Source of the DNA: an uncultured Lachnospiraceae bacterium
GTDB lineage: Bacteria > Bacillota > Clostridia > Lachnospirales > Lachnospiraceae
Direction of reading: 5' to 3'
Assembly: GCA_946620695.1 (NCBI GenBank)
Contig: CAMONU010000006.1
Location: 17,479-81,478 of the forward strand
Length of the DNA: 64,000 nt
The notes under the pieces were generated by a model. It had not been told where the DNA came from, searched no databases, and saw nothing but the letters and a program-made list of their open reading frames with translations. The first letter of the stretch is position 1. Each line of letters opens with the position of its first letter. Shown here one piece after another: positions 1 to 64,000 of the stretch. A program made the translations under genes and the position numbers.

Positions 1-303
1 GAAGCGATTCCCGCGGACGGGAGCGATATCTGCTATGTGGAGATTGCCTTCAGGGACAAAGACGGCATCCTGAATCCGGAGGCAAAGACGCCGGTCACGG
101 TCTCCGCCGAAGGTCCCGGCATGATCCTGGGATTCGGAAGCGCGGATCCGGAATCGGAGGAAAACTTCTTTGACATGACGGCTGTACCCTTCGAGGGGCG
201 CCTGAGAGCGGCTGTCCGTGGGACAGGAGAAAAGGGCAGGATCACGGTCAGCCTTTGTGCTGAAGGCATGGATCCGGTGAAAGTGGAGATTTCCGCAGAA
301 TAA
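1..303 (+). CDS. C-terminal end of a glycoside hydrolase family 2 (beta-galactosidase-like) protein, 5'-truncated by the window edge
   Basis: Frame is open from base 1 (EAIPADGSDICYVEIAFRDKDG...GFGSADP...GRLRAAVR...G.ITVS) to TAA at 301-303; resembles the terminal Ig-like domain of GH2 enzymes. Confidence 0.7.
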   Translation, partial: EAIPADGSDICYVEIAFRDKDGILNPEAKTPVTVSAEGPGMILGFGSADPESEENFFDMTAVPFEGRLRAAVRGTGEKGRITVSLCAEGMDPVKVEISAE

Positions 304-435
304 AGGCCGCAAGATAAAGCGCGAAGAATAGAGTGCGCAGAATAAAGTGCGCAGAATAGAGTGCGCAGAATAAAGTGCGCAGAATAAAGTGCGAAGAATA
401 AAGGGCGCAGAATAAAGAGCAACAGCATAAAGAGC
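295..435 (+). repeat. Tandem repeat, ~14-bp unit (GCGCAGAATAAAGT), about 9-10 degenerate copies
   Basis: First unit is the gene end GCA GAA TAA (A-E-stop); unit read directly from the sequence. Confidence 0.9.
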
Positions 436-442
436 ACGAAAA

Positions 443-474
443 CGGCAGCCGGGGAGCTTTCTCACCGGCTGCCG
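443..474. terminator. Hairpin between convergent genes, probable bidirectional terminator
   Basis: CGGCAGCCGG / CCGGCTGCCG 10-bp stem. Confidence 0.6.
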
Positions 475-491
475 CTGTATATACTCAGTCT

Positions 492-779
492 TTATTTCAG
501 GAAGGCTGCGTCCGCCCATCCCCACATGCTGTTAAAGCAGACATACCTGTAATAGCAGGCCATACCGTTGATGCCGCTGCCCGGGGTGATGGTGCCTTTT
601 GTGGAAACTGTATAGCCGGGGTAGAGTTTCGCGATCTCATTGTAGCTGTTATAAGCCGCTTCTGACCTGAGCGGAAGATAGGATCCTCCGCAGTCCCCCA
701 CGATCATCTGATATTCGGAAAGGCTGCCGCTTTCAGCGGAGTTCTTTTCCGCAGTGCCTGTCATATTCTTTTCTTCCAT
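492..779 (-). CDS. Small protein with a bacterial SH3 (SH3b)-like domain
   Basis: YLPLRSEAAYNSYNEIAKLYPGYTV...WGWADAAFL resembles clostridial SH3b repeats; AAGGAG RBS upstream of ATG. Confidence 0.5.
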   Translation of the reverse strand: MEEKNMTGTAEKNSAESGSLSEYQMIVGDCGGSYLPLRSEAAYNSYNEIAKLYPGYTVSTKGTITPGSGINGMACYYRYVCFNSMWGWADAAFLK

Positions 780-883
780 ATCCGATTGCTCCTTCGTTAT
801 ATATTTTGTGAAGCATTTTTTCTATTATATCCCTTTGGCCTTCCTTTGCGCAAGTATCATGGCGGATTGACGAAAATGGTGTA

Positions 884-939
884 CCGTTTCTTACGTACAG
901 GCACGACGAACCGGAACCTGATTTCAAACAGTCCGTGAA
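884..939 (-). mobile_element. Dispersed MITE/REP-like element, copy A (one arm plus core)
   Basis: Reverse complement reads TTCACGGACTGTTTGAAATCAGGTTCCGGTTCGTCGTGCCTGTACGTAAGAAACGG, matching the copies at 13633, 17516 and 59299. Confidence 0.8.
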
Positions 940-1141
940 GGCTGACAAAATGTTGATTATTGCGAATAATTGAGCAAGAATTATGCTTTTTTCCAACAAA
1001 GAAATGTGGTATATTATTAAAAAAGTCCGTCGTTTTAGACAATAGTATCGACGCTTTCCCGTCTTTATCCGGGAATCTGCAGAAACGGCGGAGACGCTGC
1101 AGGCAGTCGGAGCATATCTGTGAGGGAAAGGAGTGGAGGAT

Positions 1142-2095
1142 ATGGCTTCACCAAGAGCCAACAAGAACAAAGCTAAAAGCAGCATGAGTTTCGGGGCATA
1201 TATCCGCCGTTACTGGCAGCTCTATCTGCTGCTGCTTCTGCCTATGCTTTATCTGCTGATCTTTAAGTATATCCCCATGATTTACATTCAGATCGCATTT
1301 AAGAAGTACAGCATCGTACAAAGCGTATGGAAGATGCCTCTGGCGGCGAATCACGGCTTCCAGTATTTTATCCAGGCTTTCGCCGACCGGGATTTCCGCA
1401 ATGCCCTGCGCAACACGGTTGTCCTGAATCTTCTGGATCTTGTCATCGGTTTCCCGATCCCGATCATTTTCGCGATCGTCCTGAATGAACTTCCTTTCCA
1501 GAAATTTAAAAAATTTACCCAGACAGTGGCCTACATGCCGCATTTCCTGTCCTGGGTCATTATCTATGGACTGGCCCTGCAGCTTTTTGCACCCAGTACC
1601 GGTCTGATCAATGTGATCCTGAACAATATGGGCAGGGAGAGCGTTCCTTTCCTGAATGATTCCGCTCACTGGGTCGCGACTTATATTTTCCTGGGCGTGT
1701 GGCAGAGCTTCGGCTGGAACTCTATCGTATATCTGGCGGCCATCGCCGGCATCAACAAGGATCTCTATGAGGCCGCCGCTGTGGACGGGGCCGGGCGTTT
1801 CCAGAGAATCTGGCATATTACCCTTCCCGGCATCAAGCCTACGATCGTCATTCTGCTGATCATGGCGATCGGCAACATCGTCGGAAGCAATTTCGACCGT
1901 CCCTATGCGTTGCAGAACAACCTGGTTATGGACTGGGCAAACGTGATTGCCACCTATGTCTACAGGCGAGGCATCAAGGGACTGCAGTTCTCGCTGACGA
2001 CGGCGGTCGGCTTCTTCCAGTCTGTGGTCGGCGTATTTTTCCTGCTCGGCGCCAACTGGCTTTCCCGCAAGCTTGGCGAGCGCGGACTCTGGTAA
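1142..2095 (+). CDS. Carbohydrate ABC transporter permease (LplB/YteP-like)
   Basis: Multiple TM segments, EAA loop LYEAAAVDGAGRFQRIWHITLP; GGAGGA RBS before ATG 1142. Confidence 0.93.
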   Translation: MASPRANKNKAKSSMSFGAYIRRYWQLYLLLLLPMLYLLIFKYIPMIYIQIAFKKYSIVQSVWKMPLAANHGFQYFIQAFADRDFRNALRNTVVLNLLDLVIGFPIPIIFAIVLNELPFQKFKKFTQTVAYMPHFLSWVIIYGLALQLFAPSTGLINVILNNMGRESVPFLNDSAHWVATYIFLGVWQSFGWNSIVYLAAIAGINKDLYEAAAVDGAGRFQRIWHITLPGIKPTIVILLIMAIGNIVGSNFDRPYALQNNLVMDWANVIATYVYRRGIKGLQFSLTTAVGFFQSVVGVFFLLGANWLSRKLGERGLW

Positions 2096-2107
2096 GGGGG
2101 TGAGCTG

Positions 2108-2977
2108 ATGGGTACAGAAAAAAAATGGAGTATCGGCAATATTATTCTGGTGATCGTCTGCCTCCTGATCTGCGCAATCTGCCTGGTTCCCATGCTCAGC
2201 CTTCTGGCAAGGTCTTTAAGTTCTTCGGACGCGCTGGTCAAGCATGAGGTCTATCTGCTCCCCAAGGGGCTGAATTTCCAGGCTTACGCGCTGGTTCTGA
2301 AGGATGCGAAATATATCCGCGCATTCTTCTGGACCGTATTCCTGACCGTCGCGGAGACCCTGCTCTGCCTGTTCATGACGACGATCTGCGCGTATCCGCT
2401 CATCTTCAAGGAGCTGAAAGGGCGCAATGTATTCAATGTCATTATCACCATCACGATGTTCTTCAACGCGGGAACCATTCCCAATTATCTGCTGATGAAG
2501 AGCCTCGGACTTCTGGACAATCCGCTGGTTCTGCTTCTTCCGGGCGCCCTTTCGGTCTATAACATGATCATCATGCGGAGCTTCTTCTACGGGATCCCGG
2601 ATTCCCTCAGGGAGGCGGCCCAGATTGACGGAGCCAGCTATATCAAGATCCTGTGGACCATCTATGTGCCGCTGTCCAAGCCGGTTATGGCTACACTGGC
2701 CCTTTTCTACGCGGTGGGCCGCTGGAACGGCTACTACGATGCCCTGATGTACATTACCGACAATAAGTTTTACCCCCTGCAGCTGCTTCTGTACAACATC
2801 CTGAACAATATCAACAGTGTTGAAGTGGCGACGCAGGAAGGCTTCTCATCTCCGGGCCTGACAGAGTCGCTGAAGATGGCGATCGTCATGTTCTCGACGA
2901 TCCCGATCCTGTGCATTTACCCGTGGCTGCAGAAATACTTCATCCACGGCGTCATGGTCGGAGCGGTTAAGGAGTGA
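2108..2977 (+). CDS. Carbohydrate ABC transporter permease (LplC/YtcP-like)
   Basis: EAA loop LREAAQIDGAS, WNGYYDAL, YPWLQKYF motifs. Confidence 0.93.
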   Translation: MGTEKKWSIGNIILVIVCLLICAICLVPMLSLLARSLSSSDALVKHEVYLLPKGLNFQAYALVLKDAKYIRAFFWTVFLTVAETLLCLFMTTICAYPLIFKELKGRNVFNVIITITMFFNAGTIPNYLLMKSLGLLDNPLVLLLPGALSVYNMIIMRSFFYGIPDSLREAAQIDGASYIKILWTIYVPLSKPVMATLALFYAVGRWNGYYDALMYITDNKFYPLQLLLYNILNNINSVEVATQEGFSSPGLTESLKMAIVMFSTIPILCIYPWLQKYFIHGVMVGAVKE

Positions 2978-3066
2978 AGAATCATGAGTCATAACCCCTG
3001 CGGGGGAATTATGCGATAAAGAGCAGCAGCAAAAGGAACGAGATTCTATCAAGGAGGACGAAAGGT

Positions 3067-4686
3067 ATGAAAAAACAGCTTTTAGCGGCACTTTTTTCAG
3101 CAGCGCTTGCGGCGTCGGCATTTTCAGTATGCGCTCAGGCGGAGGAACTGACCGACGGAAAATTCGCGGAGACGAAGCACATTACCGTCGAAGTCTATGA
3201 CCGCGGAATTGACGGCGGATCTGATGTGACCAACAACATGTATACTGAGTATATCAAGAAGGGCATGCTTGAAGATCACAATGTGGAGGTTGAGTTTGTC
3301 GCTGTTCCCAGATGGACCGAGGTTGAACAGATCAACAACCTGCTGGCGGCGGGAAGTGCCCCGGATCTCTGCGTAACCTATGACCTGCCTACCATCAAGA
3401 CTTATTCCGCGATGGGCGGCGTCATCGACATGAGTGAAATGGTGGAGACTTACAGGGATGAGCTGCCGAATCTCTGGAACTGGCTGACCGAGACCAATAT
3501 CTACTGGGACAAGGATCCGGGAACCGGAGAGCTTTACGATATCGAGACCAAGCTCGCCAACCAGAACCGTACGAACTGCTTTGTCCGCAGAGACTGGCTG
3601 GATAAGCTGGGCATCGAAGCTCCGACCACAAGGGAAGAGTTCTACAACATGCTCTGCGCTTTCCGTGATAATGCGGAGACTCTGCTCGGCGATGACGCCG
3701 ACAAGATGATTCCTTTCTCCGTCAGCTATGACGTAGGCTGGAGAGCATCCACTCTGATCGAGTCCTTCCTGGATCCGGAGATGTCCGACAAGGAATTCTA
3801 TGTAAACGGCTTTGACGACAGAAAAACGACCCAGAATGGCGTGAGAGATGCCATCGAACTTCTGAATACCTGGTACAACGAAGGCCTTATGTGGAAAGAT
3901 TTCGCTCTTTACACCGCCGGCGATACCACAGAGGATGACATGATGAAAGCCGGCTATGTCGGCGCATTCATCCACAACTGGGATTATCCTTACAGAAACG
4001 GCGCGGATTCCATCCAGGCCAACCTTCAGAGACTGGTCGGTGAAGACGCCGCTTATGTGGCAATCGATCCGTTTGAGGACAAGAACGGAACCCATACAAA
4101 ATGGATCGCGGGACCGGTTGACAGAAAAGTATTCTTCCCGATCACCAACGAAGAGCCTCTGGCCTGCCTGCTTTACCTTGACTGGCTGAGCGTTCCGGAG
4201 CATCTGGAATATCTCCAGATCGGTGATGAGGGCGTGACCCATGAGAAGCTTGAGAACGGAGCAGTGAAGATCCTCGCCGCGACAGGCGACGCGATCCAGA
4301 ATTCCGGCTTCAATATCGACTATACGCTGACCTGCAACGGCCTGCATCTGGTCGATGACGAGCAGACCGCTCTGTCCATCGCTTACAGCTACGCGGAAGT
4401 GGATCCGGAGCTGGTTGAGATCGCGAATGCGGTGGCAAAGGTTGATACCCGCGAGGCCAAGAATGCGAACTGCGGAACCATCGAAGCGGAAAACGGCATG
4501 ACCGAGACCCTGAACAGCAAGAGAGACATCCTTCTGGATACCTCTGTCAGCGCGGCACCGGATGCTTTCGCGGCTACCTTCGACAATGCGATGGCGGATT
4601 ATCTCGGATCCGGCGGACAGGCGATCATGGACGAGCGTGCCCAGAAATGGGAGGCAACCTACGGCGATGCGGATATGCTTCCGTAA
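3067..4686 (+). CDS. Carbohydrate ABC transporter extracellular solute-binding protein
   Basis: Signal peptide, acidic 539-aa protein, RRDWLDKLGIEAPTTREEFYNML motif typical of LplA-type SBPs; follows two permeases. Confidence 0.9.
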   Translation: MKKQLLAALFSAALAASAFSVCAQAEELTDGKFAETKHITVEVYDRGIDGGSDVTNNMYTEYIKKGMLEDHNVEVEFVAVPRWTEVEQINNLLAAGSAPDLCVTYDLPTIKTYSAMGGVIDMSEMVETYRDELPNLWNWLTETNIYWDKDPGTGELYDIETKLANQNRTNCFVRRDWLDKLGIEAPTTREEFYNMLCAFRDNAETLLGDDADKMIPFSVSYDVGWRASTLIESFLDPEMSDKEFYVNGFDDRKTTQNGVRDAIELLNTWYNEGLMWKDFALYTAGDTTEDDMMKAGYVGAFIHNWDYPYRNGADSIQANLQRLVGEDAAYVAIDPFEDKNGTHTKWIAGPVDRKVFFPITNEEPLACLLYLDWLSVPEHLEYLQIGDEGVTHEKLENGAVKILAATGDAIQNSGFNIDYTLTCNGLHLVDDEQTALSIAYSYAEVDPELVEIANAVAKVDTREAKNANCGTIEAENGMTETLNSKRDILLDTSVSAAPDAFAATFDNAMADYLGSGGQAIMDERAQKWEATYGDADMLP

Positions 4687-4765
4687 GAATTCCGGAAACG
4701 GGGCTTCTGAACGATAACAGATCAGAGCTCTGATACAGCTCTGTGCCTGCTGTTCTTTTATGCAG

Positions 4766-4796
4766 AGGGGTCTGCGCCTGTGCGCAGACTCCTTTT
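4766..4796 (+). terminator. Intrinsic terminator after SBP gene
   Basis: AGGGGTCTGCGC / GCGCAGACTCCT stem followed by TTTT. Confidence 0.7.
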
Positions 4797-4800
4797 GTAC

Positions 4801-4900
4801 GTTTCATGTGTCTGTGTTTCCGTGTTTGCGTTTCTGTGTTCGGGTTTCCTGTGCTTGCGTCTCTGTGTTCGGGTTTTCTGTGTCCGCGTTTCCTGTGTCT
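4801..4900. repeat. GT-rich degenerate tandem repeat, ~29-bp period
   Basis: CTGTGTTCGGGTTT at 4834 and 4863, with further degenerate units on both sides. Confidence 0.7.
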
Positions 4901-4958
4901 GGCACAGTTTTTTTCCGGGCCGTTTCTTTTGTTGAAGCAGGCGGTTTTTTGATATAAA

Positions 4959-6719
4959 ATGATCTGCGTGAAAGCGCCGGTTTACGGCATTTCACAGAAG
5001 AAAGAGAGCAGAAGGGAGACAGCACCCTTGGATAGTTATAAACAAAAAGAGCATCTGAATTATCCGGAGAAGACGCTGACGCAGATGGTCGAGGCCATGG
5101 CGGAGCAGTATCCGGAAGAGCCCGCGTATGAGTTTTACGGAAAAAAGACTTCCTACAGAAGCTTTGCAGACCGGATTCACCGTGCGGCGAAGGCATTTCT
5201 CGCAGCCGGAATCAGGCGGGATGACGCGGTTACCATCTGCATGCCGAATGTACCGCAGGCCATTGACTGTTTCTACGCCCTGAACCGGATCGGCGCGGTG
5301 GCCAATATGGTGCATCCCCTGTCCGCTGAAAAGGAGATCACATTCTATCTCAATATCTCTGAAAGCCGTATGATCCTGACCATGGACATGTTTACGGAGA
5401 AGGTGGAGCGGGCGGTCGCGGAAGCGGATCATCCGGTCACAGTCCTGGTTGCCAGGATGCAGGAGGAACTTCCGCTGCACCTTGCGGGGCTTTATACGCT
5501 GAAAGCAGGCCTGCAGTACCTGAAATTTCCGAATACAGACCATGCCATTCTCTGGAATAAATTTTTAAGAAGCGGTGAAGGCCAGGTTCTTCCGGAACCG
5601 GTTTTCGACCGGGAGCATACTTCCGTGATTCTCTATTCGGGCGGGACCAGCGGGACACCGAAGGGAATCTGCCTGTCCGACTACAATATCAACGCCTGCG
5701 CTCTCCAGGCCCGTGAGGCGATGGGGGAGGTGTTCCGGCCGGGATTGAAGATGCTCAGCTGCATGCCCCTGTTCCATGGCTTCGGACTGGGTATCAACAT
5801 TCATACCGTCCTGATCCATGGTGTCTGCTGCCTGCTGATGCCTTCTTTTAACAATAAAAGTTACGCGCAGGCCATGATCCGGAAGAAGCCGAATTTTCTC
5901 GCGGGCGTGCCGACCATCTATGAAGCCCTTCTGCATATCCCGGAGCTGGAGGGTCAGGACCTGAGTTTTCTGCTCGGAATGTTCTGCGGGGGAGATTCCC
6001 TGTCCGTGGAACTGAAAAAGAAGATGGACCGCTTCCTGAAAGCGCACGGAGCGGGGATCCAGATCCGGGAAGGCTATGGTCTGACGGAATGCGTCACGGC
6101 GAGCTGCCTGACGCCGAAAGGAACCTACCGGGAGGGCAGTATCGGCCTTCCTTTCCCGGATACCGAATACCGGATCGTAAAGCCGGGTACCGACCAGCTG
6201 ATGCCGCCCGGGGAAGAGGGGGAGATTATTCTGACCGGCCCGTCCGTGATGCTGGGCTACCTGAAAAATCCTGAGGAGACCGCAGAGACGCTCCGCGTTC
6301 TTTCTGACGGGAAACGCTGGCTTTATACGGGCGATCTGGGACATATGGATGAAGATGGATATGTGTATTTCCGCCAGCGCCTGAAGCGGATGATCATTAC
6401 CAACGGCTACAATGTATATCCGGGCCAGCTTGAGAATATCATCGACAGCCTGGAGGAGGTCTCCATCTCCTGCGTGATCGGGGTTCCGGATCAGCGGAGA
6501 ATGCAGCGGGTGAAAGCTTTTGTAGTCCTGAAGGACGGCTGCGAACCGTCGGATGCCCTGAAGGAAAAGATCATGGATACGCTCCGGCTTCATATTGCGA
6601 AATATGCGCTGCCCAGGGAGATCGAGTTCCGCAGTGTACTGCCGAAGACTCTGGTGGGCAAAGTGGCCTTCCGGAAACTGGAGGAAGAGGAAGCGCAGAA
6701 AACCCGGCAGAAGCAGTGA
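4959..6719 (+). CDS. Long-chain acyl-CoA synthetase / AMP-dependent ligase
   Basis: YSGGTSGTPKG (AMP-binding), EGYGLTE, YTGDLG, PKTLVGK motifs; true start may be TTG 5028 (GGGAG RBS). Confidence 0.9.
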   Translation: MICVKAPVYGISQKKESRRETAPLDSYKQKEHLNYPEKTLTQMVEAMAEQYPEEPAYEFYGKKTSYRSFADRIHRAAKAFLAAGIRRDDAVTICMPNVPQAIDCFYALNRIGAVANMVHPLSAEKEITFYLNISESRMILTMDMFTEKVERAVAEADHPVTVLVARMQEELPLHLAGLYTLKAGLQYLKFPNTDHAILWNKFLRSGEGQVLPEPVFDREHTSVILYSGGTSGTPKGICLSDYNINACALQAREAMGEVFRPGLKMLSCMPLFHGFGLGINIHTVLIHGVCCLLMPSFNNKSYAQAMIRKKPNFLAGVPTIYEALLHIPELEGQDLSFLLGMFCGGDSLSVELKKKMDRFLKAHGAGIQIREGYGLTECVTASCLTPKGTYREGSIGLPFPDTEYRIVKPGTDQLMPPGEEGEIILTGPSVMLGYLKNPEETAETLRVLSDGKRWLYTGDLGHMDEDGYVYFRQRLKRMIITNGYNVYPGQLENIIDSLEEVSISCVIGVPDQRRMQRVKAFVVLKDGCEPSDALKEKIMDTLRLHIAKYALPREIEFRSVLPKTLVGKVAFRKLEEEEAQKTRQKQ

Positions 6720-6860
6720 TGCCGCGGGATATCTTTTAAGAGTCGACAGAATCAAATAATGCCGCGGGATATCTTTTAAGAGTTCGACAGAATCAAATAA
6801 ATGCCGCGGGGGATATGTTTAAGGGTATTGAAGCGCTTAGAAGCGCCGCGGGGATATAAG
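6719..6860 (+). repeat. Tandem repeat, 40-42-bp unit, two near-perfect plus two decayed copies
   Basis: ATGCCGCGGGATATCTTTTAAGAGTCGACAGAATCAAATA at 6719 and 6759; decayed starts at 6801 and 6845; begins on the ligase stop codon. Confidence 0.9.
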
Positions 6861-6881
6861 AAAATATGGGAGAGCAGAGTT

Positions 6882-7778
6882 ATGAGCATACATGCATTTA
6901 AGCGGAAAAGTGTCAAAGACCGTCCGGATGGAAAATATGTCAGGGATATCACGGGAATTCAGGCGCTCATGATGAATATCTATCCGAACCGGACGGATTC
7001 GGAGGTGTATCTGTCTGATCAGTTCGACGCTACGGAGCTGCTGAAATATCTGGAAAAGAAAAACGCGGAACATCCGGATTATAAGACGACCCTTTTCCAC
7101 TGCGCCTTGACTGCTCTTGCCAGAATGGTGAAGGAACGCCCGTATCTGAATCGTTTTATTCAGGGCAGGCGCATGTACCAGCGATATGAGATCAGCCTGA
7201 GTTTCGTGGCAAAGCGCTTTTTTAAGGATGGCGCGGAGGAAGCTCTGATGGTTCTGACGCCCTCCGATGAGGATACCCTGGATTCCATCAGCCGTCAGAT
7301 CGTGGGCGACGTGACGCAGATGAGAAAGAACCCGGCAAAGAAGACCGGGAGCGACGCGGTCATTGACAACCTGGCAAAGCTTCCGAGACCTTTGCTGATG
7401 CTGGTCAGCAAGCTGATCCGGATCCTGGATTTCTGGGGACATCTGCCTCATTTTGTCTGGGAGACCGACGTTAATTACTCCACGATCCTGGCCAGCAATC
7501 TGGGCTCGATCAAATGCCCGAGCGTGTATCACCATCTGAACAATTACGGGACCAATTCCATCATGGTTACCATCGGAACCCTCCACAAGGAGCAGGTGCT
7601 GATGCCGGACGGCAGCGTGCAGGTCCGGGACATGATCGATATCGGGGCAACTCTGGACGAGCGGATCGCCGACGGCTTTTATTTTGCAAGAAGCCTGAAG
7701 CTGATCAAGTATATCTTTGAAAATCCGGAGATTCTGGAGCAGCCCATCGGGACGCCTTCCGGCTTTGAATATAAATAA
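6882..7778 (+). CDS. Stand-alone 2-oxoacid dehydrogenase E2-like (CAT-fold) acyltransferase domain protein
   Basis: SNLGSI and DERIADG (variant of DHRxxDG) motifs; no lipoyl domain; ATG 6882 chosen over 6801, which lies inside the repeat. Confidence 0.7.
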   Translation: MSIHAFKRKSVKDRPDGKYVRDITGIQALMMNIYPNRTDSEVYLSDQFDATELLKYLEKKNAEHPDYKTTLFHCALTALARMVKERPYLNRFIQGRRMYQRYEISLSFVAKRFFKDGAEEALMVLTPSDEDTLDSISRQIVGDVTQMRKNPAKKTGSDAVIDNLAKLPRPLLMLVSKLIRILDFWGHLPHFVWETDVNYSTILASNLGSIKCPSVYHHLNNYGTNSIMVTIGTLHKEQVLMPDGSVQVRDMIDIGATLDERIADGFYFARSLKLIKYIFENPEILEQPIGTPSGFEYK

Positions 7779-7871
7779 AGCTTTTTCGGAGAATCGATTT
7801 TGCCGGGAGGGGAGAAGGGCTTCAGATCTTTCACGGTGTTTGAAAAAGTTTTTTTGGAAATGGCAGGAAAT

Positions 7872-8870
7872 ATGAGAAGAAAGATTTATGTTGTATCAAT
7901 TATGCTGGCCGCTGCCCTGTCCGGTTTTACACCTTCCTGCTTCAGCCTGAATGCGGCTGAAACGGAAATCGGACAGGAAAATGCTGTTGTCTCTGAAAAG
8001 AATTCAGAGAAGGCCAGGGTCAGTTACCTGGGCCCTGCCGGAACCTATACCGAGGAAGCCGCGCAGTTTTTCTTTCCGGAAGCGTCGGAGTTCCTCCCCG
8101 AAAGCACCGTCCCTGAGGCGATTGCGGACGCTGTGGAAGGAAGGTCGGATTATGCGGTCATTCCGCAGGAAAATACGCTGGGAGGCGCGGTAACAAATTA
8201 TATTGACGCCCTCATTGCCAGCGAAGACGTATATGTCGTCGGGGAAGTGATCCTGCCGATCAGCCAGACGCTGATGGGACTTCCGGGGGCCTCTCTTGAT
8301 GAGATCCGTCTTGTCTGTTCCCATGCCCAGGGAATCAAGCAGAGCGAAACCTGGAGGAAAGAACATCTGCCGGATGCGGATACGCAGGAGATGGACAGCA
8401 CGGCCGCGGCGGCAAGTTATGTCGCAGAGAGCAAAGATCAGACGATAGCCGCGGTTGCCGCCCCGGGTGCGGCGAAGCTGTACGGTCTTTCTGTCCTGGC
8501 GGAGAATGTGCAGATTACGGATGCGAATAAGACCCGTTTTTATGTGCTCTCATCCTCACGGCCGGAGTCTGAAAACCACACGCATGCAGTCTTTGTTGCT
8601 TCCTGTGAGGCAAACAGAATAGATGATATCATCGTGGAGATTCATAACAGCGGGCTGGAATTTGTTACGATCCATGACCGGCCGGAAGGAAGTTATCTGG
8701 GCAGTTACCGTTATATCATCGAACTGGAAGACGAGGATGGAATCACGGAAGATGAACTGGCAGTGATTGAAGAAATTCCCGAACTGCGCTGCCTGGGAAG
8801 TTTTGACATGGTGGAGAAACAGAGTCGTTCTGCTGAAGAAAAAGAAGAGGAGCAGAATCCCGCAGGCTGA
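7872..8870 (+). CDS. pheA: Prephenate dehydratase (PheA-type, PDT plus ACT-like domain) with N-terminal signal peptide
   Basis: YLGPAGTYTEEAA, PQENTLGG, SHAQGIKQ, STAAAA, NKTRFYVL motifs; MRRK plus hydrophobic stretch plus LNA/AE at the N-terminus. Confidence 0.8.
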   Translation: MRRKIYVVSIMLAAALSGFTPSCFSLNAAETEIGQENAVVSEKNSEKARVSYLGPAGTYTEEAAQFFFPEASEFLPESTVPEAIADAVEGRSDYAVIPQENTLGGAVTNYIDALIASEDVYVVGEVILPISQTLMGLPGASLDEIRLVCSHAQGIKQSETWRKEHLPDADTQEMDSTAAAASYVAESKDQTIAAVAAPGAAKLYGLSVLAENVQITDANKTRFYVLSSSRPESENHTHAVFVASCEANRIDDIIVEIHNSGLEFVTIHDRPEGSYLGSYRYIIELEDEDGITEDELAVIEEIPELRCLGSFDMVEKQSRSAEEKEEEQNPAG

Positions 8871-9004
8871 TGAGCTGCCGGGAAACTGCCGGGAACGGAG
8901 ATAGAAATACGGCATAACCAGAATCAGTCTGATTATGCCGTTCTTTTTTTGAAACGCTGTCTGATTCAGAATATCCGGAACCAGACTTTCCGAACCGGAG
9001 TTTT

Positions 9005-9922
9005 TCAGCGCATCTGGTTGATATAGCGGCAGGCGGCCAGGGCGGCAGTGGCTCCGTCGGCGACGGCCGTCGTCAGCTGGCGGACACTCTTGCTGCGGCA
9101 GTCTCCGGCCACATAGATCCCGGGCGTCTTTGTCAGGCAGTTTTCATCCGAGTCGAAATATCCGAAGCTGTTCAGATCCGCAAGATCCTTAAAGGCGTCG
9201 TTCTCCGGGATCAGGCCGATGGCGACAAAGAGGCCGTCACAGGCGATGTCCGCTGTGTTTCCGCTGTCATTTTTCAGGATCCTTACACCTTTCAGTTCCC
9301 CGTTTTCAACGAGAAGATCCGTGATCTTTACGCCTGTGAAGTTTCTGACGTTTGATCTGGAGAAGAGAACCTTCTGCAGGGTTTCTTCCCCGGTAAAGAA
9401 GGCAAGATCCTGGAGCATGATTACCTCCCGGCACTTGTCCGCAAGGAGGATGGCCTCCTGAAGGGCGGAGTTGCCGCCGCCGGCCACGCATACGGTTTTC
9501 CCGCTGTAGAAATCTCCGTCACAGACAGCGCAGAAGGAGATGCCTTCCCCGACAAGCTCATTCTCGCCTTCAAGACCCAGCATGCGGTGCTTTACACCTG
9601 AAGCGAGGATGACGGAAAGGCCTTCGAAGCTGCTGCCTTCCTCCGTGGAGACAATCCAGTGACCGTCCTTCGGAAGCACGGATGTAACCTTTTCAAACTC
9701 AATCTCAGCGCCCTGGGCCAGAATCTGATCCAGGGTCCTGTCGGCGAATTCATTCCCGCTCATGGACAGGGTTCCGGGATAATTCTCCACTCTGGGAGAA
9801 TGGGTGATCTGTCCGCCGAAGCCATTTTTCTCAATAACCAGAACTGTCTTGCCGTTCCGCCTGGCGTAGAGCGCCGCGGTCATGCCTGCGGGGCCGCCGC
9901 CGACAACGATAATATCATACAT
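9005..9922 (-). CDS. trxB: Thioredoxin reductase (FAD/NADPH disulfide reductase)
   Basis: GGGPAG, CAVCDG redox motif, GGGNSA, AGDC, QLTTAVADG. Confidence 0.9.
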   Translation of the reverse strand: MYDIIVVGGGPAGMTAALYARRNGKTVLVIEKNGFGGQITHSPRVENYPGTLSMSGNEFADRTLDQILAQGAEIEFEKVTSVLPKDGHWIVSTEEGSSFEGLSVILASGVKHRMLGLEGENELVGEGISFCAVCDGDFYSGKTVCVAGGGNSALQEAILLADKCREVIMLQDLAFFTGEETLQKVLFSRSNVRNFTGVKITDLLVENGELKGVRILKNDSGNTADIACDGLFVAIGLIPENDAFKDLADLNSFGYFDSDENCLTKTPGIYVAGDCRSKSVRQLTTAVADGATAALAACRYINQMR

Positions 9923-9986
9923 GGGATCTGCCTCACTGAAGATTTCACGCTTTCCGGATAAACCGGAAAGCGTGAATACTGGGGGG

Positions 9987-12542
9987 TTATCGATTCATAA
10001 GCCATCCCTTGATCTCGGATACGCCTTTGAACTTGACGAATCCGTCCTGATCAATCAGAACAAGGGTCGGCGCCTGTTTTACACCGTATTTGCCGACAAG
10101 TTCTTTCTCCTCGTTGGCGTTCAGCGGTTCATAGTCCACGCCTGCCCGGTCAAGGAGCGCGCCCGCCGCCTTGCAGTTGGGACATGTGGGCGTCTTGAAG
10201 AGAAGGATCGTGGAGCCGGTCAGTCCGGAAGCGTCCCGGAGAGAATCTTCAGCTGCTGCGTTTTCAGTCGCTGCAGACTCAGACTGCGCTGCTGCAGTCC
10301 CGGCAGGAACAGAGTGCTGCATCTGTGCATCCGCAGCAGGAGCTGCCTGTGCTGCCGCTGCGTTCTCCGCAGGAGCTGTCTGCACTGATGTCGCAGCGTT
10401 CTCAGCAGGAGCTGCCTGTGCCGCCGGCTCACTGTCCACCGGCGCCGGAAGCGGTCCGGTATGGGTCAGGTGAGAATGGCCGATATTGTACACCAGACGG
10501 TCCTTATACTCCTGGGCCTTGCCGTCGTTCCAGTTCTGGACCGGACGGTAATAACCGGTGATGCGGCTGTAAACCTCTGTCTTCTGGCCGCAGATGGGGC
10601 AGGTGAACTGCTCGCCGGTCAGATAGCCATGGTCCTTGCAGACCGAATAGGTCGGGGACATGGTGTAGTAAGGCAGCTTATAGTTTTCCGCGATCTTGCG
10701 GACCAGGTTCGCAGCTGCTTTCCAGTCCGGAAGCTTCTCACCAAGGAAGGCGTGGAAGACGGTTCCCGAGGTGTAGAGGGTCTGCAGGTCGTCCTGAATA
10801 TCCAGAGCGGAGAAGATGTCTTCGCTGTATCCCACCGGAAGATGGGAGGAATTCGTATAGTAGGGCGTTCCGTTCATATTCGCGGTAATGATATCCGGGA
10901 ACAGCTCCTTGTCGTGCTTTGCGAAGCGGTAGGTGGTGGACTCTGCCGGCGTTGCCTCCAGGTTGTAGAGGTCGCCGTACTTTTCCTGATAGTCGGAGAG
11001 GCGCTTGCGCATATGGTTGAGCACGTCGCGCGTGAAGCGCTGTACCCGGGCGTCCGTCAGATCCGCGCGCAGCCACTTGGCGTTCAGTCCCACCTCGTTC
11101 ATGCCGATCAGGCCGATGGTGGAGAAATGGTTGCTGAAGGTTCCGAGGTACCTCTTCGTATAGGGATAAAGTCCCTGCTCCAGAAGCTTGGTGATGACCG
11201 TTCTCTTGGTCTTCAGGCTGCGGGCGGACAGATCCATGAGTTTGTCCAGACGGTCGTAGAAATCGGCCTCATCCGCCGCCAGGTAAGCGATTCTGGGCAT
11301 GTTGATGGTCACGACGCCGATGGAACCGGTTGACTCTCCGGAACCGAAGAAGCCGCCGGACTTCTTGCGCAGCTCACGCAGGTCGAGGCGGAGTCTGCAG
11401 CACATGGAGCGGACGTCGCTGGGCTCCATGTCCGAATTGATATAGTTGGAGAAATACGGAGTGCCGTATTTGGCTGTCATCTCAAAGAGAAGCTTGTTGT
11501 TCTCGGTTTCGCTCCAGTCAAAGTCCCTTGTGATGGAGTAGGTCGGGATCGGATACTGGAATCCGCGGCCGTTGGCGTCGCCTTCGATCATGATCTCGAT
11601 GAAGGCCTTGTTCACCATATCCATCTCTTTCTGACAGTCGCCGTAGGTGAAATCCATCTCCCTGCCGCCGATGATGGCCGGAAGGTTCTTCAGGTCGTTC
11701 GGGCAGGTCCAGTCCAGGGTAATGTTGGAGAAAGGCGCCTGCGTGCCCCAGCGGCTGGGCGTATTCACGCCGTAGATGAAGGACTGGATGCACTGCTTGA
11801 CTTCCCTCTGGGACAGATTATCCACCTTGACAAAAGGCGCAAGGTAGGTGTCGAAGGAGGAAAATGCCTGCGCGCCGGCCCACTCATTCTGCATGATGCC
11901 GAGGAAGTTCACCATCTGGTTGCAGAGGGTGGAGAGGTGGTTGGCGGGAGAGGATGTGATCTTCCCCGGAACGCCCCCGAGTCCTTCCTGGATCAGCTGC
12001 TTCAGGCTCCAGCCCGCGCAGTATCCGGTAAGCATGGAAAGGTCGTGCAGATGGATCGCCGCACTGCGGTGCGCCCTGGCGACTTCATCGTCATAGACCT
12101 CGCTCAGCCAGTAGTTGGCCGTGATGGCGCCGGAGTTGGACAGAATCAGTCCGCCCACGGAGTAGGTGACTGTCGAATTCTCCTTGACGCGCCAGTCATT
12201 GATCTGCAGATAGTTGTCGATGACTTCCTTGTAGTTCAGGAGCGCGGAATTGACATTGCGCACCTTCTCGCGCTGTCTGCGGTACAGGATATATGCCTTG
12301 GCGACATCCGAATAACCGGACTCGGAGAGTACCTTCTCCACACTGTCCTGGATGTTCTCAACCGTGATCTGCTCGTCGATGATCTTGCTCTCGAAATCAG
12401 ATGTCACATGCAGCGCGATCAGTTCGATCACGCTCGGATGATACTGTTTATCCAGTGCGCGGAATGCCTTGGTGATGGCATCCGTTATCTTGCTGATCTG
12501 AAATTCTACAATCTGACCGTCTCTTTTTACTACTTTATACAA
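9987..12542 (-). CDS. nrdD: Class III anaerobic ribonucleoside-triphosphate reductase with N-terminal ATP cone and C-terminal glutaredoxin/NrdH-like domain
   Basis: YKVVKRDG ATP cone, RSMCCRL finger loop, CKDH/CPIC Zn site, YSRITGYYRPV glycyl-radical motif, Ala/Pro linker, then TCPNCK redoxin; likely TTG start at 12542 behind GGAAGGGGG. Confidence 0.95.
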   Translation of the reverse strand: MYKVVKRDGQIVEFQISKITDAITKAFRALDKQYHPSVIELIALHVTSDFESKIIDEQITVENIQDSVEKVLSESGYSDVAKAYILYRRQREKVRNVNSALLNYKEVIDNYLQINDWRVKENSTVTYSVGGLILSNSGAITANYWLSEVYDDEVARAHRSAAIHLHDLSMLTGYCAGWSLKQLIQEGLGGVPGKITSSPANHLSTLCNQMVNFLGIMQNEWAGAQAFSSFDTYLAPFVKVDNLSQREVKQCIQSFIYGVNTPSRWGTQAPFSNITLDWTCPNDLKNLPAIIGGREMDFTYGDCQKEMDMVNKAFIEIMIEGDANGRGFQYPIPTYSITRDFDWSETENNKLLFEMTAKYGTPYFSNYINSDMEPSDVRSMCCRLRLDLRELRKKSGGFFGSGESTGSIGVVTINMPRIAYLAADEADFYDRLDKLMDLSARSLKTKRTVITKLLEQGLYPYTKRYLGTFSNHFSTIGLIGMNEVGLNAKWLRADLTDARVQRFTRDVLNHMRKRLSDYQEKYGDLYNLEATPAESTTYRFAKHDKELFPDIITANMNGTPYYTNSSHLPVGYSEDIFSALDIQDDLQTLYTSGTVFHAFLGEKLPDWKAAANLVRKIAENYKLPYYTMSPTYSVCKDHGYLTGEQFTCPICGQKTEVYSRITGYYRPVQNWNDGKAQEYKDRLVYNIGHSHLTHTGPLPAPVDSEPAAQAAPAENAATSVQTAPAENAAAAQAAPAADAQMQHSVPAGTAAAQSESAATENAAAEDSLRDASGLTGSTILLFKTPTCPNCKAAGALLDRAGVDYEPLNANEEKELVGKYGVKQAPTLVLIDQDGFVKFKGVSEIKGWLMNR

Positions 12543-12637
12543 AGCCGAATAGCCCCCTTCCATGTGTATGCACGGCGTTATGATCTTTGTACTGACCTCA
12601 GCCGTGCAGAATCAATGATAGCACCGGAGGGAGAATA

Positions 12638-12685
12638 AATCAATATCTTCTTGCTGTTAATTTAAAAACATACCAGATATGGTGT
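12638..12685. promoter_or_regulatory. Tandem NrdR boxes upstream of nrdD
   Basis: ACACCATATCTGGTAT (minus strand, 12670-12685) and weaker AATCAATATCTTCTTG (12638-12653), 32 bp apart; consensus acaCwAtATaTwGtgt. Confidence 0.65.
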
Positions 12686-12848
12686 TTTCAGAATAGTCTG
12701 TTAACTCACGGAAACCCAGCATCCATGCGCTTTCCGGCTTTCCGGGGCTGCTCTGGCGGAGCTGGTGTCCTCCCATATATAGGGCCGGCGGGGCCGGGCC
12801 GTGATGTACCCGGTCACTGGCAAAGCAGACAGAGAGAACACAGCAGGA

Positions 12849-13541
12849 TCAGCCAACGCCGCGCAGGCTAGTGTCCGGGACATAGCTGCGTACGATCCCG
12901 GCATAGCGCTCGAGATCCTGCGGGGAGGGGGCGTGGAGGTTCCCGTAGGGGACCGACTCCCGGTCCGTGAAGCACTGAAGGAAATAGCGGCGGGCACCGG
13001 CAATCATTCTGCCGATTTCTTCAAAGTCACTGTCTTCATGGAATTCTCTGACAACCGTTGTCCGGAATTCGTAGTCTGTGTCCCCTTTCATAAGCATGGA
13101 GACCGACTGCCGGATCCTGCTCAGGTCAAATTCGGAGCGGCCGATGGTGAGGGCATATTTGGCCGGACTGTTTTTGATGTCCATCGCGATATAATCCGCG
13201 AGCTTTTCCTCCAGAATCCTCTGCAGGAGTTCCGGATGATTTCCGTTTGTGTCAAGCTTGACTGCGTAGCCCATCGCCCTGATCTTTTTCAGCATTTCCG
13301 GCAGGTCCCTGTGCAGGCAGGGCTCGCCGCCCGTGATTGCCACGCCGTCCAGAAGACCCTGCCTTTTTTTCAGGAAATCAAAAAGCTGTTCCTCCTCCAT
13401 CAGTGCGGGGGCGGAACCGTCAACCAGTTCATAATTATGGCAGAAGGGGCAGCGGAAATCGCACTGTCCCAGAAAGACCGTGCAGGCAACCCTCCCCGGA
13501 AAATCAAGCAGCGTCATTTTCTGCAGGCCGTGTATTTTCAT
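12849..13541 (-). CDS. nrdG: Anaerobic RNR activating enzyme (radical SAM)
   Basis: CDFRCPFCHN CxxxCxxC motif, ITGGEP, KLDTNG; adjacent to nrdD. Confidence 0.92.
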   Translation of the reverse strand: MKIHGLQKMTLLDFPGRVACTVFLGQCDFRCPFCHNYELVDGSAPALMEEEQLFDFLKKRQGLLDGVAITGGEPCLHRDLPEMLKKIRAMGYAVKLDTNGNHPELLQRILEEKLADYIAMDIKNSPAKYALTIGRSEFDLSRIRQSVSMLMKGDTDYEFRTTVVREFHEDSDFEEIGRMIAGARRYFLQCFTDRESVPYGNLHAPSPQDLERYAGIVRSYVPDTSLRGVG

Positions 13542-13632
13542 ATCGGATCCTCCTCTTCCTTATTCCCGGCAATTATCCGATATTTTTCATCCGCTTACAA
13601 GTGGGAACATGTTTTTGCCCCTTCGTTACTCT

Positions 13633-13701
13633 ATTCATGGGCTGTTTGAAATCGGGTTCCGGTTCGTCGTGCCTGCAGGGGAAACAGGTTCTGATTTCAA
13701 A
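13633..13701 (+). mobile_element. Dispersed MITE/REP-like element, copy B (right arm truncated)
   Basis: ATTCATGGGCTGTTTGAAATCGGGTTCCGGTTCGTCGTGCCTGCAGGGGAAACAGGTTCTGATTTCAAA. Confidence 0.85.
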
Positions 13702-13986
13702 TTATATTTTCCGTCAGGAGAGGTCCTTGAAGGGAAGGCAGCGGACGGGACTGGCAGTCAGTTTCACGCAGATGCGGCTGCAGATGAACAGGCGGCAGCA
13801 GGAGGGGCAGATCTTCATGGACATTGCGGCGCTGCGATGCTAAAATATAAACGCTTTGCAGGTAATTCAATGGCCTGCCGGAACGGGCCCGCCGTGAGGA
13901 AGCCGGGTGCATGGGCGCATGGTTCATTCTATGGCCTGCTGGAGAGGGCAGACTGGAAAGATAAAGGATACGGAGGAAAGAAAAAC

Positions 13987-15408
13987 ATGGGAAAAGAGCC
14001 GGAGTATAAACAGAAACTGGACGCCTGGATCGACGCGCACACAGATGAGATGATCGGGGATCTGAAGACCCTGGTGCGCATTAATTCCGTGAGAGGTGAG
14101 GCGAAGGAAGGGATGCCCTACGGGGAAGGCCCTGCCGCAGTGGTCGCGGCCATGGAGAAACTGATGGCGTCCTACGGCCTGTCTGTCACCAACTATGAAA
14201 ATTACTGTGTGACGGGCGACCTTAATGGTGCCGGGGAGAAGGCGCTGGATATCCTGGCCCATCTGGATGTGGTGCCGGTCTCTGAAGACTGGACCGTGAC
14301 GAAGCCATTTGAGCCCCTGGTCGTCGGGGACAGGATCTACGGGCGCGGAACATGCGACGATAAAGGACCGGGCGTGGCGGCCCTGTATGCCGTCAGAGCA
14401 GTGAAAGAGCTGGGATTTGCTTTAAAACGCGGTGTGAGGCTGGTCTACGGCTCCGACGAGGAGTGCGGCTCCTCGGATCTGGAATATTACTACAGCAAAG
14501 AGAAAGAGGCGGAATATACCTTCTCGCCCGACGCGAATTTCCCGCTGATCAATATCGAGAAGGCACGTCTTTCCAGGAGCTTCTGCGCTGAGGCTGCGCA
14601 GGGAGAGGGAAGGCCGGCCCTTGTCAGCATCGAGGCGGGCAGCAAGGCGAACGTGGTTCCGGGCAAGGCGGAAGCGGTATTTGAGGGCCTGAAGGAAGAG
14701 GATCTGGCAAAAGCGGTGAAGCAGCTGGAGGAAGAGACCGGCGTGACGGTCAGCTGTACATCGGACGGGGGCCGCTGCAGCGTGGAACTGAAAGGTGCCG
14801 CCGGCCATGCGGCAAGCCCGGCAGCGGGCAATAATGCCCTTACAGCCCTCCTGAGACTGATTGAGCTTCTTCCCCTTGCAGCCGGCCCGGCCGCGGATAG
14901 GATGCATGCCCTGGCGAGGCTGTTCCCGCACGGTGACTGGCGCGGGGAGGCTCTGAAGGTCGCCATGAGCGACGAGGAGAGCGGCAGTCTCACGCTCAGC
15001 CTGGATGTGCTGAATTATAAAGACGGAAAGATTGAGGGAATCTTTGACTGCCGGGCGCCTCTCTGCGCGACGGAGGAGAATCTGACCTGTGTCATGCGGA
15101 AGGCCCTTGCGGAAGCAGGATTTTCCATGGAGGAAGGCGGCATGACACCCGCCCATGCGGTCAGCGCGGACTCCTTCTTTGTGCGTACGCTCCTTGACTG
15201 CTACGAACTATACTCCGGCCGGAAGGGGAAGACCCTGGCGATCGGCGGCGGGACCTACGTTCATGAGCTGGAGCGCGGAGTCGCCTTCGGATGCGCGGAG
15301 GAGGGCGTGGATACCCATATGCACGGAGATGACGAGTACATGAAGATTTCCATCATGGTGATGAGCGCCAAGATTTTCGCGGACGCGATCCTGCGCCTCT
15401 GCATGTAA
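13987..15408 (+). CDS. pepV: M20 family dipeptidase (PepV/Sapep-like)
   Basis: LAHLDVVP, GRGTCDDKG, SDEECGS, HMHGDDE motifs; GGAGG RBS before ATG 13987. Confidence 0.87.
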   Translation: MGKEPEYKQKLDAWIDAHTDEMIGDLKTLVRINSVRGEAKEGMPYGEGPAAVVAAMEKLMASYGLSVTNYENYCVTGDLNGAGEKALDILAHLDVVPVSEDWTVTKPFEPLVVGDRIYGRGTCDDKGPGVAALYAVRAVKELGFALKRGVRLVYGSDEECGSSDLEYYYSKEKEAEYTFSPDANFPLINIEKARLSRSFCAEAAQGEGRPALVSIEAGSKANVVPGKAEAVFEGLKEEDLAKAVKQLEEETGVTVSCTSDGGRCSVELKGAAGHAASPAAGNNALTALLRLIELLPLAAGPAADRMHALARLFPHGDWRGEALKVAMSDEESGSLTLSLDVLNYKDGKIEGIFDCRAPLCATEENLTCVMRKALAEAGFSMEEGGMTPAHAVSADSFFVRTLLDCYELYSGRKGKTLAIGGGTYVHELERGVAFGCAEEGVDTHMHGDDEYMKISIMVMSAKIFADAILRLCM

Positions 15409-15464
15409 GGAAAAACAAAGCATCCGTCTTATACTTTATCAAGAGTGCCTGCGCCTCTGCATGT
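15390..15464 (+). repeat. 17-bp direct repeat of the pepV 3' end
   Basis: CCTGCGCCTCTGCATGT at 15390 and 15448. Confidence 0.85.
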
Positions 15465-15479
15465 TAAGAAAAAGATACT

Positions 15480-15511
15480 GTTCACGGCCTGATCTGTTGA
15501 GGGCCGTGAAC
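15480..15511. mobile_element. Mini-hairpin made only of the two outer ends of the dispersed element
   Basis: GTTCACGGCC-12 nt-GGCCGTGAAC; both arms match the element terminus TTCACGGCC. Confidence 0.55.
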
Positions 15512-15537
15512 GGAGCAGCAGGGAAAAGACGATAAAA

Positions 15538-15576
15538 AGGCCGCGGAGAGATGAACATTTCATCTTTCCGCGGCCT
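15538..15576. terminator. Long hairpin between convergent genes, probable bidirectional terminator
   Basis: AGGCCGCGGAGAGATGAA / TTCATCTTTCCGCGGCCT. Confidence 0.7.
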
Positions 15577-15595
15577 CTCTGTATCAGAACGAAGT

Positions 15596-16075
15596 TCAGA
15601 ATCCGGCTTCCTTCAGAAGATCGCCGGCCTCGTCATAGTCGTCGCAGACGACCAGTACGGCGTAGCTGCCGGAGCTCTTGATGATCGCGTCTGCCAGCTT
15701 TCCGACCTCGTCGGCGTTGTAGCTCTCGTAGAGCTTGGACTGGTTGTTGACGCGGGTCTGGAAGAGCTCTGTCACGGCTTTTGCGGCGTTCTCGTCCACG
15801 CATTTGACCACACAGATCTCGTCCGCCGTCGCACCGGAACTCATATAGGTTTTGCTCTCATTCACCTGTCCGTCCTCAAAGAAATAGATCGTCGGGAGCA
15901 TATCCGGGTTTGTCTCGGTGAGTACGTCAGACTTGATCGTCTTCGCGTTCAGATCATCCGCCAGACCGGCGACATCGACGGTGGACTTGGAGCCCCCGCC
16001 CTGGCAGGCTGTGAGAGAAAATGCCGCAATCATGGCTGCCGCAAAAGTAAGGATCGTTTTTCCGAATTTTTTCAT
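15596..16075 (-). CDS. Lipoprotein, DUF4358-like
   Basis: MKKFGK signal with LTAC lipobox; ADEICVVK, RVNNQSKLYESYNADEV pattern; sits with MBOAT/DHHW/SGNH genes. Confidence 0.65.
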   Translation of the reverse strand: MKKFGKTILTFAAAMIAAFSLTACQGGGSKSTVDVAGLADDLNAKTIKSDVLTETNPDMLPTIYFFEDGQVNESKTYMSSGATADEICVVKCVDENAAKAVTELFQTRVNNQSKLYESYNADEVGKLADAIIKSSGSYAVLVVCDDYDEAGDLLKEAGF

Positions 16076-16110
16076 AGCTATTCTTACCCCCATAGCTGAT
16101 TATGATTACT

Positions 16111-16152
16111 ATTCACGGCCTGTTTGAAATCGGGTTCTGGTTCGTTGTGAAT
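16111..16152 (+). mobile_element. Dispersed MITE/REP-like element, copy C (internally shortened)
   Basis: ATTCACGGCCTGTTTGAAATCGGGTTCTGGTTCGTTGTGAAT. Confidence 0.8.
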
Positions 16153-16196
16153 AGTAATAACCCCTTATGTCGCTGCCTGCCCGGCAGTCCGCCGGA

Positions 16197-17357
16197 TCAG
16201 TTGACCGCGATCACGGATGCCGCTGTATTCTCTGTTTCTTCTTCCTGCGAAGACGCAGCGGGCGCGGAGGATGCCGCGGAAGAAGTCCCCGTCTCTCCAT
16301 GTGCCGCAAGCGTGTCGGCCCACACCGTATCCGGTAGGTAATGCCCCTTCAGATAGGAGAGCATCTGCTCACAGTACTTCGGATAAAGGTGGATTCCGTC
16401 GTTGGAAGCCTCCGGAATCAGAGCGCCGTATCCGTTGGTGAAGATCTCATTCAGATTCAGGTACCAGGCGAACCACAGATTCTCGCAGGCGGAGAGAATA
16501 TAACCGTTGATCGTCCGTACGTTATTGTTGTTGTCGTATTCGTAGCCGGCGGCAATCCTGGATTCGTCCACATAGATGACGGAGCATACATAGACGATCG
16601 CATGGGGCTGCAGCTGGTGGAACTGATTCAGCACATTTTCAAAGGCCGGCTGGAAATCCTCCCAGGGATAATACCCCAGGTCGTTGGCTCCGAGCATCAG
16701 GTAGATGCGGTCGTACTGCCGGCCGCTCAGACCCTGGTAGACGGAGATCATGCCGTCCGAGGTGGAGATGATCTGCTTGCCCATATCGGAACTGTTCAGG
16801 CCGATCGCGGTCAGGAAGGTTCCCTGGGTGATGCCGGACGCGTTCCGGAAGCCCTCCATGCGGGAGTCTCCGATAAATACCGCGTTGGCAAAATAGGAGT
16901 CATCCACCGGCGGAGACGTCTCTTCTACAACTGCGGGAGAATCGATCTCCTCTGAGATCCGGTAGGGATCTGTTACCGTCTCTTCTTCCTTGACGGGCGA
17001 ACTGACGACTGTGCTGGCAAGGCCTGCCAGGCCCGCGTCAGGAGTGGTTCCGTTCTGGAGCGAATCCGATACGTCCACGGCCGGAACCGTGTCTGCGATG
17101 GAACTGTCAGCTGAGACGGCCGTGGTGCCTTCTGCCGCAGTGCCCTGCGTACCGCTGTCGGAAACGACTTCAATCCTTGATCCCATCCTGTGAGTGAAGA
17201 GCATGTAGATCACATTGCCTTCAAATACGGCCAGGACCACAAAAACCAGAAGGAGCAGCTGCGGGATCATATATTTCCCCGGAACAGAGCGCCTTCTCTG
17301 CGTTCTTTTTCTCTTTACGCTGCCGGAACGTCCGGATTGCGTTTTTCTCTCTGCCAT
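16197..17357 (-). CDS. Membrane-anchored SGNH/GDSL hydrolase family protein
   Basis: N-terminal basic region plus one TM helix, Ser/Thr/Ala linker, FIGDSR, LGAND, DGIH catalytic blocks. Confidence 0.82.
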   Translation of the reverse strand: MAERKTQSGRSGSVKRKRTQRRRSVPGKYMIPQLLLLVFVVLAVFEGNVIYMLFTHRMGSRIEVVSDSGTQGTAAEGTTAVSADSSIADTVPAVDVSDSLQNGTTPDAGLAGLASTVVSSPVKEEETVTDPYRISEEIDSPAVVEETSPPVDDSYFANAVFIGDSRMEGFRNASGITQGTFLTAIGLNSSDMGKQIISTSDGMISVYQGLSGRQYDRIYLMLGANDLGYYPWEDFQPAFENVLNQFHQLQPHAIVYVCSVIYVDESRIAAGYEYDNNNNVRTINGYILSACENLWFAWYLNLNEIFTNGYGALIPEASNDGIHLYPKYCEQMLSYLKGHYLPDTVWADTLAAHGETGTSSAASSAPAASSQEEETENTAASVIAVN

Positions 17358-17378
17358 TGTCTTCTATATCTCAAAAAC

Positions 17379-17394
17379 ACACCATATATAGTGT
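17379..17394. promoter_or_regulatory. Near-consensus NrdR-box-like palindrome
   Basis: ACACCATATATAGTGT, 15/16 to acaCwAtATaTwGtgt; no clear second box. Confidence 0.45.
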
Positions 17395-17471
17395 GAAAAT
17401 AGAACAGCCGCGCACAACAATCTAATATTATATTAAAACAGGTACATTTTCAAGCCCGTACAGCGGCATTG

Positions 17472-17500
17472 TTGACTTTTCATTTCTTTAATAATATTAT
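17472..17500 (+). promoter_or_regulatory. Sigma-A type promoter for the MBOAT operon
   Basis: TTGACT-17 bp-TATTAT. Confidence 0.6.
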
Positions 17501-17515
17501 ATCCGCGATGTTATG

Positions 17516-17596
17516 ATTCACAGCCTGTCTGAAATCAGGTTACGGTTTGCCGTGCCTGCGGGAGAAACAGCTTCTGATTTCAGAGAAGCCGTGAAT
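17516..17596 (+). mobile_element. Dispersed MITE/REP-like element, copy D (complete, 81 bp)
   Basis: Left arm ATTCACAGCCTGTCTGAAATCAG; right arm CTGATTTCAGAGAAGCCGTGAAT (23-bp imperfect inverted repeat); core GTTACGGTTTGCCGTGCCTGCGGGAGAAACAG. Confidence 0.85.
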
Positions 17597-17657
17597 CGTC
17601 ACTTTTCAGACCGACGGGACGGCGTTTCGGGCGCCGTTTTTTAAGAGGTTTATCAAT

Positions 17658-19076
17658 ATGGTATTCAGCAGCCTGCTGTTTCTGTTCCGCTTTTTACCGG
17701 CGGTGCTTTTCTTTTATTTTATCGTACCCCCAAGATTTCGGAATCTGGTTCTTCTGCTGGTCAGCCTGGTATTCTATGCCTGGGGCGAGCCGGTCTATGT
17801 GGTTCTGATGATCGTTTCGATCCTGATTTCATGGGGAGGAGGCCTTGCGGTCAGCAGCTTCCGGGCACAGGGCCGGGAGAGGGCGGCAAAGACCGCTCTG
17901 GTCCTGTCAGTCGGGGCAGGTCTCAGCCTTCTGGGATTCTTCAAATACGCGGACTTTCTGATCCGGACGGTGAATTCAGTGGCCGGGACAAAGATCTCGC
18001 TGCTGCATCTGACCCTGCCGATCGGGATCTCATTTTATACCTTCCAGACGATTTCCTATATTATCGACGTGTATCGGTCAGATGCCTCTGTCCAGAAAAA
18101 TGTAATATCCTACGGGGCCTATGTGACCATGTTTCCCCAGCTGATCGCCGGACCGATCGTCCAGTACCGGACCATCGACGCCCAGCTTCGCTCCAGGAAG
18201 GAGAGCATGGAGGAGTTTGCTCAGGGGATCAACCGCTTTATGATCGGCCTGGGCAAGAAGGTGCTCCTGGCCAACCAGGCGGGGGTGCTGTGGGATCAGA
18301 TCCGGGTTATGGATACGGGGAAAATGCCGGTCCTGACGGCCTGGATCGGGATCGCAGCCTACACCTTCCAGATCTATTTTGATTTTTCCGGCTATTCTGA
18401 CATGGCCATCGGACTTGGCCATATGTTCGGATTCCGCTTCCTGGAAAATTTTGATCATCCATATCTGGCTTCGAGCGCGACGGAATTCTGGCGCAGGTGG
18501 CACATCTCGCTGGGAACCTGGTTCCGGGAGTATGTCTACATTCCTCTTGGAGGAAACCGTGTAGGACGCGCGGGCCTGATCCGCAATACACTGGTGGTCT
18601 GGCTCCTGACAGGCATCTGGCACGGCGCGGACTGGAATTTCATGATCTGGGGCGTCTATTACGGGATTCTTCTGCTTCTGGAAAAGCTGGTCTACGGGAA
18701 ATACCTGCAGCGCCTGCCTTCATTCCTCCGGCATTTCTACGCGATGTTCGCGGTGATGATCGGCTGGTATATCTTCTCCTTCAATGAGATCAGCGGCGGC
18801 CTGGGATACCTGACGGCCATGTTCGGCAGCGGGGGAAGGCTTCTTTCCGGCGGCAGCATCTATCTGCTCTATTCCAACGGGATTCTTCTGGCAGCCCTGA
18901 TCCTCGGATCGACGGACCTGCCGCAGAGGATCGCGTCGGGGATTCTTGCAAGGGTACGGGAGAGCGACGCTGTTTCCATTCTCCTGCGCAGCCTCTTTTA
19001 TGCAGCGGTGTTCCTCCTCAGCACGGCCAGTCTGGTGGGGGCATCCTACAATCCGTTCCTGTATTTTCGTTTCTGA
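17658..19076 (+). CDS. MBOAT family O-acyltransferase (AlgI/PatA/DltB-like)
   Basis: MVFSSLLFLF, LPIGISFYTFQ, FPQLIAGPIV, FDFSGYSDMAIG, EFWRRWHISL, GIWHGA motifs. Confidence 0.93.
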   Translation: MVFSSLLFLFRFLPAVLFFYFIVPPRFRNLVLLLVSLVFYAWGEPVYVVLMIVSILISWGGGLAVSSFRAQGRERAAKTALVLSVGAGLSLLGFFKYADFLIRTVNSVAGTKISLLHLTLPIGISFYTFQTISYIIDVYRSDASVQKNVISYGAYVTMFPQLIAGPIVQYRTIDAQLRSRKESMEEFAQGINRFMIGLGKKVLLANQAGVLWDQIRVMDTGKMPVLTAWIGIAAYTFQIYFDFSGYSDMAIGLGHMFGFRFLENFDHPYLASSATEFWRRWHISLGTWFREYVYIPLGGNRVGRAGLIRNTLVVWLLTGIWHGADWNFMIWGVYYGILLLLEKLVYGKYLQRLPSFLRHFYAMFAVMIGWYIFSFNEISGGLGYLTAMFGSGGRLLSGGSIYLLYSNGILLAALILGSTDLPQRIASGILARVRESDAVSILLRSLFYAAVFLLSTASLVGASYNPFLYFRF

Positions 19077-19235
19077 GGAGGGCCGTGAATAACCACTCTG
19101 AGGAAATACGGATTCAATAGTCTGTGATTAATCGATTCCGGGCCGGCTGCCATGGGCGGCCGGCGCGCGGCAGCTTCAGCTGCGGGATTTCATTTTGGAC
19201 TGTGAATCCGGTTTTGCCTGAAAGGGAGGCTTTGT

Positions 19236-20378
19236 GTGAATTACCGTCAGTCAGTCAATATTGCAGCGGTTTTTCTGCTTCTGATTTTCGGCTTTGCCGC
19301 GGCGACGATTCTGAAACCGTCCAGTGAGCGGAGCGAGACGGAGAACCGGCTTCTTGAACAGAGGCCGGACCTGAACTGGGGGGACCTGATTTCAGGAAAA
19401 TTCGCCGAAGATTACGAGGCGTATCTGTCGGATCAGTTTGTCTGCCGCGACGGCTGGATCAGCCTGAAGACGGCGTTTGAGCGGGCGACCCTCAGGCAGG
19501 AGGCGGAAGACGTCTACTTTGCCCGGGATCATTACCTGATCGAGAAGCATACAGGCGTTTTCAGCACGCAGACCGCCGAACAGAATATCCGGACCCTGTC
19601 CGCCTTTTTCACGGATCTTTCCCAGTCCCTGGATTCCCGGCATCTGACCGCCATGGTGGTGCCGAACGCCGTGGATATTCTCAGGGACAGGCTGCCTGCT
19701 TTCGCGGATCCTTACGATGAGGAACTTTATCTCCGGAAAATCGCGGAGGCGCTCCCCGACGGGGTATGGTTCGACAGTTCCGCCGTTCTTTCCGAACACA
19801 GCGGGGAGGAGATCTATTACCGGACAGACCACCACTGGAAGACTCTGGGCGCTTTCTATACCTTCAGGTCATGGGCGCAGGAAAAGGGACTTGCGGGAAC
19901 CTCCGCGCTCTCATTCCAGCCGGTGACCGTGACAGACTCCTTTGAAGGCACCATTGCCTCCAGGCTCGGCATCAGCGGCCGGGCGGATTCGATCGAGCGC
20001 TATGATCCGGAGTTTCCTTTCGACTATTATCTGATCTATAATCAGTCTGATGACATCCGAAACAGCATCTATCAGGATTCCTTCCTGGAGAGAAAAGATA
20101 AATACGCTTACTTCTTCGGAGGCAATTTCGGCCTGATCCAGGCGAAGATGCCGGAGCATGTGACCGGGAGGAAACTTCTGGTGATCAAGGATTCCTACGC
20201 CCACTGCTTCGTGCCCTTTACCTATGCGCTTTTTGACCAGGTGGACATGCTGGACACCAGATATTACAATGCAAGTATTTCCGCCCTGATCGGGCAGGAG
20301 AACTATACCGACGTTCTCTTTCTCTTTAATGCCGCGGGCTTTGCGGAGGAGACGAGCCTTGCCAGGCTTCTGACCTGA
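19236..20378 (+). CDS. DHHW family protein (AlgJ/AlgX/PatB-like putative O-acetyltransferase)
   Basis: ENRLL, YLSDQF, YYRTDHHW, KDSYAH motifs; N-terminal TM; GTG start behind GGGAGG. Confidence 0.85.
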   Translation: MNYRQSVNIAAVFLLLIFGFAAATILKPSSERSETENRLLEQRPDLNWGDLISGKFAEDYEAYLSDQFVCRDGWISLKTAFERATLRQEAEDVYFARDHYLIEKHTGVFSTQTAEQNIRTLSAFFTDLSQSLDSRHLTAMVVPNAVDILRDRLPAFADPYDEELYLRKIAEALPDGVWFDSSAVLSEHSGEEIYYRTDHHWKTLGAFYTFRSWAQEKGLAGTSALSFQPVTVTDSFEGTIASRLGISGRADSIERYDPEFPFDYYLIYNQSDDIRNSIYQDSFLERKDKYAYFFGGNFGLIQAKMPEHVTGRKLLVIKDSYAHCFVPFTYALFDQVDMLDTRYYNASISALIGQENYTDVLFLFNAAGFAEETSLARLLT

Positions 20379-20592
20379 TGACTGCAGTGTCAGGAGTCTG
20401 CCGCACGCCATGCGCGGATGCATAACATAGCACGGAGCAGTCCACAACTATGTTTGCATGGTGCAGTATTCTGATGATTATCAATACCGCCCTGACACAA
20501 CTGCGCCCGTGGCTCTGTGTTCCGCTTCGGGCAGCGGACAAAGGAAAATGATGGAAAGACCGGATCGGATCAGATCCTGAAAGGAGGAGGGC

Positions 20593-21441
20593 ATGAGCTG
20601 CGCAGACAGGATATTTATCGACATGTGCAGGGATATTCTCGAGCACGGTACAAGCACGGAGGGGGAGAAAGTCCGCCCTCACTGGCCGGACGGAACGCTG
20701 GCCTACACAATCAAGCGCTTCGGCGTCTGCAACCGCTATGACCTGAGACAGGAATTCCCGGCGCTGACTCTGAGAAGGACGGCGCTTAAAAGCGCCATGG
20801 ATGAGATCCTCTGGATCTGGCAGAGAAAATCCAACAATATACATGACCTGAAGCCGCACATCTGGGATGAGTGGGCGGACGCGGACGGTTCGATCGGCAA
20901 GGCCTACGGCTACCAGCTGGGCGTCAAGCACCGCTATAAGGAGGGAATGTTCGATCAGGTGGACCGTGTGCTCTATGACCTGAAAAACAATCCCTACAGC
21001 AGGAGAATCCTGACCAACATCTATGTGCATCAGGACCTGAGTGAGATGAATCTCTATCCCTGCGCTTACAGCATGACCTTCAATGTGACGAAGGATCCGG
21101 ATTCCGGCAGACTGGTCCTGAACGCGGTCCTGAACCAGCGCTCCAACGATGTGCTGACGGCCAATAACTGGAATGTGGCCCAGTACGCGATTCTTCTGAT
21201 GATGATCGCACAGGTCTGCGATATGATCCCCGGGGAGCTGGTCCACATGATCGCGGATGCCCATATCTATGACAGGCATGTTCCGCTGGTGCGGGAGCTG
21301 ATCAGCCGGGAGCCGCTGCCGGCCCCGAAGGTGTGGCTGAATCCGGAGGTGAAGGACTTCTATCAGTTTACGACGGATGATCTGCATGTGGAGAATTATG
21401 AGACGCATCCGCAGATAAAGAATATACCTGTGGCGGTCTGA
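20593..21441 (+). CDS. thyA: Thymidylate synthase
   Basis: GKAYGYQ, YSRRIL, LYPCAYS, QRSND, DAHIYDRH motifs. Confidence 0.96.
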   Translation: MSCADRIFIDMCRDILEHGTSTEGEKVRPHWPDGTLAYTIKRFGVCNRYDLRQEFPALTLRRTALKSAMDEILWIWQRKSNNIHDLKPHIWDEWADADGSIGKAYGYQLGVKHRYKEGMFDQVDRVLYDLKNNPYSRRILTNIYVHQDLSEMNLYPCAYSMTFNVTKDPDSGRLVLNAVLNQRSNDVLTANNWNVAQYAILLMMIAQVCDMIPGELVHMIADAHIYDRHVPLVRELISREPLPAPKVWLNPEVKDFYQFTTDDLHVENYETHPQIKNIPVAV

Positions 21442-21495
21442 GACGGAAGGAATTTCGCCATGGTACAAAACTCTGTTTTGGAAGGAGGACCCGGT

Positions 21496-21999
21496 ATGAA
21501 AATGATCGCGGCAGTGGATGCCAGATGGGGAATCGGCAGGAAGAACCAGCTTCTCGTATCGATTCCGGCAGATATGAAAGCCTTCCGGGCGGCGACGACC
21601 GGACAGGTCATCGTGATGGGCAGGAAGACCCTGGAAAGTTTTCCGGGAGGAAAGCCTCTGAAGGGGCGCGTCAACCTGGTTCTGACCGGGGGCAGAAATT
21701 ACCGGGCGGAGGGGGCGACGGTCCTTCACAGCGTGGAGGATGTGCTGAAAGAACTGGAAAAATATCCGGACAGGGAAGCCTGGTGCATCGGGGGCGGAAG
21801 CATCTACAGACAGTTTCTCCCTTTTACAGATGAAGTGCACGTGACAAAGATCGAGCATGTCTACGAGGCGGATACCTTCTTTCCGGATCTGGACGCGGAT
21901 CCGGAATGGGAGATTACGGGAATCAGTGAAGAGCAGACTTATTTTGACCTCGTCTATCATTTTGTAAGATATGAACGCTGCCGTTCACGGGCAATTTGA
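21496..21999 (+). CDS. folA: Dihydrofolate reductase
   Basis: IAAVDARWGIG, IPADMKAF, VMGRKT, IGGGSIY, EADTFFP motifs; GGAGG RBS before ATG 21496. Confidence 0.95.
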   Translation: MKMIAAVDARWGIGRKNQLLVSIPADMKAFRAATTGQVIVMGRKTLESFPGGKPLKGRVNLVLTGGRNYRAEGATVLHSVEDVLKELEKYPDREAWCIGGGSIYRQFLPFTDEVHVTKIEHVYEADTFFPDLDADPEWEITGISEEQTYFDLVYHFVRYERCRSRAI

Positions 22000-22060
22000 A
22001 ATCAGGTTCTGATTCGTCGTATCTGCAGGTAAGAAGCGGGTTCTGATATCAGATATGAAC
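21983..22060 (+). mobile_element. Dispersed MITE/REP-like element, copy E, overlapping the folA stop codon
   Basis: GTTCACGGGCAATTTGAAATCAGGTTCTGATTCGTCGTATCTGCAGGTAAGAAGCGGGTTCTGATATCAGATATGAAC. Confidence 0.8.
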
Positions 22061-22101
22061 GGCGCCGGGAACGGCGCCGCTAAAGAAGGAGCAGACTGAC
22101 T

Positions 22102-25101
22102 GTGGATCATCTGCGCTGCGTTGTGGAACGCATTACCTATCAGAATGAAGAAAACGGCTACGCGGTGATCAAATGCCGCGCCAAAGGGTATCCTGAACTT
22201 GTGACGGTTGTAGGCTCCATGCCGGACGTCCATGTGGGTTCTGTCCTGACCATGGAAGGAGAATGGAAGATTGACCGCCGCTTCGGCAGGCAGTTTTCGG
22301 CCATGAAATGGGAAGAGAGCCTGCCGGCCACAGCACTCGGGATTGAGAAATATCTGGGCTCCGGACTGATCAAAGGGCTGGGGCCGAAGATGGCCAGAAG
22401 GATCGTCGAGGCCTTCGGCGATCAGACCCTGGAAGTGATCGAATCCGATCCGGAAAAGCTCAGCAGGGTGCAGGGCATCGGGAAAAAGCGGGCGGCCCGG
22501 ATCCTCTCCGAGTGGGAGGCCCAGAAGGAGATCCGGAATATCATGCTGTTCCTGCAGTCCCATGACGTGGCGCCGGCGCACGCGGCCCGCATCTATAAGG
22601 CTTACGGAAATGACGCGATCCGGATCGTCAGGGAGAATCCCTACCGCCTTGCGGACGATATATGGGGCATCGGCTTTAGGACGGCGGACCAGATCGCTGC
22701 GAAGATGGGGATCGGGAAGGACCGCTTCATGAGGCTGCGCAGCGGCATTCTTTATACCCTGCACCAGTTCTCCGATCAGGGACACTGCTTTGCCCGCCGC
22801 ACCCCGCTGATTGAAAGAGCATCGGAACTCCTGGAAGCGGAGAAGGAGCTTCTTGAATTTACGCTTGACGATATGATCCGGGCCAAGGATGTGATCGCAG
22901 AAAAGGAAGAGGAATCGACGGAAGGCGATCTCTGCATCTGGCTCCCGGCCTTTTTCCATGCAGAGAGGGGAGTGGCCAGGAGGATCCGGACGATTCTTTC
23001 CGCTGCCAGAGAGCGGACTGTCATGGAGGACGGGGGACTGATCAGCAGGATCGAGAACCGGATGCAGATCTGCTATGATCCGATCCAGAGGGATGCGATC
23101 CTTACGGCCATCCATTCCAAACTGATGGTCCTGACCGGGGGACCCGGGACCGGGAAAACCACGGTGACCCGGGCGATTATCGCCGCATACCGGGAGTCGG
23201 GTTTCAGGGTTCTTCTGGCGGCCCCGACCGGACGCGCCGCCAAACGGATGAGCGAGGCGGCAGGCATGGAGGCCTGCACGATCCACCGCCTTCTGGAAGC
23301 GCAGCCGCCGGGTGCCTATAAGAAAAATGAAGAAAATCCGGTCGAGGGAGACGTCCTGATTGTGGATGAGTGCTCCATGATCGACCTGATCCTGATGTAT
23401 AACCTGCTCAAAGCCCTGCAGGATTCCATGACCCTGATCCTGATCGGGGACACGGACCAGCTGCCGAGCGTGGGCGCGGGAAATGTGCTCTGTGATATCA
23501 TCTCCTCGGGGGCGGTCCCGGTCATCCGGCTGGAGCGGATCTTCCGCCAGGCCCAGGGCAGCCGCATCATCATGAATGCCCACCGGATCAACCGGGGAGA
23601 GCCGCTGGATCTCAGGGGCGGGAAGGAGTCTGATTTCTTCTTTATCGAGGAGGAGGACCAGGATGCGGCGGTGAAGAGGATGGTATCCTACTGTGTGAAG
23701 AATCTCCCTGATTATTACAGGGTGGATCCGCTCCGGGATATCCAGGTCCTGACGCCCATGCAGAAAGGGGCTGCCGGGGCGGTGCATCTGAACACGCTCC
23801 TGCAGCAGGCCATGAATCCGGAGGGACCCTGCCTGATGAGGGGCGGCATATCCTACCGCCTTCACGACAAGGTGATGCAGATCCGGAACAATTATGATAA
23901 GGAAGTTTACAACGGAGACATCGGCCTGATCACGGCAGTGAATACCGGCGACCGGGAACTGACCGTCTCCTTTGACGGCAGGAACGTCGGATATGATGTC
24001 TCAGAGCTTGATGAACTGGTCCTGGCCTATGCCACGACCATTCACAAAGCCCAGGGCAGCGAGTATCCGATCGTGGTCCTGCCCCTTCAGATGAGCCATT
24101 ACATCATGCTGCAGCGCAACCTGCTCTACACGGCTGTCACAAGGGCAAAGAAGGTACTGGTCATCTTCGGCGAGCGGAAAGCCCTTGCATGCGCGGTCCG
24201 GAACAACCGGGCATCTGTGCGCAACACCCGCCTGTCCGCAAGGCTTGCGGGGGAGGCGGCAGCAAAAGCTGCTTCCGGACAGGCACAGGCGCAAGCGGCC
24301 GGTGAAGCTGTTCGCACCGCCGCGGGGATGGCTGGTGAAACTGCAGTCCACACCGATGCGGGAATGGCCGGTGAAGCTGCAGTCCGCACCGCCGCGGCAA
24401 TGGTCGGTGAAGCAGTCCGCACCGCCGCGGGGATAAGCGGCGGGTCTGCGGCCCGTCCTGCGGAAATTCCGGCACAGACCGGGAATACGCCCGCGGCGCG
24501 CACATTTGCTCCCGTTGTAACAGTCCGTCGCCTGACTCTTTCCGGTGAGACCGAAAGGCGCCTGAGGCACAGATTTATCGCTTTCGATACGGAGACGACG
24601 GGCCTGAGCCCGGAAAGGGACCGGATCTGCGAGCTTGGCGCGGTCCTGTTTGAGAACGGGACTGCGGTAAGGCGTTTTGAGACGCTGGTCAATCCGGACG
24701 TGAGGATGAGCTACGGCGCCACGAAGGTGAACCACATCACGGACAGGATGCTGTATACGGCGCCGTCCGAGAGAGAGGTGTATCCCAGGCTCATGGATTT
24801 TTTTACCGGCGCCGGGGAAGGCGGGCAGGAGGAGATCCTCCTCTGCGCCCACAATGCCCGTTTTGACATGGCGTTCCTGAAAAGCGCCCTGGAGCGAAAC
24901 GGGATCGAGGGAAGGCTGCTTTTTGTGGACACGCTGGAGCTTTCCAGGCAGTTTCTGAGACGGTCTCCCGACTACAGGCTCGGCACCGTCGGGGACTTTT
25001 TCGGGATCGTAAACCGGGAGGCGCACAGGGCTGCCGCAGATGCGGAAGTATGCGGACAGATTCTCTGCAGGCTTCTGGAGTACAGGAGAAAGCTGAAATA
25101 G
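22102..25101 (+). CDS. recD2: RecD2-like SF1B helicase fused to a C-terminal DEDDh 3'-5' exonuclease domain
   Basis: VERITYQNEENGY N-terminus, GGPGTGKT, IVDECSM, YATTIHKAQGSE, LLYTAVTRAK; then FDTETTG, HNARFD, HRAAADA. Confidence 0.92.
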   Translation: MDHLRCVVERITYQNEENGYAVIKCRAKGYPELVTVVGSMPDVHVGSVLTMEGEWKIDRRFGRQFSAMKWEESLPATALGIEKYLGSGLIKGLGPKMARRIVEAFGDQTLEVIESDPEKLSRVQGIGKKRAARILSEWEAQKEIRNIMLFLQSHDVAPAHAARIYKAYGNDAIRIVRENPYRLADDIWGIGFRTADQIAAKMGIGKDRFMRLRSGILYTLHQFSDQGHCFARRTPLIERASELLEAEKELLEFTLDDMIRAKDVIAEKEEESTEGDLCIWLPAFFHAERGVARRIRTILSAARERTVMEDGGLISRIENRMQICYDPIQRDAILTAIHSKLMVLTGGPGTGKTTVTRAIIAAYRESGFRVLLAAPTGRAAKRMSEAAGMEACTIHRLLEAQPPGAYKKNEENPVEGDVLIVDECSMIDLILMYNLLKALQDSMTLILIGDTDQLPSVGAGNVLCDIISSGAVPVIRLERIFRQAQGSRIIMNAHRINRGEPLDLRGGKESDFFFIEEEDQDAAVKRMVSYCVKNLPDYYRVDPLRDIQVLTPMQKGAAGAVHLNTLLQQAMNPEGPCLMRGGISYRLHDKVMQIRNNYDKEVYNGDIGLITAVNTGDRELTVSFDGRNVGYDVSELDELVLAYATTIHKAQGSEYPIVVLPLQMSHYIMLQRNLLYTAVTRAKKVLVIFGERKALACAVRNNRASVRNTRLSARLAGEAAAKAASGQAQAQAAGEAVRTAAGMAGETAVHTDAGMAGEAAVRTAAAMVGEAVRTAAGISGGSAARPAEIPAQTGNTPAARTFAPVVTVRRLTLSGETERRLRHRFIAFDTETTGLSPERDRICELGAVLFENGTAVRRFETLVNPDVRMSYGATKVNHITDRMLYTAPSEREVYPRLMDFFTGAGEGGQEEILLCAHNARFDMAFLKSALERNGIEGRLLFVDTLELSRQFLRRSPDYRLGTVGDFFGIVNREAHRAAADAEVCGQILCRLLEYRRKLK
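24298..24434 (+). repeat. In-frame 33/36-bp tandem repeat forming the RecD2-exonuclease linker
   Basis: GGTGAA-starting units at 24301, 24334, 24370, 24406 encoding AGEA(A)VRTAAGM-like peptides. Confidence 0.9.
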
Positions 25102-25251
25102 TATATTCATTTTTCCTGTGAAATGGTGTATATTCAAAGCAGATATTCGAAATCAGGGTTTTGTCTTACATGAGTTCTGCACGCTGCATCCGGGAGATTG
25201 ACATCATAGAATTGCGAAAGAGTAAGGCAGATGGATTAGTGGGAGGCAGAT

Positions 25252-26184
25252 TTGATCTATACGGTTACATTCAGCCCGACTCTGGATTACATTGTCGGGG
25301 TGGAACATTTCAGAACAGGAAGCATCAACCGTACGACTTCGGAGACGATCTATCCGGGCGGCAAGGGAATCAATGTTTCTCTTACTCTCAAGCGGCTGGG
25401 CTTCGAGAATACTGCGCTCGGATTTACGGCCGGCTTTACGGGGGCGGAGATCCGCCGCCTTCTTCGCGGCTATGGGGTGGAGTGCAACTTTATCTCGGTC
25501 GAGCAGGGGATGTCCCGCATCAATATGAAGATTCTCTCGGATGAGGAAACTGCGATCAACGGACAGGGAGCCCGGGTGACGCCGGAGGATATCGGCACTC
25601 TCTATGCCCGGCTCAGATGCCTGGTGGACGGGGATTTTCTTGTCCTGGCGGGACATATTCCGGATTCCCTTCCCTCCAATATGTACGAGCAGGTGCTCAT
25701 GATGCTGGAGAACCGCAGACTGAATGTGATTGTAGACGCGGAGCAGGAGGCTCTTACGGACACACTGAAGTATAAGCCTTTCCTGATCAAGCCCAACAGG
25801 GATGAGCTTGGCGACATTTTCGGCGTACAGCTTAAGAGCAGGGAAGATGTGGTCCCCTATGCCAGGAAGCTGATGGAAAAAGGAGCGCGCAATGTTCTGG
25901 TGAGTCTCGGAGCGGACGGAGCAGTCCTTCTGGCCGAGAACGGGCTGATTTACAGTTCCCCCGCCCTTCAGGGCGATGTTGTCAGCACCGTGGGCGCGGG
26001 AGACGCCATGGTGGCGGGATTTCTGGCCGGTTATCTCGGCTCGGACGGGGATTATCTGAACGCTTTCAAGAAAGGCCTCTGTGCGGGAGCGGCGAGCTCG
26101 TTCAGCCTTGTGGTTCCGGACGGGAGGGAAGTGGGGCGCCTGATGCGCACCACCGATTTCCAGATCGATATAACAGAAGCCTGA
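25252..26184 (+). CDS. 1-phosphofructokinase-family (FruK/LacC) PfkB kinase
   Basis: MIYTVTFSPTLDY, PGGKGINVS, IKPNRDEL, STVGAGDAMVAGF. Confidence 0.88.
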   Translation: MIYTVTFSPTLDYIVGVEHFRTGSINRTTSETIYPGGKGINVSLTLKRLGFENTALGFTAGFTGAEIRRLLRGYGVECNFISVEQGMSRINMKILSDEETAINGQGARVTPEDIGTLYARLRCLVDGDFLVLAGHIPDSLPSNMYEQVLMMLENRRLNVIVDAEQEALTDTLKYKPFLIKPNRDELGDIFGVQLKSREDVVPYARKLMEKGARNVLVSLGADGAVLLAENGLIYSSPALQGDVVSTVGAGDAMVAGFLAGYLGSDGDYLNAFKKGLCAGAASSFSLVVPDGREVGRLMRTTDFQIDITEA

Positions 26185-26309
26185 ACCGGTCAGGCTTTAT
26201 TCGGGGCGGCTGCCTGCGGTTTTAAGCAACTGCGGGTACCGTCCCCTTTCGTTTCAGCCGGGACACCGGATCGAGTTACCCGTTGTTTGAAAAAGGAGGA
26301 GGGAGAATT

Positions 26310-28004
26310 ATGAATTACAGAGAAAAGTATCAGATGTGGCTTGAGAAGGTTCCCGCGGAGGATCCCCTGCATGAAGAACTGGTCTCTCTTGAGGGGGACG
26401 AAGCGCTCATGAAGGAGAAGTTCGTCAACGACCTGACGTTCGGGACGGCAGGCCTGAGAGGAATCCTGGGGGCCGGTACCAACTGCATGAATGTTTATAC
26501 GGTCGGGCGCGCGACACAGGGAATCGCTGATTTTATCTGTGAAAAGGGCGAGGATGCAAAAAAGAAAGGCGTCGTGATTGCCCACGATCCGCGCCATTTT
26601 TCGAAGGAGTTTTCCCATCTGGCAGCAGGCATTCTGGCAGAGGCCGGAATACGGGTTTATGTATTTCCGGATCTGAGACCGACCCCGGAGCTTGCCTATC
26701 TGATCCGTGTGCTCGGCACGGTGTCGGGCATCAATATCACGGCCTCCCATAACCCGAAGGAGTACAACGGCTACAAGGCTTACTGGGAGGATGGATGCCA
26801 GGTGAGCGCGCAGATTGCGGACGGAATGACGCAGAAGATCATGGCCCTTGACTATTTTGACGATGTAAAGCGCGGGGACTATGAAGCGGCCCTTGCCGAC
26901 GGCAGGATCGTCATGCTGGGGGAGGAATATGACCGCATGTACCTTGACGCGGTAGAGTCTCTGTCCATTCATTCCGGCGACGAGCTGAGCCTGGATATCC
27001 CGATCGTCTATACGCCGCTGAACGGGGCAGGTTCCATTCCTTTCCGCACCATGATGAAGGACCGCGGATTTACGAATTTCCATATTGTAAAGGAGCAGGA
27101 GCTGCCGGACCCGGATTTCACCACGGTCGGCTACCCGAACCCGGAATCGCCCGCGGCATTTAAGATGTCTGAAGAACTCGGACATAAAGTAGGCGCGGAA
27201 CTCCTGATGGCGACCGACCCCGATTCGGACCGCTTTGCCATAGAGCTGCTTGGGGACGACGGTGAGTATGTGCCCCTGAACGGCAACCAGACCGGATACC
27301 TGCTTGTCAATTATATTCTTGAGGGCAGAAAGAGCGCGGGAACACTTCCGAAGAACGGCGCCATGGTCAAGTCGATCGTGACTTCCAGCATGTCTTCGGA
27401 GATGGCGGAAGCTTACGGCGTGAAGATGTTTGAAGCCCTTACGGGATTCAAGAATATCTGCGGACGGATCCCCTTCCTGGAGGAAAACGGCTATCAGTAC
27501 CTGTTCGGATATGAGGAGTCGGTCGGCTACGCCGCCTGCCCGCAGATCCGTGACAAGGACGGAATCAGCGCCGGCATGCTGGTTGCCGAAGCCGCGGCCT
27601 ACTACAGAAAGATGGGAAAGACCCTCTGGCAGGTGCTGGAGGAACTCTATGAGCGCTACGGCTTCTATGCGGAGGACGAGCCGAACCTGATTCTGAAAGG
27701 CCTGGAAGGCGCGGAGCGGATCAGCAGGATGATGGTCAGCCTCAGGAATAATCTTCCGGCAGAGGTAGCCGGTTACAAAGTATCGAAGGTGATCGATTAC
27801 AAGGACGGCTATGAGGATATTCCATCTTCCAATGTGCTGCGTTTCTTCCTGGAAAATGGAAGCTGGTTCGCGGTGCGCCCGTCCGGAACGGAGCCGAAGA
27901 TTAAATTCTATTTCTACACAAGGCAGGACAGCCGGGAGAAGGCCGTGGCCGTGAATGCCGCGATCCGCGATGAGGTTCTTAATCTCGTCAGTTCCGTGGA
28001 GTGA
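26310..28004 (+). CDS. Phosphoglucomutase/phosphomannomutase family phospho-sugar mutase
   Basis: FGTAGLRG, ITASHNP, DPDSDR, GYEES, RPSGTEPKIK motifs; AGGAGG RBS before ATG 26310. Confidence 0.93.
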   Translation: MNYREKYQMWLEKVPAEDPLHEELVSLEGDEALMKEKFVNDLTFGTAGLRGILGAGTNCMNVYTVGRATQGIADFICEKGEDAKKKGVVIAHDPRHFSKEFSHLAAGILAEAGIRVYVFPDLRPTPELAYLIRVLGTVSGINITASHNPKEYNGYKAYWEDGCQVSAQIADGMTQKIMALDYFDDVKRGDYEAALADGRIVMLGEEYDRMYLDAVESLSIHSGDELSLDIPIVYTPLNGAGSIPFRTMMKDRGFTNFHIVKEQELPDPDFTTVGYPNPESPAAFKMSEELGHKVGAELLMATDPDSDRFAIELLGDDGEYVPLNGNQTGYLLVNYILEGRKSAGTLPKNGAMVKSIVTSSMSSEMAEAYGVKMFEALTGFKNICGRIPFLEENGYQYLFGYEESVGYAACPQIRDKDGISAGMLVAEAAAYYRKMGKTLWQVLEELYERYGFYAEDEPNLILKGLEGAERISRMMVSLRNNLPAEVAGYKVSKVIDYKDGYEDIPSSNVLRFFLENGSWFAVRPSGTEPKIKFYFYTRQDSREKAVAVNAAIRDEVLNLVSSVE

Positions 28005-28019
28005 AGAAGTGCATTGAAC

Positions 28020-28144
28020 GAAGAAGAAATATAGTATAGAGAAAAGATAGAAGAAGACAGAAGAGAAAAGACAGAAGAACAGAGCCAGAAGAGAAAAGTC
28101 AGAAGAATAGAGCAAGAAGAGAAAAGACAGAAGAGAAAATAAAG
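28020..28144 (+). repeat. Purine-rich degenerate tandem repeat (AGAAGAGAAAAGAC-like units)
   Basis: Several AGAAGAGAAAAG(A/T)CAGAAG units in the pgm-nucleoside hydrolase gap. Confidence 0.75.
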
Positions 28145-28159
28145 ATGGAGGACGGGCGG

Positions 28160-29101
28160 ATGACGGAAAAAAGGAAAATATTGATCGATACCGATCCGGG
28201 AGTGGATGACGCGCTGGCCATCGCCTTGTGCGCCTGCGATCCCGATACGGAGATTGAAGCCATCTGTGCAGTGGCGGGAAATGTGCCCCTGGAGCACACC
28301 CTGAAAAATGCCATTTTTCTGAGAGACCTTCTGGGACTGAAGAATGTTCCGGTTTCCCGGGGCGCGGACCGCTCCCTTACACGCGGTGCAGGCAGGACCA
28401 GCACGGTGCACGGCGGAAACGGCCTGGCGGATATCTCCTATACCCTGGAAAGCCGCGAGGATGAGCTGCCGGCCTGGGAGCGCATCTATGTGGAAGCGAA
28501 GCGCTTCCCCGGTGAACTGCTTCTTCTGACCCTCGGCCCTCTGACCAATGTGGCGACTGCCCTCCGTCTGCATCCGGACCTGAAGAATCTGGTCCGGGAA
28601 ATCTTCATCATGGGCGGAAGCGCTGCGGGCGGCAATATCACGGACGCGGCGGAATTCAACATCTGGGTGGATCCCGAGGCCTGTGAGGAAGTGTTCCGAA
28701 GCGGGATTCCGATCTCCATGTGCGGGCTGGACGGTCTTGATGACGCTTCGCTGAAAGCGGAGGACATCCGGGGTCTGTCCGGCTGCGGAGGCAGGGTCAA
28801 TGAGCTGCTCGTGCGGCCGATCCTGCGCTTTCTGCTGAACCGGAAACTGAGGAATACGGGCTGGGGCCTGAAAGGGACCGTGATCTATGACCTGGCGACG
28901 GCAGCCTGCCTGCTCCATCCTGAGATCGCCCGCTGGGCGCCCTGCAGTCTCTTCTGTGAGACAGAAAAAGAGGAGGAGATCGGCAGAACCTATGTCCGTG
29001 AGGCACGCGCAGGGGAAAAGGTCCGGGTACTGACCGGGATGGACAGGGACGCCTATGTCCGGATTCTCCGGGATATGGCTGAGAAGCTTGAAAAGATCTG
29101 A
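28160..29101 (+). CDS. Inosine/uridine-preferring nucleoside hydrolase
   Basis: IDTDPGVDDALA, AGNV, LGPLTN, AEFNIWVDPEA, YDL motifs. Confidence 0.9.
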   Translation: MTEKRKILIDTDPGVDDALAIALCACDPDTEIEAICAVAGNVPLEHTLKNAIFLRDLLGLKNVPVSRGADRSLTRGAGRTSTVHGGNGLADISYTLESREDELPAWERIYVEAKRFPGELLLLTLGPLTNVATALRLHPDLKNLVREIFIMGGSAAGGNITDAAEFNIWVDPEACEEVFRSGIPISMCGLDGLDDASLKAEDIRGLSGCGGRVNELLVRPILRFLLNRKLRNTGWGLKGTVIYDLATAACLLHPEIARWAPCSLFCETEKEEEIGRTYVREARAGEKVRVLTGMDRDAYVRILRDMAEKLEKI

Positions 29102-29154
29102 ATCCGGAAGAATGATTCTTTTCGAAATTTGGTTAAAACCGGAAAGATGATCCT

Positions 29155-29182
29155 TTTACAGGAAGCGTTCCCGTGTTATAAT
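29155..29182 (+). promoter_or_regulatory. Sigma-A type promoter with extended -10
   Basis: TTTACA-16 bp-TATAAT with TGn immediately before the -10. Confidence 0.55.
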
Positions 29183-29306
29183 CTTTTAAACAAGTCTCCT
29201 CCGGGAGACTTTTTAGCGGCGGACCTGTTTTGAAAGAGCGTGACGGCGGGCTGCCGCGGTAACTCATCACACATCATTATTATTTCATTCAGCAAGGAGG
29301 GATAAG

Positions 29307-31805
29307 ATGAGAAAAGTTTCAACACTGCTGCTGTCGCTCTCCCTGGCAGCGATGCCGTTCTCGGCTTTCGCTTTTGAAGCGGGCGAGTATACCGCTTCCG
29401 CACAGGGCATGGACGGACCGGTTACCGTAACGGCGACCTTTGACGAGTCCGGCATCACGGACGTCAGCGTTGACGTCAGCGGAGAGACAGCCGGGATCGG
29501 AGCGGAGATCGCGGACGAGGTCCAGAAACAGATTCTGGAAGCGCAGAGTGCGGAGATCGACGGAGTCGCAGGCGCGACTGTCAGCTCCCAGGCTGTTGCC
29601 GAGGCTGTGGCGGACCTGATCGCGCAGGCATCCGGTGAGGCCGGCGATGCTGACGCGCCGATCAGCTTCACGGAAGGAACCTATACCGCGACGACAGACG
29701 GCTACAACGGCCCTGTCACCTTCGGCGTCACCTTCAGTGCGGACGCGCTGACGGACGTAACTGTAACAGAGAGCGCTGAGACTGCACATGTAGGAACTCC
29801 GGCTTATGAGATCGTGATTCCGGCCATGATCGAAGCCAACGGAACCGGCGTTGACGGACTGAGCGGCGCCACCTTCACGACCAGAGCGATCCGCGAAGCA
29901 GTCAACGACGCGGCGGAGCAGGCAGGCTGCACCAATCTGGACGCTTTCAAGAAGAATACTGTGGAAGTCGAAGCCCAGGATCCGATCGAAGAGACCTATG
30001 ACGTGGTCATCGTCGGCGGCGGCGGAGCAGGTATCGCTGCGGCAGCTCAGGCAGCCCAGGACGGCAATACGGTTCTCCTGATCGAGAAGAACGCGGAAGT
30101 TGGCGGCAATACCCTGGTTTCCGGCGGACAGTATCAGTCCGTTATGCCCTACCTGGTATGGGATCCGGAGGATCCGGATGCTGAGACTGGCGTGGGATTC
30201 GACGGCCAGACCTACAACAAGGTGAAGTCCGTACAGGGCTGCATCGACGAGCTCAAGATGATCCTGAACTGGAGCGAGGAGCCCTTCGATGAGGAATTCT
30301 ATGTAGAGAATGAATTCGTGGCGGGCGACGCGGCGGAGCTGTCAAAGCACGGCGTGCATGAAGATTATCTGCCGACCCTCCAGGCTCTGAAGGAAGAGAT
30401 TCAGACCTATCTTGACTGGGCACAGCCGCAGCTTGACGCGGGAACTCCCGAGAATCAGCTGACCCTGTTCTCCACCCTGAATCTGCATATCTTCCAGACC
30501 TATTACGGCGGACTGCGCCAGAGCGCGGACAAGAGCGAATGGATCTACGGAGACGTGGATCTGGTCAAGCAGTTCATCGAGGACGGCCAGGATCTGAAGC
30601 CGTGGCTGGAATCCATGGGCGCCACCTTTATCGAAGATACCCAGCCGACCCTGATCGGGGCTCTGTGGTACAGAGAGAATGAATTCATCGGCGCGAATGT
30701 GGATACGGACGGCGACGGCGAGACCGAAGAGTACGGCGGACGCTGGGGCACCTATTTCATGGCTCCGATGACTTCCTTCCTGCAGGCCAATGAAGCCAAC
30801 AAGGTTATGACCCGCACCACCGCGACCGGGCTGATCGAAGAAGACGGCCGCGTGACCGGCGTCAAGGCGATGATGTATGACGGAACTGAAGTGACGGCGC
30901 ATGCGACCAAGGGCGTGATCCTCTGCACCGGCGGATTTGCGGCCAACATCGACATGGTTCTGGATTACAACATCTACTGGTCAGAAGAATATCTGTCCAA
31001 GTCGACCAAGACCACGAACCGCAGCTCCCAGCAGGGCGACGGTATCGTGATGGCAGAAGAAGTCGGCGCTGACACCACAGGCCTCGGCTTCACGCAGCTG
31101 ATGCCGATCTCCTGGGTCGACAACGGCAACCTCGCATTCGGCGGCGGCAACTACGCCTGCTGGATCAATCCGACCACCGGTCACAGGTTCGTGGACGAAG
31201 GTTCCGAGCGTGACGTTCTGTCCCTGGCTGAGTTTAAGAACGGTATCGAAGTGAACGGCACCAAGGGTGTCTTCCTTGAGTTCTACAACGCAGAGCAGAT
31301 GATGCCGGCTCCGATGCAGCTGGCCGACGGCGATTACGAAGGCCGCTACTACAGACGCACCATCGCCGAACTTCCGGAGCTGTTCGAGAAGCTCGGTATT
31401 GAGGCTGATCCGGAAGTCGTCATCCAGACGATCCGCGATTATGACATGGCTGTCATGACCGGCAGTGACTTCCCGGATGTGGGCAAGGCAATCGCTTCCC
31501 GCACCATCGGCAATGTCGAGCAGAACGAGGACGGCAGCTACAATGTCGATTCCTATGATCTGGACAATACACTGATGACCATCCGTCTGATGGCTCCGAG
31601 TACGCATCACACCATGGGCGGCATCAAGGTCGATACCGAACGCCACGTCCTGAGCACAGACGGAGAGATTATCCCCGGACTGTATGCTGCAGGCGAGGTC
31701 ACCGGCGGAATCCACGGCGGCAACCGCCTCGGCGGAAACGCGATCGTTGAGATCTTCGTATCGGGCCGTACCGCTGCCAAGGCAGTGACTGCAGATAACG
31801 AGTGA
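29307..31805 (+). CDS. Secreted flavocytochrome c / urocanate-reductase-like FAD reductase with two FMN-binding (flavinylation) domains
   Basis: Signal peptide; VAGAT and LSGAT flavinylation motifs; GGGGAG FAD motif, GGNT, HHTMGG, AAGEVTGG, GNRLGGNA. Confidence 0.85.
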   Translation: MRKVSTLLLSLSLAAMPFSAFAFEAGEYTASAQGMDGPVTVTATFDESGITDVSVDVSGETAGIGAEIADEVQKQILEAQSAEIDGVAGATVSSQAVAEAVADLIAQASGEAGDADAPISFTEGTYTATTDGYNGPVTFGVTFSADALTDVTVTESAETAHVGTPAYEIVIPAMIEANGTGVDGLSGATFTTRAIREAVNDAAEQAGCTNLDAFKKNTVEVEAQDPIEETYDVVIVGGGGAGIAAAAQAAQDGNTVLLIEKNAEVGGNTLVSGGQYQSVMPYLVWDPEDPDAETGVGFDGQTYNKVKSVQGCIDELKMILNWSEEPFDEEFYVENEFVAGDAAELSKHGVHEDYLPTLQALKEEIQTYLDWAQPQLDAGTPENQLTLFSTLNLHIFQTYYGGLRQSADKSEWIYGDVDLVKQFIEDGQDLKPWLESMGATFIEDTQPTLIGALWYRENEFIGANVDTDGDGETEEYGGRWGTYFMAPMTSFLQANEANKVMTRTTATGLIEEDGRVTGVKAMMYDGTEVTAHATKGVILCTGGFAANIDMVLDYNIYWSEEYLSKSTKTTNRSSQQGDGIVMAEEVGADTTGLGFTQLMPISWVDNGNLAFGGGNYACWINPTTGHRFVDEGSERDVLSLAEFKNGIEVNGTKGVFLEFYNAEQMMPAPMQLADGDYEGRYYRRTIAELPELFEKLGIEADPEVVIQTIRDYDMAVMTGSDFPDVGKAIASRTIGNVEQNEDGSYNVDSYDLDNTLMTIRLMAPSTHHTMGGIKVDTERHVLSTDGEIIPGLYAAGEVTGGIHGGNRLGGNAIVEIFVSGRTAAKAVTADNE

Positions 31806-31842
31806 GAAGCAGAAGCTGACTTTCATGTCATAAGTAATTAAG

Positions 31843-31914
31843 GGAAACGCTGATCTGTCCGCAGTGCCGGTTTCCGGCAGCCTGGAAAGCGGTCTGGATC
31901 AGCGTTTCCTTTTT
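31843..31914 (+). terminator. Terminator-like structure after the reductase gene
   Basis: GGAAACGCTGATC / GATCAGCGTTTCC 13-bp stem plus TTTTT, with an inner hairpin. Confidence 0.6.
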
Positions 31915-31952
31915 GGTTTTCTTACGGCACACAGTACGCTCAGGGCCATGTG

Positions 31953-32000
31953 CCGCACAGGCATGACGGACCGGAAGCTGATCTGAGTCAGGCCGTGAAT
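31953..32000 (-). mobile_element. Dispersed MITE/REP-like element, copy G (diverged, one arm plus core)
   Basis: Reverse complement ATTCACGGCCTGACTCAGATCAGCTTCCGGTCCGTCATGCCTGTGCGG. Confidence 0.7.
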
Positions 32001-32035
32001 CGCAACTTTTATTTATAAAAAGCTGTATGCTTCTC

Positions 32036-32064
32036 TTGCAAATTCCCTTATGTTTGGGTATACT
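32036..32064 (+). promoter_or_regulatory. Sigma-A type promoter for the nucleoside ABC operon
   Basis: TTGCAA-17 bp-TATACT. Confidence 0.65.
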
Positions 32065-32195
32065 TGGGGAAAGAGCGGCTTGTTTGCCCGCAAATATTTG
32101 TCGATTTGCACAAAACATCCGGCCGCCTGAGCTGGGCCTCCTGTCCGACGACAGAGGACCGTCACATAATGGTTTCATAAAAAGGAGGTAGTCGT

Positions 32196-33266
32196 ATGAA
32201 CAGAAAGTTTACCACTATACTTGCAGCATCCGTGACTGCGGCCCTTGCACTTGCGGGAAGCATGGCTGTTATGGCGGAAGAGCCGGATTTTAAAGGAGAA
32301 GGTTCCATCGCTTATATCGTAACAGGCCTTGGTGACATGTCTTTCAACGATTCCGGTGAAGTTGGCATGAACGTCCTCCGGAGCGCCGGCTATGAAGTCA
32401 AGACGGTTGAGACCGGGGATGATGCTGCGGGCTATCTGGATACCATGTATGACCTGCTTGACACGGGTTACGATTATGTAATCGCCAGCTCCACCTATCA
32501 GGAGATGGTTGAGACAGTTGCTCCGGAGTTCCCGGATACGAAGTTCGTTCTCTTTGATATCAACTCTGATACGCCGGTAGCCGCTGACAACATTCTGTAT
32601 ATCTATTTCAAACAGAATGAGTCCTCTTACCTCGGCGGTATCGTGGCGGCAGGCCTGTCACAGAACGGAGCCATCGGAGCGATCGGCGGAGTTGAGAATC
32701 CGGTTATCAAGGATTTCATCACCGGTTATGTGGACGGTGCGCTTTCCTACAATCCGGACGTCAAGGTCAGCACAGGCTGGGTCGGCGACTGGAGCAACAC
32801 CGCAAAGATGAAAGAGATCTGCAATACCCAGAACTCCAGCGCGGGCGTAGACGTATTCTTCCCGATCGCCGGTGGAGCAGGCACAGGCGCTTTCGAGGCG
32901 GCTACCGAGCTTGACGGCGTGTGGACCCTGGGCGTTGACTCTGACCAGTATGCGGCATTCATCGACAGCAACGAAGCGTTTGCGAAGGTGATCGCTACTT
33001 CCGTTACCAAGGAAGTCGGCAATACCATGATCTCCCTGTTCGCTGATCCTTCCACCATCGAGTGGGGAACTCTGAAGGCCATGGGCGTTGCTGAGAACGC
33101 TGTAGGACTTTCCCAGAATGACTACTATGCGGAAGTTGTTCCGCAGGAAGTTCAGGATGCGGTTGATCAGGCGATCGAAGACATCACATCCGGCAAGATC
33201 GTTGTGAAGTCCTATTTCGACGGGACTGAGGATGACTATCAGGCTCTGATCGGTTCTGTTAAATAA
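32196..33266 (+). CDS. BMP family (PnrA/NupN-like) nucleoside ABC transporter binding protein
   Basis: GLGDMSFND, FKQNESSYLGG, IGGVE, FITGY, LGVDSDQ motifs. Confidence 0.9.
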   Translation: MNRKFTTILAASVTAALALAGSMAVMAEEPDFKGEGSIAYIVTGLGDMSFNDSGEVGMNVLRSAGYEVKTVETGDDAAGYLDTMYDLLDTGYDYVIASSTYQEMVETVAPEFPDTKFVLFDINSDTPVAADNILYIYFKQNESSYLGGIVAAGLSQNGAIGAIGGVENPVIKDFITGYVDGALSYNPDVKVSTGWVGDWSNTAKMKEICNTQNSSAGVDVFFPIAGGAGTGAFEAATELDGVWTLGVDSDQYAAFIDSNEAFAKVIATSVTKEVGNTMISLFADPSTIEWGTLKAMGVAENAVGLSQNDYYAEVVPQEVQDAVDQAIEDITSGKIVVKSYFDGTEDDYQALIGSVK

Positions 33267-33493
33267 TATTCCCGGCAACGGCGGATAACAGACGGGGGAT
33301 CCGGCAGCTTCTGCTCCGGGCTCCCCGTTTCTGCAGTTAATGAGGAGGAACCGGCCCGGAAGATGCGCCTTCCCCCGTCCGGTCTGATCACAGGCCGGAA
33401 AGGGAGAAGAGAGCTGTCCGGTTCAGCAGGACGTCTGAGGACATCGCCGCGCGAGGAAAACAAGTCTGCTTTATCTTAGAGAAGGAAAAGCTT

Positions 33494-35038
33494 ATGGAAG
33501 CACTGAAAATGGAAAATATCACGAAGATCTATCCAAACGGCTTCGTGGCGAATAAAGGCATTACGTTCTCTGTGCAGCAGGGTGAGATCCATGCTCTGGT
33601 AGGGGAGAACGGGGCCGGCAAGACGACCCTGATGAAGGTTCTGTTCGGAATGGAGCAGCCTCAGGAGGGCGCGATCTATGTAAATGAAAAGAAAGTGAAG
33701 ATCTCCTCGCCGCTGGAGGCGATCAGCCTGGGCGTCGGCATGGTGCATCAGCATTTCATGCTTCTTCCGTCCATGACGGTGGCTCAGAATGTGACGCTGG
33801 GCATGGAACCCAGGAAGAACGGACTGGTGGATACCCAGAAGGCTGTCCAGATGACGCAGGAGATGTCGGATAAGTACCGCTTCGGGTTGGATGCATCTGC
33901 CAGAGTGGGAGACCTTTCCGTAGGACTTATGCAGAAGGTTGAGATCCTGAAGGCACTGATCCGCGGAGCGAAGGTCCTTATCCTGGACGAGCCGACCGCC
34001 GTTCTCACACCACAGGAGACCCGCGAGCTGTTTGAGCAGCTCAAGCTTCTCAGAAAGGAAGGGCATTCCGTAATCTTCATTTCCCATAAGCTGGAAGAGG
34101 TTATGGAACTCTGCGACAATGTTACGGTGCTCCGGCACGGCTACTGCAACGGCACGTATCCCATATCGGAACTGGATGCGGCGGGGATCTCCCGTCTGAT
34201 GGTAGGCCGCGATGTCGTCCTGAAGATTGATAAGGAAGACCCCAGGCCGGGAAAACCGATCCTGGAAGTGCGCAATCTGACCCGGACGAATTCTGAGGGC
34301 AAAAAGACCCTGGACGATGTATCCTTTACCATCCGTGAAGGGGAAGTTCTCGGAATCGCAGGCGTGGAGGGCAACGGCCAGAGCGACCTGTCCGATTCCA
34401 TCAGCGGTATGGTTTCATATGACGCAGGGACCGTGAAGCTGAACGGAAAGGATCTGAAAGGGATGAAGATCGCGGATATCCGCTCAGCGGGCATGTCCGT
34501 CATACCGGAAGACCGTATGACGGTGGGCTGCGTGAATGACCTTTCGGTGCGGGACAATGCGATCGCTGACCGCTTTGACAAGAAGGAGAACATGAGCGGC
34601 ATCTTCCTGGACAAGAAGAAGGCGAAGCGCATCACGGACGAGCTGATTGAGGAGTTTGAGATTGCCTGCGACAGCCAGGATGAAGCGATCCGCTTCCTTT
34701 CCGGCGGAAATATCCAGAAAGTGGTCGTTGCGCGTGAATTCACCAGCGGGGCCAATTTCGTGGTGGCCAACCAGCCGACCCGCGGTGTTGACGTCGGTAC
34801 AGCTGAGATGATCCGCAAGTATCTGGTACGCCAGACCCGCGAGAAGGGCATCGGATCCCTGCTGATCTCGGCAGACCTGAACGAGATTCTGGAAGTGAGC
34901 GACCGGCTGCTGGTCATGAGGCAGGGCAGGATCGTCGCCGCCTTCCCCAAGGCCAATGTAGTCGATGTCGATGTGCTCGGTGAATATATGCTGGGCATCC
35001 GCACGATGACTGCGCAGGAAATGGAGGGTGTACTATGA
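33494..35038 (+). CDS. Nucleoside/sugar ABC transporter ATP-binding protein (two NBDs)
   Basis: GENGAGKT, LDEPT, LSGGNIQK motifs. Confidence 0.95.
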   Translation: MEALKMENITKIYPNGFVANKGITFSVQQGEIHALVGENGAGKTTLMKVLFGMEQPQEGAIYVNEKKVKISSPLEAISLGVGMVHQHFMLLPSMTVAQNVTLGMEPRKNGLVDTQKAVQMTQEMSDKYRFGLDASARVGDLSVGLMQKVEILKALIRGAKVLILDEPTAVLTPQETRELFEQLKLLRKEGHSVIFISHKLEEVMELCDNVTVLRHGYCNGTYPISELDAAGISRLMVGRDVVLKIDKEDPRPGKPILEVRNLTRTNSEGKKTLDDVSFTIREGEVLGIAGVEGNGQSDLSDSISGMVSYDAGTVKLNGKDLKGMKIADIRSAGMSVIPEDRMTVGCVNDLSVRDNAIADRFDKKENMSGIFLDKKKAKRITDELIEEFEIACDSQDEAIRFLSGGNIQKVVVAREFTSGANFVVANQPTRGVDVGTAEMIRKYLVRQTREKGIGSLLISADLNEILEVSDRLLVMRQGRIVAAFPKANVVDVDVLGEYMLGIRTMTAQEMEGVL

Positions 35039-36123
35039 ATAAAGCAAAAACAATCGAGACCTGGTTTGACCTGGTCCGTATTCTTGTCGCCGTCCTGGTT
35101 GCCTATGCGATCGCACTGGTTATCCTGGCGCTGATTTCGGACGACCCTCTGTATGTCATCCAGCAGTTCATCGTGGGACCGTTCTCGTCCTTCCGGCGGT
35201 TCGGCAATATCCTTTCGACCATGATACCGATCATCTTCACCGGTATCTGCATGTGCTTTGTATATGCAATCAACAAGTTCAACCTGGTAGGAGAAGGAGC
35301 GGTCAATCTGGGCGGATGCCTGTCTGCATGCGTTGCCATAGCGCTCTCAAACAAGGTTCCGGCCTGGCTTCTTCTCATCATCCTTCTGGCGGTCGGCTGC
35401 CTGGCCGGCATGGCAGCGTCCCTGATTCCCGCTCTCGCGGATCAGTATTTCCACGCGGATGTCTGCGTCGTTTCCCTGATGATGAACTACATTCTTCTGT
35501 ATCTGACCAACTATATTCTGAAGTATCAGATCAAGGACCCGGGTTCCTCCATCACAGCCTCCTACAAATGGGCACCGGAGCTGAAGTTCCGGAACATCAT
35601 TCCCAAAACTTCGGTTCATGCCGGACTGATTGTCGCCCTGCTCTGCGTGCTTGTCGCGGGGATTCTGTTCTATAAGATGTCCTTCGGCTTCAAGATGCGC
35701 ATCGTCGGCCTGAACCCGGTCTTCGCGAAATACATCGGTATTCCGGTTGTTTCAACCATCATCCTTGCGCAGGTGATCGGCGGCGCGTTCGCGGGACTCG
35801 GCGGAACCGTACAGGTTCTGGGCATGTTCTCCAGCTACCAGTGGACCGCGCTTACAGGCTACGGCTTCGACGGACTGATGATCGCGGTTCTGGCGAGAAA
35901 GAATCCGGCTCTGGTTCCTCTGAGCGCTTTCCTGATCGCCTACATCCGTACCGGTGCGGACATCGTCTCCCGTACGACCGATATACCGCCGGAATTCGTC
36001 TCCATTATCCAGGGCATCATCATCGTCCTGGTGGCGGCTGAGATGTTCCTGAGCGGCTTCAAACGCAGGCTGATCTTTAATTCCGCGAAGAAAGCGCTTG
36101 CAGAAAAGGAGGGGAAGGCATGA
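35035..36123 (+). CDS. Nucleoside ABC transporter permease
   Basis: Hydrophobic; FNLVGEG, SLMMNY, GYGFDG motifs; overlaps the ATPase stop. Confidence 0.9.
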   Translation: MNKAKTIETWFDLVRILVAVLVAYAIALVILALISDDPLYVIQQFIVGPFSSFRRFGNILSTMIPIIFTGICMCFVYAINKFNLVGEGAVNLGGCLSACVAIALSNKVPAWLLLIILLAVGCLAGMAASLIPALADQYFHADVCVVSLMMNYILLYLTNYILKYQIKDPGSSITASYKWAPELKFRNIIPKTSVHAGLIVALLCVLVAGILFYKMSFGFKMRIVGLNPVFAKYIGIPVVSTIILAQVIGGAFAGLGGTVQVLGMFSSYQWTALTGYGFDGLMIAVLARKNPALVPLSAFLIAYIRTGADIVSRTTDIPPEFVSIIQGIIIVLVAAEMFLSGFKRRLIFNSAKKALAEKEGKA

Positions 36124-37037
36124 ATGTCAGACTGATTACTTCATTCGGATTTTCCGTACTGCGTCTTTCGACTCCTCTGATTTTCGCGGCCCTGTCCGCG
36201 GCGGTCTGCCAGAAGGCCGGCCTGTTCAACATGGCTGCGGAGTCCATGATGCTCTGGGGCGCCCTGATCGGCGTTATTGTCAGCGGAGCCACTCACAGCG
36301 CTCTGGTCGGATTTCTTGCTGCCGTTCTTGCGGGAGCCGTCACAGGCGTACTGATCTGGGTTGCCACGGTAAAGGGAAAGGCAGATCTGATGCTCGCGCA
36401 GATCGCCATCAACCTGGCGTCCTCGGGCGGAACGATTTTCCTGCTCTTTGCGCTGACAGGTGAGAAATCCAATTCCGCTGTTGCCATCAAGTCGCTGGCA
36501 CTGCCGAAGATTGCGATTCCGGGGCTGAAATCGATTCCGGTAATCGGACCGATCCTTTCCGGCCACAATATCCTGACCTACGGAGCGGTGCTCGCCGCGA
36601 TTCTCCTGAGCATCTTTATCCGCAGGACCAAGACCGGCCTTCATATCCGTGCGGTCGGTGAAAATCCGCACGCGGCGGAATCTGTCGGTATCTCCGTGTC
36701 GAAGATCTATCTTCTGGCCTGGATCCTGTCCGGCATTCTGGGCGGCATCGGAGGAGCTTTCATGTCCATGGGCTACCTGACCTCCTTTACCAAGGACATG
36801 GTTGCCGGACGAGGCTACATCGGCCTTTCAGCATCCTCGATGGTAGGCGGGGCTCCGCTCGGGTCCATGCTCTGCGCACTGATTTTCGGTGTCGCGGACG
36901 CCGTCTCCAACCAGCTGCAGCTGACCAATGCGCCGGCCGACCTGGTGCTGATGCTTCCCTATATCGTAACAATCGTGGTTCTGGTTGTGATCTCCGTGAT
37001 CAATTACAACCGCGCCACGCACAAGTCGAAGGCATAA
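36120..37037 (+). CDS. Nucleoside ABC transporter permease
   Basis: TPLIFAAL, RAVGENPHAA, AGRGYI, MLPY motifs. Confidence 0.9.
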   Translation: MNVRLITSFGFSVLRLSTPLIFAALSAAVCQKAGLFNMAAESMMLWGALIGVIVSGATHSALVGFLAAVLAGAVTGVLIWVATVKGKADLMLAQIAINLASSGGTIFLLFALTGEKSNSAVAIKSLALPKIAIPGLKSIPVIGPILSGHNILTYGAVLAAILLSIFIRRTKTGLHIRAVGENPHAAESVGISVSKIYLLAWILSGILGGIGGAFMSMGYLTSFTKDMVAGRGYIGLSASSMVGGAPLGSMLCALIFGVADAVSNQLQLTNAPADLVLMLPYIVTIVVLVVISVINYNRATHKSKA

Positions 37038-37042
37038 AAATG

Positions 37043-37073
37043 CGGGGTTCCCTCATCCGGGAACCCCGTTTTT
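37043..37073. terminator. Bidirectional terminator between the permease and deoD
   Basis: AAAAA-CGGGGTTCCC / GGGAACCCCG-TTTTT. Confidence 0.8.
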
Positions 37074-37110
37074 GAGCGATAAAGCCCGAAAGTAGCTGCC
37101 ATGCCTGCAT

Positions 37111-37821
37111 TTATTCTGCGGCCACAGCCGTCTCAAGCGCGACCGTCATCATGTTTGTGAAGGAAGTCTGGCGGTCATAGGCTGACATGGCCTCGCCGGT
37201 TACCAGGGAATCGGAGACGGTGAACATGCTCAGGGCTTTTGCTCCGCCCGCGGCCGCGTTGCAGTAAAGCGCGTAGCTTTCCATCTCGCTGGCCAGGACG
37301 CCCATCTTTGCCCAGGCTTTATCCGGGTTATCTTCACGGTAGAAGACATCGGTACAGGAGACGTTGCCGACCGCATAGCGGTATCCGTGCCGGTCAGCGG
37401 CTTCCTTTGCCATGATCAGAAGACCGAAGTCCGCAATGGCGCTGTAGGTGCCCGGAAGATTGTACTGGCTCGCGTAGTTGCTGTCCGTGCAGGCGCCCTG
37501 GGCCATCACGATGTCGCCCAGCTTCAGCTCCGGCTGAAGCGCTCCGCAGGAACCGATCCTGATCAGGTTTTTGACATCGTAGAAATGAATCAGCTCATAG
37601 GAGTAGATGCCGATGGAGGGGATCCCCATACCGGTAGCCATGACCGATACTTTGACGCCCTGGTAATCGCCGGTAAAGCCGAGAATGTTGCGGACCGAGT
37701 TGAACTGGACCGGATTCTCAAGGAAATTCTCTGCGATGAATTTTGCCCTCAGGGGATCGCCGGGGAGAAGTACGGTTTTTGCGATATCGCCTTTTTCAGC
37801 GCTGTTATGTGGTGTAGCCAT
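37111..37821 (-). CDS. deoD: Purine nucleoside phosphorylase (DeoD type)
   Basis: MATPHN, LPGDPLRAK, GMGIPSIGIY, RIGSCG, EMES, TVSD motifs. Confidence 0.96.
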   Translation of the reverse strand: MATPHNSAEKGDIAKTVLLPGDPLRAKFIAENFLENPVQFNSVRNILGFTGDYQGVKVSVMATGMGIPSIGIYSYELIHFYDVKNLIRIGSCGALQPELKLGDIVMAQGACTDSNYASQYNLPGTYSAIADFGLLIMAKEAADRHGYRYAVGNVSCTDVFYREDNPDKAWAKMGVLASEMESYALYCNAAAGGAKALSMFTVSDSLVTGEAMSAYDRQTSFTNMMTVALETAVAAE

Positions 37822-38108
37822 AAGAAGTTCCTCCTCTTTTGATAATAGATGATTTGCCTGTCAGAACAGAATCTAATCTGATCTGACTCAATTTCAAAAT
37901 GGCCGAGAACAGTAACTGTTAAGTCCATAGTATAGTGAAAATGACTTTTTTGCAAGGACTTTGGCAAATACAGTTATGCATCATGCCTGAAAAAGCAGCC
38001 GGGAGCAAGGACCTTTTCCTTCCTGATCCATAGAATTTCTTCCCGCCGCGGGGCAGCTGCGGCAGCCGGATCTGCTTCTGAGGCCGGAAAGTCTTCCCTG
38101 TTTTTTTC

Positions 38109-38137
38109 TTGACACTGGAATAACGGGATGCTATCGT
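38109..38137 (+). promoter_or_regulatory. Sigma-A type promoter for the phn operon
   Basis: TTGACA-17 bp-TATCGT with TGn extension. Confidence 0.6.
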
Positions 38138-38238
38138 TTAATTGTCTTTTTTCTTAACTGCCCTTCAGAGGGCTGTCTTGTGTCCGGGAGCGTCGGAAGC
38201 CCCCGGCCATATCATCCAAAATCCACAGGAGGATCAAC

Positions 38239-39324
38239 ATGAAATTCAAACAGTTCAGTGCCCTGATGGTTGCCGCAGCTCTTGCGGCTGGAAGCCTTAC
38301 CGCAACTGCGTTCGCGGCTGAGAGACCGGCTCCTGCCGAGAGCGGATCGAAAGAGATCGATACCCTTGCGCTTCAGTTTGTTCCGTCCAGAGATCCGGAA
38401 GAGATCATCTCCGGAACCAGCGACCTTCCGGAACTCCTGATCGCAGCTATGGCTGACAAGGGATATACGATCGGCAATGTTGAGATTACCGTATCCGATT
38501 CCTATGAAGCGGCAGGCGAAGCACTGGCAGCAGGCGCGATCGACGTCGCATGGCTTCCGGGCGGAACCTATGCCCTGTATTCTGATGAGACAGATGTTGT
38601 TCTTACCGCAACCAGAAACGGCCTTTCCAACGACAGCGAGACACCGGCTGACTGGAACGGCGAGGCAAACGCTACGAAGAAGGACGGCCCGCAGGTTACT
38701 TTCTACCGCGCCCTGATCTATGCTACCCCGTCTGAGTACGGCAAGGAGCTTGCCGCGAAAGTGAACGCGGGCGAAGAGCTTACCTGGGAAGACCTTGATG
38801 CCGCTCAGTGGGCAGTCATGAACGTCTCCAGCTCTGCCGGATATATCTATCCGACTCTGTGGCTGATGGACAAGTATGACGGCAAGATGATCACCGACCT
38901 GTCCAACGTTACCACACTTGACGGCTATGCATCCGCTTTCAACCAGGCAGCTTCCGAGGCAGTCGACGTGATCGTCTGCTATGCTGACGGCCGCAACGAC
39001 TATGAAGAGTCCTGGAGCATCCCGGCAGATGAGACCGATTCTACCGGAAAGCAGGGTCTCGGCCGTGAGGACGTAATCTGGAACGAACTGAACGTTATCG
39101 GCGTTACTGACAAGATTTATAACGACACCGTAGCCATTACCATGGCAGACCCGGATGTATACAACTCCGAGTTCATCAAGGATTTCCAGGATGCCATCAT
39201 CGAGATCGCCGGAACAGAGGAAGGCCAGGCCATCTTCGGGATCTATTCCCACACCGGATACGCGGCTGCTCAGGATTCTGATTATGACGTGGCACGCGAG
39301 GCGCTTACCGTTGTCGAGAACTGA
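38239..39324 (+). CDS. phnD: Phosphate/phosphonate ABC transporter binding protein
   Basis: FVPSRD, SYEAAGEAL, SSSAGYIYP, IYNDT motifs; signal peptide. Confidence 0.88.
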   Translation: MKFKQFSALMVAAALAAGSLTATAFAAERPAPAESGSKEIDTLALQFVPSRDPEEIISGTSDLPELLIAAMADKGYTIGNVEITVSDSYEAAGEALAAGAIDVAWLPGGTYALYSDETDVVLTATRNGLSNDSETPADWNGEANATKKDGPQVTFYRALIYATPSEYGKELAAKVNAGEELTWEDLDAAQWAVMNVSSSAGYIYPTLWLMDKYDGKMITDLSNVTTLDGYASAFNQAASEAVDVIVCYADGRNDYEESWSIPADETDSTGKQGLGREDVIWNELNVIGVTDKIYNDTVAITMADPDVYNSEFIKDFQDAIIEIAGTEEGQAIFGIYSHTGYAAAQDSDYDVAREALTVVEN

Positions 39325-39504
39325 TTGCTGATGCATCAGCCTGAGGCGGCGCCGGCAGGTCTGTTTTATGAAGAGCGGGAGAGTGCCGGTCTGTCCGATC
39401 GCTGCTCCCGGCTGAATCTCTGACTGCAATGCGCTCAGAGCCGCGCGCGGCGCGGACTTCGAATGCCGGTGCGTCCCCGGAGAATATCTCAGAGAACAAT
39501 CATG

Positions 39505-39547
39505 GGAGCCGGACGAATTCCATAGGGAATTTCGTCCGGCTTCTTTT
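39505..39547 (+). terminator. Stem-loop between phnD and phnC (partial terminator or mRNA stabiliser)
   Basis: GGAGCCGGACGAATTCC / GGAATTTCGTCCGGCTTC followed by TTTT. Confidence 0.6.
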
Positions 39548-39566
39548 ACGCAGGGGAACAGTCATT

Positions 39567-40385
39567 ATGATTGAATTCAAAGATGTATCGAAAACTTACC
39601 CGAACGGGACAAAAGGCCTTCAGCATGTGAATCTGACCATCGATCAGGGAGAGTTTGTGGCGATCATAGGCCTCTCCGGAGCCGGAAAGTCCACGCTGAT
39701 CCGGACCATCAACCGCATGATTGATATCACGGAAGGACACCTGATCGTGGACGGAACCGACGTCATGACCCTCAAGGGAAAGGAACTGCGCCGCTTCCGC
39801 CGCAAGATCGGCATGATCTTCCAGTCATTCAATCTGATCTCCAGATCCTCCGTTATCAATAATGTCCTGACTTCCAATGTACCGGACATGCCCTGGTATA
39901 AGGTTCTGTTCGGAATCTATTCCAGAGAACAGAAGATGAAGGCGCTGGAAGCCCTCGACAAGGTCAACATTCTGGAGAAGGCATACAACCGCTGCGATGA
40001 GCTGTCCGGCGGACAGATGCAGCGTGTCGCCCTGGCCCGGACCCTGGACCAGAGTCCGTCCATCATCCTTGCGGATGAGCCGGTCGCGTCCCTGGACCCG
40101 ATTATGGCGGACGTGGTCATGAGCGACTTCAGGCGTATCAATGAGGAGATGAACATCACGATTCTCCTGAACATCCATCACGTCGACCTGGCGCTGAAGT
40201 ATGCCACGCGCGTAATCGGCGTGCGGGCCGGAGAGATCGTTTACGACGGACCGAGCAGCCAGGTTACCAAGGATGTGCTGAATCAGGTCTATAACGGTCA
40301 GACCGTTCCGACCACGGAGAATGATACGAAACCAGGAAAAGCGGATAACACTGACAGCGCAGGGAAAAAGGAGTTGAGGGCATGA
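39567..40385 (+). CDS. phnC: Phosphonate ABC transporter ATP-binding protein
   Basis: GLSGAGKS, LSGGQMQRV, ADEPVASLDP; start at ATG 39567 (MIEFKDVSKTY). Confidence 0.95.
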   Translation: MIEFKDVSKTYPNGTKGLQHVNLTIDQGEFVAIIGLSGAGKSTLIRTINRMIDITEGHLIVDGTDVMTLKGKELRRFRRKIGMIFQSFNLISRSSVINNVLTSNVPDMPWYKVLFGIYSREQKMKALEALDKVNILEKAYNRCDELSGGQMQRVALARTLDQSPSIILADEPVASLDPIMADVVMSDFRRINEEMNITILLNIHHVDLALKYATRVIGVRAGEIVYDGPSSQVTKDVLNQVYNGQTVPTTENDTKPGKADNTDSAGKKELRA

Positions 40386-41230
40386 GCACAGCAGGTACGA
40401 CACAGAGGCTGCCGCTGTTTGACCGGATCTTCAGACCCGAGCACATCGTCCTTGAGAACGGGCACAGCATCGACAGACCCAGAAGCCGGATGCCGCTGAT
40501 CCTGATCTGCCTCGCGGCTGTCATCCTCGTCTCCATGAGAGCGACCGGATTCAGCTTTTCGATCCTGATACAGCGCGGCAATCAGCTCACGGTTATTCTC
40601 GGCAAGATTTTTCACCCGGACTGGAGTTACTTCCCGAAGGTGATCTCGCCGCTGATCGAGACCATCAAGATGTCGGTCATCGGCACCGTGGCAGGATGCG
40701 CGATCGGCCTTCCGCTGGCCATCTTTGCCTCATCCAACATTAACAGGAACAAACCGTCCCTGCTTGTGATCCGCTTCATTCTGGCGGTCATGCGTTCCGT
40801 CCCGACCCTGATCTATGCGTCGGTACTGGCGCTGATCTTCAGTCTGGGCGCTTTCGCCGGCTCGGTCGCCATCGTAATCTTCACGGTGGGCATCGTCGCC
40901 AAGATGCTCTATGAGAGCATCGAGACGATCGACATGGGGCCCTTCGAGGCCATGACAAGCTTCGGGTCCAGTACCTTCCAGGCTTTCTGGGCTGCCTGCA
41001 TGCCCCAGATCCTTCCGACCTACCTGGATGACTGCCTGTACTGTTTTGAACTGAATGTGAGGGCCTCCTCCATCCTCGGCTACGTCGGAGCCGGCGGACT
41101 GGGCGTCCTGATCCGCGAACGTACCGGACTGCGCGCCTACGATGATCTGGGCTGCGTCCTCATCACTCTGTTTGTTGTCGTCTGGATCATTGACCTTCTG
41201 AGCGATTACATCCGCTCGAAGCTGACTTAA
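40382..41230 (+). CDS. phnE: Phosphonate ABC transporter permease
   Basis: ETIKMS, RSVPTL, FELNVRASSILGYVGAGGLG. Confidence 0.92.
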   Translation: MSTAGTTQRLPLFDRIFRPEHIVLENGHSIDRPRSRMPLILICLAAVILVSMRATGFSFSILIQRGNQLTVILGKIFHPDWSYFPKVISPLIETIKMSVIGTVAGCAIGLPLAIFASSNINRNKPSLLVIRFILAVMRSVPTLIYASVLALIFSLGAFAGSVAIVIFTVGIVAKMLYESIETIDMGPFEAMTSFGSSTFQAFWAACMPQILPTYLDDCLYCFELNVRASSILGYVGAGGLGVLIRERTGLRAYDDLGCVLITLFVVVWIIDLLSDYIRSKLT

Positions 41231-41240
41231 GGAGGACGGT

Positions 41241-42059
41241 ATGAGCAGAGAAAATGTACTTGAAAAGCTGCAGAGCGAGCCGAAAAATCTCTGGAAGCGC
41301 GTGCTTGTATTTGCGGTCGTCCTGCTTCTGGTAGTCTGGAGCGGGAGTTCGATTTCCTTTAACGGAGTGGCAAAGCAGGGTTCTGTGGTTGCGTCCGGTA
41401 TCGTGAACGGTATCCTGCATCCCAACCTGAAGCTGCTCTTTAACCTGACCACGGACGGAATCCCCTATCTGCTTCTGCAGACCATCGCCATCGCGATTCT
41501 CGGCACCATCTTCGGCGCGATCCTGGCCATACCGGTTTCTTTCCTGGCCAGCACCAACATTGTGCCGCGCCCGGTCGCCATGGTTTTCCGCGCGCTGATT
41601 CTTCTGATCCGTACGATTCCATCCCTGGTATGGGCGCTGGTCTGGATCCGCGTGACGGGCCCGGGAGCCTTCTGCGGCGTTGTAACCCAGTCGATCTGTT
41701 CCATCGGTATGATTTCGAAGATGTATATCACAGCCATCGAGGACCTGAATACGGGAATCCTTGAATCGATGGACGCCTCCGGCTGCAATACCTTCCAGAA
41801 GATCCGCTGCGGCATCCTTCCGCAGCTGTCCGCAAGCTTTGTATCAACCGCGATCTACCGCTTTGACATCAACCTGAAAGACGCCACGACCCTGGGTATC
41901 GTAGGAGCGGGCGGCATCGGTTCGCCGCTTGTGCAGTCCATCACCTACAGCCGCTGGATCAACGTCGGCGCCTTCCTCGTTGCCCTGATCATTCTGGTCG
42001 TCATCATTGAATGGATGTCCACAAAGATCCGCACCAGGCTCGCGACAGGAAAGAGATAA
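41241..42059 (+). CDS. phnE: Phosphonate ABC transporter permease (second copy)
   Basis: RTIPSLVWAL, RFDINLKDATTLGIVGAGGIG. Confidence 0.92.
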   Translation: MSRENVLEKLQSEPKNLWKRVLVFAVVLLLVVWSGSSISFNGVAKQGSVVASGIVNGILHPNLKLLFNLTTDGIPYLLLQTIAIAILGTIFGAILAIPVSFLASTNIVPRPVAMVFRALILLIRTIPSLVWALVWIRVTGPGAFCGVVTQSICSIGMISKMYITAIEDLNTGILESMDASGCNTFQKIRCGILPQLSASFVSTAIYRFDINLKDATTLGIVGAGGIGSPLVQSITYSRWINVGAFLVALIILVVIIEWMSTKIRTRLATGKR

Positions 42060-42077
42060 GACGCGGAAAAAAGAGGG

Positions 42078-42168
42078 GCAGAAGCGAGGAAGAAAGGCCG
42101 AAGCGAAGAAGAGAGACCGAAGCGAAGAAGAGAGACAGCAGCGAAGAAGAAAGACAGAAACGAAGAAG
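42078..42168 (+). repeat. Tandem repeat, 19-bp unit, 5 copies
   Basis: GCGAAGAAGAGAGAC-like units recurring at 42084, 42103, 42122, 42141, 42160. Confidence 0.85.
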
Positions 42169-42266
42169 TATTATACAGGCCGAGGGGCTCCTTCAGGCAG
42201 GCTTAAAGCAGCAGCGGGGGTCCGGAGGCAGAATTCGGAAGACAGATAAAAAAGAGGATAGACAGA

Positions 42267-43952
42267 ATGGGAAAACGGATCAGGATTCTTACAAGCAGTG
42301 ATGTCCACGGCGTACTGTTTCCTTATGAGTATGCAAAGGGCGAAGGCCGCAGCTGGGGCCTTGCGAAGCTTGCCGGCCTGATCCGCTCCCTTCGGGGACC
42401 GGACACGGTTCTCATTGACAATGGCGACACCCTGGAAGGGTCGCCTCTTTCTTTTTACCATTACGCGCAGCGCCCGTCGGAGACAAGCCCCATGACGGCG
42501 GCCATGGCCATGATGCACTATGATTTTGTCAACCTTGGGAACCACGACTTTGACTATGGCCCCGGCGCGCTTTTTCAGCATCTTGAAAAGAGCGGCGCCC
42601 GCTGCCTGTGCGTGAATATTAGTTACCGGGACAGGCCGCTGGGATCCTGCGAGCTTCGCAGGATCTGCGGGAAAAAGCTTGCTTTTTTCGCGGTCTGCAC
42701 CCAGTATGTGCCGAACTGGGAGCCGGCGGATAAGATGGAGGGCTTCGCCTTCAGGGATGCTTTTGAGAGCGCCCGCGAGACGGCAGAGATGATCAGGGAG
42801 AAGGAAGATCCGGATTATCTGATCTGCATCTACCACGGAGGCTTTGAGAAAGATCCTCTCACGGGGGAGATTATATCGGAAACGGATGAAAATGAAGGCT
42901 TCCGCATGCTGACTTCGATTCCTGAGATCGACATTCTCATCACGGGCCACCAGCACAGAAAATATTGCGGAGTTTTCCACAGAGCGGAGGGCAGCGGGCC
43001 GACCGGTGGAGTTTTCCCGGAAGCGAAGAGCGGGGAGATATCCGACGGGAGTGCAGGAGAAGTTCCGGAGGGAAGGGGGGAGAAAGACTGTGCGGGAGCA
43101 GAAAAAAAAGCTTCCGGTACGGTCTTCACACAGACACGGGATAACGGCGTGGAGCTTTCCTGCATCGAGATCGACCCGGAGACGGGAAGGATCTGCGCGC
43201 GGATTCTGCCTGCTGACGCGGAGCCGGATCAGGAACTTCTGCTGGCGGCAGAGGCGGAAGAGAAAGACTGCCAGAGCTGGCTGGACCAGCCGCTTGGACG
43301 GTCGGAGACCGATCTGCGTGTCAGGGACGAATTCGACGGGCGCCTTCACAAGTCCCAGCTGATCACTTTCCTGAACCGGGTTCAGATGGAGATCAGCGGG
43401 GCACAGCTGGCAGGAAGCGCTCTGTTCCAGGGCGCCTGCGGCTTCGGGACAGAGATTACCATGCGGGATCTCGTATCCACTTATTCCTTCCCGAATACCC
43501 TGGCGGTCAAACGGATCTCCGGCAGAGTCCTGAAGGCTTATCTGGAGAAATGCGCGGAATTCTGGGCCCTGGACGGTGGCCGGATCGTTGTGAGCGAACG
43601 CTTCGAAAAGCCGGTTCCCATGTATTTCAATTACGACATGCTGGACGGCGTGCAGTATACGATCGATGTATCCAGACCTGTCGGGAGCAGGATTGTGAGA
43701 CTGGAAACCCTGCCTGTCCCAGGGCAGGAGGGCGGTTTACAGCCGCCCTGCGCGGTTACGGACGATATGGAGTTCACCCTTGCGGTCAACAATTACCGTG
43801 CGTCCGGCGGAGGCGGCTTCGATATGCTCAGGGACGCGCCCACGATCCGCGAGATTCCGGTATCCATGGTGGATCTCCTCGCCGAATATATCATGAAGCA
43901 CCGGGTCATCCGTTTTGAGCCGGTCAGCAATATTCGTGTAACTGCGGGATGA
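42267..43952 (+). CDS. Bifunctional metallophosphatase / 5'-nucleotidase (CpdB-like), no signal peptide
   Basis: SSDVHG, DNGD, GNHDFD, YHGG, GHQH; C-terminal NNYRASGGGGF. Confidence 0.9.
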   Translation: MGKRIRILTSSDVHGVLFPYEYAKGEGRSWGLAKLAGLIRSLRGPDTVLIDNGDTLEGSPLSFYHYAQRPSETSPMTAAMAMMHYDFVNLGNHDFDYGPGALFQHLEKSGARCLCVNISYRDRPLGSCELRRICGKKLAFFAVCTQYVPNWEPADKMEGFAFRDAFESARETAEMIREKEDPDYLICIYHGGFEKDPLTGEIISETDENEGFRMLTSIPEIDILITGHQHRKYCGVFHRAEGSGPTGGVFPEAKSGEISDGSAGEVPEGRGEKDCAGAEKKASGTVFTQTRDNGVELSCIEIDPETGRICARILPADAEPDQELLLAAEAEEKDCQSWLDQPLGRSETDLRVRDEFDGRLHKSQLITFLNRVQMEISGAQLAGSALFQGACGFGTEITMRDLVSTYSFPNTLAVKRISGRVLKAYLEKCAEFWALDGGRIVVSERFEKPVPMYFNYDMLDGVQYTIDVSRPVGSRIVRLETLPVPGQEGGLQPPCAVTDDMEFTLAVNNYRASGGGGFDMLRDAPTIREIPVSMVDLLAEYIMKHRVIRFEPVSNIRVTAG

Positions 43953-44035
43953 CATTCCTTTTTCAGACATCGACGCAGATCCGTGAGGTCAGGCATAAGA
44001 GGAATGCAGAAAACAAACCTTTTACAGGAGAACAG

Positions 44036-45013
44036 ATGATGAAACATACTTTTGACGTAGTACTTCTGACAGCGCTTCCGGCCAGCGGCAAGTCGGAGAT
44101 CCGCAATTTTCTTGCGCATATTGAGCCGGAGCGCCTGATGAAGGAGTTTCATATCGGGGATAATCTCCAGCTGGACGATTTCCCCTATGTGAATTTTATG
44201 AGAAGAATCGACGAGGAACTCAGCCTTCTCTCAGAGGAGCGGGTTTTTTATCCGACCAATGAAGATCCCTTCTTTGACGGCCGGGACTGGGGAACCCTGA
44301 CAGCCCTGCTGTCCGAGGATTACCATGACCTGCTGAATCGTACAAAGGTTCAGGCGGACAGTCCCGCGGAATATCTCTTTGAGCGGATCGACAGGGCGGG
44401 CATGACGGCCGGCATCCGTCCCCGGATGTCCCTTCTGAAGGAAGCGGTCCGGAAAGCGCTGGCGAAGGCACTGGACGCTGAGGCGCAGGAGGTCATAGAC
44501 CTGAAGCAGAAGCAGTATACGGACGATCTGGAAGGAAAGACGATTATAATCGAGTGCGCCAGAGGCGGGCCGGACGGAAGCAGTATGCCGCTGACCGGGA
44601 CGGCAGGCTACCAGTACTATTTCAGCAATCTGGCACCGGACCTTCTGGATCATGCGGTCTGCCTCTACATCAAGGTGACGCCGGAGGAGAGCAGGCGCAA
44701 GAATTTTGCCAGGGCAAACCCGGACGATCCCTCATCCAACCTTTTCCACGGAACACCGCTTCCGGTCATGATGCAGGACTACGGCTGCGATGATATGGAA
44801 TACCTCTGCAGCCAGGCTGAGAAGAAGAATACCGTGACCGTGAATGCCCATGGGAAGACCTGGGACCTTCCGGTCGGGATCTTCGACAACAGTACGGACA
44901 AGACAACCTTCCTGCGCGCCGACGAAAAGGAATGGGATCCCGCGATGGTGCAGGATGTCACGGAGGCGGTCCGCCATGCGACGGATCTCATGTGGGAGAA
45001 TTATATTTCATGA
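44036..45013 (+). CDS. Uncharacterised P-loop NTPase/kinase-like protein
   Basis: VVLLTALPASGKS fits [AG]x4GK[ST]; IIIECARGG possible Walker-B-like strand; AGGAG RBS before ATG 44036. Confidence 0.6.
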   Translation: MMKHTFDVVLLTALPASGKSEIRNFLAHIEPERLMKEFHIGDNLQLDDFPYVNFMRRIDEELSLLSEERVFYPTNEDPFFDGRDWGTLTALLSEDYHDLLNRTKVQADSPAEYLFERIDRAGMTAGIRPRMSLLKEAVRKALAKALDAEAQEVIDLKQKQYTDDLEGKTIIIECARGGPDGSSMPLTGTAGYQYYFSNLAPDLLDHAVCLYIKVTPEESRRKNFARANPDDPSSNLFHGTPLPVMMQDYGCDDMEYLCSQAEKKNTVTVNAHGKTWDLPVGIFDNSTDKTTFLRADEKEWDPAMVQDVTEAVRHATDLMWENYIS

Positions 45014-45160
45014 TTTGAACTGGAATGCGGCGATATCATCGCGACCGGCACTCCGTCCGGAGTGGGTATGGGGTTCCATCCGCCGCGCTATCTGAAGGCG
45101 CGAGACGAGGTGGTCTGTGAGATCTCCGGAATCGGTTCACTCTGCAATCCGGTTATCTAA
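45014..45160 (+). pseudogene. 3' remnant of a fumarylacetoacetate hydrolase (FAH) family gene
   Basis: Translates as FELECGDIIATGTPSGVGMGFHPPRYLKARDEVVCEISGIGSLCNPVI*, the typical FAH C-terminus; no start codon or RBS. Confidence 0.8.
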
Positions 45161-45368
45161 AACTGCATAAAAGAAAGGGACCGCTGCAGGGGATTGCAGG
45201 CCACACGCATATTCCACCTGGCAGCTTTGCTGGCTTAATGGGACAGTAACATTGTGATACTTTTTGTTGAAAGGGCGGTGTTTATTTCCGCTGAAATATG
45301 TTATTCTATACGGGACGAAATAAACGGCCTGTTTCAGTGAGGCTGACTGAGAAAGGGAGATATGCGCT

Positions 45369-46007
45369 ATGAATGATGTAATCAAGGCTTTAGGAGAATA
45401 TGGCATCGTCCCGGTAGTCGTACTGAATGATGCGAAGGATGCGGAACCGCTGGCGAAGGCTCTGTGTGAAGGAGGCCTGAAGTGTGCTGAGGTTACCTTC
45501 CGTACGGCTGCTGCGGAGGAATCGATTAAAATCATGACTGAAAAGTTCCCTGAGATGCTCGTGGGCGCCGGAACCGTCCTTACCACAGAGCAGGTTGACC
45601 GCGCGGTTGCCGCAGGCGCAAAGTTCATCGTCAGCCCGGGCCTGAACCCGAAGGTCGTGAAGTACTGTGTAGAGAAAAATATACCTGTTTGCCCCGGCAC
45701 CTGCACGCCTTCCGAGATGGAGCAGGCCATGGATCTGGGTCTTGATGTCGTAAAGTTCTTCCCGGCAGAGCCGTCGGGCGGCGTCAAGTTCATCAAGGCT
45801 GTGGCGGCGCCTTATACGATGCTGAAGTTCATGCCGACGGGCGGCGTGAACGCGGCGAACGTCAGGGAGTATCTTGCCTATGACAAGATCCTCTGCTGCG
45901 GCGGAAGCTGGATGGTAAAGGGTTCCCTGATCGAGGCGGGTGAGTTCGACAAGATCGTGGAGATGACGAAGGAAGCGGCAGCGATTGTAAAAGAAGTCAG
46001 AGGATAA
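45369..46007 (+). CDS. eda: KDPG/KHG aldolase
   Basis: EVTFRT, GAGTVL, FIVSPG, KFFPAE, MPTGGV. Confidence 0.95.
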   Translation: MNDVIKALGEYGIVPVVVLNDAKDAEPLAKALCEGGLKCAEVTFRTAAAEESIKIMTEKFPEMLVGAGTVLTTEQVDRAVAAGAKFIVSPGLNPKVVKYCVEKNIPVCPGTCTPSEMEQAMDLGLDVVKFFPAEPSGGVKFIKAVAAPYTMLKFMPTGGVNAANVREYLAYDKILCCGGSWMVKGSLIEAGEFDKIVEMTKEAAAIVKEVRG

Positions 46008-46055
46008 GAAAAGCTGCGGGCGGCTGCGGCTGCCCGGACCGGAAAGGACAGGAAG

Positions 46056-47153
46056 ATGAATCTGAATTTAAGACCAGAAAATGAATGCAGGTATGACGCT
46101 GTTTCGCTGGGCGAGGTTATGCTCCGCCTGGATCCGGGCGAGGGAAGAATCCGCACGGCCAGATCCTTCCGCGCATGGGAAGGCGGCGGAGAGTACAATG
46201 TGGTCAGAGGACTGCGCAGATGCTTCGGCATGAAGACCGCGGTCATCACCGCTTTTGCTGACAATGAAGTCGGCAGGCTGATGGAAGACTTCATTCTCCA
46301 GGGTGGCGTGGATACATCCCTGATCAAGTGGATGAAGACCGACGGAATCGGCCGCGTATGCAGAAACGGTCTGAACTTTACAGAGCGCGGCTTTGGAATC
46401 CGCGGCGCGGTCGGCTGCTCTGACCGTGCGAATACGGCTATCTCCAAGGCTAAGCCGGAAGATTTTGATTTCGACTACATTTTCGGTGAGCTTGGCGCAA
46501 GATGGCTTCACACAGGCGGAATCTATGCCGCTCTGTCCGAGCAGTCCTGCGAGACGATCATCGCTGCGATCAAGACCGCTAAAAAATATGGCACGGTTGT
46601 ATCCTACGATCTGAATTACAGACCTTCCATGTGGAGCGCAATCGGCGGTCTTGACAAGTGCAGGGAAGTCAATAAGGAGATCGCCCCGTATGTCGACGTT
46701 ATGATCGGGAATGAGGAGGATTTCACAGCCTGCCTCGGCTTCGAGATTGAAGGAAATGAAGAAGGCCTCAAGAAGCTGAACATCGACGGATACAAGAAGA
46801 TGATCAACGAGGCGGCCAGGACCTATCCGAACTTCAAGGCCGTGGCGACCACCCTCCGCACCGTTAAGACCGCCACAGTCAATGACTGGAAGGCAATCTG
46901 CTGGGCGGACGGCGAGATCTACAAGTCTCTTGAGTTCAACGGTCTGGAGATTCTTGACAGAGTCGGCGGCGGCGACTCCTTTGCGTCCGGCCTGGTATAC
47001 GGCCTGATGACAACGGGAGATGCCCAGACGGCAGTTAACTATGGCGCGGCCCATGGCGCTCTTGCCATGACCACGCCCGGCGATACCACCATGGCATCCA
47101 AAAAGGAAGTGGAAGCCATTATGGGCGGTGCGGGAGCGCGTGTTAATCGCTGA
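46056..47153 (+). CDS. kdgK: 2-keto-3-deoxygluconate kinase (PfkB family)
   Basis: LGEVMLRL, GGGEYNV, YDLNYR, DRVGGGDSF; follows eda. Confidence 0.9.
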   Translation: MNLNLRPENECRYDAVSLGEVMLRLDPGEGRIRTARSFRAWEGGGEYNVVRGLRRCFGMKTAVITAFADNEVGRLMEDFILQGGVDTSLIKWMKTDGIGRVCRNGLNFTERGFGIRGAVGCSDRANTAISKAKPEDFDFDYIFGELGARWLHTGGIYAALSEQSCETIIAAIKTAKKYGTVVSYDLNYRPSMWSAIGGLDKCREVNKEIAPYVDVMIGNEEDFTACLGFEIEGNEEGLKKLNIDGYKKMINEAARTYPNFKAVATTLRTVKTATVNDWKAICWADGEIYKSLEFNGLEILDRVGGGDSFASGLVYGLMTTGDAQTAVNYGAAHGALAMTTPGDTTMASKKEVEAIMGGAGARVNR

Positions 47154-47297
47154 GAACGCATTTTTTTGAAACGTTTTCGGCTTTTGCAGACGCTTATGAA
47201 ATAACAGAGCGGGCAGGGCCGGGAGCACAGATCTCCCGGCCCAGTTCTGTTCCGGAAGCAGGACTGGAAGGAACGAGGCACACAGGAGACATATTCT

Positions 47298-47427
47298 GCC
47301 CACGGCTGTGCATACTGCAGACGCGGCTGGGCCCACGGCTGTGTATATTGCAGACGCGGCTGGGCCCACGGCTGTGTATATTGCAGACGCGGCTGGGCTC
47401 ACGGCTGTGTATATTGCAGACGTGGCC
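47298..47427. repeat. Tandem repeat, 33-bp unit, 4 copies
   Basis: GCCCACGGCTGTGTATATTGCAGACGCGGCTGG at 47298, 47331, 47364, 47397. Confidence 0.92.
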
Positions 47428-47490
47428 GTAAAATAGTCCTTCGGGGCATTGAGCCATGGTACAACATTTGTTTTGGCAGGAGGAATCAGT

Positions 47491-47721
47491 ATGGGAAGAT
47501 GCTACAGATTGACGAAGACAATTACGCAGGAAGAAGGAGAGCGGGCGGTTAAAGAGATCACGGAGAAGCACAGTGAAGCCGAGGTTCAGATCTCCGTGGA
47601 TCAGTCGGAGCTGACAGTGCGGACAGAGGAAGAGAATTATTACAGAGTGCTGACGGATGCCCTGAATATCTTCGATCGGATCCGGCCCGGCTGTGAGCTG
47701 AGCTTTGTCAGGTTTTCCTGA
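47491..47721 (+). CDS. Small hypothetical protein (76 aa)
   Basis: AGGAGG RBS before ATG 47491; plausible mixed alpha/beta small domain; terminator downstream. Confidence 0.6.
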   Translation: MGRCYRLTKTITQEEGERAVKEITEKHSEAEVQISVDQSELTVRTEEENYYRVLTDALNIFDRIRPGCELSFVRFS

Positions 47722-47841
47722 GAAGACGCTGTTCTGTTTCCAGTGCATCAGTAGATCAGCGTTTCCCTGAGCAGATCGGGAGATACAGCGATCGTCAGCC
47801 TGTGACTTCAGAAAATGAGTGAATCAGCCTTTCTATGAAAG

Positions 47842-47880
47842 AACTGCCGCCTTATGATCCGGGATCAGGGCGGCAGTTTT
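47842..47880 (+). terminator. Intrinsic terminator
   Basis: AACTGCCGCC / GGCGGCAGTT stem plus TT. Confidence 0.65.
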
Positions 47881-47987
47881 CAGGAGGATATCCCTTTCTC
47901 CGGCAGCAAAGTTGCATTGCAATCGGATGCCATTTCTGCTAATATTAGTGAAGAAAAATATGCCTTTTATGACTGGAGGCGGCATTT

Positions 47988-48389
47988 ATGAATATTGGCT
48001 TCATAGCACACAGCAGCAGGAAAGATCTGATCGAGAATTTTTGTGTGGCATATAAATATATTCTGGCAAAGAATGAGCTTTTTGCGACTGAGATGACCGG
48101 CCGCAGGATCGAACAGGCGACCAATCTGAAGGTTCACAAGTTTCTCTCCGGGACAGTCGGGGGCGAAAAGCAGTTTGTGGATATGATTCAGCGCGGTTAT
48201 ATGGATCTGGTGATCTTTTTCTACAATCCCATCATGAACAGTCCGAATGAACCGGATATCATCGCCATCACAAGAGAGTGCGACCGATACAATATCCCGA
48301 TCGCGACGAATATAGCGACGGCGGAATCCATGGTGCTCGGCCTTGATCACGGGGATCTCGACTGGAGGAACAGTGTAAGGCCTGAGTGA
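47988..48389 (+). CDS. mgsA: Methylglyoxal synthase-like protein with altered catalytic motifs
   Basis: IGFIAH, ATEMTG, SGTVGGEKQ, EPD, NIPIATN fold motifs. Confidence 0.75.
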   Translation: MNIGFIAHSSRKDLIENFCVAYKYILAKNELFATEMTGRRIEQATNLKVHKFLSGTVGGEKQFVDMIQRGYMDLVIFFYNPIMNSPNEPDIIAITRECDRYNIPIATNIATAESMVLGLDHGDLDWRNSVRPE

Positions 48390-48438
48390 AGATAAGATTC
48401 TGCAGCTGCGTGATGACAGAAAGGAACTTACGGATCGA

Positions 48439-48990
48439 ATGAGAGTGATAGCAGGGAAGGCGGGCAGCCTTCCGCTTCGTACTGTGACCGGCCTGAATAC
48501 AAGGCCGACGACAGACCGGATCAAGGAAACTTTATTTAATATGATCGCGGACCAGCTTCCAGGCGGCAGGTTTCTGGACCTGTTTGCCGGCTCCGGTGCG
48601 ATCGGGATCGAGGCACTCAGCAGGGGGGCGGCCGCGGCTGTATTTGTCGAGAATAACCGGCAGGCCTTGCGCTGCATCCATGAAAACCTGAATTTTACCC
48701 GTCTTGCGCCGCAGGGGCGTGTCCTGGCCGGGGATGTCATCCAGACAGTTCAGGATATGAACGGGGAGAAGCCGTTTACCATCATCTTCATGGATCCGCC
48801 CTATGACTGTGAACTGGAGAAAAGAGTCCTGGAAGCGCTTCAGGGCAGCACACTGGTCGATGAGAATACCGTGATTATCGTGGAAGCATCGAAGGATACC
48901 GATTTTTCCTATCTGCAGGAGCTGGGATTTCAGCCTGTAAGGGTGAAGGAATACAAGACCAACAAGCATGTTTTCCTGAAGAAAGTCTGA
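48439..48990 (+). CDS. rsmD: 16S rRNA m2G966 methyltransferase
   Basis: MRVIAG, RPTTDRIKE, LDLFAGSG, EALSRG, FMDPPY. Confidence 0.95.
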   Translation: MRVIAGKAGSLPLRTVTGLNTRPTTDRIKETLFNMIADQLPGGRFLDLFAGSGAIGIEALSRGAAAAVFVENNRQALRCIHENLNFTRLAPQGRVLAGDVIQTVQDMNGEKPFTIIFMDPPYDCELEKRVLEALQGSTLVDENTVIIVEASKDTDFSYLQELGFQPVRVKEYKTNKHVFLKKV

Positions 48991-49110
48991 TGCAGGACTG
49001 CCGGAGGATGTCATCCGGGATGAATCAGCTTTTCCTGAAGAAGCCTGATGCAGGACTGCCGGAGGCTGACATCCGGTATAAATCAGCATTTTCCTGAATA
49101 AAGCCTGAAG
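48971..49110 (+). repeat. Tandem repeat, 59-bp unit, ~2.4 copies, starting in the rsmD 3' end
   Basis: TTTTCCTGAAGAAAG(T/C)CTGATGCAGGACTGCCGGAGG... at 48971, 49030 and partial 49089. Confidence 0.9.
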
Positions 49111-49171
49111 GTAAGTTATCAGAAGTCCGGATTCAGAAACAGCCGGCATTTCCCTCAAGAAAGTGTGACAC

Positions 49172-49660
49172 ATGAAAAGAGCCGTTTATCCGGGCAGCTT
49201 TGATCCGGTAACTTATGGACATCTCGACATCATAGCGCGATCGGCCGAGATTATGGATGAACTGGTTGTCGGAGTCCTGATCAATCAGGCAAAAACACCA
49301 TTGTTTTCTGTAGAAGAACGTGTTAATATGTTACATATTCTGACGAAAAATCTCAGTAATGTCCGGATTGAATCATTCTCCGGACTTTCTGTCGATTTCG
49401 CCAGGGAAGCCGGGGCCGGTTTTATCGTTCGCGGGCTCCGTGCGATCACGGATTTTGATTATGAACTGCAGATGTCCCAGACCAACCGGATCATGGCACC
49501 GGAGATCGATACGATCTTTCTTACGACGAGCCTGCAGTACGCCTATCTGAGTTCCACCACCGTCAGGGAGGTGGCTTCCTATGGCGGTGATATTTCGAAT
49601 TTTGTTCCGCCTGAGGTGGAAAAGGCGGTGATGAAAAAGTTCGGCTTCAGCAGACCCTGA
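49172..49660 (+). CDS. coaD: Phosphopantetheine adenylyltransferase
   Basis: [35 protein letters not shown]. Confidence 0.97.
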
Positions 49661-49737
49661 GAGTGGAAGTATCGGACTTTGTTCCGCCCAAGGTGGAAAA
49701 GGCGGTAATGAAAAAGTTCGGCTTCGACAGACCCTGA
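49601..49737 (+). repeat. Duplication of the last 60 bp of coaD (77-bp period)
   Basis: TTTGTTCCGCC...GGTGGAAAAGGCGGT(G/A)ATGAAAAAGTTCGGCTTC...GACCCTGA at 49601 and 49678. Confidence 0.92.
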
Positions 49738-49954
49738 CAGGGCAGTTCTTCCTTCTGCCGGTATTCAGACCGGCGTCAGGCGGACAGGCCGGGCGATTCA
49801 TTTTGTATGTATACCCGCGGGCGATTGTGGCTTTCGCATACCGGTATGTACCGCGGTATATATACCTGCACAGCGCAGGATTAAGGGGAGAGCAAGTAGT
49901 TAAGCAGGGTGGCTGTCCGGGGGAGCGGACAGAAGAGTGAGGAGAGTGTGAGTT

Positions 49955-50572
49955 ATGGTTAGCCGAATTGAACAGATTATCGCAGAGATCGAGGAATATG
50001 TGGATGGCTGCAAGTTTCAGCCTCTTTCATCGACGAAGATCGTGGTGAATAAGGAAGAGCTTGAGGAGATGCTCCGTGAGCTCCGCATGAAGACGCCTGA
50101 TGAGATCAAAAGATATCAGAAGATCATTAGCAACAAGGATGCCATCCTTGCGGATGCGCAGGCCAAGGCGGACCAGATCGTTGCCGACGCGCAGGCCAAG
50201 GCGGACAAGATCGTCAGCGAGAGCGAAGTGATGCAGAAGGCTCTTGAGCAGTCGAACCGCCTGATCGAGCAGACCAATGCCCAGGCCCAGGAGATTATCG
50301 ACAACGCGACGACTGATTCCAACAATATCCGTATGAGTGCTATCGCATACACGGATGAGATGCTGGATAATCTTGAGAAGATCATGGGTCATACTCTTGA
50401 TGCGGCCGGCTCCAGATATAACAGCTTTATCAATTCGATCCAGTCCTGCTATGATATCGTGACCAAGAACCGCAGAGAGCTCTCCCCGCAGATTGCTCCG
50501 AGCAGTTATACAACAGCTCCGGAAGAACCGGCAGCAGCCGAGGAAGAGGCAGCGGAGCCGGAGGAGAACTGA
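49955..50572 (+). CDS. Conserved clostridial coiled-coil protein (DivIVA/ATPase-subunit-like) downstream of coaD
   Basis: Heptad-rich ADAQAKAD repeats; family recognised from its position after coaD. Confidence 0.7.
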   Translation: MVSRIEQIIAEIEEYVDGCKFQPLSSTKIVVNKEELEEMLRELRMKTPDEIKRYQKIISNKDAILADAQAKADQIVADAQAKADKIVSESEVMQKALEQSNRLIEQTNAQAQEIIDNATTDSNNIRMSAIAYTDEMLDNLEKIMGHTLDAAGSRYNSFINSIQSCYDIVTKNRRELSPQIAPSSYTTAPEEPAAAEEEAAEPEEN

Positions 50573-50602
50573 TTTTTTATTAAAGTTTGAAAGCTGAATT
50601 TC

Positions 50603-50640
50603 GGGCCTGGAGATAGGCAGTATCTTCAGGCTCTTTCTTT
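50603..50640 (+). terminator. Intrinsic terminator
   Basis: GGGCCTGGAGATA / TATCTTCAGGCTC stem plus TTTCTTT. Confidence 0.65.
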
Positions 50641-50680
50641 ATGCAGGCGGGATGAACGCCGGATGCAGATGGAGGCAGGG

Positions 50681-51547
50681 ATGGCACAGGTGAGGCTGGA
50701 CCGTTTTCTGGCGGAGGAAGGCGTCGGAACGAGGTCGGAAGTGAAAAAACTGATCCGTTCCGGACGTGTCCGGGTCAACGGGGCCGATGTCCGGCAGCCG
50801 GACTGCAAGCTTGATCCGGAGAAGGACAGCGTCGAGGCAGATGGAAAGAAGATCGGACAGACAGGATTTCTTTACCTGATGATGAACAAGCCCGGCGGGG
50901 TTCTGAGCGCTACCAGGGACGGACGCACGCAGACCGTGATCAATCTGGTAAAAGAGTCCTGGGCGGATAAGCTTTTTCCCGCGGGCAGGCTGGACAAGGA
51001 CACGGAAGGCTTTGTCCTGCTGACCAACGACGGGATGCTTGCCCACAGACTCCTGTCCCCCCGAAGGCATGTATCCAAGACTTATTTTGCGATTGTGAGC
51101 GGTTTTGTGACCGAGGATGACGTCCGCCTGTTCCGGGAAGGCCTGGAGATCGGGGAGAAGCGGAAGACGCTCCCTGCCCAGCTGGTCCGGCTGACGGTTG
51201 ACGGGGATTTTCTTGAAGAAAAGATCCACCATCCTGGCGTACAGGAAGTTAAAAATCCCGACGCGCCGCTGCTTGTGAGCAGGGCTCAGATGCAGGAATT
51301 CTGTATGCGGGGCATCGCCCTGTCGGACTATGCCCGCTGCGGGGAAGGGGAATGCTGCGTGGCCGTAGCGGTCACGGAAGGTAAATTCCACCAGATCAAG
51401 CGCATGTTTGAGGCAGTGGGACGTGAGGTCCGTTTCCTCAAGAGGATCGCGATCGGGACAGTGTGCCTGGACAGAAGCCTCGGGAGCGGGCAGTACCGGC
51501 CCTTAACGGAGGAGGAACTGAACCTTCTCAGGAATACGGAAGCATAA
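50681..51547 (+). CDS. RsuA-family rRNA pseudouridine synthase with S4 domain
   Basis: RLDRFL, NKPGG, AGRLDKDTEG, EGKFHQIKRM; GGAGG RBS before ATG 50681. Confidence 0.92.
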   Translation: MAQVRLDRFLAEEGVGTRSEVKKLIRSGRVRVNGADVRQPDCKLDPEKDSVEADGKKIGQTGFLYLMMNKPGGVLSATRDGRTQTVINLVKESWADKLFPAGRLDKDTEGFVLLTNDGMLAHRLLSPRRHVSKTYFAIVSGFVTEDDVRLFREGLEIGEKRKTLPAQLVRLTVDGDFLEEKIHHPGVQEVKNPDAPLLVSRAQMQEFCMRGIALSDYARCGEGECCVAVAVTEGKFHQIKRMFEAVGREVRFLKRIAIGTVCLDRSLGSGQYRPLTEEELNLLRNTEA

Positions 51548-51643
51548 TAGATGCGGCAGCATAATGGGTCTGGCGGCATAATGGATCCGGCAGCAAGATG
51601 GGTCCGGCGGCATAATGAATCCGGAAGCATAATGGGTCCGGCA
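51542..51643 (+). repeat. Tandem repeat, 17-bp unit, 6 copies, first unit containing the upstream stop codon
   Basis: GCATAATGGGTCCGGCA-like units at 51542, 51559, 51576, 51593, 51610, 51627. Confidence 0.9.
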
Positions 51644-51671
51644 GACAGGCGGCGAAGGGAGCATACAGCGG

Positions 51672-52316
51672 ATGTGGAGAGAGAAAAAAGGAGCCATCTT
51701 TGACATGGACGGCACCCTGATGGATTCCATGTGGATGTGGAAAGACATCGATATTGAATACCTGAACCGGTTCGGTATTGAACTGCCTCCGGATCTTCAG
51801 CACAAAATCGAGGGGATGAGCCTGCCGGAGACTGCTGTTTACTTTCAGAAGCGCTTCGGAATCAGGGATTCTGTCGAGAAGATGGAGAGTGACTGGAACC
51901 AGATGGCCATGGAATTCTACCAGACCCGGGTAGAGCTGAAAAAAGGCGCGCGGGAACTTCTGGACGCCATGAAGGCGCGCGGCATGAAGCTGGGCATCGC
52001 GACCAGCAATTCCCTTCCCCTGACCAGGGCAGCCCTTTGCGCGAACGGGGTCGAGGATATGTTTGACACCGTCCGGTCCGCGGCGGAGGTTGCCCACGGC
52101 AAGCCTTCCCCGGATATCTACCTCTCCGTCGCGCAGGAGTGGGAGATGAGGGCGGAGGATCTCATCGTCTTTGAGGATATTCCCATGGGAGCCCTTGCCG
52201 GGAAGAGAGCCGGCATGGAGGTGGTCGCCGTGGAGGATCCCTGGGCAGCGTCCAGGAGAGAGGAACTGAAGACGATCGCCGATTACTATATTCATGATTT
52301 CACAGAACTGATCTGA
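51672..52316 (+). CDS. HAD family phosphatase
   Basis: FDMDGTL, ATSN, GKPSPD, VFED motifs. Confidence 0.92.
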   Translation: MWREKKGAIFDMDGTLMDSMWMWKDIDIEYLNRFGIELPPDLQHKIEGMSLPETAVYFQKRFGIRDSVEKMESDWNQMAMEFYQTRVELKKGARELLDAMKARGMKLGIATSNSLPLTRAALCANGVEDMFDTVRSAAEVAHGKPSPDIYLSVAQEWEMRAEDLIVFEDIPMGALAGKRAGMEVVAVEDPWAASRREELKTIADYYIHDFTELI

Positions 52317-52387
52317 AAACAGAGCGCGGCCGGACCGGACGAAGTCACGGCGCGCGGTGCAGTCTGTAAGCCCACAGGGGGATTCTG

Positions 52388-54466
52388 ATGCAGAAGAAAA
52401 ATGATGTCAGGCCGGGCAGGGAATGTTTTCTTCCTGTCTCCGGGGAGGATCTGAGAGAACGCGGGATCAGCCGGCTGGACTTTGTCTATGTGATCGGCGA
52501 CGCCTATGTGGATCATCCTTCCTTCGGGCCTGCGATCATCTCAAGGCTCCTTGAGGCGCACGGCTATTCTGTCGGCATCATAGCCCAGCCTGACTGGAAG
52601 GATTCATCCAGCGTGACGATCCTCGGTGAGCCCCGGCTGGCTTTCCTGGTATCCGCAGGAAATATGGATTCCATGGTAAATCATTACTCTGTTTCCCGCA
52701 GGCGCAGAAAGACGGACGCCTATACGCCGGGCGGTGAGATGGGGCGCAGGCCGGACCGTGCCGCCATGGTTTACTGCAACCTGATCCGCTCTGTCTACCG
52801 CCGTACGCCGATCATCGCGGGCGGAATCGAGGCTTCCCTGCGCAGGCTGGCGCATTATGATTACTGGAGCGATTCCCTGAGAAGGTCCCTGCTGATGGAT
52901 TCCGGAGCGGACCTGATCTCCTACGGGATGGGTGAACATTCGATCGTAGAAATCGCGGACGCCCTCGCGGCCGGGATTGATGTGCGCGATATCACCTTTA
53001 TCGCGGGAACCTGCTATAAGACGAAAGATCTGTCCGCTCTGAGCGACTATGAACTGCTGCCTTCCTATGAGGAGCTGACAGACGAGGCACCGTCGAAGAT
53101 CCGGGTCCCGGACTGGACGGACGGGGGACTGAGAAAGAACGGATCCCACCTGCTCCCGGCGGGCAGGTACAATTACGCGAAAAGTTTTTATACACAGTAT
53201 CTGAATACGGATCCTTATACAGCCCGCATTCTGGCTGAACCATACGGAACCGTATATGTGGTCCAGAATCCGCCGGCAAAACCGCTTACGCAGCAGGAGA
53301 TGGACGATGTCTACAGCCTGCCCTATGCCCGCGCATGGCATCCGGATTATGATGCCGCCGGAGGGATTCCCGCACTGGAGGAGGTCCGTTTTTCCCTCAT
53401 TTCCAACAGGGGCTGTTTTGGTGCCTGCAATTTCTGTGCCCTGACCTTTCATCAGGGGAGGATCATACAGACCCGGAGCGACGAATCCATCCTGAAAGAA
53501 GCGCAGCTGCTGACAGAGGATCCCGGATTCAAAGGATATATCCATGATGTGGGCGGGCCGACCGCGAATTTTCGTCAGCCCTCCTGCCGGAAGCAGCTCA
53601 CGAAGGGCGTGTGCAGGGACAGGCAGTGCCTTTTCCCAAAGCCCTGTCCGAACCTGACGGTCGACCACAGAAGCTATACGGAACTTCTGAAAAAGCTCAG
53701 GGCCCTTCCGGGCGTGAAAAAAGTATTTGTCCGTTCCGGCGTGCGCTTTGACTATGTGGCGGCAGACCCGGACGATGGATTTTTACGGGAACTTGTAAAA
53801 TATCATATTTCCGGGCAGCTGAAGGTGGCACCGGAGCATGTGTCCGACCGGGTCCTTTATATGCTTGGGAAGCCGGCTCACAGTGTCTATCTGAAGTTCA
53901 TGAAGCAGTATGAGCAGATGAACCGGGAATGCGGCATGGACCAGTATCTGGTGCCTTATCTCATGAGTTCCCATCCGGGCTGCACCATGAAGGAAGCGAT
54001 AGAGCTGGCGGAGTTTCTGAGGGACATCCACCATCAGCCGGAGCAGGTGCAGGATTTTTACCCCACGCCCTCCACAATCTCGACCTGTATGTACTATACG
54101 GGGCTGGATCCGAGGACCATGGAAGCGGTCTATGTGCCGCGCAATCCGCATGAGAAAGCCATGCAGCGGGCCCTCATGCAGTTCCGGTCCCCCGCCGGCA
54201 GGCCGCTTGTCCTGGAGGCGCTGAAGATGGCAGGCCGCACGGACCTGATCGGATACGGTCCCGCATGCCTGATCCGGCCAGACAACGGACATGGGGCTTC
54301 CCGCCCTGACAGAAGCGGGAAGGATGGGAAACGGACCGCTGACAGGCAGAAAAACAGATCGGGTGCTTCGCGTTCTGAGGAGAAGCGCACCCGGAATCAG
54401 AGGGAGAAAAAACAGCCGGGCGGGCAAAAAAAGAACAGCAGCTCCGGCCGGAGACACGGAGCCTGA
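52388..54466 (+). CDS. YgiQ family (UPF0313) radical SAM protein
   Basis: GDAYVDHPSFG, GGIEASLRR, RGCFGACNFC, QVQDFYPTP. Confidence 0.92.
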   Translation: MQKKNDVRPGRECFLPVSGEDLRERGISRLDFVYVIGDAYVDHPSFGPAIISRLLEAHGYSVGIIAQPDWKDSSSVTILGEPRLAFLVSAGNMDSMVNHYSVSRRRRKTDAYTPGGEMGRRPDRAAMVYCNLIRSVYRRTPIIAGGIEASLRRLAHYDYWSDSLRRSLLMDSGADLISYGMGEHSIVEIADALAAGIDVRDITFIAGTCYKTKDLSALSDYELLPSYEELTDEAPSKIRVPDWTDGGLRKNGSHLLPAGRYNYAKSFYTQYLNTDPYTARILAEPYGTVYVVQNPPAKPLTQQEMDDVYSLPYARAWHPDYDAAGGIPALEEVRFSLISNRGCFGACNFCALTFHQGRIIQTRSDESILKEAQLLTEDPGFKGYIHDVGGPTANFRQPSCRKQLTKGVCRDRQCLFPKPCPNLTVDHRSYTELLKKLRALPGVKKVFVRSGVRFDYVAADPDDGFLRELVKYHISGQLKVAPEHVSDRVLYMLGKPAHSVYLKFMKQYEQMNRECGMDQYLVPYLMSSHPGCTMKEAIELAEFLRDIHHQPEQVQDFYPTPSTISTCMYYTGLDPRTMEAVYVPRNPHEKAMQRALMQFRSPAGRPLVLEALKMAGRTDLIGYGPACLIRPDNGHGASRPDRSGKDGKRTADRQKNRSGASRSEEKRTRNQREKKQPGGQKKNSSSGRRHGA

Positions 54467-54483
54467 GCGCAGAGAGGTTGCGA

Positions 54484-55101
54484 ATGGAGAAAAAGAAACA
54501 CCCTGGAAAAGGGGAATACGGATATTACGCCTACGAGAAAAAGAAGCGCATCGGCATCGTATGCCTGCTGTTCGGTATCTGCCTGGGAATCTACATCACG
54601 GGTCTCATCATGACGCATACGAACAAGAACATGTTCTCTCTGGTTGCGATCCTGGGCGTGCTTCCGGCTGCAAAATGGGCGACCGAGATGATCATGATCC
54701 TGCTGCAGAAGAGCACAGATCCGGAGGTCTATGAGATTACGGAGAAGATCGCCGGCGATCTGACGCACGGCTATGAGCTGTGCGTTACGGCCTATGAGGG
54801 CAGGATGCCCCTTGACGCTGTAGTGATCTGCGGCAATTTTGTCGTATGCTATTCCAGCGCCGAGAAGGGGAAATTTGAGTTTATGGAGACCCATATGCGA
54901 AAAATTTTCCACGGCAACGGCCTCGGCAATCCTACTGTGAAGATTTTCCGCAGACTTGACCAGTATAAAGAGCGGATCAGCCAGCTGGCCGCTGACCCTG
55001 AAAAGTATCGCGAAGGGCTGAAATATACGCCGGATGAACAGCATGCGGGAGAAAGCCGCGAGGAAGCCCTTCTGAGGCTGATCTGCAACATCTCCCTCTG
55101 A
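54484..55101 (+). CDS. Hypothetical membrane protein (two N-terminal TM helices)
   Basis: KGEYGY, hydrophobic stretches, LPAAK; clean ORF in operon orientation. Confidence 0.7.
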   Translation: MEKKKHPGKGEYGYYAYEKKKRIGIVCLLFGICLGIYITGLIMTHTNKNMFSLVAILGVLPAAKWATEMIMILLQKSTDPEVYEITEKIAGDLTHGYELCVTAYEGRMPLDAVVICGNFVVCYSSAEKGKFEFMETHMRKIFHGNGLGNPTVKIFRRLDQYKERISQLAADPEKYREGLKYTPDEQHAGESREEALLRLICNISL

Positions 55102-55138
55102 AAAGCCCGAAGCCCGGAAGCGGCGTCGCCTGTGTGTG

Positions 55139-55265
55139 AAGGCCGCGAGTGTTATGACCGGGCTGCCGTGGCCCGGCGTGCCGCAGTGCTGCTCGTAAAG
55201 GCTGCGAGTGCTATTATCGGGCTGCCGGGACATACCGTACCGCGGCGCCCGTGCGCAAAGGCCAG
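55139..55265 (+). repeat. Degenerate tandem repeat, ~59-60-bp period
   Basis: AAGGC(C/T)GCGAGTG...CGGGCTGCCG at 55139 and 55198, partial third copy at 55258. Confidence 0.7.
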
Positions 55266-55325
55266 GAACTGGTTTAAGCCGGGCTTTCAAAGCTGCGTTT
55301 TTTAACAGAAAGGACATCTCATTCA

Positions 55326-56387
55326 ATGAGAGAACTGGAAGTTACTTCCCTGCAGGCGGGACAGCGTCTGGACAGGCTGCTTGGCAAATATCTGAAAGAG
55401 GCTTCCGGACCCTTCCTTCACAAGATGCTGCGGAAGAAGAATATCACCCTGAACGGCCGCCGGGCGGACGGCAGTGAGAAGGTGGCAGAAGGGGATCTGA
55501 TCCGGATTTTCTTCGCGGAAGAAACCCTGGAAAAGTTCACGGGAAGCGGTCCGAAAGGGGAGGCAGGCAAAAAAGACCTTCTCGAACGCTATCCTTCGAC
55601 TGTTCTTGATATTCTGTATGAAGATGAAAATATTCTGCTGGTGAATAAACCTGCCGGCATGCTGACGCAGAAAGCCAGTGATGAGGATATTTCCCTGAAT
55701 GAGTACGCCATCGGCTATCTGCTGCGCTCCGGCGCCCTGTCGGAGGAGGACCTGCTTTCTTTCCGGCCTTCGGTCTGCAACCGTCTTGACCGCAATACCA
55801 GCGGTATCGTGGCGGTGGGAAAGTCCGTCGCAGGCCTGCAGGAGCTTTCAAAGATGTTTCATGACAGGACGGTTCACAAGTATTACCGGACGATCGTTCT
55901 CGGACATATTGAAAAAAGCCGGACCATAGAGGGCTACCTGAAAAAGGACCAGGACGAAAACAGGGTCCTGATCCTGAAGGAACCGGCACCCGAAGCCCAG
56001 CTGATCCGTACCGGCTATACGCCCCTCGGATGGGCTTCAGACGGCAATCCGGGCCATGACCTGACGATGCTGGAGATTGAACTGATCACCGGGCGCAGCC
56101 ATCAGATCAGGGCGCACCTGAGCTCGGCCGGGCATGCGGTGGCGGGGGATCCCAAATACGGGAGCCAGAAGCGGAATGATTATTTCAGGAGAGAGTACCA
56201 GGTGCGCAGACAGCTGCTGCATGCGGACCACATTACATTTCCCGCAGGAGACGGCTGCCTCGGACATCTGTCCGGCAGGACCTTCACAGCGCCTCTTCCG
56301 GATGATTTTCAGCGCGTGGTGAAGGGAGAAAAGATCCGGGAGAGGAAGGACCTCAGCCCGGGATACAGCGTCGGGGAGACTGAGTGA
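55326..56387 (+). CDS. RluA/RluD-family pseudouridine synthase
   Basis: GQRLDR, NKPAGM, NRLDRNTSG, TGRSHQIRAHL, GDPKYG. Confidence 0.93.
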   Translation: MRELEVTSLQAGQRLDRLLGKYLKEASGPFLHKMLRKKNITLNGRRADGSEKVAEGDLIRIFFAEETLEKFTGSGPKGEAGKKDLLERYPSTVLDILYEDENILLVNKPAGMLTQKASDEDISLNEYAIGYLLRSGALSEEDLLSFRPSVCNRLDRNTSGIVAVGKSVAGLQELSKMFHDRTVHKYYRTIVLGHIEKSRTIEGYLKKDQDENRVLILKEPAPEAQLIRTGYTPLGWASDGNPGHDLTMLEIELITGRSHQIRAHLSSAGHAVAGDPKYGSQKRNDYFRREYQVRRQLLHADHITFPAGDGCLGHLSGRTFTAPLPDDFQRVVKGEKIRERKDLSPGYSVGETE

Positions 56388-56394
56388 GAATCGT

Positions 56395-56943
56395 ATGGCG
56401 ACATGGAATTCAAGGGGCCTGAGAGGAAGTACCCTGGAGGATCTGATCAACCGCACAAATGAACAGTACCGGGAGAAAAAACTGGCCCTGATCCAGAAAA
56501 TTCCGACCCCGATCACCCCCATCGATATTGATAAGGAGAGCAGGCATATCACGCTGGCTTACTTTGACCAGAAGAGTACGGTGGATTATATCGGAGCCGT
56601 ACAGGGCGTTCCGGTATGCTTTGACGCGAAGGAAAGCAAGAGCGATACCTTCAGCCTGCAGAACGTTCATGAGCATCAGGTCGCATTTATGCGGGAATTT
56701 GAACGGCAGATGGGACTTGCTTTCCTGCTGATCTTTTATTCGCACAGGGATGAATTCTACTATATGCCCTTCACGGATCTGGAAAGATTCTGGAGGCGGG
56801 CGCAGGAGGGGGGCCGCAAGTCGGTCCGATTCGAGGAGATCGATACGCAGCTCCGGATCTGGCCCAACCGCCACGGAATTCTGCTTCCCTATCTGGACGC
56901 TGTCGCGATGGACCTGGAGCGGCACGACTGGGCGCAGGCCTGA
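56395..56943 (+). CDS. recU: Holliday junction resolvase RecU
   Basis: RGSTLE, KIPTP, STVDYIG, FDAKE, HEHQ. Confidence 0.93.
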   Translation: MATWNSRGLRGSTLEDLINRTNEQYREKKLALIQKIPTPITPIDIDKESRHITLAYFDQKSTVDYIGAVQGVPVCFDAKESKSDTFSLQNVHEHQVAFMREFERQMGLAFLLIFYSHRDEFYYMPFTDLERFWRRAQEGGRKSVRFEEIDTQLRIWPNRHGILLPYLDAVAMDLERHDWAQA

Positions 56944-56951
56944 GCTCCTAC

Positions 56952-56980
56952 TTGACAGAGCCGCGGAATGTGCGTAAGAT
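56952..56980 (+). promoter_or_regulatory. Sigma-A type promoter of the his operon
   Basis: TTGACA-17 bp-TAAGAT. Confidence 0.65.
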
Positions 56981-57002
56981 AACGAGATAGCTGATTTAAT
57001 GA

Positions 57003-57016
57003 TTTAGCACGCTAAA
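57003..57016. promoter_or_regulatory. Palindromic operator, HisR-box-like
   Basis: TTTAGC-AC-GCTAAA just downstream of the promoter; resembles the TTTA-N6-TAAA core of Firmicute HisR sites (from memory). Confidence 0.5.
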
Positions 57017-57068
57017 GCATACAGAAACATCTGAAGCATGCAAAAATATCTAAAGCATACAAAAGTAT
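57012..57068 (+). repeat. Tandem repeat, 19-bp unit, 3 copies, in the hisZ leader
   Basis: CTAAAGCATACAGAAACAT / CTGAAGCATGCAAAAATAT / CTAAAGCATACAAAAGTAT. Confidence 0.8.
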
Positions 57069-57092
57069 CTTAGAAACGGGGAACATTCATAT

Positions 57093-58304
57093 ATGAATCA
57101 GAAGATTCTTCATACACCGGAAGGACTCCGCGACATCTATTCCGATGAGTGCGAAAGAAAACAGATCCTGGAGCAGAGGCTGCATCAGGTTCCTGCTTCC
57201 TACGGATACAGGGATATCGAGACGCCCTCCATCGAATTTTTTGATGTATTCGGGTCCGATATCGGGACTATTCCCTCCCGAGATCTTTTTAAGTTTTTTG
57301 ACAGAGAAGGAAATACGCTGGTTCTGCGTCCGGACTTCACGCCGTCGATCGCAAGAGCCGCCAGCCGCTATTTTCAGAATGTGAATCATCCGATCCGCCT
57401 GTGCTATATAGGGAAAAGTTTTGTAAATTACTCCGGCCTGCAGGGAAGACTGAAGGAGAATACACAGATGGGAGCCGAGCTGATCGGCGCCTCCGGCGCA
57501 GACGCGGATGCCGAGGTCATCGCCATGGCGACGGAGACCATGCTGGCCGCGGGACTGGGGGAATTCCAGATCAGCGTCGGACACGTTGCTTTCTTTGAGA
57601 GCCTGGCGGAGGAAGCCGGATTTGATGAAGACACCGTTTTAAGACTCCGGAATCTGATCCATAACCGCAATACCTTCGGCGTTGAAAAGCTGCTGAGCAG
57701 CCTGGAAGAAGAGAGGAAAAGCGCGTCACAGCCTCTGGATGAGCGGATCCGCAGGCTTCTGATCGCTCTTCCCACTCTTACCGGAGGCGAAGAGTTGCTG
57801 GAAAAAGCATTCTCCATGTCGGAGGGACTGAAAGCTCAGGAAGCGGTGGTCCGCCTGAAGAAAGTTCTGGAGCTTCTGAAGCTTTACGGCCTTGAGCGCT
57901 ATACTTCCTTCGATCTGGGGATGCTGTCCGTGTATATGTACTATACAGGGATTATTTTCCGCGGATATACGTACGGGACCGGGGAAGCCGTGGTAAAAGG
58001 CGGACGCTATGACGCCCTGCTGAAGCATTTCGGCAAAGACCTGCCCTCCATCGGCTTTGTAGTCGTCATCGGACAGCTGCTGAATGCTTTGCAGCGTCAG
58101 AAGATCGAGATCCTTCCTGCGCATGAGCGTTACCTGATCCTGTATAGAGAAGAAGCGGCGAAGGAAGCCGTGAGCAGGGCTGCCGCCTGGCGAAGACAGG
58201 GAAAATATACAGAACTGATGCTGCTTGCCTCTGAGAAGGACATTGAGAAGAGCGATGAGGAATACCGCCGCGAGGGCGGATATGCGGGCGTAATCCGTCT
58301 GTAA
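57093..58304 (+). CDS. hisZ: ATP phosphoribosyltransferase regulatory subunit
   Basis: TPEGLRD, LRPDFTPSIAR, QMGAELIG, YYTGIIF, GGRYD. Confidence 0.95.
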   Translation: MNQKILHTPEGLRDIYSDECERKQILEQRLHQVPASYGYRDIETPSIEFFDVFGSDIGTIPSRDLFKFFDREGNTLVLRPDFTPSIARAASRYFQNVNHPIRLCYIGKSFVNYSGLQGRLKENTQMGAELIGASGADADAEVIAMATETMLAAGLGEFQISVGHVAFFESLAEEAGFDEDTVLRLRNLIHNRNTFGVEKLLSSLEEERKSASQPLDERIRRLLIALPTLTGGEELLEKAFSMSEGLKAQEAVVRLKKVLELLKLYGLERYTSFDLGMLSVYMYYTGIIFRGYTYGTGEAVVKGGRYDALLKHFGKDLPSIGFVVVIGQLLNALQRQKIEILPAHERYLILYREEAAKEAVSRAAAWRRQGKYTELMLLASEKDIEKSDEEYRREGGYAGVIRL

Positions 58305-58411
58305 GAAGGGCATACGCGGGCGTAATCCGCCTGTAAGAAGGGCATATGCGGGCGTAATCCGCCTGTAAGAAAGGCATACGCAGACGCAATCTGTCTGTAA
58401 GAAGGGCATAC
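58284..58411 (+). repeat. Tandem repeat, 32-bp unit, 4 copies, first unit containing the hisZ stop
   Basis: GCGGGCGTAATCCG(T/C)CTGTAAGAAGGGCATAC at 58284, 58316, 58348, 58380. Confidence 0.93.
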
Positions 58412-58590
58412 GCCGCTGCCGCCAGCGTTCTTGAGCATCGCGGCAGGGAAAGACATATATTTACCCACGGCTGCGCATCCATCCGAAGCCATTGAGTCAA
58501 AGTGCGATCCATCGTTTCGGAAGGAGGTATCCGAGGCTGTTAGTCAGAGTGCAATATGCCGTTTCGGGAGAAGTAAGGGAAGAAAATCTT

Positions 58591-59235
58591 ATGAGATATC
58601 TCACCATAGCCCTGACAAAGGGCAGGCTAGCGAAGCAGACGATGCAGCTTCTGGAGAAGATCGGTATCTCCTGCGAGGAGATGACGGATCCGGATACCAG
58701 AAAGCTGATCTTTGTAAATGAAGAACTGAAGCTCAGATTTTTCCTGGCCAAGGGGCCGGATGTCCCGACCTATGTGGAGTACGGGGCGGCGGATATCGGC
58801 GTGGTCGGGGAAGACACGATCATGGAGGAAGGACGGAAGATCTATGAAGTCCTTGATCTGGGCTTCGGGAAATGCCGGATGTGCGTCGCCGGCCCCGAGG
58901 AGGCGGGAGCTCTCCTGAACGGTCAGGAGCAGATCCGGGTGGCGACAAAGTACCCGAAGATCGCGAGAGATTATTTTACGGAGCGGAAAAACCAGACTGT
59001 GGAGATCATCAAGCTGAACGGTTCCATCGAGCTTGCACCGATTGTCGGCCTGGCCGAAGTGATCGTTGATATCGTGGAGACCGGATCCACTTTGAAGGAG
59101 AACGGCCTGAAGGTGCTGGAGGAGGTCTGCCCCCTTTCGGCCAGAGTGGTGGTGAATCCGGTCAGCATGCGGATGGAAAATGCCCGCATTACAAAACTTC
59201 TGGATGACATGAACCGGGTACTTATGCAGATATAA
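58591..59235 (+). CDS. hisG: ATP phosphoribosyltransferase, short form
   Basis: IALTKGRL, DVPTYVEYG, ATKYP, IVDIVETG; start ATG 58591. Confidence 0.96.
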   Translation: MRYLTIALTKGRLAKQTMQLLEKIGISCEEMTDPDTRKLIFVNEELKLRFFLAKGPDVPTYVEYGAADIGVVGEDTIMEEGRKIYEVLDLGFGKCRMCVAGPEEAGALLNGQEQIRVATKYPKIARDYFTERKNQTVEIIKLNGSIELAPIVGLAEVIVDIVETGSTLKENGLKVLEEVCPLSARVVVNPVSMRMENARITKLLDDMNRVLMQI

Positions 59236-59298
59236 GAGCACGGAGACGGTGCTGCAGTTTGTTTTGGACAATCCATATTCTGCCTGAAACTGGTTACT

Positions 59299-59382
59299 AT
59301 TCATGGTCATTTTGAAATCAGGTTCTCGTTCGTCGTGCTTGCACGTAAGAAAAAGGTTCTGATTTCAAATAAGGCCTGCGAA
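59299..59382 (+). mobile_element. Dispersed MITE/REP-like element, copy F (near complete)
   Basis: ATTCATGGTCATTTTGAAATCAGGTTCTCGTTCGTCGTGCTTGCACGTAAGAAAAAGGTTCTGATTTCAAATAAGGCCTGCGAA. Confidence 0.85.
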
Positions 59383-59475
59383 GCAGTTTGATTTACAGAT
59401 GCGGCTGCAAAACAGTCATCTGTGGATATTGAGTCAGGGAATTTAAACTTCGTTTTAGGAGGAGGAAAGGGACAT

Positions 59476-60774
59476 ATGAGGATCGTCAGACTGACAGAGG
59501 AGACGAGAAAAGATCTTTTGAACAATCTGCTGAAGCGCAGCCCCAACAACTATTCCGAGTACGAGGGGGCTGTCAGCCGGATCGTCACGGACGTCCGTGA
59601 ACATGGAGACGAAGCTCTTTTCGCCTATACGGAGAAGTTTGACCATACAAAGCTGACGAAAGAGAATATCACGGTGACGGAGGAGGAGATCCGGGAAGCC
59701 TATGAGCTGGTCGATCCGAAGCTGGTCGATGTGATCCGCAAGGCTCTTAATAATATCCGGACCTATCATGAGAAGCAGCGCCGCTACAGCTGGTTTGATT
59801 CCGATGAGAGCGGTGTTCTTCTGGGACAGAAGGTCACGCCCCTCCAGCGTGTCGGCGTATACGTTCCGGGAGGGAAGGCAGTCTACCCCTCCTCTGTTCT
59901 GATGAATATCGTACCGGCGAAGGTTGCCGGCGTTTCACAGATCATCATGACCACGCCTCCGGGAAAGGACGGTAAAATCAGTCCCAATACCCTGGTTGCC
60001 GCCCATGAGGCGGGGGCCGACCTGATCTATAAGGCGGGCGGCGCCCAGGCCATCGCGGCTCTTGCCTTCGGGACGGACAGCATTCCGAAGGTGGACAAGA
60101 TCGTCGGGCCGGGGAATATCTTTGTGGCCCTTGCCAAGAAGATGGTCTACGGCTTTGTCGGAATCGACTCCATCGCGGGTCCGAGCGAGATCACCGTTCT
60201 GGCGGATGAGACGGCCAATGCCCATTTTGTGGCGGCGGACCTGCTCAGCCAGGCGGAGCATGATGAACTCGCATCGGCGATCCTCGTTACCACCAGCGAA
60301 AAACTGGCCGAAGATGTATCGGCTGAGATCAATCAGTATCTGAAGAAGCTCTCCAGAAGGGAAATCATAGAGAAATCCCTGGAGAATTACGGATATATCC
60401 TTCTTGCGGACAGCCTGGAAGAAGGAATCGGCACTGTGAACTCGATCGCGCCGGAGCATCTGGAGATCGTCACTTCGAATCCTTTCGAAACGATGATGAA
60501 GATCCGCAACGCAGGCGCCATCTTCCTGGGAACCTGGTCCAGCGAGCCGCTGGGCGATTATTTCGCCGGGCCGAACCATATCCTGCCGACAAACGGAACC
60601 GCGCGCTTCTTCAGCCCGCTGGGCGTGGATGATTTTGTCAAGAAATCCAGCATTGTATATTATTCCGAAGAGGCACTGCGGCAGGTGCATGCGGATATCG
60701 AGCAGTTCGCGAAAGCGGAGCAGCTCACGGCGCACGCGAATTCCATCGCGGTGCGTTTCGGAACAGAACTGTAA
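59476..60774 (+). CDS. hisD: Histidinol dehydrogenase
   Basis: [41 protein letters not shown]. Confidence 0.97.
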
Positions 60775-60859
60775 ACAGCAGTTTCAGCTCAGGCTGATCT
60801 GAATACGGCGCGCCCCGCCAGGCGGGGATGGCGTACAGTCGGCCGGATCGGGGGATGTT

Positions 60860-61447
60860 ATGGCACGGATCGCTGAAGTGGAGAGATATACGAAGGAGAC
60901 GAGCATAGAGGTTCAGCTGAACCTCGACGGGAGCGGGCAGGCTCAGATCGATACGGGTGTGGGCTTCTTTGACCACATGCTGGAGGGGTTTGCGCGTCAC
61001 GGCCTCTTTGACCTGACCATCAAGGTGGACGGAGACCTTCAGGTGGACGACCATCATACGATCGAGGATACCGGTATCGTCCTGGGCCAGGCGATCGCCA
61101 GGGCTGTCAAGGACAAACGGGGTATTCAGCGCTACGGAGACAGGATTCTGCCGATGGACGAGGTTCTCGTCCTGTGTGCGGTGGACCTCTGCGGCCGGCC
61201 TTACCTGCAGTTTGACGCCGAGTTTCAGGCGGATCGGATGGGCGACATGTCGACGCAGATGGTGAAGGAATTCTTCTATGCAGTGTCCTACAGCGCCATG
61301 ATGAATCTGCATCTGAAGGTGATTACTCCTGGAAATGACCATCATATGGCCGAGGCCATGTTCAAGGCTTTCGCGAAAGCGCTGGACCAGGCGGTCAGCT
61401 ATGATCCCAGGATTACCGATGTCCTCTCAACCAAAGGGACTATTTAA
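60860..61447 (+). CDS. hisB: Imidazoleglycerol-phosphate dehydratase
   Basis: FFDHML, DDHHTIED, NDHHMAEAMFKA, STKG. Confidence 0.97.
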   Translation: MARIAEVERYTKETSIEVQLNLDGSGQAQIDTGVGFFDHMLEGFARHGLFDLTIKVDGDLQVDDHHTIEDTGIVLGQAIARAVKDKRGIQRYGDRILPMDEVLVLCAVDLCGRPYLQFDAEFQADRMGDMSTQMVKEFFYAVSYSAMMNLHLKVITPGNDHHMAEAMFKAFAKALDQAVSYDPRITDVLSTKGTI

Positions 61448-61560
61448 GTGGCAGTCAAAGCCGCAGGTTGTCAAGGTGAAAATTCAGCGGCAGTCAGAGC
61501 TGAAGGTTGTCAAGGTAAAACATAAGCGACTGTCAGAGCAGCAGATTCATCAAGGCAAAT
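61444..61560 (+). repeat. Tandem repeat, 39-bp unit, 3 copies, first unit overlapping the hisB stop
   Basis: Units at 61444, 61483, 61522 sharing GTCA(A/G)AGC...TCAAGG. Confidence 0.8.
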
Positions 61561-61667
61561 TAACAGCGCTCAGAAGAGCAGATTTGTCTTGTCTGCCACA
61601 GAGGCAGCGGCTGAGGATAGAAGAGAGCCGGAAGCGCTGCGCCGGCGTTCACGGAGGGAGTTAACGG

Positions 61668-63029
61668 ATGCTGAAAAATATGGTTTCCGCGATTATTCTG
61701 AAGGAGGGAAGGGCGGTAAGAAGTCTGGAAGACCCGCTTCCCTTTCAGGAAGGAGACGCGGTCAGCCTTGCGGAATATTATTCAAACAGGGGAGCAGATG
61801 AACTGCTGATCTTTGACCAGTCAGACAATGATGAGGAGCATGACATCTCCCTTACCCTGATGCGCCGGATGGCAAGAAAAGCGGATATCCCCATGTGGGG
61901 GCTGGGCAATATCAAAAGGGCGGAGGATGTGAAGAAGATCCTCTACGCAGGATGCAGAAAAGCGGTCCTGAACGGATCGAAAGCATCTAATCTGGCGATG
62001 CTGGAGGAAGTCTCCAAACGCTTTGGCCGTGATAAGATCGCGGTCTGTCTGGATCTGAGAAAGGACCCTGAACTGAGCGGGGAGCAGATGGAGAAGATCA
62101 GAAACTATACCTGCGCCCTGGTACTGCTGACAGATCTTTCGTTCTACAGGGAGCACGGGCTTTTCCCGGGTGCCCGGAAAATCACAGAAGGTGCCTGCGG
62201 GGCAGCGGAAATGCAGCCTGCCGGGCAGCTGCCCTGTACAGTCTTTTTCTGCGGAGGAGAAAGCCTTAAGCAGGAGGAAATGACCGCGCTTTTAAAAGAT
62301 CCCCTGGTTGCGGGCCTGGGCGATGAAAGCCTCCGGGATCCGGAGACCGGCATCATGGAGAAAAAGAGCATCTGCGCAGAAGCCGGCATCGAAGTCAATA
62401 TGTATACATGCGCGGTTTCATGGGAGGATCTGAAGACCGGTCCGGACGGGCTTGTCCCTGTTGTCGTACAGGATTATAAGAACGAAGAGGTTCTTATGGC
62501 AGCCTATATGAACCGCGAAGCCTTTGATGAGACAGTCCGCACCGGTGTTATGACCTACTGGTCCAGGAGCAGACAGGAACTGTGGGTCAAGGGACTGACC
62601 AGCGGGCATTTCCAGTACCTGAAGGAGATGCGCATCGACTGCGACAATGATACAATCCTTGTAAAAGTGGCCCAGGTCGGCGCAGCCTGCCATACCGGGA
62701 ACCGCAGCTGTTTCTACCGGACGGTTCTGAAGAAGGAATACGCTGACCGCAATCCCATGAAGATCTTCGAGTCCGTATACGATGTGATCGAAGACCGGAA
62801 GGTGCATCCGAAGGAAGGGTCCTATACCAATTACCTGTTTGACAAGGGAATCGACAAGATTCTGAAAAAATGCGGGGAGGAGGCGGCTGAGATCATCATC
62901 GCGGCCAAGAATCCGAATCCGGAGGAGGTCAAGTACGAAATCGCCGACTTCCTCTACCATGTGATGGTCCTCATGAGTGAGCGGGGAATTACCTGGGAGG
63001 ATGTGACCCAGGAACTTGCGAACCGCTGA
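61668..63029 (+). CDS. hisIE: Fusion: degenerate HisF/HisA-like barrel domain plus HisI (PR-AMP cyclohydrolase) plus HisE (PR-ATP diphosphatase)
   Basis: N-terminal GADEL...[16 protein letters not shown]; HisI YWSRSR, KGLTSG, DCDND, ACHTG, SCF; His[19 protein letters not shown]. Confidence 0.9.
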
Positions 63030-63112
63030 AAAGGCCGGTCTTACGAGGAGAAGCCTGCAAAGCCGCAAAGAGCATAAATGTTACAAAATTTAACAAAATT
63101 ATTAAGATCCGA

Positions 63113-63141
63113 TTGACAAGGGAAATTCACGTATCTATACT
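63113..63141 (+). promoter_or_regulatory. Sigma-A type promoter
   Basis: TTGACA-17 bp-TATACT. Confidence 0.75.
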
Positions 63142-63167
63142 TTACGATATAAGGAGGAAATATCGAC

Positions 63168-64000
63168 ATGAAGGATCGATATGGCCTGTTACATATCAAG
63201 AAGGATAGAACGGGAAAGGCAGATATGCAGGAATCCGGTATGAAAGCGTCAGGAAAGACGAATATGCATGAATCGCGGAAATCCGGCAAAAAGCGGACTG
63301 TAAAGTCTGCCGGAAAGTCTCCGAAAGCATCCCGGACTCAGAGAATGATAAAGAGACTGCTCAGGGACAGATGGCTGACAGCCGCATGTCTTATGCTCTG
63401 CGCTGCCGTCCTGTGCGTCGTCTGTATTCCGGCGGTGAAGAGATTTTCTTCAAGGGACGACAGCGTCCATGTGCTTCCGGTTACCCTGGCAGGCGCGCTG
63501 ACGGAGAATAATGCAGATGAATATGTCCCGGAGGAAGAGAACGGGGATGAAACGCACCGGATGCACTGCAAGACAAGGATGCTCCTGAACACGCTCGTGA
63601 ATGACCTTCAGACGGCAGAGCAGTGTTCGCTGAAGGAACCGCTTGATCCGGAGAGGGAGAGTTCCATCAAGGCCGCCGCGGCCATCGGTTATAAATCGAT
63701 GCAGACGATATCGGATAATCAGCCGATGAGCTATACGGATTATTCCACCCTGCTCCAGATCGTGGAGGCGGAGTGCACCGGCGGGGATGAGCGGAGCAAG
63801 CTTTTAGTTGCGGATGTTATACTGAACCGGGTGGAGGATGAACATTTTCCGGACAATGTCTATGACGTCGTCTGGCAGCGGCTTGGCGGGCAGGCACAGT
63901 TTTCCCCGACCCAGGACGGCCGCATGGGGACGCTCAGCATCAGTGATACCACTGTAAGCGCGGTGAAGCGCGCGGTGGAGGGAGAAGATATCTCGGAGGG
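63168..64000 (+). CDS. Membrane-anchored cell wall hydrolase (SleB/CwlJ Hydrolase_2 domain), 3'-truncated by the window edge
   Basis: My translation from ATG 63168 (AAGGAGG RBS): basic N-terminus, TM helix, then LLQIVEAECTG...VADVILNRV...FPDNVYDVVWQ...QFSP; not in the ORF track because there is no stop. Confidence 0.85.
   Translation, partial: MKDRYGLLHIKKDRTGKADMQESGMKASGKTNMHESRKSGKKRTVKSAGKSPKASRTQRMIKRLLRDRWLTAACLMLCAAVLCVVCIPAVKRFSSRDDSVHVLPVTLAGALTENNADEYVPEEENGDETHRMHCKTRMLLNTLVNDLQTAEQCSLKEPLDPERESSIKAAAAIGYKSMQTISDNQPMSYTDYSTLLQIVEAECTGGDERSKLLVADVILNRVEDEHFPDNVYDVVWQRLGGQAQFSPTQDGRMGTLSISDTTVSAVKRAVEGEDISE

Follow-up and report, generated by a model that had tools for sequence, protein, structure and literature searches.

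A class III ribonucleotide reductase with a tethered redoxin and a neighbouring thioredoxin reductase paralogue in a Lachnospiraceae genome

Introduction

Among the thiol-type (NrdD2) class III ribonucleotide reductases (RNRs), that of Neisseria bacilliformis uses thioredoxin (Trx), and that of Thermotoga maritima depends on a protein factor of more than 10 kDa for which E. coli Trx is no substitute (PMC4493059). An MCCR class of NrdD, holding the components for either reductant, formate or thiol, has been described by Burnim et al. (PMC9669993). Fusion of a redoxin to an RNR subunit is also on record: in the Grx::ATP-cone::NrdB protein of Facklamia ignava, the glutaredoxin (Grx) joined to NrdB functions as reductant of the RNR, and the same study lists, without further treatment, one 'Glutaredoxin:NrdD' from RefSeq, an NrdDd of Lachnospiraceae bacterium TWA4 (Rozman Grinberg et al. 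2018, PMC6187632). In Clostridium pasteurianum, Cp34, a thioredoxin reductase (TrxR) homologue that uses NADH and not NADPH, reduces Cp9, a Grx-like redoxin of about 75 aa, and the two are encoded together (PMC3720550).

The window analysed here, a stretch of 64,000 nucleotides from an uncultured Lachnospiraceae bacterium (assembly GCA_946620695.1, contig CAMONU010000006.1), contains a three-gene module for anaerobic dNTP synthesis, in which a gut-type anaerobe would obtain its DNA building blocks from an oxygen-sensitive RNR bearing a tethered thioredoxin-like electron carrier.

Locus organization and putative NrdR control

The order nrdG, redoxin-tethered nrdD and trxB on the minus strand, which an earlier note had read from the letters, is confirmed and is far more than a chance arrangement, and the trxB-like gene does lie 64 bp downstream of nrdD on the same strand (Table 1). 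NrdG falls in TIGR02495 (NrdG2; 203.5 bits, cut-off 131.15), also matches PF04055 and carries the radical SAM cysteines CxxxCxxC as C-DFR-C-PF-C. Translation of nrdD probably starts at the TTG at 12542 rather than at the annotated 12563, since M-YKVVKRDG then matches the homologues.

Table 1. Features of the nrdG, nrdD and trxB-like genes (nucleotide positions in the window; residue numbers refer to the NrdD fusion unless a protein length is given)
Feature	Position	Residues	Strand	Remarks
nrdG	12849-13541	230 aa	(-)	class III RNR activase, radical SAM
NrdR box 1	12670-12685			ACACCATATCTGGTAT (minus strand); 6/6 core consensus positions, 4 mismatches overall
NrdR box 2, degenerate	12638-12653			CAAGAAGATATTGATT; read from sequence; weak match on its own
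Promoter-like sites	12660-12632; 12643-12615			
nrdD::redoxin fusion	9987-12563	858 aa	(-)	
ATP-cone	12267-12536	10-99	(-)	PF03477, 83.3 bits
Cys182	12018-12020	182	(-)	conserved strand beta-A Cys of barrel; aligns with T. maritima NrdD C125
Finger loop S-M-C-C-R-L	11391-11408	386-391	(-)	aligns with T. maritima S328-C-C-R331
Glu536	10956-10958	536	(-)	putative active-site proton donor of NrdD2 enzymes; aligns with T. maritima E495
Zn ribbon, glycyl radical domain	10590-10640	C642, H645, C655, C658	(-)	T. maritima alignment, C/H...CxxC
Glycyl radical motif R-I-T-G-Y	10551-10565	667-671 (G670)	(-)	motif reading and alignment
Ala/Pro/Gln/Glu-rich linker	10212-10451	about 705-784	(-)	no Cys; pLDDT 46-59
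APAENAA, two copies		718-724; 730-736		
DNA tandem repeat within linker	10334-10426			36-bp unit, 2.7 copies
Thioredoxin-fold redoxin	9993-10211	785-857	(-)	b1-a1-b2-a2-b3-b4-a3; pLDDT 96-97
CPNC of redoxin	10173-10184	794-797		
cis-Pro-type A-P-T of redoxin		831-833		
14-bp perfect stem-loop	9944-9976		(-)	between nrdD stop and trxB ribosome-binding site; no U tract
trxB-like gene	9005-9922	305 aa	(-)	flavoprotein disulfide reductase
TrxB-like motifs	CAVC 9521-9532; GGGNSA 9464-9481; LQDLAFFT 9392-9415		(-)	FAD motif GGGPAG also kept
Terminator-like hairpin after trxB	8909-8941		(-)	14 pairs, then ATTTCTATCT

The NrdR boxes noted earlier are present, both in the nrdG-nrdD spacer and hence upstream of nrdD and not of nrdG, with box 1 at 107-122 nt from the annotated start of nrdD. 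The two are 32 bp apart, centre to centre, the spacing in the tandem boxes of related loci being 31-33 bp, and box 2 overlaps promoter-like hexamers. Of 78 related loci, 61 have a similar box within 400 bp upstream of nrdD, whereas none of 320 coding control windows has one; an nrdR gene is present in the genome analysed here. The nrdD-trxB part thus appears, from these sites, to be under NrdR control. The stem-loop between nrdD and trxB (centroid -25.1 kcal/mol, z = -4.3 versus shuffles) is not conserved among relatives, in which the gaps between the two genes go down to 5-23 bp.

The NrdD of the locus is the only one in its genome, and no class I or class II RNR, PFL-like gene or canonical NADPH-dependent TrxR was found in this 91% complete assembly, a degree of completeness that makes the absences of PFL and of the canonical TrxR provisional. 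The only other TrxR homologue is of the FFTR type (ferredoxin-dependent flavin thioredoxin reductase; 6gnc, 1e-98) and adjoins a WCGPC thioredoxin; this ferredoxin-type pair is the one other thioredoxin system of the genome.

A thiol-type NrdD core

In profile searches, the whole protein scored 1152.7 bits against NF006126 (cut-off 548), and the class III core matched NRDD PF13597 over residues 128-692 (638.7 bits). Cys182 lies on the bottom face of the active site, and, like Met387, Glu536, the four Zn-ribbon residues and the RITGY motif, it is invariant in the alignment of relatives; at the Glu536 position, the formate-type NrdD of P. copri has Leu. The tandem-Cys finger loop was correctly recognized in the earlier note as SMCCRL, but the span of 11397-11408 given there covers S-M-C-C only. 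This loop reads SMCCRL in 119 of the best 120 protein matches and SMCCRR in the remaining one. By alignment, C389 is the putative thiyl-radical Cys and C388 the putative extra thiol. The glycyl radical motif seen earlier is confirmed, and the proposed thiol-dependent type is borne out: by every defining residue (C182, M387-C388-C389-R390, E536 and G670), this is a thiol-type (NrdD2) class III enzyme. Because Met387 is retained, it could nonetheless use formate.

A redoxin on a flexible tether, common in gut Firmicutes

The C-terminal domain matches Glutaredoxin PF00462 over residues 786-835 (28.7 bits, cut-off 22.9), and its predicted structure recovers thioredoxins in Foldseek (E 4e-5, prob 1.0). 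The linker of about 75 residues that precedes it is predicted to be disordered, without secondary structure. Measured from residue 690 to the redoxin, the tether has 29-103 residues in relatives, with a median of 38, and 96 here. The cysteines of the CxxC motif and the P-T pair are invariant in 80 sequences (that of this fusion and those of 79 loci) in which linker length varies; CPNC itself is found in 74 of these 80 aligned tails and in all 120 best protein matches. Invariant CxxC and cis-Pro residues beside a freely varying linker are what a functional domain on a flexible arm would be expected to show. As modelled, the C-terminus is a true redoxin with the thioredoxin fold, on a predicted-disordered tether of variable length, in agreement with the earlier description, whose CPNC coordinates are exact and whose repeated APAENAA was recovered in two copies.

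The NrdD-redoxin fusion was present in 80 of the 80 best species loci, drawn from at least 597 genomes. It is not rare but common in gut Firmicutes, and, judged by its sequence, the enzyme is a variant of a known enzyme type. The fusion-bearing NrdDs, from at least 93 species loci, form one single clade of NrdD, and most related loci have nrdG upstream of nrdD in the same orientation. The frequency with which trxB neighbours the fused nrdD had been proposed as a check; of the 73 loci with enough flank, 57 (78%) have a trxB-like gene downstream in the same orientation. There are 59 such downstream genes in all, 52 of them within 400 bp, and the CxxC is intact in every one. The pairing is not an obligatory one, since no trxB adjoins the fused gene in the basal lineages.

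A TrxR paralogue with an altered dinucleotide motif

The TrxB-like protein matches PF07992 (136 bits), and its TIGR01292 score of 280.3 bits is below the cut-off of 343.45. The motifs GxGxxA and HRRxxxR define NAD(P)H-dependent TrxRs (PMC10880999); here, LQDLAFFT replaces HRRxxxR (H to Q, R to D, R to L and R to T), and the canonical 7aaw has HRRDTLR at that site. The best solved relative, 7jyp (6e-67), likewise has QNLPYLT there. Among the 59 TrxBs of the cassette, 44 carry such a replacement of HRRxxxR and 14 are canonical HRR-type. An HRR-type TrxB occupies the same position after nrdD in Faecalibacterium prausnitzii and is 50% identical to the protein studied here.

The Q[DN]L-type TrxB was seen in the cassette only. 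In the 13 genomes with a fused NrdD and no adjacent trxB, just a canonical HRR-type TrxR (12 genomes) or an FFTR (1 genome) was found elsewhere. The Q[DN]L cassette is accompanied by a canonical TrxR in 9 of 20 genomes that carry it, with an adjoining Trx in 6 of the 9, and by FFTR and Trx in 3; the cassette TrxB is therefore an extra paralogue in 12 of the 20. It is the sole TrxR homologue found in the other 8, which are MAGs of unestablished completeness, and may be a general rather than a private reductase in these.

Proposed mechanism and alternatives

From the observed gene order, domains, catalytic residues, predicted fold and disorder, conservation, synteny and genome inventory, we infer all of the electron-transfer steps that follow. 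NrdG would place the glycyl radical on G670 of NrdD, which would reduce NTPs by the thiol route of NrdD2 enzymes with C389 as the thiyl radical; C182 and C388 would give two electrons and form a disulfide, with E536 as the proton donor. The CPNC redoxin, on a tether whose length appears to suffice for either active site of an NrdD dimer, would re-reduce this disulfide, and the oxidized CPNC would be recycled by the downstream TrxR-like flavoprotein through its FAD and CAVC dithiol. The flavoprotein would not receive its electrons through canonical NADPH binding: none of the Arg that would hold the 2'-phosphate is left (R to D, R to L and R to T), while the GGGNSA dinucleotide loop is kept. NADH is our tentative choice of donor, at a little under an even chance; a protein such as ferredoxin or flavodoxin is possible but rather unlikely, and NADPH is unlikely. 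Overall, we regard it as probable that the class III RNR is thiol-dependent and that the TrxR paralogue encoded in its operon recycles the tethered redoxin, probably with NADH or another non-NADPH donor. The term self-contained, used in the earlier note, overstates the case, the donor to the flavoprotein being only a candidate and the basal fusion lineages lacking an adjacent trxB.

Formate could instead reduce the enzyme at each turnover by the thiosulfuranyl route of E. coli NrdD, here with Met387 and Cys182, leaving the redoxin and TrxB to maintenance, that is, to keeping the cysteines of the Zn ribbon or the glycyl radical domain, or the finger-loop pair, reduced for activation by NrdG or for recovery from oxygen. 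This is unlikely in our view, even though Met387 is invariant and the basal fused lineages manage without an adjacent trxB. It would also be favoured by the work of Padovani et al. in 2001, in which activation of E. coli NrdD reportedly needed the thioredoxin system. Furthermore, the Met is retained in 83% of double-Cys enzymes, for which formate and thiol could both serve (PMC9669993). However, Cys388 and Glu536, absent from formate-type enzymes, are invariant together with the redoxin, and one tethered redoxin per enzyme, with its reductase co-transcribed, would be a costly means of occasional repair. No PFL-like gene to make formate was detected in the genome, although this is 91% complete and formate can have other sources. 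The chain exactly as the earlier note wrote it, from NADPH to TrxB, the fused redoxin and the active site, is improbable as well. TrxB is clearly homologous to low-Mr TrxRs, has FAD, CAVC and GGGNSA motifs and is half identical to the HRR-type protein of F. prausnitzii, and a minority of the cassette TrxBs are canonical, but here an acidic residue stands in place of a 2'-phosphate-binding Arg within a motif that defines NAD(P)H-dependent TrxRs, and the family score is under its cut-off, so that the step from NADPH to TrxB is not supported as written.

It is very unlikely that TrxB and the redoxin are a general antioxidant or disulfide-reducing system, like the Cp34-Cp9-peroxiredoxin system of C. 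pasteurianum, that merely adjoins nrdD, with a redoxin that became fused to it and no specific role in ribonucleotide reduction. The best NCBIfam match of the redoxin is indeed the YruB/Cp9 family, though far below the cut-off, Cp9 works with an NADH-dependent TrxR (PMC3720550), and the cassette supplies the sole TrxR homologue found in 8 of 20 genomes. Nevertheless, the covalent fusion has been kept across at least 93 species loci in a single clade, it co-occurs with thiol-type active sites only, and the operon has no peroxiredoxin gene and is apparently controlled by NrdR. The recycling of the tethered redoxin by the TrxR paralogue for NrdD remains our preferred reading.

Comparison with known systems

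The FFTRs of Clostridium (PDB 6GNA-6GND) are, like the cassette TrxB, TrxR homologues without HRRxxxR. They also lack GxGxxA, which reads VGYAPKE in this genome's own copy, and have about 290 aa, whereas GGGNSA is kept in the cassette TrxB, whose matches to FFTR structures reach 1e-28 to 1e-31 only, far weaker than that to 7jyp; the cassette TrxB belongs to a different lineage. Cp34 and Cp9 of C. pasteurianum, the former compared by description, serve a peroxiredoxin and not an RNR, and the redoxin there is free-standing with CP[YW]C; at 23 bits against a TIGR02196 (YruB/Cp9) cut-off of 88.6, the fused redoxin is not a member of that family.

As in the enzyme studied here, a small redoxin is joined to an RNR subunit in F. 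ignava, where it acts as the enzyme's own reductant. That fusion is N-terminal, on the radical-generating subunit of a class I enzyme, with a GSH-dependent CPYC-type Grx, while this one is C-terminal, on the catalytic subunit of a class III enzyme, with CPNC, no GSH-binding motifs and a TrxR-like partner. The closest counterparts of the core are the NrdD2 enzymes of N. bacilliformis and T. maritima (PDB 4COI/4U3E), with which it shares the fold and a catalytic set of beta-A Cys, double-Cys finger loop, active-site Glu, glycyl radical and Zn ribbon, and for which a protein dithiol is likewise the expected reductant (PMC4493059, PMC9669993). The T. maritima sequence is only distantly related (phmmer E 8e-40), and its finger loop is SCCR instead of MCCR. 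In contrast to both of these enzymes, the NrdD described here has an ATP-cone and carries the redoxin on its own C-terminus in place of a free Trx, with a TrxR paralogue encoded in the operon.

Organization of the cassette

The three open reading frames lie head to tail, with spacers of 285 bp (nrdG-nrdD) and 64 bp (nrdD-trxB), the latter as the earlier note had stated, and unrelated genes flank them on both sides. A profile search assigned the activase to the NrdG2 type (TIGR02495, 203.5 bits against a cut-off of 131.15), and its radical-SAM cysteines, C27-x3-C31-x2-C34, follow the CxxxCxxC pattern. NrdD scored 1152.7 bits with NF006126 (cut-off 548) and 638.7 bits with PF13597, and comprises an ATP-cone (aa 10-99, numbered as in the window NrdD), the NRDD core (aa 128-692) and a Pfam Glutaredoxin match (aa 786-835; 28.7 bits, cut-off 22.9).

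Coordinates of the cassette and of associated features
Feature	Coordinates	Strand	Basis or remark
nrdG	13541-12849	minus	TIGR02495
nrdD (fusion)	12563-9987	minus	NF006126
trxB-like gene	9922-9005	minus	pyridine-nucleotide-disulphide oxidoreductase profile
prephenate dehydratase	7800-8870	plus	unrelated flanking gene
M20 peptidase	14011-15408	plus	unrelated flanking gene, other side
SMCCRL finger loop	11391-11408	minus	motif search
RITGY glycyl radical motif	10551-10565	minus	motif search
CPNC redoxin motif	10173-10184		motif search
36-bp tandem repeat in linker	10334-10426		2.7 copies
stem-loop	9944-9976		between nrdD stop and trxB ribosome-binding site
candidate NrdR box 1	12670-12685		all six core positions match; 4 mismatches overall
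degenerate candidate NrdR box 2	12638-12653		6 mismatches; 32 bp centre to centre; overlaps promoter-like hexamers
NrdR-like box	17379-17394		1 mismatch
386-aa ORF, putative SGNH/DltD-like	16197-17357	minus	taken from sequence alone
putative MBOAT-type O-acyltransferase	17658-19076	plus	taken from sequence alone
FFTR-type reductase and WCGPC thioredoxin	C5:69039-70330		own genome, outside the window; VGYAPKE replaces GxGxxA

The annotated ATG start of nrdD (12540-12563 region) lies 7 residues beyond the N-terminus of its homologues. Comparison with these, together with the ribosome-binding site GAAGGGGG upstream, indicates that translation probably begins at TTG 12542, a start that yields the conserved N-terminus M-YKVVKRDG. 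The stem-loop between nrdD and trxB has a perfect 14-bp stem and lacks a U tract; its centroid energy is -25.1 kcal/mol, its minimum free energy -27 kcal/mol and its z -4.3. It is not conserved among relatives, whose nrdD-trxB gaps go down to 5-23 bp, and its role may lie in tuning the nrdD:trxB expression ratio or in stabilizing the nrdD message. Downstream of trxB there is a terminator-like hairpin. An Rfam scan of positions 8800-14200 returned no RNA family and thus gave no sign of a riboswitch in the nrdG-nrdD spacer.

The NrdD core belongs to the thiol-dependent subtype by sequence

The glycyl radical motif claimed by the earlier note is present as RITGY and, with a Zn ribbon (C642/H645/C655/C658) and the finger-loop C389, identifies the protein as a class III ribonucleotide reductase (RNR) catalytic subunit. 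The finger loop does read SMCCRL, although the interval formerly assigned to it (11397-11408) covers only SMCC. When aligned to the solved Thermotoga maritima enzyme (4coi), C182 falls on C125 of strand beta-A, M387-C388-C389-R390 on S328-C-C-R331 (C388-C389 being the counterparts of C329-C330), E536 on E495 and G670 on the glycyl radical site; when 14 fused homologues are aligned, none of these positions varies. The formate-type NrdD of Prevotella copri (8p23) has Leu where the window protein has Glu536.

In the account of Wei et al. 2014 given in PMC4493059, NrdD2, the thiol-dependent class III RNR, is defined by a third active-site Cys (a double-Cys finger loop) and an active-site Glu, besides the beta-A Cys, and a thioredoxin-type protein, but not formate, sustains its turnover. 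C182, C388-C389 and E536 give the window NrdD the sequence features of NrdD2. Of the double-Cys finger loops, the MCCR version is the most frequent; it preserves the Met that takes part in formate chemistry, and its reductant has been described as unresolved (PMC9669993). In the window NrdD, Met387 is retained, so formate use is possible from sequence.

A thioredoxin-fold domain on a variable tether

The CPNC motif lies exactly where it had been placed. AlphaFold2, given aa 690-858 and an alignment of 80 sequences, predicted a beta-alpha-beta-alpha-beta-beta-alpha domain at aa 785-857 (pLDDT 96-97; model elements E96-101, H106-117, E123-126, H131-137, E144-149, E152-157 and H158-168), preceded by about 75 structureless residues (pLDDT 46-59). 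In Foldseek, its matches were thioredoxins (E 4e-5, probability 1.0). The predicted fold, a CxxC that opens helix 1 and the cis-Pro before strand 3 point to a dithiol oxidoreductase of the thioredoxin-fold superfamily.

By models and motifs, the domain, earlier labelled glutaredoxin/NrdH-like, is neither a classical glutaredoxin nor an NrdH. Among glutaredoxin models, only the generic Pfam Glutaredoxin passes, the specific NCBIfam models remaining far below their cut-offs. A classical GSH-dependent glutaredoxin was rejected on CPNC in place of CPYC, APT at the TVP position, 17 bits with TIGR02181 against a cut-off of 90, and the absence of the GGxdD element, K-G-V-S-E-I-K following beta-4 instead. 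NrdH-redoxins carry C-[VMI]-Q-C (PMC3720550) and are encoded in class Ib nrdHIEF operons; CPNC departs from this motif, TIGR02194 gives 19 bits against 85.75, and the genome has no class I RNR.

Across 80 tails (the window and 79 species), the two redoxin cysteines and the cis-Pro-type P-T are invariant, the motif being CPNC in 74, CPKC in 4, CANC in 1 and CPRC in 1, while tether length varies between 29 and 103 residues (median 38). With 96 residues, the window tether is among the longest because of its tandem repeat, which also accounts for the APAENAA repetition noticed earlier (two occurrences). The swinging-arm idea agrees with this combination of a conserved redox domain and a tether that varies freely and is predicted to be disordered. 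In 32 of the 80 tails, the tether that joins the glycyl radical domain to the redoxin contains a cysteine cluster (CC, CxC, CxxC, CACTC and similar), for example in the related loci L018 (7053-7385) and L069 (7047-7391). The window linker contains no Cys.

The cassette reductase and the genomic inventory

It is doubtful that NADPH feeds TrxB, as the earlier note had proposed. The window TrxB has an FAD loop (GGGPAG), a redox motif (CAVC) and a second dinucleotide loop (GGGNSA), and reads LQDLAFFT at the HRRxxxR position. NAD(P)H-dependent thioredoxin reductases (TrxRs) are called by GxGxxA plus HRRxxxR (PMC10880999); with the latter replaced and a TIGR01292 score of 280.3 bits, under the cut-off of 343.45, the protein was not classed as an NADPH-dependent low-Mr TrxR. 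The same replacement is frequent in other cassettes, in which 44 of 59 TrxBs carry [LVI]Q[DN]Lxxx[TL]T (the Q[DN]L type), 14 the canonical HRRxxFR and 1 another sequence. Homology between the two main types is clear, the window protein being 50% identical to the HRR-type copy of Faecalibacterium prausnitzii. On whether the Q[DN]L type had a single origin, the topology of a FastTree phylogeny needs 3 changes and its well-supported branches allow 1. The closest solved structure, 7jyp (6e-67), likewise reads QNLPYLT, and our literature search found no paper on its cofactor. One cassette TrxB, from the related locus L080 (7555-8463), represents a third type with GDGNTA, LTWMDKFF and CALC, and its partner redoxin has CPRC.

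Ferredoxin-dependent flavin TrxRs (FFTRs) have lost both GxGxxA and HRRxxxR, measure about 290 aa and lie near 6GNA-6GND. The window TrxB was not assigned to them, as it keeps GGGNSA and matches 6gnc, 6gna and 6gnd only at 1e-31, 2e-29 and 5e-28, compared with 1e-98 to 3e-86 for the other TrxR paralogue of its own genome. Replacement of the 2'-phosphate Arg by Asp/Asn with the dinucleotide loop kept would correspond to the classical NADH-switch signature. A preference for NADH is reported for Clostridium pasteurianum Cp34 and for the TrxR that partners a Grx-like protein in Thermotoga maritima. Cp9 works with an NADH-dependent TrxR (PMC3720550).

The own genome (3.0 Mb, 91% complete) encodes one NrdD; neither a class I or II RNR nor a PFL-like gene was found in it. 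Its only other TrxR homologue is FFTR-type (6gnc, 1e-98), lacks both nucleotide motifs and is followed by a WCGPC thioredoxin, so a canonical NADPH-TrxR is absent from the inventory of this 91%-complete assembly. Among 20 genomes with a Q[DN]L-type cassette, 9 also have a canonical TrxR (with thioredoxin beside it in 6) and 3 an FFTR plus thioredoxin; no other TrxR homologue was found in the remaining 8, which are metagenome-assembled genomes (MAGs) of unestablished completeness. As 12 of the 20 have another TrxR, the cassette TrxB is an additional paralogue in most cases, and in some genomes it may also act as a general reductase. Where the fusion has no adjacent trxB (13 genomes), the rest of the genome offers as its best TrxR homologue a canonical HRR-type enzyme in 12 cases and an FFTR-type one in 1, never one of the Q[DN]L type.

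Distribution and phylogeny

A protein search with the tail only gave at least 553 clusters (90% identity), almost all of which combine ATP-cone, NRDD and Glutaredoxin domains; CPNC and the MCCR loop were present in 120 of the 120 matches listed (SMCCRL in 119, SMCCRR in 1). In a scan with one genome per species, at least 597 genomes encode relatives, and the best 80 are all fused, with record titles naming Lachnospiraceae, Butyrivibrio, Oscillospiraceae, Ruminococcaceae, Faecalibacterium prausnitzii, Erysipelotrichaceae, Christensenellaceae, Acidaminococcus and Eggerthellaceae. The neighbour count called for by the earlier note placed a same-strand trxB-like gene downstream in 57 of the 73 loci (78%) whose downstream sequence extends 1.3 kb or more, and 52 of 59 cassette trxB-like genes start within 400 bp; nrdG is usually directly upstream of nrdD. 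Even sampling of the order to which the window belongs (121 genomes) yielded 14 with the fusion; apart from the window locus, none of these (0 of 13) has trxB within about 4 kb, which rules out that trxB always accompanies the fusion.

In the NrdD-core tree, also suggested earlier, all fused enzymes form one clade (support 100), separate from seven unfused MCCR relatives (about 50% identity) that have nrdG and no trxB beside them. Basal fused lineages, including both from the window's own family, have no trxB neighbour, and most members of a derived clade, which has 84 sequences and support 99, have one. The window NrdD lies deep in the derived clade, surrounded by MAGs labelled Lachnospiraceae, Erysipelotrichaceae and Ruminococcaceae, and its nearest relative, 93% identical, comes from a MAG labelled Lachnospiraceae. 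This nesting, with the same-family forms basal, suggests that the whole three-gene cassette was acquired horizontally. The two same-family fused NrdDs (L094 and L096) are of the basal form and have neither nrdG nor trxB adjacent. No close orthologue of the flanking M20 peptidase was found in same-family genomes.

Candidate NrdR boxes

As the criterion for NrdR control, we used tandem 16-bp boxes (acaCwAtATaTwGtgt) about 31-32 bp apart near a promoter, with nrdR in the genome. The own genome has nrdR; of the boxes reported upstream of nrdD, one is well formed at its core and the other is degenerate. In 61 of 78 related loci, the 400 bp preceding nrdD hold comparable boxes, often paired at 31-33 bp, versus 0 of 320 coding control windows. 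The nrdD boxes surfaced only by a core-position scan and comparison with relatives, the strict consensus search (≤ 3 mismatches) giving none near nrdD and a single site in the window. That site is a near-perfect box, ACACCATATATAGTGT (0.15 expected by chance at ≤ 3 mismatches), in the divergent spacer between the putative SGNH/DltD-like and MBOAT-type genes, neither of which is an nrd gene.

Interpretation and comparison with known systems

The observation made in the earlier note is thus confirmed and its interpretation partly supported. We consider it reasonably probable that the module is a thiol-dependent relay, an NrdD2 whose tethered redoxin is recharged by an operon-encoded TrxR paralogue. 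A more far-reaching version, tentative and on balance unlikely, would make the Q[DN]L-type TrxB a separate TrxR-fold lineage, so far seen only in the cassette, that has given up NADPH, draws on NADH or a low-potential protein donor (ferredoxin/flavodoxin) and mainly recharges the NrdD-tethered redoxin. Anaerobic dNTP synthesis in many gut and rumen Firmicutes would then run on a dedicated wire uncoupled from formate and the NADPH pool, and the CC/CxC clusters in about 40% of relatives would be a shuttle dithiol in class I/II style.

MCCR enzymes are the majority of double-Cys class III RNRs and have residues for both formate and thiol chemistry. For the question of their reductant, the fused family is a natural experiment: the reductant is encoded in polypeptide and operon, so that three recombinant proteins would suffice for a direct test. 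Abundant anaerobes of gut and rumen (Faecalibacterium, Butyrivibrio, Oscillospiraceae, Lachnospiraceae) commonly have a member of the family, and since the fused NrdD is the only RNR in genomes like that of the window, the favoured relay would be essential for DNA synthesis there. A non-NADPH TrxB paralogue would join the growing set of atypical thioredoxin reductases of Clostridia.

The module is a widespread, uncharacterized variant of a known enzyme type and not a one-off. Our literature search found no paper describing or testing a C-terminal NrdD fusion or a TrxB partner; a single 'Glutaredoxin:NrdD' RefSeq case is listed, unstudied, in the paper on NrdB-Grx (PMC6187632). The class III RNR of Neisseria bacilliformis is thioredoxin-dependent and that of T. 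maritima requires a protein factor (PMC4493059); in class I, a Grx has been proven to serve as reductant when fused to NrdB (PMC6187632). The cysteine clusters in the tethers of relatives, for their part, recall the C-terminal shuttle cysteines of class I and II RNRs.

Follow-up and report, generated by a model that had tools for sequence, protein, structure and literature searches.

A RecD2 helicase joined to a PolC-like DEDDh exonuclease domain in a single Lachnospiraceae polypeptide

RecD2 is a widespread repair and replication-stress helicase, and we know of no nuclease partners for it. The canonical enzymes of Deinococcus radiodurans and Bacillus subtilis (RecD2/YrrC) have a full set of OB, HHH, 1A, SH3/2B and 2A domains, and a published study describes RecD2 as a helicase of 5'-3' polarity that works at forks and clears RecA (PMC10804225). 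A motor and a nuclease are combined in several other systems. ExoDinG of B. subtilis and Staphylococcus aureus carries a closely attached N-terminal DEDDh 3'-5' exonuclease on a 5'-3' DinG helicase of the SF2/XPD-like type, with replication stress as its likely arena. WRN is a eukaryotic repair helicase that holds a DnaQ-fold 3'-5' exonuclease, N-terminal and of the DEDDy type, in the same chain as an SF2 3'-5' motor. RecBCD, AddAB, AdnAB and Dna2 couple a motor to the degradation of unwound DNA through rigidly docked PD-(D/E)XK endo/exonucleases; of their motors, RecD and Dna2 are SF1B 5'-3' enzymes.

We analysed a stretch of 64,000 nucleotides (the window) from a gut/rumen Lachnospiraceae bacterium, in which a gene that we call recD2-exo encodes a complete RecD2 followed by a DEDDh exonuclease domain. 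It shares the full domain set and the motor motifs of canonical RecD2 but has ~285 extra residues, a linker predicted to be disordered plus the exonuclease domain, and belongs to a separate lineage. As in ExoDinG, a predicted 5'-3' helicase and a predicted DEDDh 3'-5' exonuclease share one chain; unlike in ExoDinG, the motor is an SF1B RecD2, the exonuclease is C-terminal on a long flexible tether, and its subfamily is PolC-like. The RecD subunit of RecBCD is a structural relative, whereas recD2-exo has a flexibly tethered DEDDh nuclease and no RecB/RecC-like partner. The preliminary description of this DNA had noted that RecD2 normally lacks a nuclease, and the arrangement is indeed rare and unstudied: literature searches for a RecD2-exonuclease fusion, a RecD2-DEDD helicase-nuclease and DUF4186 returned no paper describing it.

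The fused gene and its two domains

The gene is a single open reading frame in which residues 7-714 are RecD2, residues ~715-804 a linker and residues 805-999 the exonuclease. The gene and its helicase half comprise the following features.

22086 to 22091, plus strand: AAGGAG ribosome-binding site, 10 nt 5' of the recD2-exo GTG, read from the sequence
22102 to 25101, plus strand: recD2-exo gene, single ORF of 999 aa, GTG start, stop included, with same-length copies elsewhere
22120 to 24243, plus strand: RecD2 SF1B helicase, complete with OB fold, HHH, 1A, SH3/2B and 2A (residues 7-714; TIGR01448, Pfam, phmmer, Foldseek)
23137 to 23163, plus strand: Walker A, GGPGTGKTT (residues 346-354), aligned to D. 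radiodurans RecD2
23359 to 23379, plus strand: Walker B, IVDECSM, aligned to D. radiodurans RecD2
23446 to 23472, plus strand: motif III, GDTDQLPSV, aligned to D. radiodurans RecD2

Against TIGR01448, the NCBIfam equivalog model of RecD2, the protein scores 894 bits (equivalog cut-off 500 bits), with residues 7-714 lying on profile positions 2-712 of 713. OB_YrrC (residues 1-75), HHH_5 and HHH_RecD2 (90-230), SH3_13 (563-624) and UvrD_C_2 (641-688) each exceed their Pfam cut-offs, and AAA_19/AAA_30 match residues 326-501. The D. radiodurans RecD2 structure 3e1s matches at a phmmer E-value of 1.8e-77, the helicase half superimposes on 3gp8 with a Foldseek TM of 0.86, and the motor motifs FRQA, TIHKAQGSEY and VTRAKK also align to D. 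radiodurans RecD2. Equivalog score, domain set, motor motifs and fold thus identify this half as RecD2, and it is predicted to translocate and unwind 5'-3' at the expense of ATP. The model of the RecBCD RecD subunit, TIGR01447, gives 268 bits, below its cut-off of 310.

The exonuclease half carries all three Exo motifs.

24514 to 25098, plus strand: DEDDh 3'-5' exonuclease domain with a conserved lead-in of ~20 aa (residues 805-999; RNase_T at 826-987, phmmer, Foldseek, pLDDT, dN/dS)
24583 to 24603, plus strand: Exo I, FDTETTG (D829, E831), aligned with the PolC exonuclease domain
24850 to 24867, plus strand: Exo II, HNARFD (D922), aligned with the PolC exonuclease domain
25024 to 25044, plus strand: Exo III, HRAAADA (H975, D980), aligned with the PolC exonuclease domain

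RNase_T (PF00929) is matched with 96.4 bits (Pfam gathering score 24 bits), residues 826-987 covering profile positions 1-163 of 164. The residues D829, E831, D922, H975 and D980 are all intact and correspond to those of the PolC exonuclease domain 2p1j and of every family member; 2p1j itself matches recD2-exo at a phmmer E-value of 1e-22. Structural comparison by Foldseek gave an rmsd of 1.7 Å over 184 columns with PolC (9qpc) and of 1.5 Å over 172 columns with S. aureus DinG (9ii8), and the domain is modelled with a pLDDT of ~90. Pfam score, catalytic residues and DnaQ fold place it among the DEDDh exonucleases, and a Mg-dependent 3'-5' exonuclease activity is predicted. Its nearest kin by sequence and structure are PolC proofreading domains and the phage 'DNA polymerase exonuclease subunit' family phrog_192, which have the same DEDDh residues, but the module of recD2-exo is neither within nor attached to a polymerase, and its immediate donor is a family of ~600-aa exo/NUMOD-like proteins with kinship to PolC proofreading domains, in which it corresponds to the N-terminal domain. 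A UvrD-like helicase, P0038, carries an exonuclease of this subfamily as well.

A complete RecD2 and an intact DEDDh domain in one frame and one chain had been claimed from the first reading of this DNA, and Pfam, TIGR01448 and the catalytic residues confirm it; the motifs then named lie at residues 707-715 (RNTRLSARL), 828-834 (FDTETTG), 917-922 (HNARFD) and 975-981 (HRAAADA). A domain search of recD2-exo for a DinG/XPD-type core (DEAD_2, Helicase_C_2) found none, so the protein may be ExoDinG-like in its action but is not a member of that family. The only Helicase_C_2 protein of the genome is encoded elsewhere (contig C43), and RNase_T is missing from the DinG-like helicase that this genome encodes.

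Lineage, locus and origin of the fusion

The same genome encodes a second, canonical RecD2, and the fused gene is a member of an accessory RecD2 lineage distinct from the canonical RecD2 of the order. In Lachnospiraceae the C-terminus of this accessory lineage is modular, being plain or bearing either DUF4186 or an exonuclease, which gives the uncharacterised DUF4186 a DNA-repair context. Comparing relatives for split versus fused genes, as had been envisaged, revealed no recD2 with a separate type-1 exonuclease gene beside it; unfused orthologues of the same genus stop after the RNT motif or bear DUF4186, and one further ORF (G018) leaves its contig inside a linker.

Two other kinds of RecD2-DEDDh fusion were found within the lineage. 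The type-2 fusion (P0154/P0203) has a C-terminal exonuclease with the motif HHQADSD, and in P0223 the DEDDh domain is N-terminal to RecD2; RNase_T is intact in both. Their RecD2 cores belong to the same accessory lineage (61-65% identical), their exonuclease domains are only 28-33% identical to that of the window, and they fall in different helicase subclades, in unrelated genomic contexts and with another domain position or linker. Unrelated DEDDh domains have become attached to RecD2 on at least three independent occasions, in two C-terminal types and one N-terminal, and this recurrence argues for a functional helicase-exonuclease partnership, suggesting that RecD2 acts in concert with a nuclease of this kind. 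An apparent full-length fusion from an Oribacterium MAG (L021, residues 1-993) was discarded as a composite of a type-2 exonuclease ORF fragment and a separate plain recD2.

The type-1 fusions (P0001, P0002/G011 and P0003) form one clade in the helicase tree and one in the exonuclease tree, and the two trees are congruent, indicating a single origin. Within this clade the helicase core is 67% and the exonuclease 56% identical, and dS is ~0.7 even to the nearest species; the shared clade and this divergence show the fusion to be old. It is older than the split of the three species and only the tandem repeat in the linker is recent. The proposal that the gene was born recently by loss of a stop codon and repeat expansion finds no support, since the fusion predates that split, the linkers cannot be aligned between species and the repeat is private to the species of the window. 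Purifying selection is equal on the two parts: at dS of 0.66-0.79, the helicase has a dN/dS of 0.075 and the exonuclease one of 0.071. The exonuclease module was acquired a single time, by the common ancestor of a few species within one Lachnospiraceae genus, and came from an exo/NUMOD-like protein of ~600 aa, of which it was the N-terminal domain. The fused lineage is missing from many genomes of that genus, and this absence, together with the retention of the canonical RecD2, points to an accessory rather than an essential function.

The genes around recD2-exo are likewise conserved.

20593 to 21441, plus strand: thyA, thymidylate synthase (PF00303), upstream neighbour conserved in G011 and on the P0003 contig
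21460 to 21999, plus strand: folA, dihydrofolate reductase (PF00186), upstream neighbour conserved in G011 and on the P0003 contig
25252 to 26184, plus strand: pfkB-family sugar kinase (PF00294), conserved downstream neighbour

The adjacency to thyA-folA had been described correctly, and the order MBOAT-ALGX-thyA-folA-gene-pfkB is kept in three species. On the P0003 contig 2 bases separate the end of folA (5998) from the start of recD2-exo (6001), and spacing and synteny suggest a thyA-folA-recD2exo operon; scans for promoters and terminators gave nothing above chance. Linkage to thyA-folA was also considered as a trait of the whole lineage and rejected, as it is limited to the type-1 fusion species and absent at G019 and other loci. 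We conclude that recD2-exo is a genuine chromosomal gene that has been vertically inherited.

Proposed activity and alternatives

Intact motifs, folds, selection, the single origin, synteny and convergent fusions have been established by computation, whereas the enzymatic activity of each half, the coupling of the two and the pathway that they serve in the cell are inferred as follows. The protein is probably a bifunctional enzyme, in which a RecD2 5'-3' motor bears a PolC-proofreading-like DEDDh 3'-5' exonuclease on a ~90-residue tether, inherited vertically and working by an ExoDinG-like mechanism; for the coupled mechanism taken by itself, we regard the odds as even. A helicase-nuclease with forks, gaps or ends as its substrates can reasonably be proposed. 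Because a 5'-3' motor and a 3'-5' DEDDh nuclease make up the polarity pairing of Firmicute ExoDinG, recD2-exo is best viewed as its SF1B counterpart. The RecD2 part would be loaded at a gap or a single-stranded 5' tail and translocate 5'-3', stripping the complementary strand or a RecA filament, and the tethered exonuclease would digest the 3'-ended strand so exposed, such that unwinding and removal of the 3' end would take place within one complex. Candidate substrates are displaced DNA, newly synthesised 3' ends at forks that have stalled or reversed and possibly the RNA of R-loops, and the cellular role might be replication-stress or repair processing. A tether of this length and flexibility does not oblige the two activities to be mechanistically coupled, and the exonuclease could merely be recruited to sites bound by RecD2. 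S. aureus ExoDinG reportedly has no helicase activity (McRobbie et al., 2012), so that the presence of intact motifs is no guarantee that a protein is active in both respects.

The exonuclease domain could instead be a non-catalytic recruitment module that binds 3' ends, single-stranded DNA or a partner (clamp, SSB) and steers RecD2 but leaves DNA intact, a role that has been suggested for the pseudo-exonuclease DinG (pExoDinG). Sister species hold DUF4186, which is not a nuclease, at the same position of RecD2, so that the C-terminal slot may serve targeting, and pExoDinG offers a precedent for an exonuclease-like domain retained without catalysis (PMC11981726). However, pExoDinG has lost catalytic residues, whereas all type-1 fusions and the donor family keep the five of the DEDDh set, and the fold fits active PolC and DinG exonucleases at the rmsd of 1.5-1.7 Å given above. 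We consider a recruitment module improbable.

A similarly small probability attaches to a role of recD2-exo as a single-gene anti-phage or anti-plasmid helicase-nuclease rather than a repair or replication enzyme. Patchy distribution and exchangeable C-terminal modules of an accessory RecD2 lineage would suit defence, as would the phage relatives of the exonuclease subfamily (phrog_192), the homing-endonuclease-like NUMOD domain of its ~600-aa relatives, the transposase beside the type-2 fusion P0203 and matches to the PADLOC models typeIV_RecD, PDC-S68, a Cas-associated DEDDh and PDC-S48. These matches are generic, however, the best of them (typeIV_RecD, 276 bits) lying far below the 894 bits of the RecD2 equivalog, and the neighbours are not defence genes, so that recD2-exo does not fall among the PADLOC defence helicase-nucleases. 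Its surroundings are a stable housekeeping context of thyA, folA, pfkB and PGM across three species, with no defence or mobile genes nearby in the window, and vertical inheritance with congruent domain trees also speaks against defence.

Slightly less probable again is a role of recD2-exo as a self-sufficient excision unit, either in MutL-nick-directed mismatch repair or in the processing of gaps. Here RecD2 would open the duplex from a nick, and the tethered exonuclease, which resembles a proofreading domain, would take away the 3'-ended strand bearing the error. Yang et al. are said to have tied RecD2 to mismatch repair in Bacillus anthracis in 2011, the exonuclease is nearest to PolC proofreading domains, and the recurrence of RecD2-DEDDh fusions would fit a dedicated helicase-exonuclease pair. 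Mismatch repair is a core function, whereas the lineage is accessory and rare, and the B. subtilis literature stresses roles of RecD2 at forks and with RecA.

Returning to the bifunctional enzyme, recD2-exo offers a one-polypeptide system for the cooperation of an SF1B 5'-3' motor with a 3'-5' nuclease, in parallel to ExoDinG, in which the same polarity pairing remains poorly understood. A fusion under selection and two other independent RecD2-DEDDh fusions point to a specific partnership with a proofreading-type 3'-5' exonuclease. The three independent fusions might even be a 'Rosetta stone', such that RecD2 as a whole, the unfused enzymes of Bacillus and Deinococcus among them, would partner a DEDDh 3'-5' exonuclease in vivo as a two-part machine for excision or fork trimming. 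We regard this extension as unlikely; if true, the partnership could be the undefined helicase-exonuclease step of Gram-positive MutL-nick-directed mismatch repair or, alternatively, the trimming away of newly made 3' ends where forks have stalled, and the fused protein would be its ready single-chain model. Given the small size of the clade and a function that is predicted by computation, practical consequences are modest.

The linker and the continuity of the reading frame

The two halves are joined by a segment with a short internal repeat.

24244 to 24513, plus strand: Ala/Gly-rich flexible linker (residues 715-804), from composition and pLDDT, unalignable with the G011 linker
24298 to 24435, plus strand: four tandem units of 33, 36, 36 and 33 bp encoding AGEAVRTAAGM-like peptides, from TRF and register

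In the preliminary description this segment was an Ala/Gly-rich linker of ~100 aa made from 33/36-bp repeats. Its composition (32% Ala, 13% Gly) bears out the first part, with a length closer to 90 aa, but the repeat is confined to the central 46 aa and the linker is thus not repeat-built throughout.

With a GC content of 65-69%, this repetitive region is a spot where short-read MAG assembly can err, and a misjoin or sequencing error could in principle have merged adjacent recD2 and dnaQ-like genes; this reading is effectively refuted, as separate ENA/JGI assemblies yield a further three copies of 999 aa and a fragment of 574 aa, all with the identical in-frame linker and with substitutions scattered elsewhere, as the architecture recurs with wholly different linkers in G011, in the P0002 cluster (which has 78 members, many of them 989 aa long) and in P0003, and as a dN/dS of 0.07 downstream of the linker marks that frame as the translated one. 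For the sequence of the window itself there are records from NCBI and Logan as well, and the architecture is found again, in the same thyA-folA-(gene)-pfkB context, in a sister species and in a metagenome protein of 60% identity. The fusion is almost certainly real and its two domains functional proteins.

The tandem repeat is identical in the independent copies from the same species and absent in G011. Each fusion species has a linker of its own: DNA alignment of the window and G011 linkers revealed no likeness past the flanks, the proteins being likewise unalignable, and a relation of the two through a frameshift or repeat decay was rejected on this alignment. Residues 721-804 have pLDDT values below 50, and the linker is predicted to be disordered; low pLDDT and free turnover between species are the behaviour expected of a tether.

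Domain organisation and predicted structure of recD2-exo

The recD2-exo gene is a single 999-aa ORF (22102..25101, + strand, start GTG, in the ORF listing of the window). Its residues 7-714 match TIGR01448, the NCBIfam RecD2 equivalog, end to end; the score, 894 bits, clears the cut-off of 500.

Features of recD2-exo
10 nt 5' of the GTG start, + strand: ribosome-binding site AAGGAG (sequence reading)
Residues 1-75: OB_YrrC (Pfam)
Residues 90-230: HHH_5 / HHH_RecD2 (Pfam)
Residues 326-501: AAA_19 / AAA_30 (Pfam)
Residues 563-624: SH3_13 (Pfam)
Residues 641-688: UvrD_C_2 (Pfam)
Residues 707-715: RNTRLSARL, helicase end
Residues 826-987: RNase_T (Pfam)
Residues 828-834: FDTETTG exonuclease motif
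Residues 917-922: HNARFD exonuclease motif
Residues 975-981: HRAAADA exonuclease motif

The preliminary description of RecD2, a linker and a DEDDh domain with three Exo motifs in one frame is borne out by the ORF, the Pfam and TIGR01448 matches and the motif positions. The linker (residues 715-804; Ala 32%, Gly 13%) had been described as built from 33/36-bp repeats, and four tandem units of 33/36/36/33 bp are indeed present at 24298-24435, but they account for only about half of it. Between folA and the ribosome-binding site lies a GC-rich near-perfect palindrome, GGCGCCGGGAACGGCGCC (22062-22079), that has no T-run after it; it may act as an attenuator or bind a protein.

In an alignment of the helicase part with D. 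radiodurans RecD2 (3e1s, 1.8e-77) every motor motif is preserved, and the exonuclease part is nearest to PolC proofreading domains (2p1j, 1e-22). Asp829, Glu831, Asp922, His975 and Asp980 line up with the DEDDh residues of the PolC exonuclease and of 90 aligned relatives, and with these residues intact it is unlikely that the module is exonuclease-like but non-catalytic. An AlphaFold2 model built on an alignment of relatives has a mean pLDDT of 80; the helicase is confident, as is the exonuclease domain (residues 805-999, pLDDT about 90), and residues 721-804 fall below 50, consistent with a flexible tether. Foldseek retrieved RecD2-DNA complexes for the helicase part (3gp8, TM 0.86) and, for the exonuclease domain, PolC (9qpc, rmsd 1.7 Å over 184 columns) and the S. 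aureus DinG exonuclease (9ii8, rmsd 1.5 Å); it found no solved chain spanning both parts.

Authenticity, rarity and repeated joining

Clustering at 90% identity puts the recD2-exo protein in a group of eight sequences drawn from NCBI, Logan, ENA and JGI. Three other copies of 999 aa and one fragment of 574 aa carry a linker identical to the window's, and their differences are substitutions scattered over the rest of the protein. The same architecture is present in G011, a genome of the same genus, and in the P0002 cluster (78 metagenome proteins, 989 aa), where the helicase core and the exonuclease domain are each 92% identical to those of the window protein but the linker is an entirely different one. 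The RecD2-linker-exonuclease architecture recurs in P0003 (953 aa), a more divergent protein with 60% overall identity to the window protein. Comparison of the window with G011 gives dN/dS values of 0.075 (helicase) and 0.071 (exonuclease) at dS 0.66-0.79, and the exonuclease value shows that the frame after the linker is translated and constrained. Taken together, the independent copies, the relatives with other linkers and the low dN/dS effectively exclude a misjoin or a merged gene call.

When 400 genera of the family were sampled with one genome each, the window-like (type 1) fusion turned up in the window's genus alone. A junction-spanning query was run exhaustively with HMMER against 1.84 billion representative proteins; the only full-length proteins that it matched in both parts were P0223 (947 aa), which carries RNase_T at its N-terminus (residues 17-173) followed by a complete RecD2, and a fragment of the window's own kind. 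A word-index search revealed a third form, P0154 and P0203 (type 2; 917 and 920 aa), in which a short linker of KTE repeats leads to a C-terminal DEDDh domain from a different subfamily, marked by the motif HHQADSD. The three exonuclease types share only 28-33% mutual identity and are found in different helicase subclades and in unrelated genomic contexts, so RecD2 and a DEDDh exonuclease have been joined at least three times; we regard this convergence as the most interesting aspect of the fusion. The window's exonuclease subfamily also occurs in P0038 (1318 aa), joined to a UvrD-like helicase and a PD-(D/E)XK domain. Source annotations go no further than 'ATP-dependent RecD-like DNA helicase' on unfused and DUF4186-bearing relatives and 'exodeoxyribonuclease V alpha subunit' on two type-2 fusion proteins, and full-text literature searches turned up no publication that describes a RecD2-exonuclease fusion. 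With recD2-exo, RecD2 gains a variant domain architecture that is new, rare and unstudied.

The paralog A lineage and inheritance of the fusion

Two RecD2 genes of the window's genome score above the TIGR01448 cut-off, the fused gene and, on another contig, an 838-aa canonical RecD2 (C10:58593-61109; L013 1094-3610; 844 bits) flanked by mreB-like and comF-like genes. In the helicase-core tree the 838-aa gene joins the single RecD2 of the order's other families, and the fused gene lies in a separate, strongly supported lineage, paralog A, which occurs in part of the Lachnospiraceae and is related to the RecD2 of Dethiobacter and Peptococcaceae; within the window's genus, about 12 of 20 genomes carry it. 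The C-terminus of paralog A is modular. Between its HHH domains and motor domain 1A, the 838-aa protein has a low-complexity insertion rich in Ala, Gly, Pro and Asp that is roughly 100 aa long or longer.

C-terminal forms of paralog A (G000, the window's genome; other G-handles, genomes of its genus)
Plain: G002, G003, G016, G017
Linker + DUF4186: G019, probably G008, about 20 of the 120 nearest database relatives
Linker + exonuclease: G000, G011, P0003

DUF4186 (PF13811; Cys motif HPVF..QHATxTCCRGCLxKWH) follows a disordered linker, at the position of the exonuclease in the window protein, in G019 (L005 1501-4266), in database proteins within the range P0105-P0220 and probably in G008 (L004). 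Neither a solved relative of DUF4186 nor functional literature on it was found, and its fusion to RecD2 provides a DNA-repair context. Downstream of the DUF4186-type recD2 of G019 (L015 2233-4410) is a divergent gene pair, by sequence reading a putative LexA/S24-peptidase-like repressor and Y-family (DinB/UmuC-like) polymerase. Oribacterium sp. RUI013 (JAILDF010000163.1, L021) has a type-2 DEDDh exonuclease ORF (2-460), cut by the contig start and 75% identical to the P0154 exonuclease; 469 bp downstream of it comes a plain paralog-A recD2 (929-3208). The two may represent a recD2-exo gene and a recD2 gene in tandem.

In the helicase tree the exonuclease-bearing proteins fall into a single clade (support 92), and their exonuclease domains do likewise in the exonuclease tree (support 89), with the same branching. 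The exonuclease-domain clade is nested within a 98%-supported clade of ~600-aa proteins, sister to PolC exonucleases, that have an N-terminal exonuclease domain and a C-terminal NUMOD-like domain, and the fusions share with that family a lead-in ahead of Exo I. All three fusion species have the gene order MBOAT, ALGX-like, thyA, folA, recD2-exo, pfkB. The nested congruent clades, the shared lead-in and the same gene place show that a single fusion, by capture of the exonuclease domain from a member of the ~600-aa family, took place before the three species split, and that descent has been vertical from then on. Linkers of different species cannot be aligned, even at the DNA level, and only the window's species has the tandem repeat. 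The recent origin first proposed, through stop-codon loss and repeat expansion, is not upheld: the fusion predates the species split and only the repeat is recent. The ~600-aa family is sizeable and uncharacterised (P0004-P0046; G010:C13:33943-35670, L014 1444-3171; ~540-680 aa). In its members a conserved middle region separates the PolC-like DEDDh exonuclease from the NUMOD/I-HmuI-like DNA-binding domain at the C-terminus, and its phage relatives are phrog_14632 and phrog_192.

Proposed activity

RecD2 is a 5'-3' SF1B motor and DEDDh domains remove nucleotides 3'-5'. On running into duplex DNA from a 5' tail or gap, such a motor would displace a strand with a free 3' end, which the tethered exonuclease would be well placed to digest; nascent 3' ends or R-loop RNA at RecD2-remodelled structures may be alternative substrates. 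In B. subtilis, RecD2 accompanies the forks, interacts with SSB and with RecA, and clears RecA from ssDNA (PMC10804225). The recD2-exo protein is best read as an SF1B counterpart of ExoDinG, its activities, their coupling and its pathway being inferred; the DinG-like helicase of the window's genome is without an exonuclease domain. A defence effector would be an alternative reading, but its PADLOC matches are generic ones and the gene sits in a syntenic housekeeping context. This analysis turned up no link in support of a dedicated mismatch-repair excision module. The third RNase_T-domain ORF of the genome lies at C20:6950-7417 (377-aa frame, 46 bits).
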